From Candidatus Kaiserbacteria bacterium (lineage in GTDB: Bacteria; Patescibacteriota; Minisyncoccia; Phycocordibacterales; Phycocordibacteraceae), in NCBI GenBank assembly GCA_963699165.1, contig OY969413.1:852562-916561 (forward strand): a DNA stretch of 64,000 bases. The letters run 5' to 3'. The translations under genes and the position numbers were made by a program. Of the stretch, positions 1-64,000 are shown piece by piece. Under the pieces are notes generated by a model. The model was not told the origin of the DNA, searched no databases, and worked only from the letters and a program-made list of their open reading frames with translations. Each line of letters opens with the position of its first letter. Within the stretch, counting starts at the first letter, position 1.

Positions 1-9075: not shown

Positions 9076-10143
9076 ATGAATAAGGAAATTCGCGTTTCCA
9101 TCACGCCGGGCACTATTTTTGCGGCGCTGGGCATTGTCCTCGGCGCGTATTTGCTGTGGGTGCTGCGCGATTTGGCGCTACTCGTGCTCACTGCCATCGT
9201 CATCGCTTCGGCTATCGAGCCGGCCGTCTCGTTTTTTACGCGCCGCCGCATGCCGCGTTTCATCAGTGTGATGCTTGTGTACCTTTTGGTTCTCGGTTCG
9301 ATATTTGCGTTTCTGTATTATTTCTTCTCGCCGATTATCGAGGATGCCGCGAATTTTCTCTCGAGCGTTCCGCAGTATTTGAGTACGCTGAACGCGGCGA
9401 CGCCTTTTTCAAACGCTGCGAGCACGGCGGGGTTCACGAGTGCGCAACAGCAGGCGCTGCAGCCCTTCATGCAAACGCTTACGTCGCTTCAAACGGCGAG
9501 TTCGTACGGCGTGCTGCAGCTTTTCTTTACGTTCTTCGGCGGCATTTTCTCGTCGCTCATCGTAGTGGTGCTTTCGTTCTATTTTGCCCTGCAAGACACC
9601 GGCATTGACGATTTCCTTCGTCTCGCCATGCCGGTTGCGCATGAGGCGTATGCCGTCGACCTCTGGCGCCGCTCGCAGAAAAAAATCGGCCTTTGGATGC
9701 AGGGACAGGTATTGCTTTCGGCGCTCGTCGGCATTTTGACGTATCTCGGCCTGCTCATCATCGGCGTGCCGTACGCGCTTCTGCTCTCCGTCTTCACCGC
9801 GATGGCGGAAATTATTCCGATTTTCGGTTCGCTTATCGCGGGCGCGATTGCGGCGATAGTTGCGTATTATTCCGGCGGTCTCGCGCTTGCCGCAATCGTC
9901 GCCGGTCTTTTCATCGTCATCAATCAGTTTGAATCCAATCTCATTTATCCGCTCATTGTTCGCAAAATCGTCGGCCTGCCGCCGCTCCTAGTGCTTGTCG
10001 CGCTTATGGCCGGGTATGCGCTTGCCGGGTTCCTCGGTTCGCTGCTTTCGGTTCCGATTGCCGCCGTCGGTCTCGAATTTATCAACGACTTCGACAAGCG
10101 AAAACGCAAAGAGGCGCATGCCCGCGCCCAAGCGTCCGCATAA
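9076..10143 (+). CDS. AI-2E family transporter (PerM/UPF0118) membrane protein
   Basis: 355 aa polytopic membrane protein; C-terminal …NLIYPLIVRKIVGLPPLLVLVALMAGYALAGFLGSLLSVPIAA typical of the AI-2E family. Confidence 0.7.
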   Translation: MNKEIRVSITPGTIFAALGIVLGAYLLWVLRDLALLVLTAIVIASAIEPAVSFFTRRRMPRFISVMLVYLLVLGSIFAFLYYFFSPIIEDAANFLSSVPQYLSTLNAATPFSNAASTAGFTSAQQQALQPFMQTLTSLQTASSYGVLQLFFTFFGGIFSSLIVVVLSFYFALQDTGIDDFLRLAMPVAHEAYAVDLWRRSQKKIGLWMQGQVLLSALVGILTYLGLLIIGVPYALLLSVFTAMAEIIPIFGSLIAGAIAAIVAYYSGGLALAAIVAGLFIVINQFESNLIYPLIVRKIVGLPPLLVLVALMAGYALAGFLGSLLSVPIAAVGLEFINDFDKRKRKEAHARAQASA

Positions 10144-11611
10144 CGTGAAAAACACTTTCTATCTCACCACGCCCATTTTCTATCCGAACGCGAAACTCCA
10201 TCTGGGGCATGCGTATACGATGACGCTTGCCGATGCCATTATCCGGTATGAGCGAATCGCGGGCAAAAAAACGTATTTTCTTGCGGGGTCGGATGAAAAT
10301 ACCCAGAAGATGGTTGATGCGGCGGCGAAAGCAAATGAGGAACCTCTGGTGTTTCTCGACGGCATTGTGAAGAACTTTATGAAGCTGTATTCATCGCTCG
10401 ATATTTCTTACGACCAGTTTATCCGCACAACCGATACGCGCGTACACTGGCCGGGTGCGCAGGCGCTGTGGAAGAGGATTGCGGAAGCCGGCGACCTCTA
10501 CAAGAAAGAATACGAGGGACTCTATTGCGTGGGACACGAAGCGTTTGTCACGGAAAAGGACCTTGTCGACGGCAAGTGCCCGGACCACGGGACGGAGCCC
10601 GAACATCTGCGGGAAGAAAATTATTTCTTCCGCCTATCGAAGTACGCAGACGCATTGAAGGAAAAAATAGAAAACGATGAATTTCGCATCGTTCCGCAGT
10701 CGCGAAAGCAGGAAATACTTTCATTTATTTCGAGCGGCCTCGAAGACGTGAGTTTTTCGCGTCCGCGAAAGCCCGGGTGGCCCGCCGGCCTTGGAGTTCC
10801 GGTGCCCGAAGACGATGCGCAAATTATGTACGTCTGGTGCGACGCTCTTGCCAATTACATCACCGCACTCGGTTTCGGAGGCGATGACGAACTCTATAAA
10901 GAATTTTGGCCCGCTAATGTGCATGTCATCGGGAAAGATATCCTACGGTTTCATACCGCCATTTGGCCCGCAATGCTTCTTTCCGCCGGACTGCCGCTTC
11001 CGAAGTCGGTCTTCGTGCATGGCTTCATAACTTCCGGCGGCAAGAAAATGTCAAAGACGCTCGGAAATGTCATCGACCCGGAAGAACTCATCGGGACGTA
11101 CGGCGATGATGCCGTTCGTTATTTTCTACTTCGGCACATATCGCCGTTTGAAGACGGAGACATCACCCGGGAAGGGTTTGCGGATGCGTATACCGCCAAT
11201 CTTACGAATGGAATCGGCAACCTTGTCGCGCGCATTATGAAGCTTGCGGAGGAACATCTGCCGCATCCGGTCGAGATTGCGGACTCCGATGTGACGATGG
11301 ATGCCTTGTATTCGCAGCATGTCGAGAATTTTCGCTTCAACGATGCGATGGATTTCACGTTTGCAAAAATTGCCGCGGCAGACACCTTCATGACGGATAG
11401 CGCTCCATATAAGAAAATAAAGAGCGTGGACGAGGGAGACAGAGATTCCGCTCGCGCAGACATCGAATATCTCGTGCGGCAACTTGCGAACATTTCCGCG
11501 CATCTCGAACCGGCAATGCCAAAAACATCCGCCGCCATTTCCGCGGCGATTCGAGAGAACAAGAAACCAGAAAATCTTTTCCCGCGCCTCGCGGCGCCGA
11601 CAGGCGCATGA
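10118..11611 (+). CDS. metG: methionyl-tRNA synthetase
   Basis: Class I HIGH-type motif (PNAKLHLGHAY), KMSKT (KMSKTLGNV), CPDHG zinc knuckle. ATG at 10118 chosen (MPAPKRPHNVKNTFYLTTPIFYPN); overlaps the previous gene by 26 nt. The ORF track begins earlier at 9995. Confidence 0.85.
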   Translation: MPAPKRPHNVKNTFYLTTPIFYPNAKLHLGHAYTMTLADAIIRYERIAGKKTYFLAGSDENTQKMVDAAAKANEEPLVFLDGIVKNFMKLYSSLDISYDQFIRTTDTRVHWPGAQALWKRIAEAGDLYKKEYEGLYCVGHEAFVTEKDLVDGKCPDHGTEPEHLREENYFFRLSKYADALKEKIENDEFRIVPQSRKQEILSFISSGLEDVSFSRPRKPGWPAGLGVPVPEDDAQIMYVWCDALANYITALGFGGDDELYKEFWPANVHVIGKDILRFHTAIWPAMLLSAGLPLPKSVFVHGFITSGGKKMSKTLGNVIDPEELIGTYGDDAVRYFLLRHISPFEDGDITREGFADAYTANLTNGIGNLVARIMKLAEEHLPHPVEIADSDVTMDALYSQHVENFRFNDAMDFTFAKIAAADTFMTDSAPYKKIKSVDEGDRDSARADIEYLVRQLANISAHLEPAMPKTSAAISAAIRENKKPENLFPRLAAPTGA

Positions 11612-12411
11612 ATGCACGGTACATAGACGCGCATTGCCACGTGCAGTTCGGCCAGTATGCAAAGGACGAAGCGGAAATCATTGCGCGAATGAAAGACGAA
11701 GGCGTTGTCGGCATTGTCGTCGGCGCAAACTTTGAATCTTCGCAAAAAGCACTTGCGCTCGCGGAAAAATACGAGCATTTGTTTGCCGCAGTCGGTTTGC
11801 ATCCAAACGACATCGACGACGAAACTTTTGACGATGCGGCGTATCGCGCGCTTGCGCGGCATCCGAAAGTCGTTGCAGTGGGGGAGTGCGGACTCGATTA
11901 TTTCCGGCCGGTTGAAATAAACGACGAGGTGAAAAATAATCAAAAAGAGGTCTTCAGAAAACATGTTGCGCTTGCATCTCTGCTCGACAAGCCGCTCACG
12001 ATTCATGCGCGCCCGAGCAAAGGAACGCAGGACGCCTATCACGACATCGCGGAAATTCTGAAAGAAGAAAAAGCAAAATATCCGAATCTGCGCGGCGACA
12101 TGCACTTCTTCGTGGGCGGCGTCGAAGAGGCGCAGACCTTCATTTCGCTCGGCTTCACGCTTTCGTTTACGGCCGTCATCACTTTCGCCCGCGACTATGA
12201 TGCGGTCATACAAAATGTGCCGCTCGCAAGCATTCTTTCAGAGACCGACGCGCCATACGTGGCGCCGCTTAGCCGCCGCGGACAGCGCAACGACCCGCTC
12301 GCCGTCATCGATGTGGTGGCCAAAATCGCCGAATTGCGGGGCGAAAAGCTCGAAGATGTGCGTGCGGCGCTGCTTAATAATGCCGGAAGGATGTTTGGAT
12401 TGGCCATTTAG
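11608..12411 (+). CDS. tatD: TatD-family metal-dependent DNase/hydrolase
   Basis: HCH motif (IDAHCHVQF), GLHP, ECGLDY and conserved His/Asp/Glu metal ligands of the TatD family. Start overlaps the metG stop (ATGA). Confidence 0.75.
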   Translation: MNARYIDAHCHVQFGQYAKDEAEIIARMKDEGVVGIVVGANFESSQKALALAEKYEHLFAAVGLHPNDIDDETFDDAAYRALARHPKVVAVGECGLDYFRPVEINDEVKNNQKEVFRKHVALASLLDKPLTIHARPSKGTQDAYHDIAEILKEEKAKYPNLRGDMHFFVGGVEEAQTFISLGFTLSFTAVITFARDYDAVIQNVPLASILSETDAPYVAPLSRRGQRNDPLAVIDVVAKIAELRGEKLEDVRAALLNNAGRMFGLAI

Positions 12412-12466
12412 GCGGTCGGCGGGCGTCCTTGCGGGAGGCAAAATCTCGTGCTAGGATTGCGCCATT

Positions 12467-12955
12467 ATGGCGAAGAAAGATATTGAAGTTGCAGCTGACG
12501 AAATTCTCGAAGACGAGGGGCTCGATCCGCGCGTCTACGAGCTTGGTTTCCACCTTGACCCCGAACTCCCCACGGAGGAGGTGAAAAAGGCGTACCAGAA
12601 GGTCCGCGACCTGATTGCGGAAAATGGAACCATCGTCGCAGAAGGCGAACCGCAGAAAATCCAGCTTGCGTACACGATTTCCCGCCAGGACGTCTCCGGC
12701 CGCCGCGATTTCGATTCCGCATTTTTCTCGTGGATTGCCTACGAAACTGTTGCGCCGAAGCACGCGGAAATTATAGCCGCCGCAAATGCGAACAAGCACA
12801 TCATCCGCTTTATCGACCTTCTCACGACCAAGGACGCCGCCCGCCACGCAACCGAGATGCGCGCGTTGTTGCTCAAGGTGCCCGAACCGGAGGAAGATCC
12901 GGAAGCGGTCGCGGGAGCGGAGCTCAACACGGCAATCGAAAATCTCGTTGTCTAA
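12467..12955 (+). CDS. rpsF: 30S ribosomal protein S6 (with terminal extensions)
   Basis: Core RVYELGFHLDPELPTEEVKKAYQKVRDLIAENGTIVAEGEPQKIQLAYTI fits the S6 fold pattern. Lies in the classic rpsF-ssb-rpsR order. Confidence 0.65.
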   Translation: MAKKDIEVAADEILEDEGLDPRVYELGFHLDPELPTEEVKKAYQKVRDLIAENGTIVAEGEPQKIQLAYTISRQDVSGRRDFDSAFFSWIAYETVAPKHAEIIAAANANKHIIRFIDLLTTKDAARHATEMRALLLKVPEPEEDPEAVAGAELNTAIENLVV

Positions 12956-12965
12956 AACATGTATA

Positions 12966-13075
12966 CCGTTAGAAATCGCGAACGCATCAATTTGAATAAC
13001 ACCATGGCAACTATTACTAGCACTAATCGAATAGATACCGGCGTTGTTGAAACGTCCGCGTCCTATTTCTAACGG
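12966..13075. repeat. CCCGTT-palindromic intergenic element, copy 3 (arms CCGTTAGAAATCGCGAACGC / GTCCGCGTCCTATTTCTAACGG)
   Basis: Inverted terminal repeat (11 bp perfect plus an imperfect extension). Starts 11 nt after the rpsF stop and ends 1 nt before the ssb ATG (13077). Interior shares ATTACTAGC with copy 2. Confidence 0.7.
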
Positions 13076-13076
13076 T

Positions 13077-13526
13077 ATGTACCTCAACAAAGCATTTCTC
13101 TACGGCAATCTTACCCGCGACCCGGAGTTGAAGGCGCTTCCGTCCGGCCAGCAGGTCGCATCCTTCGGCATTGCAACGAACCGCACGTACAAGGACAAAA
13201 ACGGCCAGAAGCAGGAGGCAACCGAGTTCCACAACATCGTCGCATTCGGCCGCACCGCGGAAGTCATTGCGCAGTATATGAAGAAAGGCCGCCCGCTGTT
13301 TATCGAAGGCCGCATCCAGACGCGCTCGTGGGAGGGCAAGGAAGATGGCAAGAAGCAGTACCGCACCGAAATCGTCGTCGACAACTTCCAGTTCGGTGCC
13401 GACGGCGGACGCAGCGGGGCAGGCGAAGGCCGCGCATCCGCGCATGATGAACAGCCGGCTCCGAAGGATTCCGACGAGATTAAGTATCCGGACGAGGAAA
13501 TCAATCCGGAAGACATCCCATTTTAA
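13077..13526 (+). CDS. ssb: single-stranded DNA-binding protein
   Basis: MYLNKAFLYGNLTRDPELKALPSGQQVASFGIATNRTYKDKNGQKQEATEFHNIVAFGRTAEV… OB-fold, Gly-rich tail ending in acidic …EDIPF. ATG at 13077 preferred over the TTG at 13044, which lies inside the repeat. Confidence 0.9.
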   Translation: MYLNKAFLYGNLTRDPELKALPSGQQVASFGIATNRTYKDKNGQKQEATEFHNIVAFGRTAEVIAQYMKKGRPLFIEGRIQTRSWEGKEDGKKQYRTEIVVDNFQFGADGGRSGAGEGRASAHDEQPAPKDSDEIKYPDEEINPEDIPF

Positions 13527-13543
13527 AATTTCAATAACTAACC

Positions 13544-13750
13544 ATGGCTTACCAAGCAGAACGGGAAGAAATAGAAATCAAGAAATTCGTCGACTACAAA
13601 GATGTCGCGTACTTGAAGCTTTTCACCAATTCGCACGCGAAAATCCTTTCGAAGAAGCGCACCGGCATTCCGGCTAATAAACAGCGCGACATTACGCAGG
13701 CCATCAAGCGCGCTCGCTACATGGGGCTGCTTCCCTACATTGCTGCCTAA
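13544..13750 (+). CDS. rpsR: 30S ribosomal protein S18
   Basis: 68 aa. FVDYKDVAYLKLFTNSHAKILSKKRTGIPANKQRDITQAIKRARYMGLLPY matches S18. Confidence 0.9.
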   Translation: MAYQAEREEIEIKKFVDYKDVAYLKLFTNSHAKILSKKRTGIPANKQRDITQAIKRARYMGLLPYIAA

Positions 13751-13769
13751 GCAGCAATCGGGCGAGCAA

Positions 13770-13798
13770 AACCGCCTCTGGGCGGTTTTGCTTTAGCC
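13770..13798 (+). terminator. rho-independent terminator after rpsR
   Basis: gcaaaaccgcctctgggcggttttgcttt: GC stem plus T-run. Confidence 0.6.
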
Positions 13799-13830
13799 AT
13801 ACATCGCGGCGTAAGCGCTTTTACGCGAAA

Positions 13831-13868
13831 ACGAAAACCGCCCCGAAGGGCGGTTTTCGTTTTCGCGA
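13831..13868 (-). terminator. rho-independent terminator after efp (convergent)
   Basis: gaaaacgaaaaccgccccgaagggcggttttcgttttc: symmetric hairpin with A/T runs on both sides, able to terminate in both directions. Confidence 0.55.
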
Positions 13869-13879
13869 CTCTGTTTGCG

Positions 13880-14455
13880 CTATGCCTTCTCAACCCGCTC
13901 GGTGTATTCGCCCGTGTCGGTGTTGATGCGCACGACGTCGCCCGTGTTGATGAAAAGCGGGACGTTTATCTTTGCGCCGGTGGCAAGTTCCACGAGCTTT
14001 GTGCCGCCCGACACCGTATTTCCTTTGACTGCCGGAGGAGCGTCTTTGACCGCGAGTTCGACTTTGACCGGAATAGTAATCGTAATCGGTTTCTCTTCGT
14101 AGGTGAGCACTTCGACTTCGCTGTTCGGGACGAGCCACTGCACCTGATTGTGCACCTGTTCTTCGGGAAATGAAAAACGGTTCTTCGGATTGCCGTCCTC
14201 GGCAAACCAGCTCTCGCCGCGGTTCGAGTACAGGTACTGCGCCTTCATGCGGTCGATGTCCGCTTCGGTCACGGTCTCGTTTTGGTGAAAGGAAATTTCT
14301 AGCACTTTGCCGGAGACCAGTTGGCGAAGCTTGGTCTGATTCACCGGCTTCCTCATCTGCATGCGGAAAATGTGCGACGAAAGAACCTCGTACGGTTCAT
14401 TGTTGTAGTTGATAATCGTCTTCGGAAGAATCTCGTTGTAGGACAATACAGCCAT
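13880..14455 (-). CDS. efp: elongation factor P
   Basis: MAVLSYNEILPKTIINYNNEPYEVLSSHIFRMQMRKPVNQTKLRQL… KOW-like N-terminal domain and two OB domains. 191 aa from the ATG at 14455; the longer track ORF starting at 14641 is not used. Confidence 0.85.
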   Translation of the reverse strand: MAVLSYNEILPKTIINYNNEPYEVLSSHIFRMQMRKPVNQTKLRQLVSGKVLEISFHQNETVTEADIDRMKAQYLYSNRGESWFAEDGNPKNRFSFPEEQVHNQVQWLVPNSEVEVLTYEEKPITITIPVKVELAVKDAPPAVKGNTVSGGTKLVELATGAKINVPLFINTGDVVRINTDTGEYTERVEKA

Positions 14456-14535
14456 AGGAATACAGGTTAGACGCAGTCGGGGAGGGTATTGAAACCCTGC
14501 AGACCAAGCGCCGGTTATAAAAAGTATCGCCGACT

Positions 14536-15159
14536 TTGGCGAAGCCAAAAGGTGGGGATTACTGTATGCTAGCAGACATAATGAGTTTTTCAACCACAGA
14601 CCTATCCTTGCTTCCCGACGCCGAGATTCTCGCGCGTTCACAGAAGGAACCGAACCTTTTTGCCCTGTTGGTACGCCGCTACGAGGCCGCTCTGCTTCGG
14701 AGGGCCCGCACCATCCTAAAAAGCCCCGAAGACGCCGAAGAAGCGGTGCAGGATGCGTTCACCAAGATGTATCTGTATGCCGACAAGTATCATGCGCAGG
14801 AAGGAGCGTCGTTTTCTTCGTGGGCATACACGATTCTTAACCGAGTCGCATACACCAAGTATCGCGCAAAGAGCATTGAGCGAGGCAAACGCGCGGAGCT
14901 CCTTCCGGAACACTATGAATCGCTTCCGGATGATCGAGCCGAATTCCTTGAAGATTTATCCGTGCGAAACGAAGTCATAAGTGCGCTCGCAAAACTTCCG
15001 GAAGCCGGAGCGCGTCTTCTCCGTCTCCAATTTATCGAAGGCAAGAGCCAAGAGGAAATTGCGGCATCAGAAAAACTTTCAGTGCCTGCCGTGAAAACGC
15101 GCGTCCATCGCGCAAAGAAATTATTTAAAAAAGCGTATGACGAACAGCGGTATGACTGA
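14536..15159 (+). CDS. RNA polymerase sigma-70 family (ECF-like) sigma factor
   Basis: Region 2 (AEEAVQDAFTKMYLYADKY…FSSWAYTILNRVAYTKYR) and region 4 HTH (GKSQEEIAASEKLSVPAVKTRVHRAKKLFK). The start may instead be the internal ATG at 14566 or 14581. Confidence 0.75.
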   Translation: MAKPKGGDYCMLADIMSFSTTDLSLLPDAEILARSQKEPNLFALLVRRYEAALLRRARTILKSPEDAEEAVQDAFTKMYLYADKYHAQEGASFSSWAYTILNRVAYTKYRAKSIERGKRAELLPEHYESLPDDRAEFLEDLSVRNEVISALAKLPEAGARLLRLQFIEGKSQEEIAASEKLSVPAVKTRVHRAKKLFKKAYDEQRYD

Positions 15160-15481
15160 CAACCCTTCGAACACCGAGCGTATCGTGATGCAGCGCGTGT
15201 ATCTCATCCGCGCGCTTCGGCTTGCGATTTCGAGCAGTGTTTTTTCCATGCTTGTGACACTGCTTGCGCTTTGGGGCATCGGCAGGGAAGTGTGGGTCGC
15301 ACACGTATTACAAAATGCGCCGGTGAATATGACCGACCTTCCGCGTTTTTATCTGCTTGCGTTTGACCGTACGCGCTTCATCGTGCAAGCGCTCATCGTT
15401 CTTGCCATTCTCGCATTTGCCATTCTGGTGCGCGAAGTCGCGCGCGCTATCGCATTTTTTTCCGCGCACGAGGCTGCGTAG
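15137..15481 (+). CDS. small membrane protein (2 TM), possible anti-sigma factor partner
   Basis: 114 aa with two hydrophobic helices. Start overlaps the stop of the sigma factor gene; functional call is by position only. Confidence 0.4.
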   Translation: MTNSGMTDNPSNTERIVMQRVYLIRALRLAISSSVFSMLVTLLALWGIGREVWVAHVLQNAPVNMTDLPRFYLLAFDRTRFIVQALIVLAILAFAILVREVARAIAFFSAHEAA

Positions 15482-15484
15482 GCC

Positions 15485-16528
15485 TTATTCTTCAAGTTTT
15501 GCTTTGATTTGTTTCAAAAGTTCCTTTGAAACGTCTTTGTTCTCGCGCAGGAATGTGCGCGTGGCATCGTATCCCTTTCCGAGCGATGTCTCGCCCATTT
15601 TATAGGACGCTCCACTCTTTGAGACAAGGTCGAATTTCTCGCCGAGCGCGATGAGTTCGCCTTCGCGGCTGATGCCTTCGTTATAGAGAAGGTCGAATTC
15701 GGTCGTTTTAAATGGAGCGGCGACTTTATTTTTCACGACCTTCACACGCACGCGCCCGCCTACCACTTCCTCGCCTTTTTTTATCGATGCGATGCGGCGG
15801 ATATCGAGGCGCACCGAGGTATAAAACTTAAGCGCTTTGCCGCCCGGGGTCGTTTCGGGATTGCCGAACATCACGCCGATTTGCATGCGGATTTGATTGA
15901 TGAAAATCACAATCGTCTTGCTTCGTGCGGCGATGGCGGTGAGTTTGCGAAGCGCCTGACTCATAAGGCGGGCCTGCTTTCCCATGTGCTGCTGGCCCAT
16001 TTCACCCTCGATTTCATCTTTCGGGGTCAGTGCGGCAACCGAGTCGACGACAATCACGTCCACGTTTCCGCTTCGCACCAAACTCTCGACGATATCAAGC
16101 GCTTGTTCGCCCGTGTCCGGTTGGGAAATGAGGAGCTCGGAGAGTTTCACTCCGATACGGCGCGCGTATTCGGGATCGAGCGCATGTTCCGCATCGACAA
16201 ATGCGGCAATGCCGCCCGCTTTTTGTGCCTCGGCAATCACATGCAAAGCGAGCGTCGTTTTGCCCGAGGACTCGGGGCCGAAAATTTCAATGATGCGGCC
16301 GCGGGGAAGTCCGCCGACGCCCAAGGCGGCATCAAGCCCGATGGAACCGGTAGCAATGGCCGGAATTTTTTTTGGCGTGCCGGCGCCGTAGGTCGTGATT
16401 GCCTCGTCGCCGAACTTCGTGCGGATTTCTTTGAGCGCGAGCTCGATTGATTTCTGCCGCTCGCTTTTGTCGCTGACTGCCGCCGAAACGGTTTTGAGCA
16501 CCTTCTCTTTTTTCTTAGCAATGGCCAT
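15485..16528 (-). CDS. recA: recombinase RecA
   Basis: Walker A ([12 protein letters not shown]), RecA signature …[19 protein letters not shown]…, L1/L2 loops. 347 aa. Confidence 0.92.
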
Positions 16529-16552
16529 AAGCGCGGGTTAGTAGTTTACGAA

Positions 16553-16879
16553 TTAGTAGGGTACGAAAATCGAGCGGGTCACGGTCACCGTCCTGCCGAA
16601 GCGGTCGGTTGCCGTAAAGGTAAGTATAGAACCTCCGCGGGGAAAGGTAAGGGTTGACGAAAAGCGTCCCTGTTGGTCATGGAGAAGCGCTTCGCCGTCG
16701 AGCGTCACTTGCGCCGCTCGCGTGGCCGTTCCGGCAATCGTTATCTGTCCGCCCGGTAGTGACGCGTTATTTGCGGGCGACGTTATCGAGAGCGACGGGC
16801 CCGCAATAAGCGGCCATGCCTCCATGAATCCGTAACCGGCAAGGAGTATCAGCACCGCCGCAATGAAATACCGCGTCAT
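16553..16879 (-). CDS. small secreted protein (signal peptide, beta-rich)
   Basis: 108 aa. N-terminal signal/TM (MTRYFIAAVLILLAGYGF) followed by a T/S/G-rich domain. Confidence 0.4.
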   Translation of the reverse strand: MTRYFIAAVLILLAGYGFMEAWPLIAGPSLSITSPANNASLPGGQITIAGTATRAAQVTLDGEALLHDQQGRFSSTLTFPRGGSILTFTATDRFGRTVTVTRSIFVPY

Positions 16880-16885
16880 TCCCGT

Positions 16886-19159
16886 CTACAAATAATCGTC
16901 TTCCGGAGCGGCGTGCGGGGCTGTTGGCGCTTGCCGCGTCAATATCTCGCGCGGCTTTGAGCCGTCGGCCGGGCCGATAACGCCGTGTTCTTCAAGCACG
17001 TCCATGAGCCGGGCGGCGCGCGAGTAGCCGATTTTCAGCTTGCGCTGAAGATAGGAAGTGGAGGCGCGCCCCGCTTCTTCGACCGCCGTGCGCGCGTCTT
17101 GATAGAGATCGTCGTCAATATCCTCATCATCGCCGAAGCTTCCGTTTACAAGTCCGATGACGTCATTCGGCTCATGCGAGATATTTGTTCCGTTGCCGCC
17201 GAAATCAATGCTTGAGAGCCCGCCGACATTGTGACTCTTGATGTAACTCACCACTTTTTTCACCTCGTTTTCGCTAATGTATGCGGTCTGGATGCGTACC
17301 GGCTTTTGCATATCGCTCGAAAGATAGAGCATGTCGCCCGCGCCGAGGAGCGTTTCCGCGCCCGAACCGTCGAGAATGGTGCGGGAGTCGATTTGCGAGG
17401 CGACTTGGAGCGCCATGCGCGTCGGCACATTTGCCTTGATGAGGCCGGTAATCACGTTGACCGACGGGCGCTGGGTTGAAAGCACGAGGTGGATGCCAAC
17501 GGCGCGCGACATCTGCGCAAGCCGGACGATGGCGGCTTCAAGCTCGCGCGGATAGCTTTGCATAATGTCGGCGAGCTCGTCGATGACGATGACGATGTAG
17601 GGAAGCGCTTCGGGCATATCATCACCGCCTTTCTTTTTTGCGGGCTCGTAAATCGACGAGTGGTAGGAATCGACATCGCGCACATGTTCCGCTTCGAGGA
17701 TGTTGTAGCGGCGTTCCATTTCTTTCGCCGCCCATTTGAGCGAGAAGATGGCCTTCTTCGGATCGGTGATGACCGGCGTAAGCAAATGCGGAATGCCGTT
17801 ATAGAGAGTGAGTTCGACGCGCTTCGGGTCAATCATGATGAAGCGCAGCTGGTTCGGTCCGTTTCGATAGAGGAGGGAAGTGATGATGGCATGGATGGCG
17901 ACCGACTTTCCTGACCCGGTCGCGCCCGCGACAAGCCCGTGAGGCATTTTTGCGATGTTCACATAGTGCGGCGTTCCGCTGATGTCGCGCCCGAGCGCGG
18001 CCAAAAGCGGCTTGTCGCTGTCGCTCCATTGCGGTGCGCCCAAAATACCGCCGAGGCCGACCATCGCTTTGACCGAGTTTGGCACCTCGATGCCGACGAG
18101 CGACTTGCCCGGAATCGGAGCTTCGATGCGCACCGGGTGAGCGGCGAGCGCGAGTTCGAGGTTATTGGCAAGAGAAACGATTTTGGAAAGGCGCACGCCC
18201 TCGGCCGGCTTCACGGCGTAACGGGTGACGGTCGGACCGACCGACACCTCGTCCATTTCGAGGTTGATGCCGAAGTTTTGAAATGTCCTTTTAATGATAT
18301 TTGCGTTTGCTTTGATATCGCCCACGCCCGGCTTGCCGCGGTCGGCTCCGAGAATCGAGAGCGGCGGCGCTTCATACTCGGCGTCAAAGTTTGCGATGCC
18401 GGTGCCCTGCGTGCCGGTCGGGCGGTTAAACATCGTTACGACCGGCTCGTGCTCCGGAGGGCGCGGCACGTCTTCATCGTCGGCGTCCTCGTCCTCCGAT
18501 TCTTCCGGCACGCCGACGACGGCAAGTTCGTCCTCCTCGAAATCCTCGTCGTCCTCGGTATTGCGCTCGCGGGCGCGGCGCCAAAGCGAGGAGGCGCCGT
18601 TGCCGATAAATCCGAAGATGGCTTCAATGTCCGATACGAGCGCAATGCCGATGGAGATGATTGCAAGCACAAGCACGAAAGCTCCGGCCAAGCCGAAGAA
18701 ACCTTTGAGCGCCGTCGCCTCCCAGGTTCCCGCCGCGCCGCCCCAGTTCGAGTTGGGAAAGAGTCCGACGAATGCGAGAACCGACGCCGACAAGATGAGC
18801 ACGCCGGTCGTAACCAGCGGTTCGAGTGATGGCCAGCCGAAGCCCGCATACAGTCCGACGAGCAGAAGCGCAATGGGAAGAAGGAATGCCGCGATGCCGA
18901 TGATGCCGTAACTTGCATTGAAGATGGCGTTCTCCACGGTTCCGGCCGGCCCGAAGATTCCGAGCAAAAGCAAAACGCCGACGGCGAACAGAACGATGGC
19001 CGCGGAATAACGGACAAGCGAATCGTACTCTTTAACTTCATCTTCGCGCGACGCGCGAGGACGGCCTTTTTTCGCATTCCCGGCACCTTTTTTACGGCTC
19101 ATATATGAAGGCATTGTACCACTATATCGCTTGCGCAAAACGGGTCGCTTGCGAAGCAT
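16886..19159 (-). CDS. ftsK: DNA translocase FtsK/SpoIIIE
   Basis: N-terminal TM segments, acidic linker, motor domain with Walker A (GATGSGKSVAIHAII) and Walker B (IVIVIDELAD), C-terminal gamma winged helix (TSYLQRKLKIGYSRAARLMDVLEEHGVIG). Confidence 0.9.
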   Translation of the reverse strand: MLRKRPVLRKRYSGTMPSYMSRKKGAGNAKKGRPRASREDEVKEYDSLVRYSAAIVLFAVGVLLLLGIFGPAGTVENAIFNASYGIIGIAAFLLPIALLLVGLYAGFGWPSLEPLVTTGVLILSASVLAFVGLFPNSNWGGAAGTWEATALKGFFGLAGAFVLVLAIISIGIALVSDIEAIFGFIGNGASSLWRRARERNTEDDEDFEEDELAVVGVPEESEDEDADDEDVPRPPEHEPVVTMFNRPTGTQGTGIANFDAEYEAPPLSILGADRGKPGVGDIKANANIIKRTFQNFGINLEMDEVSVGPTVTRYAVKPAEGVRLSKIVSLANNLELALAAHPVRIEAPIPGKSLVGIEVPNSVKAMVGLGGILGAPQWSDSDKPLLAALGRDISGTPHYVNIAKMPHGLVAGATGSGKSVAIHAIITSLLYRNGPNQLRFIMIDPKRVELTLYNGIPHLLTPVITDPKKAIFSLKWAAKEMERRYNILEAEHVRDVDSYHSSIYEPAKKKGGDDMPEALPYIVIVIDELADIMQSYPRELEAAIVRLAQMSRAVGIHLVLSTQRPSVNVITGLIKANVPTRMALQVASQIDSRTILDGSGAETLLGAGDMLYLSSDMQKPVRIQTAYISENEVKKVVSYIKSHNVGGLSSIDFGGNGTNISHEPNDVIGLVNGSFGDDEDIDDDLYQDARTAVEEAGRASTSYLQRKLKIGYSRAARLMDVLEEHGVIGPADGSKPREILTRQAPTAPHAAPEDDYL

Positions 19160-19180
19160 TGCATCGCCCTCTCCGGAGAG

Positions 19181-19256
19181 TATACTGTCCTATATCGTAT
19201 GAGACACGAGCTTACAAATATAGGACGTGTAGGACAAAACCATGATGTCCTACAAA
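19181..19256. promoter_or_regulatory. cluster of GTCCTA/TAGGAC inverted half-sites (putative operator)
   Basis: GTCCTA at 19187 and 19247 and TAGGAC at 19221 and 19230, in an AT-rich stretch at the 5' end of / upstream of the wHTH gene. Confidence 0.35.
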
Positions 19257-19990
19257 ATAAGACAAAAGCTAAAGACCAGCTTTCAGAGGATTTCGTCCTA
19301 GAAAAAAGCATATTTAATAACATCTTCGAAAAAGACATACGCAGGGTTTATATTTACAAAAAAGCGGAACGGCTCGCGAAAGCCATTCATCTCATCGCGC
19401 CGGCATTTGCGGAATCGCCGTCGCTCAGGGACAAGGTAGATACGATTGCAGTCGGTCTTGTCGACGCGGCAATCCTGCCGTCCGGCTCGGCGCGCATGGC
19501 GCTTTCGCGCGAACTTCTCGCGCTCTCGAGCGTGCTCGGAATCGCGCGGACGGGCGGCCTTCTTTCTTCCATGAATTCGGAGCTTATCTCGCGCGAAGCG
19601 CATGCGCTTTTGCAGGAAGTTGCGGCGTACGAAGAGCCGCGTCTTTTCCTCGATGATGCGCCGACGCTCGCCGGCATTGCGAGGCAGGCATACTCGCAGG
19701 AGGCGGTTCCGCGTCCCGCCTCAACGGAACCGAAGCGCATTCAAAAAATGCCGGCCGTCCGTAAAGGACATGTAAAAGACAGCGCGGAACCGGCAGTCCA
19801 TATAAAGGACAGACGTGAAAGCATTATGTCCGTTATACGCAATAAGGACAAGGCGAGTATAAAAGACATATCGACGCTCATTCGCGGTGTTTCCGAAAAG
19901 ACCGTCCAGCGAGAGCTTTCCGCGCTCATTGTCGCGGGACTGGTTCAGAAACAAGGAGAACGTCGCTGGAGTACCTATTCCCTCGCGTAA
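19199..19990 (+). CDS. winged-helix (DeoR/GntR-like) DNA-binding protein; start uncertain
   Basis: C-terminal wHTH (ASIKDISTLIRGVSEKTVQRELSALIVAGLVQKQGERRWSTYSL). The first ~45 codons are AT-rich and overlap the operator-like repeats, so the true start may be downstream. Confidence 0.5.
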   Translation: MRHELTNIGRVGQNHDVLQNKTKAKDQLSEDFVLEKSIFNNIFEKDIRRVYIYKKAERLAKAIHLIAPAFAESPSLRDKVDTIAVGLVDAAILPSGSARMALSRELLALSSVLGIARTGGLLSSMNSELISREAHALLQEVAAYEEPRLFLDDAPTLAGIARQAYSQEAVPRPASTEPKRIQKMPAVRKGHVKDSAEPAVHIKDRRESIMSVIRNKDKASIKDISTLIRGVSEKTVQRELSALIVAGLVQKQGERRWSTYSLA

Positions 19991-20025
19991 TCGGCAATGG
20001 GAAGGTCTGACCTTCCCATTGCCGA
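19991..20025 (+). terminator. perfect 16-bp stem hairpin after wHTH gene
   Basis: cggcaatgggaaggtc tga ccttcccattgccg immediately after the stop; no strong T-run. Confidence 0.45.
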
Positions 20026-20505
20026 TTGGTCCCTCTCAGGACTCCCCAAAACCTCTTGTCCCTTATCGTCCATGAAGGTTAGGCCTTTACAGCCCGAAAA
20101 GCCCTCATACTTCGTTCATGGAACGTTTTGACTTCCATCCCGTATTTGCTATCATGGCGTTTGTGGTAGCGACTCGGAGCACATACGGGCAAGCGCAGAT
20201 ATAAGGCCGGAAACGGTCTATTTTGCGTGCTCGATTCCGATTTGTTATCCACAACGCCGGTGTAGTGATTGCTTGCCTTCACTATATACTTAGCGTTAGT
20301 CCTTGCGGGAACTCTGCAGTTCCCGGTAGGGCGTACTTTGATAATTGAATAGTCCGCAAAAAACGGACGTCAACCCTTGCCAACTAACCCATGGCGTATT
20401 GGTCGAAACTGTACGCTGTGGGGTAGTGTGAAAGTGAAAATGTGCTCGCACGAAAGTGCGCTTAAATTAATTATTATGTGCGTCTTAAAATTCTTATCAA
20501 TCAAT

Positions 20506-23500
20506 ATGAAATCGGTAACTACGAAAGCGATCGCGAAGGTCGCGGCAGTGGCAACCGGACTCGCGATGGCAACCTCGATGCTCTCGCTTGCGCCTATCGC
20601 GCACGCGGCCGCATTGACCCCGTCACAGGTCCAGTCAATCCTCTCGCTCCTCACTTCGTTCGGTGCTGACAGCGGCACCATCGCAAATGTCCAGGCATCG
20701 CTTACGGGCGGTACGCCTTCGACGACAACGACGACTACGACTACCACGAGCAGTTCGTCCTACACCTTCACGCGCGACCTCACGGTCGGCTCGACGGGTG
20801 CAGATGTCCAGGCGCTTCAGACGGCCCTCATTGCTGACGGCTACTTGAATATTGCTACCCCGACGACGTACTTCGGTGCTTTGACGAAGGCGGCACTTGC
20901 AAAGTGGCAGGCGGCAAACAACGTCGCTCCGGCGGCCGGATACTTCGGTCCTAAGACCCGCGCTGTCTTCACGACAGGCGGCTCGACCGGCACGACGACA
21001 ACGACGACCGGCACCGGCACGACGACAACGGCAGTGGGCTCAGGCCTTAAGGTCATGCTCTCGCCGACTTCGCCGAACGGCACGGTTCTCGTTCAGGGCC
21101 AGGGCATCGGCGATCTTGGGGACTTCGTCTTCACGAACCCGAGCAATGCTCCTATCAACGTCACCGGCCTTAGCTTCAATCGCACGGGTGTCAGCAATGA
21201 TGCAACCTTGGCCAACGTGTACCTCTACAATGCAGGCACGCGCATCACGGACTCGGCAGGCGTCTCCGCTTCTGCGTTCAGCTTTACAAATCCGACGGCG
21301 CTCTTCACGGTTCCGGCAAACAGCTCCTACACGGTGTCTGTTCGTTCCGATATCGCGGGCAGCTCCTCAGGACAGCAGCTCGGTGTCCAGCTTGTCTCGG
21401 TCAACAGCAACGGTACGCTTGACGGTTCCGTCAGCTTCCCGATTAGCTCCGGCTACCAGACAATCTCGAATGCAATACTTGCAGGCGTGAGCTTCCAGGC
21501 AAACGTGACGCCGAGTAACGGCACGAACATCAGCCCGCAGACCGGATATCCGGTTTGGCAGGACACCGTTTCGGTGACCAATAATCCGGTCAAGTTCTCT
21601 TCGCTTCGCCTCACGAACCTCGGTTCGATTGACACGCAGTATGTGCAGAGCTTGGCGCTCTATGTTGACGGTACGCAGGTAGGTTCGACGATTCCTTCGG
21701 GCGCAAGCCAGTCGGCAATCACCTTCGACCTCTCGGCAAACCCGGTTCTTCTCTCGACTTCGAGCCACATCATCAAGGTACTCGCAAACATTACGGGCGG
21801 CGCGTCCCGCACCTTGAGCTTCTCGGTGCAGCGCTCCTCCGACGCAATGTTTATCGACAGCCAGCTTGGCCAGCCGGTAACTCCGGGTTCCCTTGGCAAC
21901 GTTGCATGGTCCGGTGCGGTTACAGCCGGCCCGGTCACCATCAATTCGGTGTCCGTAGGTTCGGGCGTCTCGGTCTCTCTTGACCCGAGCTCTCCGAGTC
22001 AGTCGGTCGCTTACAGCGCTTCGAACGTGAAGTGGGCAACCTTCGACTTCCTTGCCTCGGGTGAAAACGTAAAGGTCTCCGACCTCTACGTCTACGCCAC
22101 GACAACGGGCGCAGGTGGTCTTGCAAACGGCAAGATTCTTGTGAACGGCGTTCAGGTTGGTTCAACGAAGTCGATTGGAACGTATAGTTCGCCGACGGAT
22201 TTCTCCCTCGGTTCCTCTCTTATCCTTCCGGCCGGACAGACGACGCTTGTCAGCATCTATGGCGATGCCAAGGATACGAGCAACAACAATCTTCCGAACG
22301 GCACGTCGGTTACGGTTACTCTTAATGCCGGGTCGTCAAACGGCCAGGGCCAGAGCTCCCTCAACGCGACGAATGTTCCGGGTGCACCGATTAGCAGCAA
22401 CGGTGTCGTTGTCTCGAACTCACAGCTCACAGCAACTGCGTACTCGGGCTACGGCAATCAGACCGTTGTTCCTGGAAGCAACAATGCCAAGCTCGGGGCG
22501 TTTACGCTCTCGACCGGCTCGACTGAAGGCGTGACGGTGAACACAATCACCCTCTCGCTTTTGGCAGGTGCGGCAGCAGAACTTACGAACCTTACGCTCA
22601 AGGATGACGCGACTGGCAACGTGCTTGGCACGGTCCAGACCACGCCTTCGACCAGCAACTCGTTCTCCGTTAACTACGATATCCCCGTCTCTTCGACAAA
22701 GGTTGTCGATGTCTACGGAAACGTTCTCTCGAATGCAAGCGTAAGCCCGATTCAGTTGACTGTTACCACCGCCACTTCGGGCAACGGTGATGTCACCGGT
22801 TCCCCCGTGAGCGCTTCACAGTCGACTCTTCAGAACATCACTGTCGGCACAGGTACGCTGACGGTAACTCGCGGTGCGGGTGACCCGACCAGCAACAACG
22901 TCCTCGCGGGCGCAAGCCAGGTCCAGGTCGGCGAATTCAACTTCGCATCCCAGAACACCTCGTACACGGTCCAGAATCTCGCGATTCTCGTTCCGAACGG
23001 TGTAGCGTCTTCGGTTACGAACGTCACGGTATCCTACAAGGATGTCAACGGCGCGACCCAGACGGCTACGCAGGCACTTGCTATCAACTCGGCAAACCAG
23101 TTCGCAACGGCGACCTTCACCGGTCTCACCGATTACGTCCCGGCAAACGACTCGTCTAACATCGATGTCTATGTCGGTACGCCGACGGTAGCATCGGGTG
23201 CAACTTCGGGCGCGAAGATTAACGTCTCGCTCGATGAAGGCAACACCAGCACCGCAGTTGACAACACGTTCCGTGCAATCAACAGCGCAGGCGCTGCTAT
23301 CACGACCCCGACCGGCGGTTCAGGTCTGACGCTCGCTTCGAACGGTACCTTCGTCGTTCGCAAGTCGATTCCGACCTTCGCCAACGTCGCTACGGGCAAC
23401 TCGGTTCCTTCCACCGGTTCTCCGCTCTACAAGTTCACCATTTCGGCTGACCCTGCAGGCGCTATCGAATGGACGCACCTCAGGTTCAACGTATCGACGA

Positions 23501-23916
23501 CGTCTACGACGGTTACCAACGCGTATCTGACGGATGACAGCTCGGGCGCAAGCTTGCTCGACACGGGAACGTATGCTTCGACGACGGCGACAACCATCAC
23601 GGTTGACCTTCCGACGAACAACAATACGCTCGCGAAGTACGCGCAGGTCGCAGCCGGTGCAACCAAGACCTATGACCTCTACGGCACGGTCTCCGGTTGG
23701 CCGACGGGTGCATCCCTCACAATCTCGCTTGCTGCCGACACCGGTACTGCTCAAAACAACACAGCTACCGGAACCGTAGCCGCAAGCCCGACAGTAGGGT
23801 TCGTGTGGTCTGACCGCTCTTCGACAAATCCGTCTCACTCGATTTCTTCGAGCGACTGGACGAACGGTTACCTCCTCAAGAACTTCACGTCTAACGCAAC
23901 GACCTACTCACACTAG
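20506..23916 (+). CDS. giant secreted S/T-rich surface protein with peptidoglycan-binding domain
   Basis: Signal peptide (MKSVTTKAIAKVAAVATGLAMATSMLSLAPIAHAA), poly-Thr linkers (TTTTTTTTTSSSS; GTTTTTTGTGTTTT), PG_binding_1-like domain (DLTVGSTGADVQALQTALIADGYL…YFGALTKAALAKWQAANNV), then about 900 aa of beta-rich repeats. Start taken as the ATG at 20506. Confidence 0.65.
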   Translation: MKSVTTKAIAKVAAVATGLAMATSMLSLAPIAHAAALTPSQVQSILSLLTSFGADSGTIANVQASLTGGTPSTTTTTTTTTSSSSYTFTRDLTVGSTGADVQALQTALIADGYLNIATPTTYFGALTKAALAKWQAANNVAPAAGYFGPKTRAVFTTGGSTGTTTTTTGTGTTTTAVGSGLKVMLSPTSPNGTVLVQGQGIGDLGDFVFTNPSNAPINVTGLSFNRTGVSNDATLANVYLYNAGTRITDSAGVSASAFSFTNPTALFTVPANSSYTVSVRSDIAGSSSGQQLGVQLVSVNSNGTLDGSVSFPISSGYQTISNAILAGVSFQANVTPSNGTNISPQTGYPVWQDTVSVTNNPVKFSSLRLTNLGSIDTQYVQSLALYVDGTQVGSTIPSGASQSAITFDLSANPVLLSTSSHIIKVLANITGGASRTLSFSVQRSSDAMFIDSQLGQPVTPGSLGNVAWSGAVTAGPVTINSVSVGSGVSVSLDPSSPSQSVAYSASNVKWATFDFLASGENVKVSDLYVYATTTGAGGLANGKILVNGVQVGSTKSIGTYSSPTDFSLGSSLILPAGQTTLVSIYGDAKDTSNNNLPNGTSVTVTLNAGSSNGQGQSSLNATNVPGAPISSNGVVVSNSQLTATAYSGYGNQTVVPGSNNAKLGAFTLSTGSTEGVTVNTITLSLLAGAAAELTNLTLKDDATGNVLGTVQTTPSTSNSFSVNYDIPVSSTKVVDVYGNVLSNASVSPIQLTVTTATSGNGDVTGSPVSASQSTLQNITVGTGTLTVTRGAGDPTSNNVLAGASQVQVGEFNFASQNTSYTVQNLAILVPNGVASSVTNVTVSYKDVNGATQTATQALAINSANQFATATFTGLTDYVPANDSSNIDVYVGTPTVASGATSGAKINVSLDEGNTSTAVDNTFRAINSAGAAITTPTGGSGLTLASNGTFVVRKSIPTFANVATGNSVPSTGSPLYKFTISADPAGAIEWTHLRFNVSTTSTTVTNAYLTDDSSGASLLDTGTYASTTATTITVDLPTNNNTLAKYAQVAAGATKTYDLYGTVSGWPTGASLTISLAADTGTAQNNTATGTVAASPTVGFVWSDRSSTNPSHSISSSDWTNGYLLKNFTSNATTYSH

Positions 23917-24027
23917 TTCTAGCGCTAGCTACGGTTCTTGAATCTGTGGAAGTTTAACTTTCACAAGGTCCGGCTAGGAAATTGGCCTAGCAGCAAAAAC
24001 CACCTCGAAAGAGGTGGTTTTTGCTTT

Positions 24028-24063
24028 TGTGGTATGCTTTTTGATATGGATATAACAAGAATC
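24028..24063 (+). repeat. 37-bp direct repeat, copy 1 (tgtggtatgctttttgatatggatataacaagaatc)
   Basis: Near-identical to 25343-25379. The two copies bracket the REP array plus RAYT. The copy contains a putative -10 (TGtGGTATgcT) and the first codons (ATGGATAAAACAAG) of the downstream TPR gene. Confidence 0.6.
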
Positions 24064-24448
24064 TGTGGAAGTTTAACTTTCACAAGGTCCGGCTAGGAAA
24101 TTGGCCTAGCGTGAGCGGCCGAAAGGTCTGTCTCAAAGAAAGAACCCCCGTAAGGGGGTTCTTTCTTTTTATCCATGAGCATCTGTGGAAGTTTAACTTT
24201 CACACTGACCCAATCCACCTCCATGAGCATCTGTGGAAGTTTAACTTTCACACTGACTCAATCCACCTCCGGAAGGTCTGACGTTCCGGAACCGGAACCG
24301 GACGCGGCTAAGGGTTGGCCTAGCAGCAAAAACCACTCGCGAGAGGTAGTTTTTTGCGTTTGTATTTCTCTCACATTCCCCAAATGTAAGCATTTGTGGA
24401 AGTTTAACTTTCACACATGCTTGCTTTCCATGTATTTTGTCTGCGGAG

Positions 24449-24489
24449 GTCGTCGCCCTGTGGAAGTTAAACTTCCACAGGGCGACGAC
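24449..24489. promoter_or_regulatory. perfect 41-bp palindrome (20-bp arms) GTCGTCGCCCTGTGGAAGTT a AACTTCCACAGGGCGACGAC
   Basis: Exact reverse-complement symmetry around a single central A, 6 nt upstream of the RAYT ORF. Its core equals the REP consensus made perfect. Confidence 0.7.
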
Positions 24490-24494
24490 TTAAT

Positions 24495-25244
24495 TTGGCT
24501 ACGCTGTGTGGCTTTCGAGTTATATTGATTGCTATGCGAATAGAACCATACGGCATCGGATCGATTCGGCATATCACGCAAAGAGGCGTCCGGGGTTTGG
24601 ATATCATGCGCGACGTTCACGACCGCGACCGCTCGGTTCGCGGGCTCTTCTATCTCAACGACACCTACGCCGATGCAAATTGGCATCGGCAGGTGCTTGC
24701 CGTCGAGCCGTTTTCCCGCCCCCTGCATTGGCCGGAGCGCGATCCGCTCGTGCGCATTCTCGCGTGGACGTTCCTCTCGAATCATTTCCATATCCTCTTG
24801 CAGGAACTACGCGAGGGTGGAACGGCGAAATTCATGCAGCGTTTCTGCGGGAGCATGTCATCTTATTTCAATGTGAAATATCGCGAGAAGGGAGGCCTTT
24901 TCCAAGGTTCGTATCACGCGCGCACTGTTACCGAGGACGAGCATTATCGGTACCTCGCTTTTTATATTCTCGTGAAGAACGTGCTCGAGATGTATCCGGG
25001 CGGCTTGCGTGCGGCGCAAGCCAACTTCGATGATGCGTGGGAGTGGGCGAAGTGGTACCCGTATTCGAGTTTGCGGGATTCGGTCGCCACGGACCCTTCA
25101 CCGATAATCGATGACCCGGACGGTCTCATTAAGGGCATTATCGGCACGGGCGACGCGTACAAACAGGAGGCACGCGAGCTATTCGATTTCCACATGGCAT
25201 CGCGCGGCGAGGAGTTCAAGGCGCTCATGCTCGAGCCATGGTAA
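24495..25244 (+). CDS. REP-associated tyrosine transposase (RAYT) / IS200-like Y1 HUH transposase
   Basis: HUH motif (LSNHFHILLQE), catalytic-Tyr region (GLFQGSYHARTVTEDEHYRYLAFYILVKNV) with layout like E. coli RAYT (…HMHCIW… / …FWEHAIRN…YIYINPVKHG). TTG start at 24495; an alternative ATG lies at 24534. Confidence 0.65.
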   Translation: MATLCGFRVILIAMRIEPYGIGSIRHITQRGVRGLDIMRDVHDRDRSVRGLFYLNDTYADANWHRQVLAVEPFSRPLHWPERDPLVRILAWTFLSNHFHILLQELREGGTAKFMQRFCGSMSSYFNVKYREKGGLFQGSYHARTVTEDEHYRYLAFYILVKNVLEMYPGGLRAAQANFDDAWEWAKWYPYSSLRDSVATDPSPIIDDPDGLIKGIIGTGDAYKQEARELFDFHMASRGEEFKALMLEPW

Positions 25245-25342
25245 ATGCGCGGCGCATCCTGTGAAAGTCAGACCTTCACGGAAAATGTTCACCGGCGATG
25301 GGCGGGGTCGTTGCACGGCCGTCAAAGGCAGATTCCGCGATT

Positions 25343-25379
25343 GTGGTATGCTTTTTGAATATGGATAAAACAAGGAATC
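25343..25379 (+). repeat. 37-bp direct repeat, copy 2 (tgtggtatgctttttgaatatggataaaacaaggaatc)
   Basis: See copy 1. Includes the ATG (25361) of the TPR gene. Confidence 0.6.
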
Positions 25380-26176
25380 AGATGCTTTTACTCGCGGTCG
25401 TTGTCGTGGGAGCTGCGGCGCTCGCCGTATTTGCCGAGAATCAAGTTTCAAAGGCGCCTGCGCAGACGGCTTCCTCTACCATTACCGTTTCCACAAGTAC
25501 GCCCGGCGCAACTGTCGCTGTTCCGACGGTGCCCGCGGCAACTCCCGCGCAAGGCGCTGTCGCGACCGGTCCGTTTCCGATTAACCCCGCGGACCGCATC
25601 GCTTCGTGGACTTTTAAAGGCGCATATAGCGGCAACGCGACGCTTACGAGCCAGGCAAATGCCGACATAACTCATCTCACCGGCCTGCTCGGAAAAGGGC
25701 AGTACGACGATTACGACCTCTATGACGGAATCGCAAACGATTACACGTCGCTCGGCGACGGACAGACGGCATACGATAATTACAATCGCGCGATTGCGAT
25801 TCATCCGAGCAAAGGTCTTGCATACGCGAATCTCGGGCATTTGTTTGACGGGCTCGGCGCAGAGTTCACGGCTGCCGATGCGTACGCGAAAGCGACAGTC
25901 GTTGAACCGACGCAAATGGAATATTACATCCAGCGCCTCGACTTTCTCACGGGCAAGCTTCCAAATGACAACTCGGCAATCCTCGCGGCATTTTCGGATG
26001 CGAGCAAACAGTTCGGCGATGCGGCGCCCATCCTTTCGATAGAGGCCGAGTGGCTTGCCGGACAAAAGCGATACGCCGATGCGATTGCCGCGTGGCAAAA
26101 AGTCGAATCACTTTCGCCGGGTGCGGACAATTCTTCGATTGATGCGCAGATAGCCCGACTTAAAGCAAAAGAATGA
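25361..26176 (+). CDS. secreted TPR-repeat protein
   Basis: N-terminal hydrophobic signal (MDKTRNQMLLLAVVVVGAAALAVFA), T/A/P-rich linker, TPR-like helical repeats (YDNYNRAIAIHPSKGLAYANLGHLF…). Start at 25361 supported by duplication of this 5' end in the direct repeat. Confidence 0.5.
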   Translation: MDKTRNQMLLLAVVVVGAAALAVFAENQVSKAPAQTASSTITVSTSTPGATVAVPTVPAATPAQGAVATGPFPINPADRIASWTFKGAYSGNATLTSQANADITHLTGLLGKGQYDDYDLYDGIANDYTSLGDGQTAYDNYNRAIAIHPSKGLAYANLGHLFDGLGAEFTAADAYAKATVVEPTQMEYYIQRLDFLTGKLPNDNSAILAAFSDASKQFGDAAPILSIEAEWLAGQKRYADAIAAWQKVESLSPGADNSSIDAQIARLKAKE

Positions 26177-28368
26177 AATATATCGAGCGCGCGTATCCGT
26201 GGCTTCTCCTTTCGCCGGTCCTCCTGCCGGTCGTGATTGCGGGCGGACTCATTTACCCGTATCTCGTTCCGAAGACGCTATCGTTCTATGCGATTTCTTT
26301 TTTGGCGTTCGGAGTATTTGCAATCCTCGCCGCTAACGGCCGCACGTTTTTCTGGTCGCGGCTTTGGCAGCCCGAGACATGGTTTCCTGCCGCGCTTCTC
26401 GCGCTCGCGTACATCGCGAGCGCGTCGGGCATGGATTTCTATCAGAGTTTCTGGAGTTTGTTTGTGCGCGGCGACGGACTTCTGATGCTGACCTGCGCGG
26501 TCGGCAGTTATTATTTGATTTTGCTGTATGCCGACCGCGCGTTTTTTGAGCGTTTGCTTCGCGCAGTCGCGGTCATCGGGACCTTTGTCGCGGTGTATGG
26601 CATTGGCGAGTGGATGCTCGGCGGCGGCTCGCGCATCGGCGGCCTGCTAGGCAACGCGGAATTTTTCGCCTGTTATCTCGGCATCGCTCTTTTCGCGACG
26701 CTCGCCGCCGCCGAGTCGCTCCCGCGCGCGTGGCGCAATGCCGCGTATGCCGGCGCTGCTCTGCAGATAATCGCAATAGTGTTGAGCGCGACGCGCGGAT
26801 CGATACTTGCGCTCCTGGTCGTCGCGCTCGTCTATCTCGCGTATGCCGCGTTAAAAGGAAAAGGGAAGCGCCGCGCGTATTCCGCGGGCCTGCTCGCCGC
26901 GCTCGTCGTTTTCGGAGGGTTGTTCTTCGCGTTTCGCGGCGAACTTGCGAAGTCGCCGTTTGCGCCGATTGCGCGCGTCGCCGCAATCTCGGCCTCCGAT
27001 GCCGACGTCGCGAGCCGGCTTTTCATTTGGAAAAACATGGCCGCGCAGATTGAACGGCATCCGTGGCTCGGCATCGGCTCCGAACACATCGACGCGCTGT
27101 TCAATAATTTCTACGACCCGACGCAAATAGAGGAAGAATGGTTCGACCGTTCGCACAATGCGTTTCTCGATTACTTTGCGCAGTACGGCATCGGCGGTTT
27201 GCTTCTTTACATCGCGATTATCGGAAGTTTCTTTACGGCCGCGGCGCGCGAAGCGCGCCGCGGCTCCCGCCGCGTTGCGGGGATTTTCGCCCTGCTTGCG
27301 GTTTTGTACGCCGTTCAAAACTTCTTCGTCTTCGACACCGTTTCTTCTTTCTGGCTTCTGCTTGCGCTGCTCGCGACGTTGACCGCGGCATCGCTTGGCA
27401 AAACCTCCCGGGAAGCGGTGCCGCTGCCGTCGTGGACGCGCTACGTCTCTTGGATTTTTGCGGTCGTCCTTATCGCGCTTCTCATTCCGGTTTCGATTTG
27501 TCCGGCGCTTGCGGCATATGACCTTGCGCATGCCTACGGCTATCAGATTTTAGACCCCGCGAAGAGCGCCGCGTATCTATCGGAGGGTTACGCGCTTCAC
27601 ACCTATGGCAATCTCGAATACGGCTACGAAGCGTACGACATGTATGCCTATCAGCAGTCCGAGATGCTCACGGGAGCGCAGCGTGCAAATGCGTATCAAA
27701 CCGCCGTTTCTATTTTGACGTCGAATTTTGGAAATTACACCTATGATGCGCGCACGGCGCTCGACTTGTCGCTTGTGTTTTCGTTAGCGCCGCAAGGGGC
27801 GGCGGTCGACCAAAAATTGTATTCAAGCGCGCTCGAGCGCGCCATTCGCCTGTCACCGAAACGACCGCAGTCCTGGTATATCGTGGCGAATGCTTCCATC
27901 GCGCAAGCGAATACCTACCCGCCATCTTCCTCGGACCGTATCGCCGGCTACAATGCCGCTGCCGGTTTGCTCTCGCAATACATCGCGCTCGTGCCGAATT
28001 TGTCGATGCCGCATTTCCTTCTCGCCCAGCTTGACTTTGCTTCCGGCGATGCGGCCGCAGCCGCAGCGGAAGCGGCGAAAGGGAAACAATATTACAAGGA
28101 CGACCTCGAGACGGCGCGGCACGCCGCAGGGTATTACGAAAATGTTAAGGACTGGACGGATGCCGCGTTCTTCCTTCGCGAAATCGTTCGGCTCTCTCCG
28201 ACCGACACCGCATCATTGTATGACCTTGCAAAGGTGTTGTACCTCTCGGGAAATCCGGCCGAAGCAGATGCTATTGTTATAGAGTTGCGGACAACTCATC
28301 CGGAAATACTTCCGACCGACCAGAATTTCCTTGCCGCTATTACTGCCTATGAATCCCGTTCGAAATAG
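26173..28368 (+). CDS. O-antigen ligase-like (Wzy_C) polytopic membrane protein with C-terminal TPR domain
   Basis: 731 aa with about 12 TM helices including the Wzy_C-like segment (…GAALQIIAIVLSATRGSILALLVVALVYLA…), then a C-terminal soluble TPR-like region. Stop codon lies inside the first CCCGTT element. Confidence 0.55.
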   Translation: MKYIERAYPWLLLSPVLLPVVIAGGLIYPYLVPKTLSFYAISFLAFGVFAILAANGRTFFWSRLWQPETWFPAALLALAYIASASGMDFYQSFWSLFVRGDGLLMLTCAVGSYYLILLYADRAFFERLLRAVAVIGTFVAVYGIGEWMLGGGSRIGGLLGNAEFFACYLGIALFATLAAAESLPRAWRNAAYAGAALQIIAIVLSATRGSILALLVVALVYLAYAALKGKGKRRAYSAGLLAALVVFGGLFFAFRGELAKSPFAPIARVAAISASDADVASRLFIWKNMAAQIERHPWLGIGSEHIDALFNNFYDPTQIEEEWFDRSHNAFLDYFAQYGIGGLLLYIAIIGSFFTAAAREARRGSRRVAGIFALLAVLYAVQNFFVFDTVSSFWLLLALLATLTAASLGKTSREAVPLPSWTRYVSWIFAVVLIALLIPVSICPALAAYDLAHAYGYQILDPAKSAAYLSEGYALHTYGNLEYGYEAYDMYAYQQSEMLTGAQRANAYQTAVSILTSNFGNYTYDARTALDLSLVFSLAPQGAAVDQKLYSSALERAIRLSPKRPQSWYIVANASIAQANTYPPSSSDRIAGYNAAAGLLSQYIALVPNLSMPHFLLAQLDFASGDAAAAAAEAAKGKQYYKDDLETARHAAGYYENVKDWTDAAFFLREIVRLSPTDTASLYDLAKVLYLSGNPAEADAIVIELRTTHPEILPTDQNFLAAITAYESRSK

Positions 28369-28712
28369 CGGACACGGAAGAATACCGTCAGTACGATACG
28401 AGATAGTGTGCCACTGCAAAAAGGGGGCGGTAGACATGATGGTACCCCGCCGCGTCCTATTTCAAACGGGATGAATCCCGTTCGAAATAGCGGACACGGA
28501 AGAATACCGTCAGTACGATACGAGATAGCGTGCCACTGCAAGGGAAGGGCGGTAGACATGAATGGTATCACCCGCGTCCTATTTCAAACGGGATGAATCC
28601 CGTTCGAAATAGCGGACGCCTATCGCACCAAAACGCCTGGTATACTAGTTGGGTACCACCAGTAATTTTAGGCTCCGCTCACCGGTAGTGTCTGCGTCCT
28701 ATTTCAAACGGG
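28355..28712. repeat. three tandem CCCGTT-palindromic elements (28355-28470, 28477-28592, 28599-28712)
   Basis: Each unit is CCCGTTCGAAATAGCGGAC… …GCGTCCTATTTCAAACGGG followed by ATGAAT/ATGAAC. Units 1 and 2 are about 95% identical internally; unit 3 has a different interior with a TACTAG motif. The upstream gene's TAG stop lies in the first left arm (gaaaTAGcgg). Confidence 0.75.
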
Positions 28713-29070
28713 ATGAACAATCAAAAAAATAACAATCAATCATCTCCGCGGCCGAGCGTGCTTCCTTTTTTCGTCGAGTTCGTTAAATTTGCAACCGTTT
28801 TCTCGCTTATCGTTGCGATAGCTCTTTTTACGCTTCGCGTGGCAAGCGCTTTTTCGCAGTAATGTACATTTTTGCCTGGTTCTGGTACAGTGCTCCCGTA
28901 CGAACCGAAGACCGTAGGTCCCGATTTTGTCCAAGAGCAAAGCGATTGGAAACAAAATCGAGGATGCCAACAAGTCCGTTTGTCGGCGCCTGATTTTAAT
29001 CGGATAAACCCTACGTAGGGAGACCATAACAAGGTCGAACTCTCCTTTATTTCGTTCGTACGTACAACGT

Positions 29071-29568
29071 ATGGCAATATCAAAAGACAAGAAGCGCGAG
29101 ATAGTCGCGAAACTGAACGATGCTTTCAAGGAAGCGTCTTCGGTCGCATTCGTGACGTTTACGAAGTTTACCGTCGCCGATTCGGCGAAAGTCCGCAAGG
29201 ACCTTTTGCAGTCGGGCGTGCGCTACTTCGTAGCAAAAAAGACACTCATCAAGCGGGCGCTCGACGAACGCGGGTATAAAGGCACACTGCCTACGCTGCC
29301 CGGCGAAGTCGCCGTTGCATGGACTGCGGGCGATGACACTACTGCGCCGGCGCGCGGCGTGTATGAAAACGGCAAGAAGCTCAAAGGCGCGCTTACCCTT
29401 GCGGGCGGCGTGTTCGACGGAGCGTATCTTGATGCGGCCGAGATTACGGCAATCGCAACCATTCCGCCGATGCAGGTGCTGCGCGGCATGTTCGTCAACG
29501 TCATCAACAGTCCGATTCAGGGACTCGTTATTGCTCTGAATCAAATTGCCGAGAAACAGGCAATTTGA
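29071..29568 (+). CDS. rplJ: 50S ribosomal protein L10
   Basis: MAISKDKKREIVAKLNDAFKEASSVAFVTFTKFTVADSAKVRKDLLQSGVRYFVAKKTLIKRAL matches L10; followed by rplL. Confidence 0.9.
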   Translation: MAISKDKKREIVAKLNDAFKEASSVAFVTFTKFTVADSAKVRKDLLQSGVRYFVAKKTLIKRALDERGYKGTLPTLPGEVAVAWTAGDDTTAPARGVYENGKKLKGALTLAGGVFDGAYLDAAEITAIATIPPMQVLRGMFVNVINSPIQGLVIALNQIAEKQAI

Positions 29569-29664
29569 TTGGCCGAACATTTTGCACAGCAAAATGTTTT
29601 AGGCCTCAAAGAGATTCGCGAGCAGAGAGCGGTTTAAATTATTTATTCAATTTAGTTATCTACC

Positions 29665-30150
29665 ATGGCAGATGAAATAACTCAGACACCGGAAGCGGCG
29701 GCTCCCGAGGCGCCGGCAAAGGCGGAAGCGCCCGTCGCGGCAGCTCCGGCAGCAGCACCGGCGGAGGAAGCGGTTGAAGTACCGGCAAAGTTCAAGAAGC
29801 TCGTTGAAGAAGTCGAGAAGCTTACGGTTCTCGAACTCTCGGAGCTCGTGAAGGTATTCGAAAAGAAGTTCGGCGTGAGCGCGGCGGCAGTGGCCGTTGC
29901 CGGTCCTGCGGCAGCGGGCGCGGCCGAAGAGGAAGGGAAGTCGACGGCTGACGTCGAACTTACCGATGCGGGCGCAACCAAGATTGCAGTCATCAAAGTT
30001 GTGAAGGAGGCGCTTGCCCTCGGACTTAAGGAGGCCAAGGATCTCGTCGACGCAGCGCCGTCGATGCTGAAGACCGGCCTTAAGAAGGAGGACGCGGCAG
30101 AACTCGCGAAGAAACTCACGGACGCCGGAGCGAAGGTCACTTTGAAGTAA
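29665..30150 (+). CDS. rplL: 50S ribosomal protein L7/L12
   Basis: N-terminal dimerisation helix, long Ala/Pro-rich hinge, C-terminal domain …[56 protein letters not shown]. Confidence 0.9.
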
Positions 30151-30168
30151 ACTTCAAAGTGACCTTCG
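30126..30168 (+). terminator. perfect 19-bp palindrome spanning the rplL stop codon
   Basis: gcgaaggtcactttgaagt aa acttcaaagtgaccttcgc; the TAA stop sits in the loop. A second hairpin follows (gtacttgaagc ttgc ttcaagtac, 30173-30196). Confidence 0.55.
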
Positions 30169-30285
30169 CGGAGGTACTTGAAGCTTGCTTCAAGTACAAG
30201 GACACAGGATCTCGAGAAAGACAGTATCTCAAAGCCTCATGACTTTTGCGGAGTGGGTATAAACCCTCAAATAACAACACAAAAA

Positions 30286-30321
30286 ACACGCCCCGCTAGA
30301 AGCGGGGCGTGTTTTGCGTTT
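30286..30321 (+). terminator. rho-independent terminator
   Basis: acacgccccgc taga agcggggcgtgt tttgcgttt. Confidence 0.6.
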
Positions 30322-30349
30322 CGCCGAAATACCGTTTACACTCTGGGCA

Positions 30350-30919
30350 ATGGAACCTCTCGCAAAACTGTTCGGCTCAACTGCCCGTCTCAAAACCATA
30401 CGACTTTTTATTTTTAATCAGGATTCGGCATTTACTCTTTTCGAGGTTGCCGAGCGGACGAAAATCGCGAAGGAAACCGTGCGCCATGAACTTGCCGAAC
30501 TCTCCTCGGCCGGCTTGCTTCGAAAAAGAGGGACGCAAACGCCTACGCGTTATCAGATCAATCCGAAGTTTGAGCATCTCGAAGCGCTCGACACGTTTGT
30601 CCGCGAGACGACCAGCGTGCGTCCGCAGGACATTATGAAAGCGCTGAAACGCGCCGGAGTATTGCGGCTTGTTGCCTTGACGGGACTCTTTACGGGTGTT
30701 CTCGAGACGCAGGTGGATTTGCTTATCGTCGGAGACCATCTCGAGGAGCGCGTGCTTGCGACCGCCGTGCGTTCTCTCGAGGCGGAGCTCGGCCGCGAGA
30801 TTCGCTATGCCTCCTTTGCGACGGGGGATTTCCAGTATCGCCGAGGCGCGTACGATCGTCTGTTGCGGGACGTTTTTGACTATCCACACAGAACTCTTAT
30901 CGATAAAATCGGGATCTAA
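30350..30919 (+). CDS. winged-HTH domain protein (ArsR/MarR-like N-term) of unknown function
   Basis: N-terminal wHTH (TLFEVAERTKIAKETVRHELAELSSAGLLRKRG) plus a C-terminal domain of unknown function. ATG at 30350 chosen because the ORF start at 30314 overlaps the terminator. Confidence 0.45.
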   Translation: MEPLAKLFGSTARLKTIRLFIFNQDSAFTLFEVAERTKIAKETVRHELAELSSAGLLRKRGTQTPTRYQINPKFEHLEALDTFVRETTSVRPQDIMKALKRAGVLRLVALTGLFTGVLETQVDLLIVGDHLEERVLATAVRSLEAELGREIRYASFATGDFQYRRGAYDRLLRDVFDYPHRTLIDKIGI

Positions 30920-30994
30920 AGGTTGCTATACTTCCGCTAGAAACTCGCGCATGCGCGTGAGTTATTAATCGTATAAACAAAACGTTACGTACCT

Positions 30995-31678
30995 ATGGTT
31001 TTCACTACTTGGGCGGATGTGTTGAACCAGTCGTTTTCGAATCTTTTCTACGGATTGGTTGCGTTCATTCCGAATCTTGTCGTTGCAATCGTAATCTTTA
31101 TCGTGGGGTGGCTTGTCGGCGCCGGTCTCGGCCGCGTGGTCGAACAGATTGTTACCGCACTTAAAGTCGATCAGGCGCTGAAGCCGACCGGCATCGAGCG
31201 CGTGCTTTCTCGCGCCGGCCTCAAGCTTTCCTCCGGCAAGTTTCTCGGGTTTTTGGTGCAGTGGTTTTTCATTATCGTCTTCCTGCTTGCGTCGCTTGAA
31301 GTGCTGCACCTGACGGCGGTTGAGACCTTTATCAGCACCGTCGTTCTCGGCTACCTTCCGCAGGTGATTGTCGCCGTGCTGATTTTGCTCGTGGCGGCTA
31401 TTGTCGCCGAAGCGGCTGAACGCGTCGTGTCGAGCTCCGCAAAAGCGGGCTCGCTTCGCTCGGCAGGCCTCATCGGCAAGATTGCGAAGTACGCAATCTG
31501 GATATTCGCCTTGCTCGCCGCGCTTACGCAGCTTGGCGTCGCGACGGAGATTCTCCAGGGCCTCTTCCAGGGTATCGTCATCGCGGTTGCGCTCGCGCTC
31601 GGCCTTGCGTTCGGTCTTGGCGGACAGGCATCCGCTGCGCGGTTCCTCGAACGTTTGCAGACGGAAATCAAGGATTAA
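30995..31678 (+). CDS. small-conductance mechanosensitive-channel-like / conserved-TM-helix membrane protein
   Basis: 227 aa with 4-5 TM helices and a repeated (V/I)xxxxRVVxxxxxxLxV TM-helix motif. + strand preferred over the overlapping - strand ORF; followed by a strong terminator. Confidence 0.5.
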   Translation: MVFTTWADVLNQSFSNLFYGLVAFIPNLVVAIVIFIVGWLVGAGLGRVVEQIVTALKVDQALKPTGIERVLSRAGLKLSSGKFLGFLVQWFFIIVFLLASLEVLHLTAVETFISTVVLGYLPQVIVAVLILLVAAIVAEAAERVVSSSAKAGSLRSAGLIGKIAKYAIWIFALLAALTQLGVATEILQGLFQGIVIAVALALGLAFGLGGQASAARFLERLQTEIKD

Positions 31679-31689
31679 TGCCAAGAGAA

Positions 31690-31730
31690 CGGCCGCCCCG
31701 CCTTTGGCGGGGCGGCCGTTTTCATTCGGC
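31690..31730 (+). terminator. rho-independent terminator
   Basis: cggccgccccgcc tttg gcggggcggccg ttttcattc. Confidence 0.7.
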
Positions 31731-31740
31731 TATGCATAAG

Positions 31741-32810
31741 TTCAGATACATTTGGCAGTCCTCATAACCGAGGATATATGCACATCAGAAGCAATTTCAG
31801 GGGTACGAAGGGCTGGTTGAGCATGTGGGAAAGGACGATACGATTGCGGCATATGCGGAAACCAAAGGAAGTCGACAGACGGGTGAAGATATTGGGATTC
31901 TGGGACATGCACGGGACGGAGGCCGCATACGACGCCTTTGGCACCTCGGAGCGCACCTTGTATCGCTGGAAGGAGGAACTCAAAGCCCACGAGGGCCGCA
32001 TTGATGCACTTGACCCGAAGAGCACTGCGCCGAAGGCGCGTCGAAGGAGGACTGTTCTGCCCGAGGTCGAGGATTTCATCATCCGCGAACGACAGGCGCA
32101 TCCCCGGCTTGGGAAAGCAAAGCTTGCCGTTCTCCTGCGCGAAGAAGGGTACTCCGTGTCGGAGTCATACGTTGGGCGGGTCATTCTGGATTTGAAGAAC
32201 CGCGGTCTGCTCCCGCAGCAGAGCCGGCTCTCGTTCCACGCACGTACGGGCAATCACACGGAAACACCGCAGAAACGCCGTACCAAGCTTCGCCGCACCG
32301 GCAAGCGCGGCATGGAGCTCGATACCGTCGTCCGCTTCATCGACGGCGTGAAGCGGTACGTCCTCACGGCAGTGGACGTGGAGCGGAAGTTCGCCTTTGC
32401 GGGCGCGTATACGAACCACTCGTCGAGAAGCGCGGACGACTTCCTTCGCCGAGTCATCGAGGTTTGCCCCTTCGATATCGACGAGTTGCAGACCGACAAC
32501 GGGAGCGAGTTCGCCAAACACTTCGAGGATGCCTGTGCCGAACTCGGGCTCACGCACTTTCACACCCGCCCCCGCACTCCCAAGATGAATGCCCACGTCG
32601 AACGATTCAATCGCACCGTCTCCGAGGACTTCATCATGCTGAATCGGGGCCTGCTGCGGGACGATATTCATTCCTTCAATCTGAAGCTTGTCGACTGGCT
32701 GATTTGGTACAACACCAAACGCCCGCACCAGTCGCTCGGCATGGTGTCCCCCTTGCGGTATATTGTGTGTACATTAACCGTCGGGGACTGCCAAAAGTAC
32801 TGGACGCGTA
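31741..32810 (+). mobile_element. IS481-family-like insertion sequence (about 1.06 kb), ends approximate
   Basis: Single DDE transposase ORF. Imperfect terminal inverted repeat ttCAGATACATTTGGCAGTCC (31741-31761) versus GGACTGCCAAAAGTACTGga (32785-32804). The ORF stop lies 17 nt beyond the IRR as aligned. No clear target-site duplication seen. Confidence 0.5.
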
Positions 32811-32821
32811 CAGGCTATTGA
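31778..32821 (+). CDS. DDE transposase, rve integrase-core (IS481-like)
   Basis: N-terminal HTH, rve catalytic core with D (TAVDVE), D (QTDNGSEF) and E (HVERFNRT; …HTRPRTPKMNAHVERFNRTV…). Confidence 0.75.
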   Translation: MHIRSNFRGTKGWLSMWERTIRLRHMRKPKEVDRRVKILGFWDMHGTEAAYDAFGTSERTLYRWKEELKAHEGRIDALDPKSTAPKARRRRTVLPEVEDFIIRERQAHPRLGKAKLAVLLREEGYSVSESYVGRVILDLKNRGLLPQQSRLSFHARTGNHTETPQKRRTKLRRTGKRGMELDTVVRFIDGVKRYVLTAVDVERKFAFAGAYTNHSSRSADDFLRRVIEVCPFDIDELQTDNGSEFAKHFEDACAELGLTHFHTRPRTPKMNAHVERFNRTVSEDFIMLNRGLLRDDIHSFNLKLVDWLIWYNTKRPHQSLGMVSPLRYIVCTLTVGDCQKYWTRTGY

Positions 32822-33639
32822 CGCATTTACGGCACTCGTCTATACTCCGTCCTACGTGTCTACGAACCGAAAGAACCAAGTGATTTTCGAAGCGGATAGG
32901 CCGTCATAGGCCCGCGCGTTACGTAAACGCGAAAGAACCGCTCGAGGCGGTTCTTTCGTTTCAAAGAGGCACTGTAATTTGACATACGAATATCATTGGT
33001 TGAACCGTCCTTAAAAAGACGGTTCATGTCCGCGACTTGTCGTGGACGAAAATCGAAGTTAGAACGTTAATGATTGTGGTATATAGGTCTCCGTACGAGA
33101 GACAATTAAGAGTGCACGGTGGATGCCTTGGCCTTGGACGGCTATGAAGGACGCGACTAACCTGCGAAAAGCTTCGGGGAGGCGGTTTGTAGCCTTTGAT
33201 CCGGAGATATCCGAATGGGGAAACCCTCCAGTTTTGAACTGGAATCCGCGGAGTAACGTCTGCGAGAAGCGAACCCGGGGAAGTGAAACATCTCAGTACC
33301 CGGAGGAAAAGAGAACAATATGAGTTGCGTTCCATTCAAGCGTATGTTCGTTTGAATGGAACGCGACTCGCGTGATACCCCAAGTAGCGGCGAGCGAAAA
33401 GGGAAAAGCCCAAACCTCTTTCTTCGGAAAGGGGGGTTGTAAGATGTGAACATCGTACTTGTACGAAAAGAGTTATCAATCGTCTGTATAACAGAAGCTG
33501 CTGGGAAGCAGCGCCCAAGAGGGTAATGGCCCCGTATGTGAAATGCATGACGACTCTTGTTCATATTCTTGAGTAGCTCGAGACACGAATAGCTCGAGTG
33601 AATCTGCCGGAACTAACCGGTAAGGCTAAATACGTCCAA

Positions 33640-33680
<41 letters not shown>

Positions 33681-35120
33681 CACCCCGAGAGGGGAGTGAA
33701 ATAGAACTGAACCCGTGTACTTACAAGGGGTCGGAGCGGATGCTTGCATCCGTGACGGCATGCCTATTGAAGAATGAGCCGGCGAGTGTGTGTATCTTGC
33801 TTAGCTAAGCCCTTCCGGGGCGGAGCTTAAGGGAAACCGAGCGTGAATAGCGCGTCTGTAGGATACATACGACCCGAAGCCAGATGAGCTTGCCATGAGC
33901 AGGGTGAAGTTTGTCGAAAGACAAATGGAGGCCCGAACCCGTAGGTCGTACAACGCCTTGGGATGACTTGTGGTAAGGAGTGAAAAGCTAATCGAATCTG
34001 GGAATAGCTGGTTCTCTCCGAAACAGCTTTTGGGCTGGCGTTGCAATAAGTGTACGTGGGGGTAGAGCACTGGAAGGGACCAACAGGGAGAAATCTCGTG
34101 GTTCCTATCAAACTCCGAATACCACGTGCCCGTGCAGCAGTTAGTAGGTGGGGGCGAAGCTCCATCGAACGAGAGGGGAAGAGCCCTGATCGCCACTTAA
34201 GGCCCCTAAATCGACATTCAGTACATCCACAAGGAAGTGAGGACTCATAAACAGTGAGGATGTTGGCTTAGAAGCAGCCACCATTTAAAGAAAGCGTAAC
34301 AGCTCACTCATCGAGAGTCCTTGCGCCGAAGATGATCGGGGTTAAATGTCGTGCCGAAATTGCGGGTTTGGTTTGTTCTGTATACAAACCAAGCGGTAGG
34401 AGAGCGTTCTGTTCGCTATGAAGCTAAAGGGATAACCCATGGTGGAGCGTACAGAAGTGAGAATGCCGGTACAAGTAACCACAATGCGGGTGAGAACCCC
34501 GCACGTCGAAAGACCAAGGTTTCCTCAGCTATGGTGATCAACTGAGGGTTAGTCGGGCCTAAGGGGATGGCGAGAGCCGCACCCGATGGACACACGGTCA
34601 ATATTCCGTGACCGTTTATAGAGGCAATGGAGTGACGGACTGCTGTATGTACTGCCGGTAATTGGATTCCGGTTGGCAGTGCGAGGGCGCGCGTTAGGTA
34701 AATCCGGCGCGCATTACCCCGAGCACTGACACAATTTTCTCCTTCGGGGGAAGAGAGAGTGCAAAGCGCGGTTTCAAGAAAACCTTCTACGCATCAACTC
34801 TATAGACGACCGTACCGCAAACCGACACAGGTGGTCAGGTCGAGAAGACCAAGACGAACGAGTAAGATGTCCTCAAGGAACTCGGCAAAAAAGCGGCCGT
34901 AAGTTAGCGATAAGGCCTGCCCTTCATCCGCAAGGATGGGGGGCCGCAGTGAAAGTTTTCCTGGCAACTGTTTACCAAAAACACAACTCCCTGCAAACTC
35001 GTAAGAGGAAGTATAGGGGGTGACACCTGACCAATGCCGGAAGGTCAACCACGGTGGGTATGCTGCTTCGGTAGTATGCTGGACTGTGTAAGCCCCGGTG
35101 AATGTCGGCGATAACTATAA

Positions 35121-35920
35121 TCGTGGACTCGCTACCACCTGCGCAAGCAGGTCATGAGTAGGGCGATTGTAAAATTCGGCCAAATGCTGGAACAACTGTC
35201 TCGAAAAGAGTTAGAGCATACGCTACCGTGTAGGTAACAATGCGTATGTGCAGTCAATCAGCAGGAAAGGCCGATGCAGGTATTGCCCACGCAAAATAAT
35301 AACTTGCGTATGGACAACACTACAAAAGAGCTCCTGAAACTTTTTCACGGCAAACGAGACGCTCTGCATTATTATGTTGCAGGTTTCGTTGACGGAGAAA
35401 GCAGTTTTAGTGTAGCGATTCTTAAAAATCCCTTCAAAAAAGAAGGGTGGCTGATTAATCCGTGTTTTCAGGTGTATCAACATCAGAATCACAGAGAAAT
35501 CTTGGAGTTATGCAAAGAAGTATTTAAGACCGGAAGAATATATCGCAAAAGCGGTACACATCCCGTCCTAAACTTCAGTATTGACTCAATACGGAATCTA
35601 AAAGAGAAGGTAGTACCTTTCTTCGATAGATATCCGCTCATAACAAAACGCGAATCGTATCAAAAATTCCGGGACATTGTAGTATCAATGGACAGGAAAG
35701 AGCACTTGACCTCTAAAGGGTTTGAGCGTTTGGTACGGCTTGCGTACAGTATGAATCAGCAGGGCAAAGGTCGCAGGAGAACTCTTGAAGAGGTTCTTGC
35801 GACTCAGCCCAAACCTGCATCGGAATCCTCAGAGACTTTACGCCGAACTCACGCTTAGTGGGCAGTGAGATGATAAAGTCCAATCCTCATGGCGACATGA
35901 GGGGCTTCGAGAAATCGAAA
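35121..35920 (+). mobile_element. group I intron in 23S (E. coli position about 1917 region) with LAGLIDADG ORF
   Basis: 23S exon …aactataa | … | cctaaggtagcg…; the E. coli sequence AACTATAACGGTCCTAAGGTAGCG is interrupted by about 800 nt containing ORF 35274..35858. Confidence 0.7.
35274..35858 (+). CDS. LAGLIDADG homing endonuclease (intron-encoded)
   Basis: LHYYVAGFVDGESSFSVAI (LAGLIDADG motif) plus a second half-motif; lower GC than the host; inside the 23S. Confidence 0.8.
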   Translation: MQVLPTQNNNLRMDNTTKELLKLFHGKRDALHYYVAGFVDGESSFSVAILKNPFKKEGWLINPCFQVYQHQNHREILELCKEVFKTGRIYRKSGTHPVLNFSIDSIRNLKEKVVPFFDRYPLITKRESYQKFRDIVVSMDRKEHLTSKGFERLVRLAYSMNQQGKGRRRTLEEVLATQPKPASESSETLRRTHA

Positions 35921-36588
35921 TGCCTAAGGTAGCGTAATTCCTTGTCGGGTAAATTCCGACGTGCACGAATGGTGTAATGACTGGGAAACTGTCTCGAGGA
36001 CTCGCTCGGTGAAAATGCACTTCCGGTGAAGATGCCGGATACCTGTAGTTAGACGAAAAGACCCCAGGAGCTTTACTACAGCTTCGTATTGGCCCTGCGG
36101 GATACATGCGTAGCATAGATGGGAGACATTGAAGCATTCCTTTCGGGGGATGTGGAGTCGTCAGTGAAATACCATTCTTGTATCTTGCAGTGTCTAACCC
36201 CGTTGGGATCCAACGGGGGACCGTGCGTGGCAGGTAGTTTTGGTGGGGCGCTATCCTCCTAAAAAGTAACGGAGGAGTCTATTAAGGTTCTCTAGGCGCG
36301 AATGGAAACCGTGCCGATAGTGTAATGGCATAAGAGAGCTTAACTGCGAGGGGTACTTCCCGAGCAGATGCGAAAGCAGAGCATAGTGAACCGATGGTAC
36401 GCCTTAGATGCGGCCAGAGATTAACGGATATAAGTTACCCTGGGGATAACAGGCTAGTTCCGCCCAAGCGTCCTTAGCGACGGCGGAGTTCGGCACCTCG
36501 ATGTCGGCTCACCATAGCGCGGGGCTGGAGAAGGTCCCAAGCGTTTGGCTGTTCGCCAATTAAAATGGTACGCGAGCTGGGTTCAGAC

Positions 36589-36995
36589 CGTTCAGCAACT
36601 AACAAGAGTTGGTGATTGAACGGTCTGAATCCACGAGGCAATTGTTAGGTGCGTGGAGACGCACTATGCGTCCCGGTAGAGACAAGAACCTCACCAAGGT
36701 TCTGGCTCGCTAAAGCGAGCGTCTCTAACGGGATGCGAAAGACATACTCACGGCGGTCCCGAATAGGAATATTCGGGAAGCAAATCAACTGATATCGGTG
36801 AAATCCAATCTCATTGTGTATGAGAGGACAACACCGAGGGAATTCTTTGCAATCGCAAAGAGACCCGTAGAGACTGAATGTTGATGCTCCAGGCTAAAAC
36901 AATCTCGAAGAGATTGTTCGCCCGAACTTTTGCAACGCAAAAGTTTTAGGGAGTAAGTTACAGTCCGATCCTCCGAGTAATCGGAGTTAACTAGA
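36589..36995 (+). mobile_element. ORF-less group I intron in 23S (position about 2593, I-CreI-type site region)
   Basis: Conserved 23S GGGTTTAGAACGTCGTGAGACAG is split: gggttcaga | about 407 nt | (t)gcgtgagacagg. No ORF. Contains a CCCGTT-palindromic element copy (36671-36733). Confidence 0.6.
36671..36733. repeat. CCCGTT-palindromic element copy inside 23S intron (arms TCCCGGTAGAGACA / GTCTCTAACGGGA + TG)
   Basis: 13-14 bp arms nearly identical to copy 1 (5022-5102), in the same orientation, ending ...aacgggATG. Interior forms two short hairpins (agaacc…ggttct; gctcgc taaa gcgagc). Confidence 0.5.
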
Positions 36996-37050
36996 TGCGT
37001 GAGACAGGTTGGTCTCCTATCTACTACAGGCGTTGATTCTTGAGGAGGGT

Positions 37051-37849
37051 TGTCCCTAGTAAGAAATTGCTACTTCAGAGAGAGATCTCTGATGACAACA
37101 TGGCTTATAACGGTGGAGTCTAATGTGCTTCCGGTTTTAGAGTTTCATATCCCGCGGTCCTGTGGATATTTAACTCGCTTGAGGACCAGAATGCTACTAT
37201 GATAATACCGTGGGAAGTCGACCAAATAAAGTTGCAGATTATGCGTATATTGCGGGCTTCTTGGATGGAGATGGCAGTCTCATGCTCCAAGTAAAGAAAC
37301 GCAATGATTCGACCAAGGGAGTGCGCTTCATGGCGACAATATGTCTGTATCAAGACAGTCGCCACGATGTGCCACTCTCATGGATTCGAACGCGGCTCAA
37401 GTGCGGATACGTTTCTAAACGAAACGATAGTATGACGGAATTGCGCATCAACGGTTTCTCGCAGGTGCGAGAAACTCTAGAGATGCTTCAGCCGTATCTT
37501 CGTTTCAAAAAGAAACAAGCAAGACTCTTGATTCAGGCATGCAAAATGCTCGAGCGAGACACGCTTCGCACTATGAAGCCGAAAAATATACGCAAGATTG
37601 TCGATCTCTTGTTGCTCATACAAAATGAAAACTATATGAGCAAGAGACGAAAGACAAAAGAAGAACTGCATCAGATACTTGGTTTGACCCCGTAACGACT
37701 TAGGTTGAAAGATACCTAGACTCATAGGTTGAGGAATCATTTCTCAGAGAATGACTGCTCCTATGGGTAAGATGCCATCATCCTAACCCCGAATAGCGGA
37801 GAAGGATGAAGATATAGTCTGCGCTCCTGGAAACAGGGGAACGAAGCGA
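37051..37849 (+). mobile_element. group I intron in 23S (between CCTAGTA and CGAGAGGACC, about position 2650s) with LAGLIDADG ORF
   Basis: Conserved CCTAGTACGAGAGGACCGG is split (…gtccctagta | about 800 nt | cgagaggaccgg…). Contains ORF 37210..37695. Confidence 0.7.
37210..37695 (+). CDS. LAGLIDADG homing endonuclease (intron-encoded)
   Basis: YAYIAGFLDGDGSLMLQV motif; 161 aa (single-motif size). Confidence 0.8.
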   Translation: MGSRPNKVADYAYIAGFLDGDGSLMLQVKKRNDSTKGVRFMATICLYQDSRHDVPLSWIRTRLKCGYVSKRNDSMTELRINGFSQVRETLEMLQPYLRFKKKQARLLIQACKMLERDTLRTMKPKNIRKIVDLLLLIQNENYMSKRRKTKEELHQILGLTP

Positions 37850-38219
37850 CGAGAGGACCGGGATGAACTGACCTCTGGTCTACCAGCTGTCCTGCCAAGG
37901 GCACCGCTGGGTAGCTATGTCGGGTTGCGATAACCGCTGAAAGCATATAAGCGGGAAACGTGCTCCAAGATTAGGAATCGTTATGAGACACCTCGGAGAT
38001 GACGAGGTTGATAGGCTCTAGATGGAAGCGCCGCAAGGCGTGGAGTCGAGGAGTACTAATATGTCCAGTCTCTCGTGCGGAACTCTGTATATCAGTCATT
38101 CGTTCGCACTCGGGCGAACGGTTTGCAAAACAAACCGTTGTAGCCGCTTTGTTTTTCAATACCAATGATTTATCGTAGCGTCGAACATGTAAGTGTTCGG
38201 TTCCAATTGTGTGCTTTGT

Positions 38220-38334
38220 GCTGGTGCTTTGGCGGTGGGGTCATACCCGATCTCATTCCGAACTCGGCAGTCAAGCCCGCTAGCGCCGATGGTACTCATC
38301 GTTACAGATGGGGAGAGTAGGTAGGCGCCAGCAC
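38220..38334 (+). rRNA. rrf: 5S rRNA
   Basis: gctggtgctttggcggtggggtcatacccgatctcattccgaactcggcagtcaagcccgctagcgccgatggtactc…gcgccagcac: closing helix 1 and conserved loop C/E motifs. Lies about 130 nt after the 23S 3' end. Confidence 0.85.
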
Positions 38335-38403
38335 AAAGCACGCAATGAGCGGAATCGAATATGTAAACAAAATAACCGCGTTATGCGCGGTTATTTTGTT
38401 ACA

Positions 38404-38922
38404 ATGACCGCTATGCTCACGGAGGGGAATCTCAAATATCTTCAAACAATATCTGACGTCGATATTGTTCACGTTGCGCCATTTGACCCGGGTACTCAAA
38501 AGACGGCTGCAAGCATTATGTCTCAAGTTCGGCAGGCCATACCAACGGCAAAGATATTTTATTTTGGTTCATCCGCACTGGGCATCGCAGGAGAAAACGA
38601 TATCGATCTTGGTGTTATTGATGCCGGCGAATACGGGTCCTGTGGAAGGATGTTGCAAGGCATCTTTGGAGAACCGATAAAAGTTGATGAGAAGCAAAAC
38701 ACAATCAGGTGGGAATTTGTGCGGTCTGGATTTACCATTGAACTGTTTCTTTCTGATGTTTTGGCCGGAAGAATCCTGGAGCACATTAATACTCATGAGC
38801 GTTTGGTGACGGACGAAAATCTGCGGAACGCGTACGAAAAGTTAAAACAAGCAGCCGACGGATTGTCGAAACGCGAGTATATGAAGCGCAAACTTGAATT
38901 TTTTAATACGCTTGCACTATAA
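38404..38922 (+). CDS. nucleotidyltransferase-fold protein (GrpB / minimal NTase-like)
   Basis: GSSALGIAGENDIDLGV (G[SG]…D.D NTase motif) plus a C-terminal helical part. Start chosen at 38404 to avoid overlap with the 5S. Confidence 0.45.
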   Translation: MTAMLTEGNLKYLQTISDVDIVHVAPFDPGTQKTAASIMSQVRQAIPTAKIFYFGSSALGIAGENDIDLGVIDAGEYGSCGRMLQGIFGEPIKVDEKQNTIRWEFVRSGFTIELFLSDVLAGRILEHINTHERLVTDENLRNAYEKLKQAADGLSKREYMKRKLEFFNTLAL

Positions 38923-39026
38923 GCATATTGCGCGCGTCAGGAGGGTTCGGTATCATCGTCCTTGGTATTTACACTTCGTTAGTACCTGTCCCTGCCCCAT
39001 CGGGCAGATACACTTTGTGGCGTCGT

Positions 39027-39100
39027 CGGGATGTGGCTCAGCTTGGTAGAGCGCCTGCCCCGGATGCAGGAGGTCGGTGGTTCAAATCCACTCATCCCGA
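39027..39100 (+). tRNA. tRNA-Pro (anticodon CGG)
   Basis: Cloverleaf: acceptor cgggatg/catcccg, D-arm gctcagcttggtagagc, anticodon stem cctgc/gcagg with loop ccCGGat (C at position 33 if folded canonically), T-arm ggtggTTCAAATccact. No encoded CCA. Confidence 0.75.
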
Positions 39101-39109
39101 GGAGTTTGT

Positions 39110-39136
39110 GGCCGCGCGTCTTCGCGCGGCGTTTTT
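39110..39136 (+). terminator. rho-independent terminator after tRNA-Pro
   Basis: gccgcgcgtc ttc gcgcgcggc gttttt. Confidence 0.65.
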
Positions 39137-39178
39137 CATTCACTACCAACTCTTCCCGACACGCTATATACTATTCGC

Positions 39179-39946
39179 ATGTCCTGGGCAACGAAGCGGC
39201 GGCTTTTCATTCTGCTTATCATCGGAAGCGTTGTCGCCGCATTCCTTGCCGTCGTGCTCATTGCGACATTTTATAAATCCCCGTCATGCAGCGACGGCGT
39301 CCAGAACCAGGGCGAGACCGGCATTGATTGCGGCGGCCCTTGTCCGTATCGGTGTGCCCTTGATGAACAGCCGCCGGTGGTCCTGTTTACGCAGGTGCTT
39401 CCGAACAACGGCCGCACCGATATCATCGCATCGGTTGAAAACAAAAACATCGATGCGGCGGCAAAAGACGTTCCGTACACCATCGCGCTCTATGACGCGA
39501 ATCATGCGCATCTCCGCGATATTTCCGGAATGTTTGATTTGCCCGCGGCGCAATCGGTGCCGATATTCGTACCAAACGTATTTGCGGACACGCAGATTGT
39601 CGTCGCGAGCGCGTTTCTTACCGTCGATCCGTCCGCGCCGAAATGGTTTTCGATGACGAACGACCCGCGCATTGTTCCGAGCGTTTCGAATATAACCCAA
39701 ACGGGAACGGCTGCCGCTCCGCGCATAGAAGCCGTACTCTCAAATCCGAGCGCAACGCTGTTGAACGACGTATTGACGATTGTCGTCGTGAAAGATATGC
39801 AAGGCAACGTTATTGCGGCATCGCAAACGATTGTTCCCCTGATACCGGCACAAGGCCAGGCGACCGCGACGTTTACCTGGAACGGAGCATTTTCAACCAC
39901 GACGGCCTCGATTCAAGTTACTCCTATCATTCCGTTTCCCGATTAG
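39179..39946 (+). CDS. secreted/membrane-anchored hypothetical protein (Cys-rich stalk, beta-rich C-term)
   Basis: N-terminal TM (RRLFILLIIGSVVAAFLAVVLIATF), CxDGxxNxGExGIDCGGPCPYRC motif, then a T/S/V-rich domain. Start at the ATG at 39179. Confidence 0.5.
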   Translation: MSWATKRRLFILLIIGSVVAAFLAVVLIATFYKSPSCSDGVQNQGETGIDCGGPCPYRCALDEQPPVVLFTQVLPNNGRTDIIASVENKNIDAAAKDVPYTIALYDANHAHLRDISGMFDLPAAQSVPIFVPNVFADTQIVVASAFLTVDPSAPKWFSMTNDPRIVPSVSNITQTGTAAAPRIEAVLSNPSATLLNDVLTIVVVKDMQGNVIAASQTIVPLIPAQGQATATFTWNGAFSTTTASIQVTPIIPFPD

Positions 39947-39962
39947 TTCGGCGGGTACCAGT

Positions 39963-41099
39963 ATGGCTGCATATTCTTCGCTCGCGCGCCCACGGTTCTT
40001 TTTTGATTGGACGCTTGTCGCGCCGGCAATTGCGCTTTCGCTCATCGGCGTTTTGACGATGAACACGTTCGGGCAGGGAGCTTCGCTTGCGCCGCGGCAG
40101 CTGATGTGGCTCGCCGTCGCGTTCGTTGTGTACTTCGGATTTTCAAAAATCGATATGCGCTTTCTTCGCCGCACGCCTGTCATCATGACGCTATATGCGT
40201 CTTCGGTCGTGCTGCTCTTGCTTGTGCTCGTTGTCGCGCATCCCGTCATGGGCGCGCGCGCGTGGTTTACGCTCGGGCCGGTTTCTTTTCAGCCGGCCGA
40301 CCTCGCAAAGCTCGCGCTCATTGCACTCCTGGCGAAATATTTATCGCGCCGACATGTTGAAATAGGGGATTTCAGGCACATCATCGTTTCCGGCGCGTAT
40401 ACGCTTACGCTGCTGCTCCTCATTCTTATCGAGCCGGATTTGGGGAATGCCATTATTTTCGGATGTCTCTGGCTCGGTATGATGCTCGTGTCCGGCATTT
40501 CAAAAAAACATCTTTTGCTTCTCGGCATCGCGGGATGCATCATCGCTTCTCTGCTCTGGTTTGGGGGATTGAAGCCGTACCAGCGGGAACGAATCGTCTC
40601 TTTTGTGAATCCGGCGAGCGACATCCACGGCGCGGGTTACAACGCGTATCAGGCGCAGATTGCCGTGGGTTCGGGGCAAATGCTGGGTAAGGGCATCGGC
40701 TACGGCACGCAATCGAAGCTGCGTTTTCTGCCGGAGTACCAGACCGATTTTATTTTCGCAGCATTTGCGGAGGAGTGGGGATTCATCGGCGTGCTGCTGT
40801 TATTAACGGTATACGCGCTTTTGTTCCTGCGGCTTGCGCAAATTGCCCGCGCATCAGCGACGAATTTCGATGCCTTTTTCACGCTCGGCGTATTGATTCT
40901 GTTTGCCGCGCACGTGGCGATACATGTCGGCATCAGTTTGGGGCTGCTGCCCGTCACGGGCACGACGATTCCGTTTATGAGTTCCGGGGGCTCGCATCTT
41001 GTGCTTGAATTCGGCGCGCTCGGCATTGTTACGTCGCTTGCACGGCACGGACGTGCCGCCGCACGCGACGTGAGCGCAAACGAATATTCAGGCGGCTAA
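39963..41099 (+). CDS. SEDS family peptidoglycan glycosyltransferase (RodA/FtsW)
   Basis: 10 TM helices, conserved …RERIVSFVNPASDIHGAGYNAYQAQIAVGSGQMLGKGIGYGTQSKLRFLPEYQTDFIFAAFAEEWGFIG… and …GLLPVTGTTIPFMSSGGSHLV…. Confidence 0.85.
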   Translation: MAAYSSLARPRFFFDWTLVAPAIALSLIGVLTMNTFGQGASLAPRQLMWLAVAFVVYFGFSKIDMRFLRRTPVIMTLYASSVVLLLLVLVVAHPVMGARAWFTLGPVSFQPADLAKLALIALLAKYLSRRHVEIGDFRHIIVSGAYTLTLLLLILIEPDLGNAIIFGCLWLGMMLVSGISKKHLLLLGIAGCIIASLLWFGGLKPYQRERIVSFVNPASDIHGAGYNAYQAQIAVGSGQMLGKGIGYGTQSKLRFLPEYQTDFIFAAFAEEWGFIGVLLLLTVYALLFLRLAQIARASATNFDAFFTLGVLILFAAHVAIHVGISLGLLPVTGTTIPFMSSGGSHLVLEFGALGIVTSLARHGRAAARDVSANEYSGG

Positions 41100-41147
41100 A
41101 ACATTTCTGTGAAATGTTCGACCGACGGCCCGTCGGGCCGTTTAGGG

Positions 41148-42134
41148 TTACCGATAGACGGCAATCGTATTTTTCACCATTGCTTCAAGCGAGAAGTCGC
41201 GCATGTCTTTTGCATCTAAAATTTCACCGACGCCGCCGACGCGATTGGCGACGATTGGGAGTCCCGCCATGCGCGCCTCTATAAGCACATAGGGCAAACC
41301 TTCCTTGAGGGAGGGTAGCGCGAACGTATCGAATCCCCGCAACACATCGGCCGCAGGCATAAATCCAAACAGCTTGACTCTGTCGCGGAGTCCGTAGTCG
41401 GCGATTTTTTTTGTTAAATACGCGCGGTCTTCGCCTTCGCCGACAATAGCGACAAACATTCGCGGATTATTCTTCGCCTGTTCGATAAGTTCGATTTGAT
41501 TTTTATTTTTCGTAAGTTCGCCGATGGTTCCGGTAATGCGGGCTCCTTTTGGAAACGCGTCGCGGATATTTTCGCCCGAACCGAGCGGCGGAAGTTCGAT
41601 GCCGTTGTAAATAAGATGCATCTTATGAGCACAAAAGGGAAGACGTTTACCGATCCGCAAATCATCTTTCGAGACGACGATGACATCATGCGAGAGAAGC
41701 GCCGTTGCCCATGAGCCAAAGAATGCAAACGCCAGCCAAGCGATGCCTCGGTGTTCCTTAAACGGCCAGCCGTGCGCGGTGAAAATTATTTGCGGCACAC
41801 GGGCGATGCGCGCCGCGAGCGCGCCGAGACCCGCGGCTTTCGATGAATTCAGATGCACTATGTCGGGATGTTCCTTTCTGAAAAACCGAATGAGTTCAAA
41901 AAAACTTTTTACGTCGCTTGCGAATGAAATATCCCGCTGCAGTGCTCGAATCGGAAATGTAGAAACGCCGGCCTCCCGCAGTTTTTCGGCAAGAAGACCC
42001 TCCTGCCCAAACGCCACCACCGTGTCGAACTCGTCCCGAATTCCCGTCGCCAGATCAAAGACATACCGCTGGGCTCCGCCCCAGTTGGCCTTGGTGATGA
42101 CGAACAGGATTTTTTTACGGGCGCCGGCGCTCAT
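41148..42134 (-). CDS. glycosyltransferase family 4 (GT-B, group 1)
   Basis: N-terminal …KILFVITKANWGGAQRYVFDLATG… and C-terminal EX7E-type region (…PSLKEGLPYVLIEARMAGLPIVANRVGGV…). Confidence 0.7.
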   Translation of the reverse strand: MSAGARKKILFVITKANWGGAQRYVFDLATGIRDEFDTVVAFGQEGLLAEKLREAGVSTFPIRALQRDISFASDVKSFFELIRFFRKEHPDIVHLNSSKAAGLGALAARIARVPQIIFTAHGWPFKEHRGIAWLAFAFFGSWATALLSHDVIVVSKDDLRIGKRLPFCAHKMHLIYNGIELPPLGSGENIRDAFPKGARITGTIGELTKNKNQIELIEQAKNNPRMFVAIVGEGEDRAYLTKKIADYGLRDRVKLFGFMPAADVLRGFDTFALPSLKEGLPYVLIEARMAGLPIVANRVGGVGEILDAKDMRDFSLEAMVKNTIAVYR

Positions 42135-42179
42135 GAGTGCAACTGTACAATATATTTCCGCGTTATAGTATCTGTACCT

Positions 42180-43517
42180 ATGGCATTCGATAGCCGCGAA
42201 ACGACCATTCTTCTCGTAGGAGATTTTTTCATATTGATGGCGTCTTTGTGGATTGCCCTTCTTATCCGTAACCTCTCCATACCTTCCTATGGTTACTTTG
42301 CGTCAAATGCGGTCCCGTTCTTGCCGATGTTTCTGCTGTCATTGGTCGTGTTTTATGTCGCCGGTTTGTACGAGAAACAGACGCGCCCGATTCGGCGCGT
42401 GATGGGTGTGCGTATCTTGGGCGCGCAGGCCGCGACCGTCGCCATTACCGCCATACTCTTTTTTGTTCTGCCCCTTTCCATCGCTCCGAAAGTTATTCTC
42501 ATGCTGTACCTCGCCGTTTCGGTTGTGGCCGAAAGCGTATGGCGATTCAACCGCATGACCTACGAAATGAAAGCGAACAATCGCGTGTCTGCGCTCCTCA
42601 TCGGCTCGGGTCCGGCAGCCGACGAGTTGTTCGACGAGGTGAACGGCAATGACCGATTCCTCATCCGGTTTGTGCAGCATATCGAAACGGACGATTTAAC
42701 GGAGGGCCGCATGGTTGCGGCTATCGCGTCGGGGATTGCGGAGGGTGCGCGCATTGTAGTTGTCGACGCATTGCATCCCGTCATCGCGCGCAGCGCATCA
42801 AAATTCAACGAACTTATGACGAGCGACGTGACGTTTCGGGATTTCGAAGCGCTGTATGAAGAAATTTTCGACCGCGTGCCGCTCAAGCATCTTGACCCGA
42901 TTCAGCTGCTCGAGTCGCTCCCGCGCCGCCGCGGTTTTTACGACACGATTAAACGCCTTTTTGACATCTTGCTTGTGCTCGTTGCATGCGTCATTGCCGT
43001 CCCGTTGGTAGCGATTTCGGTCTTGCTATTGCTTATGACCGGCGGACGCCCGTTCATTTTCAACGAGCGCATCGGGAAAAGCGGACGGCATTTCCGCATC
43101 GTGAAGTTGCGCACGATGCTGCTTAACGATCATGGCGATCCGGAATTGCAAAAGAGAAATCGCGTGACCGTGCTCGGCGCGGTTTTGCGCAGGACGCGCA
43201 TCGATGAACTGCCGCAACTATGGAATGTGCTTGCGGGCGATTTGTCGTTCATCGGGCCGCGTCCGGAGCTGCCGAAAATCGCCGAAGTGTACGAGCGCGA
43301 AATTCCGCAGTACCGCATGCGCTACCTTATAGCGCCGGGGCTTTCCGGCTGGGCGCAAATTCATGATGCGGATGCGCCGCGCGGTCCGGCGGATGTTTTG
43401 CGCACGAAGCGCAAACTGTCGTTCGATTTGTATTATCTCAAGCATCGGTCAGCCGGTCTCGACCTTGCCATCGCTTTCAAGACATTTCGGACGCTGCTCT
43501 CATTTTCCGGAACATGA
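42180..43517 (+). CDS. polyprenyl-phosphate glycosyl-1-phosphate transferase (bacterial sugar transferase, WbaP/PssY-like)
   Basis: N-terminal TM helices plus C-terminal catalytic domain (…RIVKLRTMLLNDHGDPE…DELPQLWNVLAGDLSFIGPRPELP…AQIHDAD…). Confidence 0.75.
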   Translation: MAFDSRETTILLVGDFFILMASLWIALLIRNLSIPSYGYFASNAVPFLPMFLLSLVVFYVAGLYEKQTRPIRRVMGVRILGAQAATVAITAILFFVLPLSIAPKVILMLYLAVSVVAESVWRFNRMTYEMKANNRVSALLIGSGPAADELFDEVNGNDRFLIRFVQHIETDDLTEGRMVAAIASGIAEGARIVVVDALHPVIARSASKFNELMTSDVTFRDFEALYEEIFDRVPLKHLDPIQLLESLPRRRGFYDTIKRLFDILLVLVACVIAVPLVAISVLLLLMTGGRPFIFNERIGKSGRHFRIVKLRTMLLNDHGDPELQKRNRVTVLGAVLRRTRIDELPQLWNVLAGDLSFIGPRPELPKIAEVYEREIPQYRMRYLIAPGLSGWAQIHDADAPRGPADVLRTKRKLSFDLYYLKHRSAGLDLAIAFKTFRTLLSFSGT

Positions 43518-44335
43518 TTGTCGATGGACGAGCAATTGCGACAGAGATTCTGGTGCGCGCGAAAGCGCGGGCTGCCGCGCTTTCGCGCGCGCCGCGCGTG
43601 CTCGCAATTGTCGCGAATGAAACTCCCGCCACAAAATCCTACCTGTCTATAAAAGGGAAGCGCGCGGTGGATGCCGGATGCACGCTCGACATTTTGCGGT
43701 TTCCGGAAGATACCAGCACGGCGGCGCTTCGCGCCGCCGTGCTTTCCGCGGACGCTGACGCCATCATCGTTCAGCTCCCGTTGCCAATCGGCGTCGACAC
43801 GAGAGAAGTGTGCAATGCCATTCCGGTTGGGAAAGACGCCGATGTGCTTTCTGTCGGCGCGCGCGCAATTTTCGAGTCCGATGCAGAAGGTGCGCTTCTC
43901 CCTCCGGTGGTTGGCGCCGTTGATGAAATCTTCAAACGAAACGGCGTTGTCGTAGCAGGCAAAAATGCTGTCGTCATCGGAGCGGGATTTCTTGTCGGCG
44001 TTCCGGTTGCAAATTGGCTTCTCGCACAGGGCGCGCACGTCGACGTGGTAACGAGTGCGTCGGGAAATATGACGGAACTTCTGAGAACAGTCGATATCGT
44101 TGTCTCCGGCGCCGGCTCTCCGCACTTGATTAAACCGAGTATGCTTACGCCGGGAGTCATTTTGATTGATGCGGCGACCAGCGAATCGAACGGCATCATC
44201 GTCGGCGACATCGATCCCGCCTGCGCCGAAATCGCCTCGCTTTTCACACCCGTTCCGGGCGGCGTCGGCCCAATCGCCGTTGCTCTTCTTTTTGAAAACA
44301 CCGTAACGCTTGCGGAAAGGACAACGAATTCATAA
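43514..44335 (+). CDS. folD: bifunctional methylenetetrahydrofolate dehydrogenase/cyclohydrolase
   Basis: MIVDGRAIATEIL…LAIVANETPATKSYLSIKGKRAVDAGC…IVQLPLP…GAGFLVGVPVANWL… typical FolD. Start overlaps the previous stop (ATGA). Confidence 0.85.
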   Translation: MIVDGRAIATEILVRAKARAAALSRAPRVLAIVANETPATKSYLSIKGKRAVDAGCTLDILRFPEDTSTAALRAAVLSADADAIIVQLPLPIGVDTREVCNAIPVGKDADVLSVGARAIFESDAEGALLPPVVGAVDEIFKRNGVVVAGKNAVVIGAGFLVGVPVANWLLAQGAHVDVVTSASGNMTELLRTVDIVVSGAGSPHLIKPSMLTPGVILIDAATSESNGIIVGDIDPACAEIASLFTPVPGGVGPIAVALLFENTVTLAERTTNS

Positions 44336-44408
44336 AACCGCACGGCTTTGCTTTTCTTCATTTAGTTTACCCAGCACGGAAGGCGTTTTGGCAAGTCCAA
44401 GCCGCTCG

Positions 44409-44438
44409 TTGCAAAATCTTGAGTGCTGGGTATATAAT
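44409..44438 (+). promoter_or_regulatory. sigma70-like promoter (TTGCAA -18- TATAAT) for secDF; implies a leaderless transcript
   Basis: TTGCAA at 44409-44414, TATAAT at 44433-44438. The predicted TSS about 7 nt downstream coincides with the secD ATG at 44446. Confidence 0.45.
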
Positions 44439-44445
44439 CCTCCTA

Positions 44446-45756
44446 ATGGCTCGCTATCGAGTGTTTGCAGCAATTGCCCTTATCGCGGGCTTTTTGCTTG
44501 CATATTTCATCTGGTCAACGGAAGCAATTCCGGGAAGCCCGTACCATTTCAAACTCGGCCTTGACCTTGCCGGAGGCACGGAGCTCGTCTACACGGCAGA
44601 CATGTCGCATACGCCTTCGGGCGAACGCTCCGATGCGCTTTCGGCGCTTCAGGGCGTCATTGAACGCCGCGTGAACCTTTTCGGCGTCGCGGAGCCGCTT
44701 GTACAAACAGAGCAGGCGAGCGCGCTTTCAGGCACGACGGAAGACCGGCTCATCGTCGACTTGCCGGGCGTGACCGATGTGAAGGCGGCCGTCGCGGCGC
44801 TCGGACAGACGCCGACGCTTGAATTTCGTCTGGCTACCACCACCACGGTCGGGACGACAACTCAAACGGTATTCACGTCGACCGGGCTCGACGGCCGGTA
44901 TCTCACGAGCGCGACGCTTGGCTTTGGTTCCGGTGCAACGGCGGGACTTTCGGAGCCGCAGGTGATTCTCAATTTCAATAGTGCGGGCGCAACCCTTTTT
45001 GAAAAAATTACGAGTGAAAACGTTGGGCGCACGCTTGCGATTTTCCTAGACGGCCAGCCGATTTCAGAACCGACCATTCAAGAAGCGATTCCCGGCGGAC
45101 AGGCGACTATCACGGGTCACTTTACTGCCGCAGAGGCGCGCGATTTGGTGCGTAACCTGAACTTTGGCGCGCTTCCGGTTCCGATTACTCTTGAGAGCAG
45201 TTCGGCAGTCGGCCCGACGCTTGGCGCCGCCGCGATTTCCGCGGGCGTGGTTGCCGGCATTATCGGGTTCCTCATTGTCGCTCTCTTCATGATTGTTTGG
45301 TACCGCCTGCCGGGTGTTATCGCCGCAGTCGCTCTCACCGAATATCTCGCCTTCATCCTTTCAATCATCAAAGTGATTCCGGTAACACTGACGGCGTCCG
45401 GCATTGCGGGTCTCATTATTTCCGTCGGTATGGCGGTCGACGCAAACGTGCTTATCTTTGAGCGCACGAAAGAAGAATTGCGCGACGGCAAAGGGCCGCG
45501 CGAAGCGGTGCACATCGGTTTCGGTCGAGCATGGCCGGCGATTCGCGACGGACACCTCACGATGCTCATTTCCGGCGTGATTCTTTTCTGGCTCGGCACG
45601 AGCATCGTGCAGGGTTTTGCGCTCGTCTTCGTGCTCGGCGTTCTTCTCTCCTTCATTTCCGCCGTGTCGCTCTCGCGCGTCTTCCTGCTTGCGATTGTGC
45701 CGGAAGAGAAATCAAACGTGTGGAAAAATCTTCTCACGTCCGGCTTCACCAAATAA
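44446..45756 (+). CDS. secD: protein-export membrane protein SecD
   Basis: N-terminal TM (MARYRVFAAIALIAGFLLAYFIW), periplasmic P1 domain, C-terminal 5 TM with …LDLAGGTELVY… and …GMAVDANVLIFERTKEEL…. The ATG at 44446 is preferred to 44419, which lies inside the promoter -35. Confidence 0.85.
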   Translation: MARYRVFAAIALIAGFLLAYFIWSTEAIPGSPYHFKLGLDLAGGTELVYTADMSHTPSGERSDALSALQGVIERRVNLFGVAEPLVQTEQASALSGTTEDRLIVDLPGVTDVKAAVAALGQTPTLEFRLATTTTVGTTTQTVFTSTGLDGRYLTSATLGFGSGATAGLSEPQVILNFNSAGATLFEKITSENVGRTLAIFLDGQPISEPTIQEAIPGGQATITGHFTAAEARDLVRNLNFGALPVPITLESSSAVGPTLGAAAISAGVVAGIIGFLIVALFMIVWYRLPGVIAAVALTEYLAFILSIIKVIPVTLTASGIAGLIISVGMAVDANVLIFERTKEELRDGKGPREAVHIGFGRAWPAIRDGHLTMLISGVILFWLGTSIVQGFALVFVLGVLLSFISAVSLSRVFLLAIVPEEKSNVWKNLLTSGFTK

Positions 45757-45759
45757 ATT

Positions 45760-46662
45760 ATGTACATCATCCGCCATCGCACGTTTTTCTTCTGGCTCAC
45801 GGGACTTATTCTCGCGGCGGCCATCGGCGCCATCGTAGTATTTGGTTTGCCGCTCGGTCTTGATTTCACCGGCGGGTCGCTCATTCAGGTCAATTATCAG
45901 GGTGCGCGTCCGGCGCTTTCGGATATTCAAAAAGAAATTTCAACGGCTTACGCAAGTCCGGCATCGGTGCGCGAATTGGGCGCAAACGGCATTTCCATCC
46001 GCACGCGCAACACCACACCGGCGGAACATGACGCCATTTTGGCCGCGATTTCTCAAAATGCATCAACGACCGAGCTTTCATCCACGTCGGTCGGTCCAGC
46101 TCTCGGCAGCCAGTTCACCAACAAAGCCATTTGGGCGCTTCTCGCCGTTGTTCTCGTCATCGTGCTCTACATAGGATTTGCCTTTCGAAAGGTTCCGGGA
46201 CGGGTACCGGGCTGGGCGTACGGCCTTACGGTGGTGGCGATGCTTGCAATCGACATCATCGTCCCGACCGGCTTCTACGCCGCATACTGCCATTTCACCG
46301 GAGCCGAGGTCGACTCGCTGTTCATCGTCGCCCTCCTCTCGCTTCTCGGATACTGCGTGAACGATGTCATCGTTATTTTCGATCGCATCCGCGAACATCT
46401 CATTAAAAATGGAAAGACCGGGCTGAAAGAATCGTTTGAAGATACGATAGGGAAGTCCATCAACGAAACGATGGCGCGTTCCATCAATACGGCCCTCACG
46501 GTTGCACTCGCCCTCCTCTCGCTCATCTTCTTCGGCGCCGCCGCAACGCGCACCTTTGCGCTCGTCATGCTCGTCGGCGTGGTCGCCGGCACTTTCTCCT
46601 CAATCTGCCGCTCCGCTCCGCTTCTCATTCCTATTGCTAGTTGGTTCACGAAGAAGAAATAA
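45760..46662 (+). CDS. secF: protein-export membrane protein SecF
   Basis: GLDFTGGSLIQV…, 6 TM, …VNDVIVIFDRIRE…; immediately follows secD. Confidence 0.85.
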   Translation: MYIIRHRTFFFWLTGLILAAAIGAIVVFGLPLGLDFTGGSLIQVNYQGARPALSDIQKEISTAYASPASVRELGANGISIRTRNTTPAEHDAILAAISQNASTTELSSTSVGPALGSQFTNKAIWALLAVVLVIVLYIGFAFRKVPGRVPGWAYGLTVVAMLAIDIIVPTGFYAAYCHFTGAEVDSLFIVALLSLLGYCVNDVIVIFDRIREHLIKNGKTGLKESFEDTIGKSINETMARSINTALTVALALLSLIFFGAAATRTFALVMLVGVVAGTFSSICRSAPLLIPIASWFTKKK

Positions 46663-46663
46663 A

Positions 46664-47224
46664 ATGATTATTGGTCTCACCGGAACTTTGGGCGCAGGAA
46701 AGGGGACGGTGGTCGAATATCTCGCACAGAAAAAAGGATTCAAACACTTCGCGGTATCGGATACGCTTCTCGCGGGTGAAGCTGTAAAGCGAGGTCTCGA
46801 AGCGACTCGGCTTGTGCGGCAGCAGATTGCAAATGAGTACCGTGCGAAAGGGCCGACCAAATTGCAGGAAGCGGTCTATGACATGGCGCGCGCCGACATT
46901 GAAGCCGGGCATGATGTGTTTATCGAGCCGCAGCATACGGTCGCCGAAGTGCAGTTCATTCAATCAATCGGCGGGAAAGTGATTTCCGTTGATGCGAATT
47001 TGCGAATCAGATACGACCGCATAAAACTGCGGGGAAGCGCGAAAGACAACGTGTCGTTTGAAGAGTTTGAGAAAATTCAAAAAGAAGAAATGGCTTCGGA
47101 CAATCCAAACAAGAATAATCTTGCGGCTGCAATTGCTGTTGCTGATTTCCATGTGACCAATGACGGCTCGTTTGAAGAATTGCACGCGCAAATCGACGAC
47201 GTTCTTCGAAAAATTTCCGAATAA
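46664..47224 (+). CDS. P-loop nucleotide kinase (dephospho-CoA kinase / dNMP-kinase-like)
   Basis: Walker A at the N-terminus (MIIGLTGTLGAGKGT), about 186 aa as in small NMP kinases; no LID motif recognised. Start at 46664, not the track's 46502. Confidence 0.4.
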   Translation: MIIGLTGTLGAGKGTVVEYLAQKKGFKHFAVSDTLLAGEAVKRGLEATRLVRQQIANEYRAKGPTKLQEAVYDMARADIEAGHDVFIEPQHTVAEVQFIQSIGGKVISVDANLRIRYDRIKLRGSAKDNVSFEEFEKIQKEEMASDNPNKNNLAAAIAVADFHVTNDGSFEELHAQIDDVLRKISE

Positions 47225-47281
47225 CCGCTGAAACTTTGTTCGGGCGGCGGGCGTTTCAATATGTGAAAGCAGCACAGTCGC

Positions 47282-48055
47282 ATGCAAAGCAAAAAGATTC
47301 TTATCGTCGGAGAAACCTGCCTTGATAGGTTTGTATATTGCGCTGCGGATCGTCTCGCTCCCGATTTGCCGGTACCGGTGCTCAAAGTTATTTCAGAGAC
47401 CGAGAATCCGGGCATGGCGAAAAACGTAGAGCGGAATGTGAAAGCCATATATACGCATTGCGACTTGGTCACCAACAAAGGATGGAAGAAGATAACGAAG
47501 ACGCGCTATGTGCATCAAGAGAGCAACTATACGTTTATCCGCATAGATACCGAGCCGCGCATTCCGCGCATCGCCGTGCGCGAGCTTCCGCTTAGCAAGT
47601 ACGACATTGTCGCCATCTCGGATTACAACAAAGGTTTTTTGACCGAAGAAGACATCAAATATATTTGCGAGCGTCACGATACGGTTTTTATTGATACGAA
47701 AAAAATTCTCGGGCCGTGGGTGCGCCGCGCAAAGTTTATAAAAATAAACAATCAGGAATACGAACGCTCACGGCACGCGCTCACCCCGTCGCTCGCGAAG
47801 AAAATCATTTGCACCAAGGGCGGTGCCGGAGCCGAGTATCAGGGCGCGCTGTTTCCCGTTGAAAAAGTCGATGTTAAAGACCTGACCGGCGCGGGCGACA
47901 GTTTTTTCGCCGCGATTGTTGTCCGCTATGCCGAGACGGGGAACATTAAAGAATCCATTGAGTTCGCAAACGAGTGCGCGAAAGAAGTGGTAAAGCACAA
48001 GGGCGTGACGCTGATACGGCGCCCGCAGGTTTGCGTGCAAACCGTTAAGAAATAA
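47282..48055 (+). CDS. PfkB-family carbohydrate kinase (RfaE domain I-like)
   Basis: KILIVGETCLDRF… N-terminus and PfkB signature 2 (DLTGAGDSFFAAIVV). Confidence 0.6.
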   Translation: MQSKKILIVGETCLDRFVYCAADRLAPDLPVPVLKVISETENPGMAKNVERNVKAIYTHCDLVTNKGWKKITKTRYVHQESNYTFIRIDTEPRIPRIAVRELPLSKYDIVAISDYNKGFLTEEDIKYICERHDTVFIDTKKILGPWVRRAKFIKINNQEYERSRHALTPSLAKKIICTKGGAGAEYQGALFPVEKVDVKDLTGAGDSFFAAIVVRYAETGNIKESIEFANECAKEVVKHKGVTLIRRPQVCVQTVKK

Positions 48056-48761
48056 TCGTACCTGCAAACGGCTTGTTGTCGAGGTAGTTTGAAAATTCTT
48101 CGAGGTGTTTGCCGTTCATAATGGCGACTTCGAGTCCGAGCAATTCGGCTTCCTTTGCGGCGATAGGGTCAAACGGGGTAGAGAGTCCCGGGTCCCAACT
48201 CTCCGGAATAAGCTTGCGAAATTCAGCCCATTCGATTTTCTCTATTTTTTTTGCATTCGCGTTTTTCTTCGGGTCTTTGTCGTACACATAGTCGATGTTC
48301 GAGAGGTTCACCAAGCGCCGCGCATCGAGATTTTTTGCCATGAGGACAGCGACATAATCGGTTGAACAGCCGGGCTGCCATCCGGCGGCGATGATAATCG
48401 GCTCGTCCGCATCGATGTCAATCGTCGGATTTTTTATGACTTGCGTATGCGCATAGCCGACAAAAATATTTCGTAAAAGTTGGGCATTCAATCGCGTTGA
48501 ATGAATGCCAATCCAGTCGGTGTCTTGGCGCGAGAGGGGAGTCACCGTATTCGCGGCATCTTGATATCGGCGCGCGGTTTTACCGCCGCCGGCGATGATA
48601 GTAAACGTAAACCCGCGTTGAACTTTTCCCAAAATCAGCTCTTTGAAACGCAAGAGAAATCCTGTGTCGATTCCGTCGGGGACAATAAGAGAACCTCCGA
48701 CAGACACAACAATACGCTCTCGCTCATGTGCGTTATTTTCATTCGTCTGAAGTGCGGGCAT
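48045..48761 (-). CDS. pyrH: amino-acid-kinase family protein, UMP kinase-like (archaeal-type PyrH)
   Basis: RIVVSVGGSLIV… N-terminus, …FTFTIIAGGGKTARRY…, 238 aa; overlaps the end of the PfkB gene by 11 nt. Confidence 0.5.
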   Translation of the reverse strand: MPALQTNENNAHERERIVVSVGGSLIVPDGIDTGFLLRFKELILGKVQRGFTFTIIAGGGKTARRYQDAANTVTPLSRQDTDWIGIHSTRLNAQLLRNIFVGYAHTQVIKNPTIDIDADEPIIIAAGWQPGCSTDYVAVLMAKNLDARRLVNLSNIDYVYDKDPKKNANAKKIEKIEWAEFRKLIPESWDPGLSTPFDPIAAKEAELLGLEVAIMNGKHLEEFSNYLDNKPFAGTIIS

Positions 48762-49039
48762 AAGATATGTTTGCGCTTAGTATACCGCAACGAATCAAGA
48801 TGGGGGAAGCCCATACACCACATTTGGCATCGTGTCTGTACTGCTCGTGCGAAAAACGCAACTAACTATCCTTCCTCTTAGAGAGGGAGTGATTCGATTC
48901 TTCGTATGACACGAATGCAGCAATGCCAAAAGTGGTGTCTGGGCAAGGGTGACGGCTCGCTCAATCATACCGCGCGCAAGTCCGCGCGCAAGGGATTGAC
49001 TTCACATTCAATCTACGTAGTATGCGTTTGAACAAGCGT

Positions 49040-50100
49040 TGGCACCCAAACCCCTCAATTCGAACGACGGTTTTTTGCGCTCCTCTGAGCGCGTTGTTTC
49101 TTTTCCGCAGCATACGCCTCATCTGGCGTGAGTGAACCGAGCACATCCATGAAGCGGCGATTCATCTTTGCTTCGAGTTTCTGCACAAATCTTTTTGAAT
49201 ACTTTGAAATATCCGAGCTTTTCGGGATGTACCGCCGCAAGTCCTTGTTCAGATTCTCGATTGATGGCTTCTCCCATGGCGCATGCACATGACAGAAATA
49301 TATCTTCACCCCAAGCACCTTCTCTAGCCGTTTGTGTTCGAGAAAGAGAATATCGTTGTCGAATGTGATGGTCTGCATCTCGGGATACCGCTTTTTCATT
49401 CTGCGAAGCGCTCGCTCCACGTTTCGCACTGACACTGGCAGGATCCGCTCCAGCAGGTTTTTGCGCACCCTGCGATCCCGCAGACCAAGAATGATGCCTT
49501 GACCGCTCTTGCCCGACACGATGAAGTCGCCCTCCATGTGACCCAATCCCCATCGCTTGTTGATTTTGCTCGGTCGTTTGTCGATCAGGCGCTTGTCGGC
49601 AATGTGTGGTTTCGATGGCCGAGAGCGTCGCCTCTTCTTGAATACCTTTGCTCGATGCGACTCGATCCGTCTGCCATACGGGCTCTTGATATATCGGCGT
49701 ATAGCCGAGGATGAAGCATATCCGATATCCTTCTCGATCCGCTTCAATCGAAGTGAGATGTTTTCGGGCGACTGATCGTCGAAGAGATGCGCCTCGATGA
49801 ACTTCCGGAGCTTCGGGTCGAGAGCAATCATCTTGCCGACCGCTCGGCTGTATTTCCTTCGTACGTATGAAATGTGATGCGCATATGCAGCATCATACGG
49901 CCGTCCCTTCCTCTTCTTTTGCGTCTCGTACCATATGACACTCTTCGGTCGGTCGAGTGCATCTCCGACATCTTGCAAAGAGTATCCCTTCGCTAACAGT
50001 ATCTGTATTTCGTCTCGTTCGGACCTTGTGAAGTGCGCACCGCCGGAGGTTTTTTCATTCGCTCAATGTATCAAACGTTCGAATTCAAAAGACTAGTCGC
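49040..50100 (-). mobile_element. IS30-family-like insertion sequence (boundaries approximate)
   Basis: IS30-type transposase flanked by the short inverted core cAATTCGAACG (49056-49066) / CGTTCGAATTc (50076-50086). Longer IRs could not be defined by eye. Confidence 0.4.
49055..49978 (-). CDS. IS30-family DDE transposase; N-terminal HTH continues upstream (to about 50062) without an in-frame ATG, likely frameshifted
   Basis: GHMEGDFIVS…, FDNDILFLEHK…, …PWEKPSIENLNKDLRRYIPKSSDI match the IS30 D-D-E core. Upstream in-frame peptide …HFTRSERDEIQILLAKGYSLQDVGDALDRPKSV is the IS30 HTH. The nearest ATG (50058-50056) is in the +1 frame, just before an A6 run. Confidence 0.65.
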   Translation of the reverse strand: MQDVGDALDRPKSVIWYETQKKRKGRPYDAAYAHHISYVRRKYSRAVGKMIALDPKLRKFIEAHLFDDQSPENISLRLKRIEKDIGYASSSAIRRYIKSPYGRRIESHRAKVFKKRRRSRPSKPHIADKRLIDKRPSKINKRWGLGHMEGDFIVSGKSGQGIILGLRDRRVRKNLLERILPVSVRNVERALRRMKKRYPEMQTITFDNDILFLEHKRLEKVLGVKIYFCHVHAPWEKPSIENLNKDLRRYIPKSSDISKYSKRFVQKLEAKMNRRFMDVLGSLTPDEAYAAEKKQRAQRSAKNRRSN

Positions 50101-50166
50101 CGTTCTTTCCCAAAGCACTGTGGCCGCGACTTTCGACGGCAATTCTGCAAGAAAGGCAATACGGCA

Positions 50167-50424
50167 ATGGGCCAGTACCAAATTTCAGTCGTGATTCCTC
50201 CGGAATCGGACGGTATCTACCGTGGGTTGAATCAGGAATCCTATGGTTCGTTTAAAACAATCGAAGAAGCCGAAAAGCTTCTAGAGGATTCGTTTTTCGT
50301 GCGCGTACCTGGGTCGCCGGATGGTAGCACCCTTTGGCGCTCACTTTACCCACATGGTCCCGGACTTGTGATAGTCAAGACAGGATCTCCCGAAGATTTC
50401 TTAAAGGCGTTACCGCCGCGATAA
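50167..50424 (+). CDS. small hypothetical protein (85 aa)
   Basis: ORF with host-like GC between the IS30 element and the 16S; followed by a GC hairpin with T-run (50437-50480). No recognisable motif. Confidence 0.3.
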   Translation: MGQYQISVVIPPESDGIYRGLNQESYGSFKTIEEAEKLLEDSFFVRVPGSPDGSTLWRSLYPHGPGLVIVKTGSPEDFLKALPPR

Positions 50425-50978
50425 TATACCGTCTTCCGTCAGAAGACCCCTTGCCGGGCCTTCTCGGCGGGGCGGTTTTCTGATTTTTTGGGGCAAGTTC
50501 CCCCGCACATTTAAAGGCCGCTCCGGCTATTGACTTGCTTTGGCCGTTCATATAGTATGCATCTACTGCCTCGAAAGAGGCGGGATTTCTTTTGCTCTAG
50601 TTCGTTGACATTCTAAATACGTGTTAATTCCCGCGACGCGCAGCGTCGCGGGAGAAAGATGTGTGAATTCTTTTGTTCCGCCTATTCTTATTGAGAGTTT
50701 GATCCTAGCTCAGGGTGAATGCTGGCGGCGTGGATAAGTCATGCAAGTCAAGGGGGCCCGCAAGGGCAACCGGCAGACGAGGTAGTAACACGTAGGTACG
50801 TCCCCCGAAGTCGGGCATAGCCATCCGAAAGGATGGGTAATTCCCGATAGTCCCGCAAGGGTAAAGGTTTTTCGCTTCGGGAGCGGCCTGCGTAGTATCA
50901 GCTAGTTGGTAGGGTAACGGCCTACCAAGGCTACGACGCTTAGGGGAGCTGAGAGGCTGACCCCCACCGATGGGACTG

Positions 50979-51678
50979 CGATAAAAGTTGTCGCCTTGGG
51001 GAGTAATCCCCAATGATTAATCTTGCTCATAACGGTGAAGCCTGACTGATGGGTGTATAATAATACCCATCAAAGGTAATACCGTGGGAAGTCGACACTA
51101 TCTTTCAGACGCATATTTGGCAGGATTCTTGGACGGAGACGGCTCTGTTGTGGCAACGCTTGAGCGATACCACAGCAAGCGGTTTCCGTATCGTGTGCGC
51201 ATCAAGGTGAATTTCACCCAACATGCAAAACACAAAGATAAACTGGCACTAATGCAAGAGGCGCTCGGCGGTTATGGAGTTATCCGAACCAATGCGCGCA
51301 AAAATCTTGCGGAGCTGGTAATCCAAGAACGAAATCAAGTACAAGCGGTGCTCGCGCGTCTCGTGCCATTTCTTCTAATAAAAAAAGACCAGGCAATTCT
51401 GGCTCTTGAAGTATTAGAGAAAATGAGCTCCAACGAGAAGCATAAACCGAGCACGTTGTCTGAAAGAGCGTATATTCGTATTCTGTCAGTAGTACAGAAA
51501 ATTCGTCGTTTGAATTCCCATACGGGAGGCAAACGCGAGATACGAGTGTTTGACCCCGTAACGACTGAATTTCCGGAGCAACCCGGAATGAAGACGGAAT
51601 CTTCGGATTCTGTAAGACGCAAGCCCCTCGCACGAACGAGGGTGAAAGTATAGTCTGTGCCATAAGAAATTATGGAAT
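50979..51678 (+). mobile_element. group I intron in 16S (after ...GGGACTG, E. coli position about 320s) with LAGLIDADG ORF
   Basis: Conserved …ACTGAGACACGG…CTCCTACGGGAGGCAGCAG is split: …gggactg | about 700 nt | aacgacggcccatactcctacgggaggctgcag. Confidence 0.65.
51084..51653 (+). CDS. LAGLIDADG homing endonuclease (intron-encoded)
   Basis: AYLAGFLDGDGSVVATL motif; 189 aa. Confidence 0.8.
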   Translation: MGSRHYLSDAYLAGFLDGDGSVVATLERYHSKRFPYRVRIKVNFTQHAKHKDKLALMQEALGGYGVIRTNARKNLAELVIQERNQVQAVLARLVPFLLIKKDQAILALEVLEKMSSNEKHKPSTLSERAYIRILSVVQKIRRLNSHTGGKREIRVFDPVTTEFPEQPGMKTESSDSVRRKPLARTRVKV

Positions 51679-52109
51679 AAACGACGGCCCATACTCCTAC
51701 GGGAGGCTGCAGACGAGAATATTCCGCAATGGACGAAAGTCTGACGGAGCGACGCCGCGTGATGGATGAAGTGCTTTGGTACGTAAACATCTTTTACCGG
51801 GGAAGAAATTATTGACGGTACCCGGTGAATAAGGGGCTCCTAACTCTGTGCCAGCAGGAGCGGTAATACAGAGGCCCCAAGCATTACCCGGAATCATTGG
51901 GCGTAAAGGGTGTCTAGGCGGCCATATTAGTCTCTCGTTAAATCCGCGGGCTCAACCTGCGGCATGCGAGGGAAACGGTATGGCTCGAGGGCGTAAGAGG
52001 TGCACGGAACTCATGGTGGAGGGGTGAAATCCGTTGATATCATGGGGAACACCGAAAGCGAAGGCAGTGCACTGGTACGTTCCTGACGCTCAAACACGAA
52101 AGCCAGGGT

Positions 52110-52143
<34 letters not shown>

Positions 52144-52727
52144 CCTCAACGTTGCTCGCTCGTTTTACGGAGTATCGACCCTCTGTGAGACTAAGCTAAC
52201 GCGGTAAGCGAGCCGCCTGGGTAGTACGATCGCAAGATTAAAACTCAAAGGAATAGACGGGGACTCGCACAAGTGGTGGATTATGCGGCTTAATTCGTCG
52301 ATAAACGAAGAACCTTACCAAGGTTAGAAATCCAGCTGCATCCAACTCGAAAGAGATGGAGCCTTCGAGGGTGCTGGACAGGTGATGCATGGTCGTCGTC
52401 AGTTCGTGGTTTGAACTGTTCCCTTCAGTGGGGTAACGAACGCAACCCCCGTTGTCTGTTGCCTATATGGTCAGGCGAGACTGCTCCCTCACGGGAGAGG
52501 AAGGTGGGGATGACGCCAGATCAGCATGTCCCTCTGATACCTTGGGCTGCACGCATAATACAATGGTCGGTACAACGGGTTGCAATGCCGTAAGGCGGAG
52601 CCAATCCTTATAAAACCGACCCCAGTACGGATTGAGGTCTGCAACCGACCTCATGAAGCCGGAATCACTAGTAATCCCGGGTCAGCCAAACCGGGGTGAA
52701 TACGTTCTCGAGTCTTGTACTCGGGTC

Positions 52728-53710
52728 GCCATGCGATCCGAGCATCTAGTTGGTGACTCTTGGAATAGAGAAGTCCAACCGCGCCGTGGCGGCGTGAAGC
52801 GAAATCGCAGTGTCGATACCGCGAGGTATGGCATGAAGGGTGAAAGTAGCAGTGTGTAGCGTGAACGCTAGTTTGTGGCGCCTAGAGTGGGAGATCCCGC
52901 GAGTACAGGGAGAATCCAGCCACACCAAAAGCTCTAGGCGTGTAGTGGCGTCGCGATACATATACACAGATGTTCGGGTTACCGTGGGAGATCTGTTATG
53001 TTCCTCGTGGTAAACTAACCTCGAGGTATGCGGATGAGCAATCATCGTAAATGACATGACAGAAGTCAGCAGAGGTCGTAGTACCGCCGTATGAAAGGTA
53101 AACGCAATACGCGTCTGCTTGAACCGGTAGGGAAGGACCGAATTCGTAGGAAGCCGCTCGACGGAGCATATGTTGCCGGATTTATCGACGGGGAAGGTTC
53201 CTTTTCCGTCAGTATCGGCAAACACGCGACTCTATCGCGCGGACTTGAAGTGCGTCCTGAATTTGAAATTGAAGTGCGTGCGGATGATCGAGAAATTCTT
53301 GAGCGAATTCTCGTTACTGTCGGCTGCGGAAGAATCTATGACTGCTCGTATGAGCGGTACGGATGGTATCCGCATGTCAAATACAAAGTGACGAGCACGC
53401 GCGAGATGGAGGAGATTCTCTTCCCGTTTCTCGATAACAATCCGCTCCAAGCGAAGAAAGCGGAATCGTATCTTCTCTTTAAAGAGATTGTGCTTTCGTA
53501 TCGGCGCAAGGAGCATCTCACCGATGCCGGTTTCAACAACATTCTCGAAACGCGCAATCGATTGCGAGCTCTCGGAAAGAAGGCTAAAACATTTCAGTTA
53601 TGAAATGTTCGCCCAATGAAGAGCTCGCACCTACGGAAACCGCTAGGGTGCAGGAAAGCTGCTTGCCCAGTGGTGTTTGTGAGAGTGGTAGTAATATCAC
53701 AAAACGCAAG
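52728..53710 (+). mobile_element. group I intron in 16S (within CTTGTAC|ACACCGCCCGTCA, position about 1400) with LAGLIDADG ORF
   Basis: …gaatacgttctcgagtcttgtac | about 980 nt | (at)accgcccgtcaagtcaagg…. Confidence 0.65.
53091..53603 (+). CDS. LAGLIDADG homing endonuclease (intron-encoded)
   Basis: AYVAGFIDGEGSFSVSI motif; 170 aa. Confidence 0.8.
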   Translation: MKGKRNTRLLEPVGKDRIRRKPLDGAYVAGFIDGEGSFSVSIGKHATLSRGLEVRPEFEIEVRADDREILERILVTVGCGRIYDCSYERYGWYPHVKYKVTSTREMEEILFPFLDNNPLQAKKAESYLLFKEIVLSYRRKEHLTDAGFNNILETRNRLRALGKKAKTFQL

Positions 53711-54051
53711 ATACCGCCCGTCAAGTCAAGGGAGCTGGGGGTGCCCGAAGGTCTGCCTTGCGCAGGACTACGGCAAATTCAGTGACAAGGACTAAGTCGT
53801 AACAAGGCACGGGTAGCGGAAGCTGTTCGTGGAACATATCCAAATTGGAACCGATATCGCCCGAAAGGCATATCATGTCGATACGATTCGCAAGAATCGT
53901 GAGAGATAGTACTCGTCTCTAAACGGTACTCGGAAGCCGGATAACGTAACCCGGTGGTCCTTCACACGAGAAAGCATCGCGGAGCTTCGCTTCGCATGTG
54001 TATACAATGCTTTCTCGTGTGTGGGGGAACAGAATAGGCGGAACAAAAGAG

Positions 54052-54101
54052 CGCACACAAACACAAATAAGCCCCTGCGGGCTTATTTGTGTTTGTGTGC
54101 G
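54052..54101. terminator. perfect 21-bp-stem hairpin (bidirectional terminator candidate) downstream of 16S
   Basis: cgcacacaaacacaaataagccc ctgc gggcttatttgtgtttgtgtgcg; preceded by a second inverted repeat (cacacgagaaagca…tgctttctcgtgtg, 53964-54024). Confidence 0.5.
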
Positions 54102-54290
54102 AGGTGGAGCGATGTTCGGCTAGCAAGCCGAACCGCGAGCCGGGGTCGCGCAAATTCGCGAGTGGCGACGAGCGAATTATGCGTGACCACACATCTTTCA
54201 ATAGCATCACAAAAACACCCGAGATGGGTGTTTTTGTATTCAGTCGGGATATTAGAAACCCATTTCTTCAGCGCGTTTTCTTGCTTCTGG

Positions 54291-54767
54291 TTACAGGGAA
54301 TCTCTTATGGAATGAGGTCCCCTCAGCAATGTTTGTAGCGCCTCCAGCCCGGGATTGCCGTCGACTTTGCGTGTTGATAATTTTACCGTCAAATACAACC
54401 TCGCCCTTTCGCGCATCCCCGGAGTTAGTGTTCCTGCGAGAGAGGTCGATTCGTCGCTCGAAAAATAAGAAACCCCTTTGGCAAGAGCTAACACGAAGAC
54501 ATCAAAGTCCTCTCCGACTATCGTTAAAAGATTCCGCCTTCCGCGAGCGTCATCAATTCCAACATCAAGCGATTCGACTTTGTCCAAAAAAGCTTTCGCT
54601 TCCTTCTCGGCATTGAATGTCTCGTGATGTTCGATATGTGTGGCTGGTGGGACTGTTGCCGCGGATACCTCGGGTTTGTCGACCGCTCCCGAAAGAGCTG
54701 CCGCCAGCGCAACGACTTGGCCGATTTTTTCTAGGTGATTGATTTTTGGTTTTCCCGGGCCTTCCAT
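54291..54767 (-). CDS. hypothetical protein (158 aa)
   Basis: ORF with host-like codon usage starting MEGPGKPKINHLEKIGQVVALAAALSGAV…; no recognisable domain. Lies between the 16S and tRNA-Ile on the opposite strand. Confidence 0.35.
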   Translation of the reverse strand: MEGPGKPKINHLEKIGQVVALAAALSGAVDKPEVSAATVPPATHIEHHETFNAEKEAKAFLDKVESLDVGIDDARGRRNLLTIVGEDFDVFVLALAKGVSYFSSDESTSLAGTLTPGMRERARLYLTVKLSTRKVDGNPGLEALQTLLRGPHSIRDSL

Positions 54768-55031
54768 AATTAATATTGAAATTGTACTACAAACATGCGA
54801 ATCCGTTTTGGATGTTCTAGACAATTTTAGGCGGTGAGTTTTGCAACACAGCGGCGCCAGATACGCGCCTTATTTTTATGCCTGCGCAATTTTTCCTCAA
54901 GAGTAGATATCCGCACCGTGCGGATTCGTTTCGATTCACGGGGTCGTGGACCTCGGAACATCTTGCCCTTAGTATAGCAGGCGAGAGTGGAAGGGAAGTG
55001 GAATATCTGGTACTATCCAAAAGTTCCAACT

Positions 55032-55104
55032 GCACGCGTAGCTCAGTTGGTAGAGCACCCGACTGATACTCGGGCGGTCGTAGGTTCGACCCCTACCGCG
55101 TGCA
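55032..55104 (+). tRNA. tRNA-Ile (anticodon GAT)
   Basis: Acceptor gcacgcg/cgcgtgc, D-arm gctcagttggtagagc, anticodon stem cccga/tcggg with loop ctGATac, T-arm gtaggTTCGACCcctac. Followed by a terminator hairpin at 55106-55141. Confidence 0.8.
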
Positions 55105-55105
55105 C

Positions 55106-55141
55106 AAAATGAAAGACCGCCTTCGGGCGGCTTTTCATTTT
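55106..55141 (+). terminator. rho-independent terminator after tRNA-Ile
   Basis: aaaatgaaagaccgcc ttcg ggcggcttttcatttt. Confidence 0.65.
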
Positions 55142-55269
55142 GCGCACGCGAGAACACCGCCTGCGCGGTGTTCGTGTAGTGGTCGAAGGCCGGGGCTATC
55201 ATGCGGCCAAGAATGACAGTTATACACACACCGCCCGATATTTTGTTGTGCAATAGGTATACTAAGGCC

Positions 55270-55779
55270 ATGAAAGATAGAAATATTCTCATCGGCACCG
55301 CGCTTGTCTTGGTAGTGTTCGGCGTGTTTGCATTTTTGAACGTGAATTTTTTTAAAATGCCGTCGTCAGCCCTAACAAACAATCAACTTACCGCTACGGC
55401 CGTTCCGTTCGTCCCTATAGTTGAAGGTTCAAATTCAAAAGTTACGACAAGGACAAATTATCTCATCACCTCTTCAGATCAACTTCAGAAACTCTGGGGT
55501 TTGATTGATGCAACCGGCACTCCGCCGCCGATTGACTTCTCGAGCCAAAATGTTCTTGCCGTTTTTGCCGGACAGGAGCCGACCACCGGGTATGCCGTCG
55601 CGGTTTCGAAAGTTGTCGATTCAAACAATCGCGTGGTATCTGTAACCATTCAGCAGCCCGATAGTGCGTGTCAGCCGAAAGCTCAGCCGACGGCGCCGTA
55701 CGAGCTGGTCACCGTGCCGGCAACCACGCTACCGCTCACGCACCAGGATATTCCGGGCACGAACGACTGTCAGAACTGA
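55270..55779 (+). CDS. secreted hypothetical protein
   Basis: Signal/TM (MKDRNILIGTALVLVVFGVFAFL), about 145-aa soluble domain ending …PGTNDCQN with two Cys. The ATG at 55270 is preferred to 55201. Confidence 0.45.
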   Translation: MKDRNILIGTALVLVVFGVFAFLNVNFFKMPSSALTNNQLTATAVPFVPIVEGSNSKVTTRTNYLITSSDQLQKLWGLIDATGTPPPIDFSSQNVLAVFAGQEPTTGYAVAVSKVVDSNNRVVSVTIQQPDSACQPKAQPTAPYELVTVPATTLPLTHQDIPGTNDCQN

Positions 55780-55785
55780 TTTTAC

Positions 55786-57195
55786 GTGCATAGAGCGTGC
55801 GAGTGCGTTACGATTCTCTTGATGGACGCGTCGGCGCATTTTCGCGGCAAGCGTATAACAGTCATGGGACTCGGCCTGTTGGGCAGGGGTGTTGGTGATG
55901 CCCGATATTTGGCGCAGTGCGGCGCGGAACTCATCGTGACCGACTTAAAGTCACGAGAAGAGCTTGTCGAATCGGTCGCGCAGCTCGAATCGTTTCCAAA
56001 CATCACGTTTGTGCTGGGTGAACATCGGCTCGAGGATTTTCGCGACCGCGACATGATTTTGAAGGCGGCAGGAGTGCCGCTTGATTCTCCGTACATTGCC
56101 GAGGCCAAGAAGAACGGCATTCCCGTGCGAATGAGCACCGATTTGTTTGCCGAGATTTCGCAGCTACCAATCATCGGCATCACGGGGACGCGCGGGAAAT
56201 CGTCTGTGACGCACATGCTTTTCAATATTCTCAATACGGCGTACGAGCTTGGCCTAAACCTCTCCGAAGGAGAGGTCGGCCGAACAGGTTTGCTTCGCAA
56301 ACCTGTTTTAGGCGGGAACGTTCGCGGCGTTTCGACGCTTGCACTTTTGAATGAAGCATCGCCGGATTGCACGGCGATTCTCGAGCTCGACTCGTGGCAA
56401 TTGCAGGGCTTTGGGGAAGCAAAAATAAGTCCGCATATTGCGGTATTTACGACGCTGTATTCCGACCATTTGAATTACTATAAAAATGACCTGGGCGCGT
56501 ATCTTGCGGACAAGGCAAACATATTTATCCATCAGTCGGAAAGCGACACGCTCGTGCTTGGCAAACAGTGCGCGCCGACGATTATCGACCGCTATGGCGA
56601 GCAGATTGAATCGAAAATAATCGTAGCCGATGAATTGAAGCTTCCCGACACGTGGATACTTCGCGTGCCGGGCCGGCATAATCGATACAATGCCGCGCTC
56701 GCGCTCGCTGCCGCTCGCGCGTACGGCATTTCCGACGACATAAGCAAATCGGCACTTGAAAAATTCCCGGGCGTGCCCGGCCGTCTTGAATTCATCGCCG
56801 AAAAAAACGGCGTGAAAATCTACAACGATACGACTGCCACGACACCTGACGCCACGCTTGCTGCGCTTGATGCTCTGCAAAGTGTTGCGCCATCAGGCAT
56901 CATTTTGATTATGGGCGGGGCAGACAAAGGACTCGAAATGGATGCGCTTCTCTCCGCGCTTCCGGAGGCAACCAAGCGTGTCATTTTGCTTTCCGGCACC
57001 GGCACCGACCGCATTAAAGACGCAGTCCAAGGGGGTATGATATATCATACCCTTTCTGACGCGGTTGCCTCGGCGTTTGCGGATGCGGTGCAGGGCGACA
57101 TAATCTTGTTTTCGCCGGCCTTCGCATCGTTCGGCATGTTTAAAAACGAATACGACCGCGGCGACCAGTTTAATGCGGTCGTGCAGAGTCTATGA
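55786..57195 (+). CDS. murD: UDP-N-acetylmuramoylalanine--D-glutamate ligase
   Basis: GKRITVMGLGLLGRGVGDARYL (Rossmann N-term), GITGTRGKSS (P-loop), Mur ligase middle and C-terminal domains. Possible internal start at 55819. Confidence 0.85.
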   Translation: MHRACECVTILLMDASAHFRGKRITVMGLGLLGRGVGDARYLAQCGAELIVTDLKSREELVESVAQLESFPNITFVLGEHRLEDFRDRDMILKAAGVPLDSPYIAEAKKNGIPVRMSTDLFAEISQLPIIGITGTRGKSSVTHMLFNILNTAYELGLNLSEGEVGRTGLLRKPVLGGNVRGVSTLALLNEASPDCTAILELDSWQLQGFGEAKISPHIAVFTTLYSDHLNYYKNDLGAYLADKANIFIHQSESDTLVLGKQCAPTIIDRYGEQIESKIIVADELKLPDTWILRVPGRHNRYNAALALAAARAYGISDDISKSALEKFPGVPGRLEFIAEKNGVKIYNDTTATTPDATLAALDALQSVAPSGIILIMGGADKGLEMDALLSALPEATKRVILLSGTGTDRIKDAVQGGMIYHTLSDAVASAFADAVQGDIILFSPAFASFGMFKNEYDRGDQFNAVVQSL

Positions 57196-57773
57196 GCGCG
57201 CCCAAAGACCTTGTCTATATCGACGAGTACGGCCTTCTCGGCAGTAATTTTTATTGGCACAAATACGCTGCGCACGGGCTGTCGAAGGAAGACATTTTAA
57301 ATGCCGGTCTTACGAGCGACCGCGTGCAGGTCAGCGAAAAAATTATCGACATTCTGGTGCGGATAGACACGGAGTTGCGGCAGCAAGGGCGCCGGCTCTA
57401 TATCAAAGAAGGGTATCGTTCAAAGGATTTGTACAACATCGTTTACAAACGGCGTGTCGCAAAATACGGAAAGGAAATAACCGATACCATTTTGAATGTG
57501 GAAGCGATGCCGCACGCGCTCGGACTATCGGTCGATGTTGCGATTTGGGATGTCGAGACGAATCAGGAAATTTATTTGCGCCGCGCAGAGGATGGTGTGC
57601 CCGCATTTTTCATAGGATTTTATAAAGACAAGGACGGTAATGATTCGAAGCGTTATCAAGAGCTGCAGGACGCGCTGGCGGAAGTAATGCTTCGGCACGG
57701 TTTTCGCTTCGGTTCAAAGAAAGAATATTTTCACTACGATTATCGGCCCGAGCTTCCACCGTCGTATTTATGA
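57192..57773 (+). CDS. D-alanyl-D-alanine dipeptidase (M15D, VanX/DdpX-like)
   Basis: KEGYRSKDLY (compare DdpX GYRVWDAYRP), PHALGLSVDVAIWD (SxHxxGxAxD zinc site), EYFHYDY (compare EWWHFEW). Start overlaps the murD stop. Confidence 0.65.
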   Translation: MSAPKDLVYIDEYGLLGSNFYWHKYAAHGLSKEDILNAGLTSDRVQVSEKIIDILVRIDTELRQQGRRLYIKEGYRSKDLYNIVYKRRVAKYGKEITDTILNVEAMPHALGLSVDVAIWDVETNQEIYLRRAEDGVPAFFIGFYKDKDGNDSKRYQELQDALAEVMLRHGFRFGSKKEYFHYDYRPELPPSYL

Positions 57774-58252
57774 GCAAAAAGAAAATCAAGCACATACTCG
57801 TGAGCGCATATTACACGGTCATCAACCCGTTTAGAACACTGTATTGTTTTGTCTTTCGGCCGCCGGTGCGGGGAGCGAAAGCAGTGATATTTTGCGAAGA
57901 CAAAGTGCTTCTGGCGCGAATTTCCTACGGCCATAAACGATGGACATTCCCGGGCGGCGGCGTCGGAAAGAATGAAAGCTTTCGGGACGGTGCATTGCGG
58001 GAAATGAAAGAGGAGGTCGGGATAGAGGCGGACAGCGCCGAATTTTTCTACGAATATCACGGCACATGGCAATACTGCGCTCATACGGTGCAATGTTTTG
58101 CAGTCCATGTTTCAAAGCCCGATTTTGTCATTGATGAGCAGGAGATTGTTGAGGCGGCATGGTTTCATCCCGACAATCTTCCGGAAAATATCCGTCCGAG
58201 TGTAAAAGAAGTGCTTTTGAAGTACAGTGATTGGGCGAAGAATAAATCATGA
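57770..58252 (+). CDS. NUDIX hydrolase
   Basis: Nudix box GGGVGKNESFRDGALREMKEEVGI (Gx5Ex7REUxEExGU). Confidence 0.8.
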   Translation: MSKKKIKHILVSAYYTVINPFRTLYCFVFRPPVRGAKAVIFCEDKVLLARISYGHKRWTFPGGGVGKNESFRDGALREMKEEVGIEADSAEFFYEYHGTWQYCAHTVQCFAVHVSKPDFVIDEQEIVEAAWFHPDNLPENIRPSVKEVLLKYSDWAKNKS

Positions 58253-59520
58253 AAAAAATTCATTTTATCGGCATCGGAGGCATAGGCATGAGCGCGCTTG
58301 CGCAGATGCTGGCGGAGCAGGGAGTGCAAGTGAGCGGTTCGGACCGCGAAGAGAGTCCCGTGAGCGAGTTGCTGGAGTCAAAGGGCATTCACGTCATCAT
58401 TGGGCAAAAAGCGGAGAATGTGCCGACGGACGCGGATTGCGTTGTGTACAGTGACGCCGTGCCCGCGGACAATCCGGAGCGCGCGCGGGCTTTGGAGCTC
58501 GGCATCGAACAGCACTCGTATTTTGAGATGCTCGGAAAGGTTTCGGAAGGGAAGCGGACGATTGCGGTTGCCGGAACGCACGGGAAAACGACAACATCGG
58601 GGATGCTCGCGAGGATTTTGCACGATGCGGGCGCAGAGCCGTCTGCGGTCATCGGGTCAATCGTGAAGGACTTCAAATCGAATTATTTGCATGGGAATTC
58701 AAATACATTCGTTGTGGAGGCGTGCGAATACCGCGACCATTTGCTCGAACTTTCTCCGCAGGTGCTTGTCATAAATAATCTTGAATGGGACCACACCGAT
58801 TATTTTCACTCGCTCGAAGCGTTGCAGGAGACGTTTCGAAAAGCGATTGCAAAGGTACCGGAGGGTGGCGCCATTGTGACAAATCCGCACGATAAAAATA
58901 TTGCACCCCTGCTCGACGCGGCGAAGGCACGGATTGTCGATTATACGAAAGAGCCGGCATACGAACTTCGCTTGCCCGGAGAATTCAACCGGAACAATGC
59001 CCGCGCGGCCGCAGCGGCCGCGCGCATCGCGCTCCCGGGAATCACCGACGCCGCCATTTCCTCCGCGCTCGCCGATTTCCACGGCATGTGGCGCCGCTTT
59101 GAATACAAGGGCAAGTCTGCAACGGGAGCTGATGTGTACGATGATTATGCGCATCATCCGACCGCAGTGAAAGAAACATTGAAAGCATTGCGCGAAAAAA
59201 CCAAAGGGAAAATCTTTGTTGCTTTTCAGCCCCACCTCTTTAGTCGCACGCACGATTTACTAGCGGAATTCGCACAAGCATTTGGAGATGCCGACGACGT
59301 TTTTCTGGCTCCTATATACGCCGCTCGTGAGAAAGATGATGGAACGGTGTCGAGCGATCTCCTTGCCGCGCTTATTTGTGCGCAGGGTACGGATGCTCGA
59401 GCATATAAATCCTTTTCTGAAATCGAACAAGCACTTTCACTGGCGAGAGGGGGAGACGTCATCATGACCATGGGCGCAGGCGATATCTACAAAATAGCAG
59501 ACGCCTTGACGCATCGTTAA
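58249..59520 (+). CDS. murC: UDP-N-acetylmuramate--L-alanine ligase
   Basis: MKKIHFIGIGGIGMSALAQML (Rossmann), AVAGTHGKTTT (P-loop), Mur ligase C-terminal domain. Confidence 0.85.
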   Translation: MKKIHFIGIGGIGMSALAQMLAEQGVQVSGSDREESPVSELLESKGIHVIIGQKAENVPTDADCVVYSDAVPADNPERARALELGIEQHSYFEMLGKVSEGKRTIAVAGTHGKTTTSGMLARILHDAGAEPSAVIGSIVKDFKSNYLHGNSNTFVVEACEYRDHLLELSPQVLVINNLEWDHTDYFHSLEALQETFRKAIAKVPEGGAIVTNPHDKNIAPLLDAAKARIVDYTKEPAYELRLPGEFNRNNARAAAAAARIALPGITDAAISSALADFHGMWRRFEYKGKSATGADVYDDYAHHPTAVKETLKALREKTKGKIFVAFQPHLFSRTHDLLAEFAQAFGDADDVFLAPIYAAREKDDGTVSSDLLAALICAQGTDARAYKSFSEIEQALSLARGGDVIMTMGAGDIYKIADALTHR

Positions 59521-59576
59521 GTTCGTGCTTAGATACAGAACAGGTGCTCTCTGGTGGAGCACAGAAAGGTTTTAGG

Positions 59577-60887
59577 ATGCGCAAGTTATCTAAAAGAATC
59601 TGGGCTCTTGATCCGCGCGCCGTAGAAGAGGCGCGGAAATTGTACGAGGCAGATCCGGAGGGACAGTTGGTCGCATGGATGAGCGTCTTGTACAGCTTTC
59701 GCCATATTCCGTCGTGTGAGCTCGAGCTGGATAATCTGGTATACGACGGTTTTAATCGAGCATGGTCGCCCGACAGACTCATGAACAATTATCATGTCTA
59801 TGATAATGCTGACCAACTTGATGTGCTCTCGACCATCTTTGTATGGTTCGTTAAGCGACATAAATTTGCCGGCACGATTCTCGAATGGTGCAATCTAATC
59901 GCATGGCAGTTAGGGAAAGATCCCGGTAGCTATCAAGGCACGTTCGCAAAGTTTACCGGTCAGATTTTACAAATTCAGCAGAGCGGAAACGATGGCATTA
60001 TACGACTCTCGGTTACCGACGAGGGATATGGTATTTGGAGTCCGAATGATGTTGTGTATGTCGAGTATCATCAAGCCACTACAGCAGTCAACGGTGACAT
60101 AGTAACAATATACGGAATGCTTAACGGTTCCACTACCTATACTTCACAGGCCAATTATCAAATCACTCTACCAGATATGGTCGCCTGTGCTGTGGGAGCT
60201 ATTCCAGCTGCGACTACTTCGTCCGCATCCAATTCTCCAACAAATACAAAAATGACTCCGACACCGGTGAGCAACACAAATGCGACGGCTAATACCGTCG
60301 CATCGACGCCTCCGACACCGTCTGCTCCAGCATCCCCAACGTGCACGCTCTCGCTGTCCCCGACTTCAATAGTCGGCGGTAATTCAGCCACGCTTTCGTG
60401 GACGACTACAAATACCACTTCACTATCTTTAGATCACGGCATCAATTTCGTTTCTCCGATATCTTCGGGTTCTACCTCCGTTTCGCCTCCTGCCGGTACG
60501 ACCTACACTGGCACCGCGACGGGTCCAGGCGGCAGTGTGATTTGCACAGGAAGTATTGCGGTCACTGCTCCTGCAACTTGGCATACTACGGTCACCTATA
60601 ATGGTGGCACAGATACCAAGACATCTCCATTCACGATGAATGGGACCGAGTGGCGCATCACATACAGTTGTTCGCCCACTGACACCAGTGATTCAACAAG
60701 TGATCTCTTTGGGTCCATTGAATCTACGAATGGAGAACTTTCCGGTTTCGACAATTTCGCCAATGATGCACAATGTCCAGTTTCGAATAGCGTTTCCTAC
60801 GTCTATGCTCAAACGCCAGGACAATACTATCTAGACATAGGTCCGATTAATTCAAGTTACACAGTAACTGTCGAGGATCTCTACTAA
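59577..60887 (+). CDS. hypothetical protein with S/T-rich and Ig-like beta regions
   Basis: N-terminal about 180-aa globular part (no signal peptide seen), poly-S/T/P linker (…TTSSASNSPTNTKMTPTPVSNTNATANTVASTPPTPSAPASPTCT…), then beta-rich repeats. Start at the ATG at 59577. Confidence 0.45.
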   Translation: MRKLSKRIWALDPRAVEEARKLYEADPEGQLVAWMSVLYSFRHIPSCELELDNLVYDGFNRAWSPDRLMNNYHVYDNADQLDVLSTIFVWFVKRHKFAGTILEWCNLIAWQLGKDPGSYQGTFAKFTGQILQIQQSGNDGIIRLSVTDEGYGIWSPNDVVYVEYHQATTAVNGDIVTIYGMLNGSTTYTSQANYQITLPDMVACAVGAIPAATTSSASNSPTNTKMTPTPVSNTNATANTVASTPPTPSAPASPTCTLSLSPTSIVGGNSATLSWTTTNTTSLSLDHGINFVSPISSGSTSVSPPAGTTYTGTATGPGGSVICTGSIAVTAPATWHTTVTYNGGTDTKTSPFTMNGTEWRITYSCSPTDTSDSTSDLFGSIESTNGELSGFDNFANDAQCPVSNSVSYVYAQTPGQYYLDIGPINSSYTVTVEDLY

Positions 60888-60924
60888 TGTCTCATCAATA
60901 AATTACCAAATTAACTTTCACGCC

Positions 60925-62658
60925 ATGCTTACCGCCACACAAGTCGCCGCCATCATCATGCTTCTCAATGCGTTCGGCGTATCTTCGAGCGTCGTGGCTC
61001 TCGTACAAAACGAACTCACCCAACCGACAGTACAGATCCCTCAAGCCAAGACGGCTCCAACACCTGTGCCTTCCGCAAGTTTGACGTACGCTCCAGTCTC
61101 GGTCGCGCAGTATACATCGGATCCGCTCGGCTATCTCGGCAAATCGATCGTCATTACCGGCATGGTGAATACGCTCATGCCGCGTACCGGAAGTAGCGGC
61201 TCGACGAATTACATCCAAATTATTAATCCGTTCGATCCCTCGCAACCGAAAATTCAATTGGAAGTCGATGACAATTCCGCATACAGCGCAGCCGCCAGTT
61301 CGCTTCAGGACAAGAGCAGTCCGATACTCCAGTTTGTGCAGGCATATGGCACCGCCGTATCCAGCCAAGCATTCACCATGACGACTTTATTCGGAAGTCA
61401 GACAGTGATGCTGCCGGTCGTGAATATAACTCGTATCGACAAGTGCTTGCACGGTTCGATGAAAACAACAGTCCTTACGGGTTCGAGCTTCGACGAAAAC
61501 TTTAAATGTTCGAGTTGGATAACATTAAGCCCATCCACGATTACAGTAACTCCTGCGCCTGTTATCGTCACTCCCGCGCCGCAGCCAACAACCCCAGCAT
61601 CAACCCCGGCACCAGCATCGCCAGTGCTTCTTTCCTCTTGCACAATATCGTATGTAACTCCCGATATATCTGTTACTAAAGTCGTCGGCGGGTGGAACTT
61701 CAACGTTCCTTGGACTGCGACAAACGCCAGCGAGGTGGATCTAACCTCAGATGGAGGGACAATTTATTTCCCACTAAGTTTGGGCCTGCCAAAACAGAAT
61801 GGCAATAACACCTCAGGAAATTATTTCTCTGGCACGCTGACTGAAAATGGGAACTATTCCACTACCGCTAGAACATACACTTTGCGAGTTCACGGCATGC
61901 AAGGATATTCTGACAGTTCTTGTTCCGTGGTCGTTCCACCGTACGCGGGAATCTCAATTGCGGGCGCAACACCCACTCCACTCGACTCAGACGCAACTCT
62001 AAAAACATTGACGGTCAACGGAACGCCAGTATCAGGATTCAACGCAAGCACATATACGTATACCGTTCTATTGCCAGCAGGCACACTTCAATCTCCGAGC
62101 GTTGTCGCAACGCCGAATGATTCAACCGCCACAGATGCCATCACGCAGGCAACAAACTCGCTCGGAACGGCGACGGTGGTGGTGACAGCGCAAAATGGTA
62201 CGTCTCGAAGTTACACTCTCAACTTTAGGCCGTCAGACGCTGGGCAGTGCAATTTCAACGGTAACATCTTCTATTGCGAGTCCAATCCAAGCATAACCAT
62301 CAGCCCGCTCTCTCTTCCGAATGCAACGGTCGGTATCAGCTACAATCAGCCCGTCACTATCACCGATCCAGATACTTCGTCTCAGAACTTCAGATGGAAC
62401 GGCATCTCGGGAACATTTCCGCCAGGTCTAGGCTTCGTATTCTCTCCGACCATGGCGTTCGAATGCTCCGGCACCTACTGTTTCTTCACGTCGCCACCGA
62501 GCGGTGTGATAGTTCCAGCGAACACTCCGGGCATGTTTTTCGGGACGCCAATAACTGCCGGAACTTATACCTTCACGCTCCAAGCCATCGACAATTTGAA
62601 TTACATATCTCTGCCGACGTTCACATTGACGGCCACCAACACAATTGGCAACGAGTAG
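60925..62658 (+). CDS. secreted hypothetical protein with P/T-rich linker and beta-rich repeats
   Basis: Signal peptide (MLTATQVAAIIMLLNAFGVSSSVVALV), PAPVIVTPAPQPTTPASTPAPASP linker, then repeated T/S/N-rich modules. Confidence 0.5.
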   Translation: MLTATQVAAIIMLLNAFGVSSSVVALVQNELTQPTVQIPQAKTAPTPVPSASLTYAPVSVAQYTSDPLGYLGKSIVITGMVNTLMPRTGSSGSTNYIQIINPFDPSQPKIQLEVDDNSAYSAAASSLQDKSSPILQFVQAYGTAVSSQAFTMTTLFGSQTVMLPVVNITRIDKCLHGSMKTTVLTGSSFDENFKCSSWITLSPSTITVTPAPVIVTPAPQPTTPASTPAPASPVLLSSCTISYVTPDISVTKVVGGWNFNVPWTATNASEVDLTSDGGTIYFPLSLGLPKQNGNNTSGNYFSGTLTENGNYSTTARTYTLRVHGMQGYSDSSCSVVVPPYAGISIAGATPTPLDSDATLKTLTVNGTPVSGFNASTYTYTVLLPAGTLQSPSVVATPNDSTATDAITQATNSLGTATVVVTAQNGTSRSYTLNFRPSDAGQCNFNGNIFYCESNPSITISPLSLPNATVGISYNQPVTITDPDTSSQNFRWNGISGTFPPGLGFVFSPTMAFECSGTYCFFTSPPSGVIVPANTPGMFFGTPITAGTYTFTLQAIDNLNYISLPTFTLTATNTIGNE

Positions 62659-62684
62659 ACATCGTCACTGAAGATTGTCACTAA

Positions 62685-64000
62685 TTATCTTCCCCGCATC
62701 ATCTTGTTGAAGATATCGCGCTCTTCATTCTTGATTCGTTCCTTAGCTATGCGCTTTGCCTCCTCCGCTCTTATAAGAAGATTCTGTGCGGGATTGTATC
62801 CACCTCTCGTTGTTTCCTGCTTTACGATAAGTTCTTGGTCGGCATCCTTCTCGTTTAACGGATATGGCGGCGGAGACGTATATGAACCTTCTGGAATGCG
62901 AATCTTTCCCGCCAAACGATCGCGCATTTCCGAAAACGCAAACCATAGCGCCATCAGTGCATCGCCAGTGTGGCCATCGGGGAACGCTCGCATTTCATTT
63001 ACGAGTTGCGCGACGAGTTGTCGCGTTCGCGCGTCTTTTGGACTATTCGGAAGGATAAATTTTCCTTGCTCGAACAGCACGGCCAAACTGTTCACGCCAA
63101 TCGCCGGATCATTTTTCTCCGCACCGGTCTTATAACTGGTGACAATCACACCCGATTCGCCCAAGTCGCGATACATCATTTCCTGAAATCCGTTCGTCTC
63201 GACACGAGTTGCGGTCGGTCTCACGATCGCTTCATTGCGGATGACCATATCGCACGTTTCTTTCGGTGAGAACTTCCCGCGCCGTATGTTGCGAAGCACA
63301 TAGTCGCCGACTTTAAAAGTTCCGTCCGTTGAGCCGCGGAGAACACGGTCGAGCGTGAGAAGAACGGTGTCGTCATTCCAATTCTCGGTAGCGATAGCGA
63401 GATCGAGACCAGCGGTTGTCATTTCCGCGTCATACTCGGTATACGGCGCGTCTTGCAAGATCAAGTCCTTGCCCTTAGCAAGTGCTGCTTCAATGTCCTT
63501 CTCAAGGAACTTCTGATTCGGGCGGATTGAAGGATCACACATATACATGCGTGCGAAGGCATATGGATTGGCGATGCGTTTCAGATAAAGATCTCCATAT
63601 GAGAACCGCTCCGGCCAGAGCACTTCTATACCTTCCTCCATCTCCGCCTTATGCTCGGCACGATACTCGCTCGCTTTCGCAGTTTTTTCTTCGGGTGAAA
63701 GAGATTCATCGAGATGGATATTTGCCCATTCCTGCCAGAGATCTTGTCGGTTCGCTTCATGGAGTATCGATGGCACACGCTTCCTAACTTGGAACTGCGG
63801 ATCCTTGAGCAGATTATTCATCAAGTCGTCCATGTGCCATGTGTTGCCAAGACAGATGAGACGACCGTCCGTCATTAAGACCGGCAGAAGCGTCGTGTAT
63901 ACCCAATCCTTGATCTTCGCACGCTGCTCCTCGGTCGCGGCGTTTTCCTGCGTCACCACGTCATCAAGAATGATGATATCGGCACGCTTGGAAACAATTG
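62685..64000 (-). CDS. phage terminase large subunit (TerL), N-terminus beyond window
   Basis: The ORF track starts this CDS at 63959, but the frame reads on to 64000: …ADIIILDDVV (Walker B)…LICLGNTWHMDDL…; C-terminal RNase-H-like nuclease with …ETNGFQ… and …PDGHTGDALMALWFAF (HDDxxDAL-type motif). The reading frame continues through the window's 3' end. Confidence 0.7.
   Translation of the reverse strand, partial: IVSKRADIIILDDVVTQENAATEEQRAKIKDWVYTTLLPVLMTDGRLICLGNTWHMDDLMNNLLKDPQFQVRKRVPSILHEANRQDLWQEWANIHLDESLSPEEKTAKASEYRAEHKAEMEEGIEVLWPERFSYGDLYLKRIANPYAFARMYMCDPSIRPNQKFLEKDIEAALAKGKDLILQDAPYTEYDAEMTTAGLDLAIATENWNDDTVLLTLDRVLRGSTDGTFKVGDYVLRNIRRGKFSPKETCDMVIRNEAIVRPTATRVETNGFQEMMYRDLGESGVIVTSYKTGAEKNDPAIGVNSLAVLFEQGKFILPNSPKDARTRQLVAQLVNEMRAFPDGHTGDALMALWFAFSEMRDRLAGKIRIPEGSYTSPPPYPLNEKDADQELIVKQETTRGGYNPAQNLLIRAEEAKRIAKERIKNEERDIFNKMMRGR

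Follow-up and report, generated by a model that had tools for sequence, protein, structure and literature searches.

The 23S rRNA gene of the window (the whole 64-kb stretch of DNA that was analysed) is broken by two introns, and the first of these contains a short palindromic element. The features of this region are as follows (slashes within motifs mark junction or insertion points, and numbers with the prefix L designate loci retrieved for comparison):

33096-38067, plus strand: 23S rRNA gene, broken by two introns (Rfam LSU_rRNA_bacteria matches)
36578-36633, plus strand: long hairpin, an extended P1-type helix (inverted repeat, covariation)
36592-36997, plus strand: ORF-less group I intron, 406 nt (exon junctions, covariation in 46 homologs)
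36649-36664, plus strand: small hairpin GUGCGU-GGAG-ACGCAC, just upstream of the insertion site (covariation)
36667-36670, plus strand: left TGCG target-site duplication (comparison with empty introns, e.g., L035, L097, L039 and L030)
36671-36733, plus strand: 63-nt palindromic MITE-like element (arms, fold, comparison)
36734-36737, plus strand: right TGCG target-site duplication (comparison with empty-site introns)
36747-36758, plus strand: putative canonical internal guide sequence CUCACG/GCGGUC (complementarity to the ligated exons)
36758-36986, plus strand: intron core (covariation counts)
P2 36758-77, P3 36784-89/36880-85, P4 36795-800/36832-37, plus strand: intron core helices
P5/P5a 36804-28, P6 36838-66, P7 36870-75/36962-66, plus strand: intron core helices
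P8 36886-36954, P9 36971-86, plus strand: intron core helices
38220-38333, 3' of the 23S rRNA gene: 5S rRNA (Rfam)

Several further features of the rRNA regions were recorded. The second intron (37061-37848) is group I-like (Rfam, 28.5 bits) and interrupts the sarcin-ricin loop, following the U that corresponds to E. coli 2656. The product of its ORF (37210-37695) is a LAGLIDADG endonuclease with one domain and 161 aa; its homologs number more than 2000, and many belong to Kaiserbacteria-type 23S rRNA genes. The names given to homologs of this endonuclease and of SSB indicate that the window comes from a CPR bacterium of the Kaiserbacteria/Minisyncoccia type. Relative to the bacterial 23S model, an insertion of 53 nt was found in domain I at approximately 33319-33371 (Rfam model position ~230). 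The 16S rRNA gene is unlinked, 12 kb downstream of the 23S-5S genes and thus in an unusual order (region 50660-54059). It appears to be interrupted by inserts with genes for two LAGLIDADG proteins (51084-51653 and 53091-53603), only 51498-52752 was aligned cleanly by Rfam, and a 29-nt inverted repeat (50660-88/54031-59) could be its processing stem. Just downstream of the 5S rRNA gene of L052 (835-949) and L063 (944-1058), Rfam gave tRNA matches of 115 nt (38 bits), which may be intron-containing tRNA genes.

The junctions of the first intron were read from the sequence, the 5' exon ending with ...GGGTTCAGACCGT at 36591 and the 3' exon starting with CGTGAGACAG at 36998. A preliminary description had placed the insert at 36589-36995; its presence was confirmed, and its limits, which were off by 2-3 nt, were corrected to 36592-36997 (406 nt). 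The I-CreI-type location proposed for it also stands, as the junction follows the equivalent of U2593 (E. coli 23S numbering), which we take to be the I-CreI-type site. [quoted passage not shown] 2024; PMC11270868). The window intron was correctly described as ORF-less: the longest ORF fully within it has 51 aa, and an ORF of 55 aa only overlaps its 5' edge. The 23S 2593 intron is an ordinary intron of a known kind.

Against the Rfam model Intron_gpI (RF00028) the insert scored 33.7 bits, below the gathering cut-off of 50, and this cut-off was reached by none of 12 homologous loci. The low score is a limit of the model, which sees this intron family poorly, and not a structural failure. Intron homologs were collected in two sets, 8 loci found by way of proteins homologous to the second intron's LAGLIDADG protein and 89 loci by a metagenome scan with the conserved 3' pattern; every retrieved homologous locus carried the intron at the same junction, with lengths from 250 to 706 nt. 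A secondary structure was drawn by hand on an alignment of 46 distinct introns, the P3/P7 pseudoknot being scored with separate bracket types. In this alignment 83.8% of the cells were paired, versus 30-43% with slid partners, and two-sided changes occurred at 41 pairs, the observed values being reached by none of 500 shuffles. Covariation was strong in P2, P4, P5, P5a, P6, P8 and P9, while P3 covaried at four of six pairs and P7 was invariant and 100% paired. The terminal G of the intron is G36997, and the junction ...ATG/CGTGAGACAG does not vary among the aligned introns. Because of the covarying core, the P3/P7 pseudoknot, the U·G pair, P10 and the final G, the insert is taken as a group I intron, as had been claimed, despite the Rfam score below threshold; to judge from its sequence, it is a genuine one, of the self-splicing type and without a homing-endonuclease gene.

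Two segments of the intron can bind the 5' exon. In the long hairpin, 36578-36595 (the last 14 exon nucleotides plus the first four of the intron) pairs with 36616-36633, and 94% of its cells were paired across the 46 introns. Intron position +1 covaries in this hairpin, and the sole exon polymorphism, A/G at 36586, covaries perfectly with an intron U/C (35 AU, 11 GC). A U-A pair stands at the splice site in 41 of the 46 sequences, and the hairpin offers no P10. The guide sequence lies 70-200 nt downstream of the long hairpin in the intron family and abuts P2 directly, which is the canonical arrangement. Read from the sequence, 11 of its 12 positions are complementary to the ligated exons: GCGGU with exon ACCGU leaves a U·G wobble at the splice site (46 of 46 sequences), and CUCACG forms P10 with CGUGAG of the 3' exon (97% paired; where C has changed to U, pairing with G is kept). 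Both segments compete for the last 5-6 exon nucleotides. We infer that 36747-36758 acts as the guide sequence in catalysis, the long hairpin serving as an alternative or auxiliary exon clamp.

The palindromic element consists of TCCCGGTAGAGAC, two mini-hairpins and GTCTCTAACGGGA, with arms of 13 nt and one G/T mismatch at 36676. It had been reported as a palindrome at 36671-36735 with arms of 13-14 bp like those of a copy at 5022, between ileS and recO; the palindrome and the arm match were both recovered, and the limits were revised to 36671-36733. With their flanks, the intron copy (ATGCGTCCCGGTAGAGACAA / GTCTCTAACGGGATGCG) and the ileS/recO copy (5017-5107) match at 36 of 37 arm positions. 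The 13-mer arm has seven matches in the window at no more than two mismatches, versus 0.91 expected, and none of 100 shuffles reached seven. The interiors, 37 nt in the intron copy and 56 nt in the ileS/recO copy, have no obvious similarity by eye. With such interiors, and with palindromic arms that read alike on both strands, the relative orientation of these two copies has no meaning, and the "same orientation" formerly ascribed to them was abandoned.

The element was predicted to fold into a closed three-way junction (about -44 kcal/mol, outer-stem pair probability ~1.0), and the predicted fold of the remaining intron was identical with and without it. It is located between the exon-binding hairpin and the small hairpin at 36649-64, on one side, and the guide sequence and P2, on the other. 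The small hairpin covaries at five of its six pairs and is present in 34 of 70 distinct introns. The site of the element is the 5' periphery of the intron, topologically the P1 loop, and not an extension of P6 or P9, as had been suggested for checking. Nor does the element bear on tolerance in a highly expressed RNA, as first thought: it should be missing from the mature rRNA, as it sits in a segment expected to be spliced out.

Comparison of the introns located the insertion precisely. The element was absent from all 89 metagenomic intron homologs retrieved, and it was found in only 2 of about 70 distinct introns, those of the window and of one other sampled lineage (L004-L008, five assemblies). 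The exact empty site, ...GCACTGTGCG-AAGACATAC..., is present in about 30 introns, where the window reads ...TGCG, the 63 nt, TGCG and AAAGACATAC. Approximately 30 introns that have the small hairpin read ...GCACTG TGCG AAGACATAC..., and in L035, L092 and L100 the sequence ...TGCG AAAGACATACTCACGG... is exactly that of the window minus 63 nt and one TGCG, so the insertion duplicated TGCG. The backbone nearest to the window intron, that of L035 (85.5% identity), is empty. As about 30 introns have the empty site and only one other lineage is filled, the comparison supports invasion of the intron by the element rather than an origin within it, and of the two origins proposed earlier it is invasion that agrees with the precise empty sites and with the TGCG duplication flanking the window copy.

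The insertion spot also hosts other small palindromes in L051, L067 and L083, which marks it as a permissive hotspot. A further mini-palindrome, CCCGCCACAC...GUGUGACGGG, was observed in the related introns L036, L044, L051, L059, L067, L069 and L083, at varying positions (P6 tip, 5' hotspot and P2 loop, the last twice in L083), a behaviour like that of a second mobile hairpin of small size. The P8 extension of the window intron (36892-36949) is formed by CUAAAAC, two mini-hairpins and GUUUUAG, another three-way junction, and is shared only with L044; other introns have a simple CCAGAACGG loop at this position. This extension points to mosaicism or recombination of the intron, or else to a further small insertion.

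The two filled introns, of the window and of L004-L008, are not sisters, the nearest backbones to the L004 intron being L083 and L039. This leaves two routes: two hits at one site, with the same orientation, or transfer of the segment by recombination. Arrival in the window intron through recombination or gene conversion with another filled intron, giving a mosaic, instead of transposition in the window lineage, is a possible route, although we consider it the less probable one. It agrees with the identical site, the same orientation and the shared loop UCACCAA of the window and L004 copies on backbones that are not sisters, with the conflict between the intron tree and 23S exon similarity, and with the P8 extension, near-identical in the window and L044 alone on backbones just 79% identical. 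However, an original transposition would still be needed, the duplication and the empty sites remain, and it is also plausible that RTGCG, as a preferred target, was hit twice independently, because the recO copy used the same TGCG.

The 64-kb window contains eight units of the element at six loci. Besides the intron copy, the following were characterized:

5018-5107, plus strand: closest sister copy, element 5022-5103 with TGCG duplications, in the recO start codon (empty sites in L222 and L224)
8957-9080, plus strand: longer-armed copy, element 8961-9076, in the start codon of an AI-2E transporter gene (orthologous empty site)
12960-13081, plus strand: longer-armed copy, element 12964-13077, duplication TGTA, in the ssb start codon (empty site in L226 and L227)
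28350-28717, plus strand: three tandem longer-armed units, 28354-28713, with TGAA between them, in the start codon of a 49-aa ORF (empty site in L004)

All four intergenic insertions of the window are inside the start codons (A/TGNN) of the downstream genes, and in each the ATG is rebuilt from the terminal A of the element and the duplicated TG. The stop codon TAG of ileS (5028-30) is within the left arm of the recO copy, and the ATG of recO starts at 5103; the copy at 12964-13077 lies between rpsF and ssb, and the 49-aa ORF downstream of the tandem units occupies 28713-28862. Pfam alignments begin at residue 1-3 of RecO and SSB. Syntenic relatives have empty sites at recO (...GCGA/TGCG/G...), ssb (...AACA/TGTA/CCTC...), the AI-2E gene (...GTA/TGGG/TAAGG...) and the 43-49-aa ORF (...TTA/TGAA/T...), and the ileS and recO genes of relatives overlap by 11 nt, which had been predicted beforehand. 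Small ORF regions downstream of Wzy_C in the relatives were considered as elements and rejected, being a conserved gene of 43-49 aa. In L009 and L010 the intron is empty; L009 has a copy of the 63-nt type upstream of the 5' end of the 23S rRNA gene (duplication CATA), and both loci have a copy in the 23S-5S spacer (duplication TTCG) with the two inner hairpins in reversed order. A different family of palindromic repeats, CTGTGGAAGTTTAACTTTCACA, was observed at 23933-24489, with six clear copies in both orientations clustered just downstream of an ORF of 1179 aa.

To describe the family, one genome per species was scanned with the pattern CCCGTTAGAGA-N30-60-TCTCTAACGGG, which gave at least 120 stretches. 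Members are non-coding, 52-134 nt long, and have 12-nt terminal inverted repeats, YCCCGTTAGAGA...TCTCTAACGGGR, the left one being YCCCGTTAGAGA(C) when 12-13 nt are counted. Among the matches listed, the hosts were many CPR lineages, Omnitrophota, Planctomycetota (five contigs of one genome), Nitrospirota (a 1.7-Mb contig), Desulfobacterota, Bdellovibrionales, Elusimicrobia and gammaproteobacterial MAGs. In 126 copies, the nucleotides directly outside the arms were complementary in 115 (C...G 76%, T...A 22%), and the next four positions were direct repeats, each 76-87% identical versus ~50% farther out, with a perfect 4-bp duplication in 84 copies. The target consensus was R/TNNA/Y and that of the duplication TNNA. 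A start codon at +1 followed by at least 80 codons was found at 16 of 254 ends, open frames from +1 being about twice as frequent as control frames.

Scans with the element gave one viral-contig match in IMG/VR and no match in a plasmid BLAST. A literature search for the arm sequence gave only unrelated primers, and one joining MITE and CPR gave nothing relevant. The element is small, non-coding and multicopy, with terminal inverted repeats, a fixed 4-bp duplication and orthologous empty sites at the intron site and at four operon junctions, and apparently represents a new MITE-like family, widespread and unnamed.

The interiors of the family are heterogeneous, those of most members being dissimilar and often unstructured. 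A two-hairpin interior common to all members was rejected: it was well paired in 25 of 124 distinct members (~20%), versus 11 of 620 shuffles (1.8%), and was paired at any level in 54 of 124. The window and L004 copies differ by compensatory changes in both mini-hairpins, which hint at selection on structure, unneeded for a purely neutral passenger. Those changes, the excess of well-paired interiors over shuffles and the position of all copies of the window and its relatives within transcribed regions could be expected if the hairpin were a functional structured RNA module, for instance a protein-binding or processing signal, placed for a role at the RNA level and not mere selfish DNA. We regard this as very improbable, given that both inner orientations occur inside one rRNA operon, that presence varies at orthologous sites of close relatives, that target-site duplications are present, that most interiors are dissimilar, and that no family matching the hairpin was found in Rfam scans (gathering and E-value). 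Derivation of the family from an intron substructure, the other origin formerly proposed, according to which the hairpin would be an original peripheral domain of this intron lineage that seeded the intergenic copies, accounts for the arms common to the intron and ileS/recO copies and is otherwise hardly credible, in view of the copies in the rRNA leader and the 23S-5S spacer in both orientations, the operon-junction copies with orthologous empty sites, the two filled introns whose closest relatives are cleanly empty, and the spread over many phyla, and 8-kb loci, without such an intron nearby.

Candidates for a parent element or for another identity were sought. In 1.4 Mb of retrieved loci, a search for long-range arm pairs with a matching 4-bp duplication revealed neither an autonomous element nor a transposase with such ends; the pairs detected enclose housekeeping genes (HlyD, PBP and ribosomal protein genes) and no transposases. 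About 300 nt upstream of the 23S rRNA gene, the window has a transposase gene of the rve type (IS481/IS3-like; 31778-32821, 347 aa), which has its own inverted repeats of 15 nt (region 31747-32799) and is absent from this place in the syntenic loci L004, L009 and L011. It was discarded as a parent, its inverted repeats (TACATTTGGCAGTCC) being unrelated. In integron attC sites the core sites are ordered 5'-RYYYAAC ... GTTRRRY-3'; the element has GTTAGAG ... CTCTAAC on both strands, the opposite order. Palindromes of the REP and IS200-IS605 types have no target duplication, adjoin a fixed tetranucleotide and form subterminal rather than terminal hairpins, and are contradicted by the variable 4-bp duplication and the true terminal inverted repeats. 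A ribozyme reading was rejected as well, the three-way junction being almost without unpaired junction nucleotides.

Taken together, a 63-nt MITE-like element is considered to have inserted into the 5' periphery of an ORF-less 23S-2593 group I intron, with a probability of about 0.85. As a non-autonomous DNA transposon it landed at R/TGCG/A, between the small hairpin and the guide sequence/P2, duplicating TGCG. It would be mobilised as DNA, through a trans-acting enzyme with 4-nt staggered cuts at RTNNAY-like targets. Transcribed within the pre-rRNA, the element would fold on itself into the closed three-way junction that was modelled; P1-P10 should not be disturbed because this fold is self-contained. 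It would then be discarded with the intron at splicing, presumably without harm, and the intron may act as a safe harbour in a gene-dense genome.

A broader reading is offered as tentative. According to it, these elements would constitute an undescribed, horizontally spreading family of tiny elements of CPR, Omnitrophota, Planctomycetota, Nitrospirota and other uncultured phyla, moved by an enzyme with 4-nt staggered cuts, adapted to ultra-compact genomes and sheltered in the safe harbours of self-splicing introns and rRNA spacers. The enzyme could be a LAGLIDADG-type endonuclease of the homodimeric kind, which is abundant, a candidate because two abutting element ends form a palindrome of half-site, 4 bp and half-site. 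As part of the same reading, stop codons in the arms and downstream starts rebuilt from the terminal A plus the duplicated TG may be adaptations to compact genomes.

The locus provides a clean bacterial case of selfish DNA nested in selfish DNA, with sequences before and after the event: a transposon in a ribozyme intron within an essential rRNA gene of a genome of roughly 1 Mb. The region from the exon-binding hairpin to P2 stands out as a permissive insertion hotspot of the intron family. With its sharp ends and target, the MITE-like family can serve to trace horizontal exchange between phyla of groundwater and sediment, and insertions that regenerate start codons suggest how mobile DNA persists where there is almost no intergenic space. 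Such hairpins can lower the covariance-model scores of introns, may disturb rRNA annotation and may shift gene-start calls in CPR genomes.

Among known systems, the intron shares its insertion site with the I-CreI-site introns of Chlamydomonas chloroplasts and with the CPR 23S-2593 introns, and has a group I core. Unlike them, its family scores below the Rfam threshold and has two exon-binding segments, and in the window lineage the intron hosts a transposon.

Correia elements of Neisseria, ERIC and the Rickettsia palindromic elements are comparators of the MITE type for the element. Bacterial MITEs and small palindromic repeats are alike in being short (63-120 nt here), without ORF, with terminal inverted repeats and a short duplication, present in many copies per genome, transcribed in operons and polymorphic in presence or absence. 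The QMITEs of Coxiella are a further bacterial MITE comparator (PMC5896051). Unlike all of these, the window family is without a known parent insertion sequence and has the same 12-nt ends in several phyla; its insertions in the window genome are exactly in start codons, with the ATG rebuilt, and one copy is inside a ribozyme intron.

In mitochondria, the palindromic GC clusters of yeast and the double-hairpin elements of Allomyces also occur in introns and in variable rRNA regions, within compact genomes that abound in group I introns and in LAGLIDADG endonucleases. They are tiny, transposon-like hairpin repeats with direct repeats of 2-3 bp that colonise intergenic regions, and their mobilising enzyme is unknown (PMC4478555). 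These elements are organellar and restricted to lineages, whereas the window family is found in free-living bacteria of many phyla and has defined 12-nt inverted-repeat ends and a 4-bp duplication.
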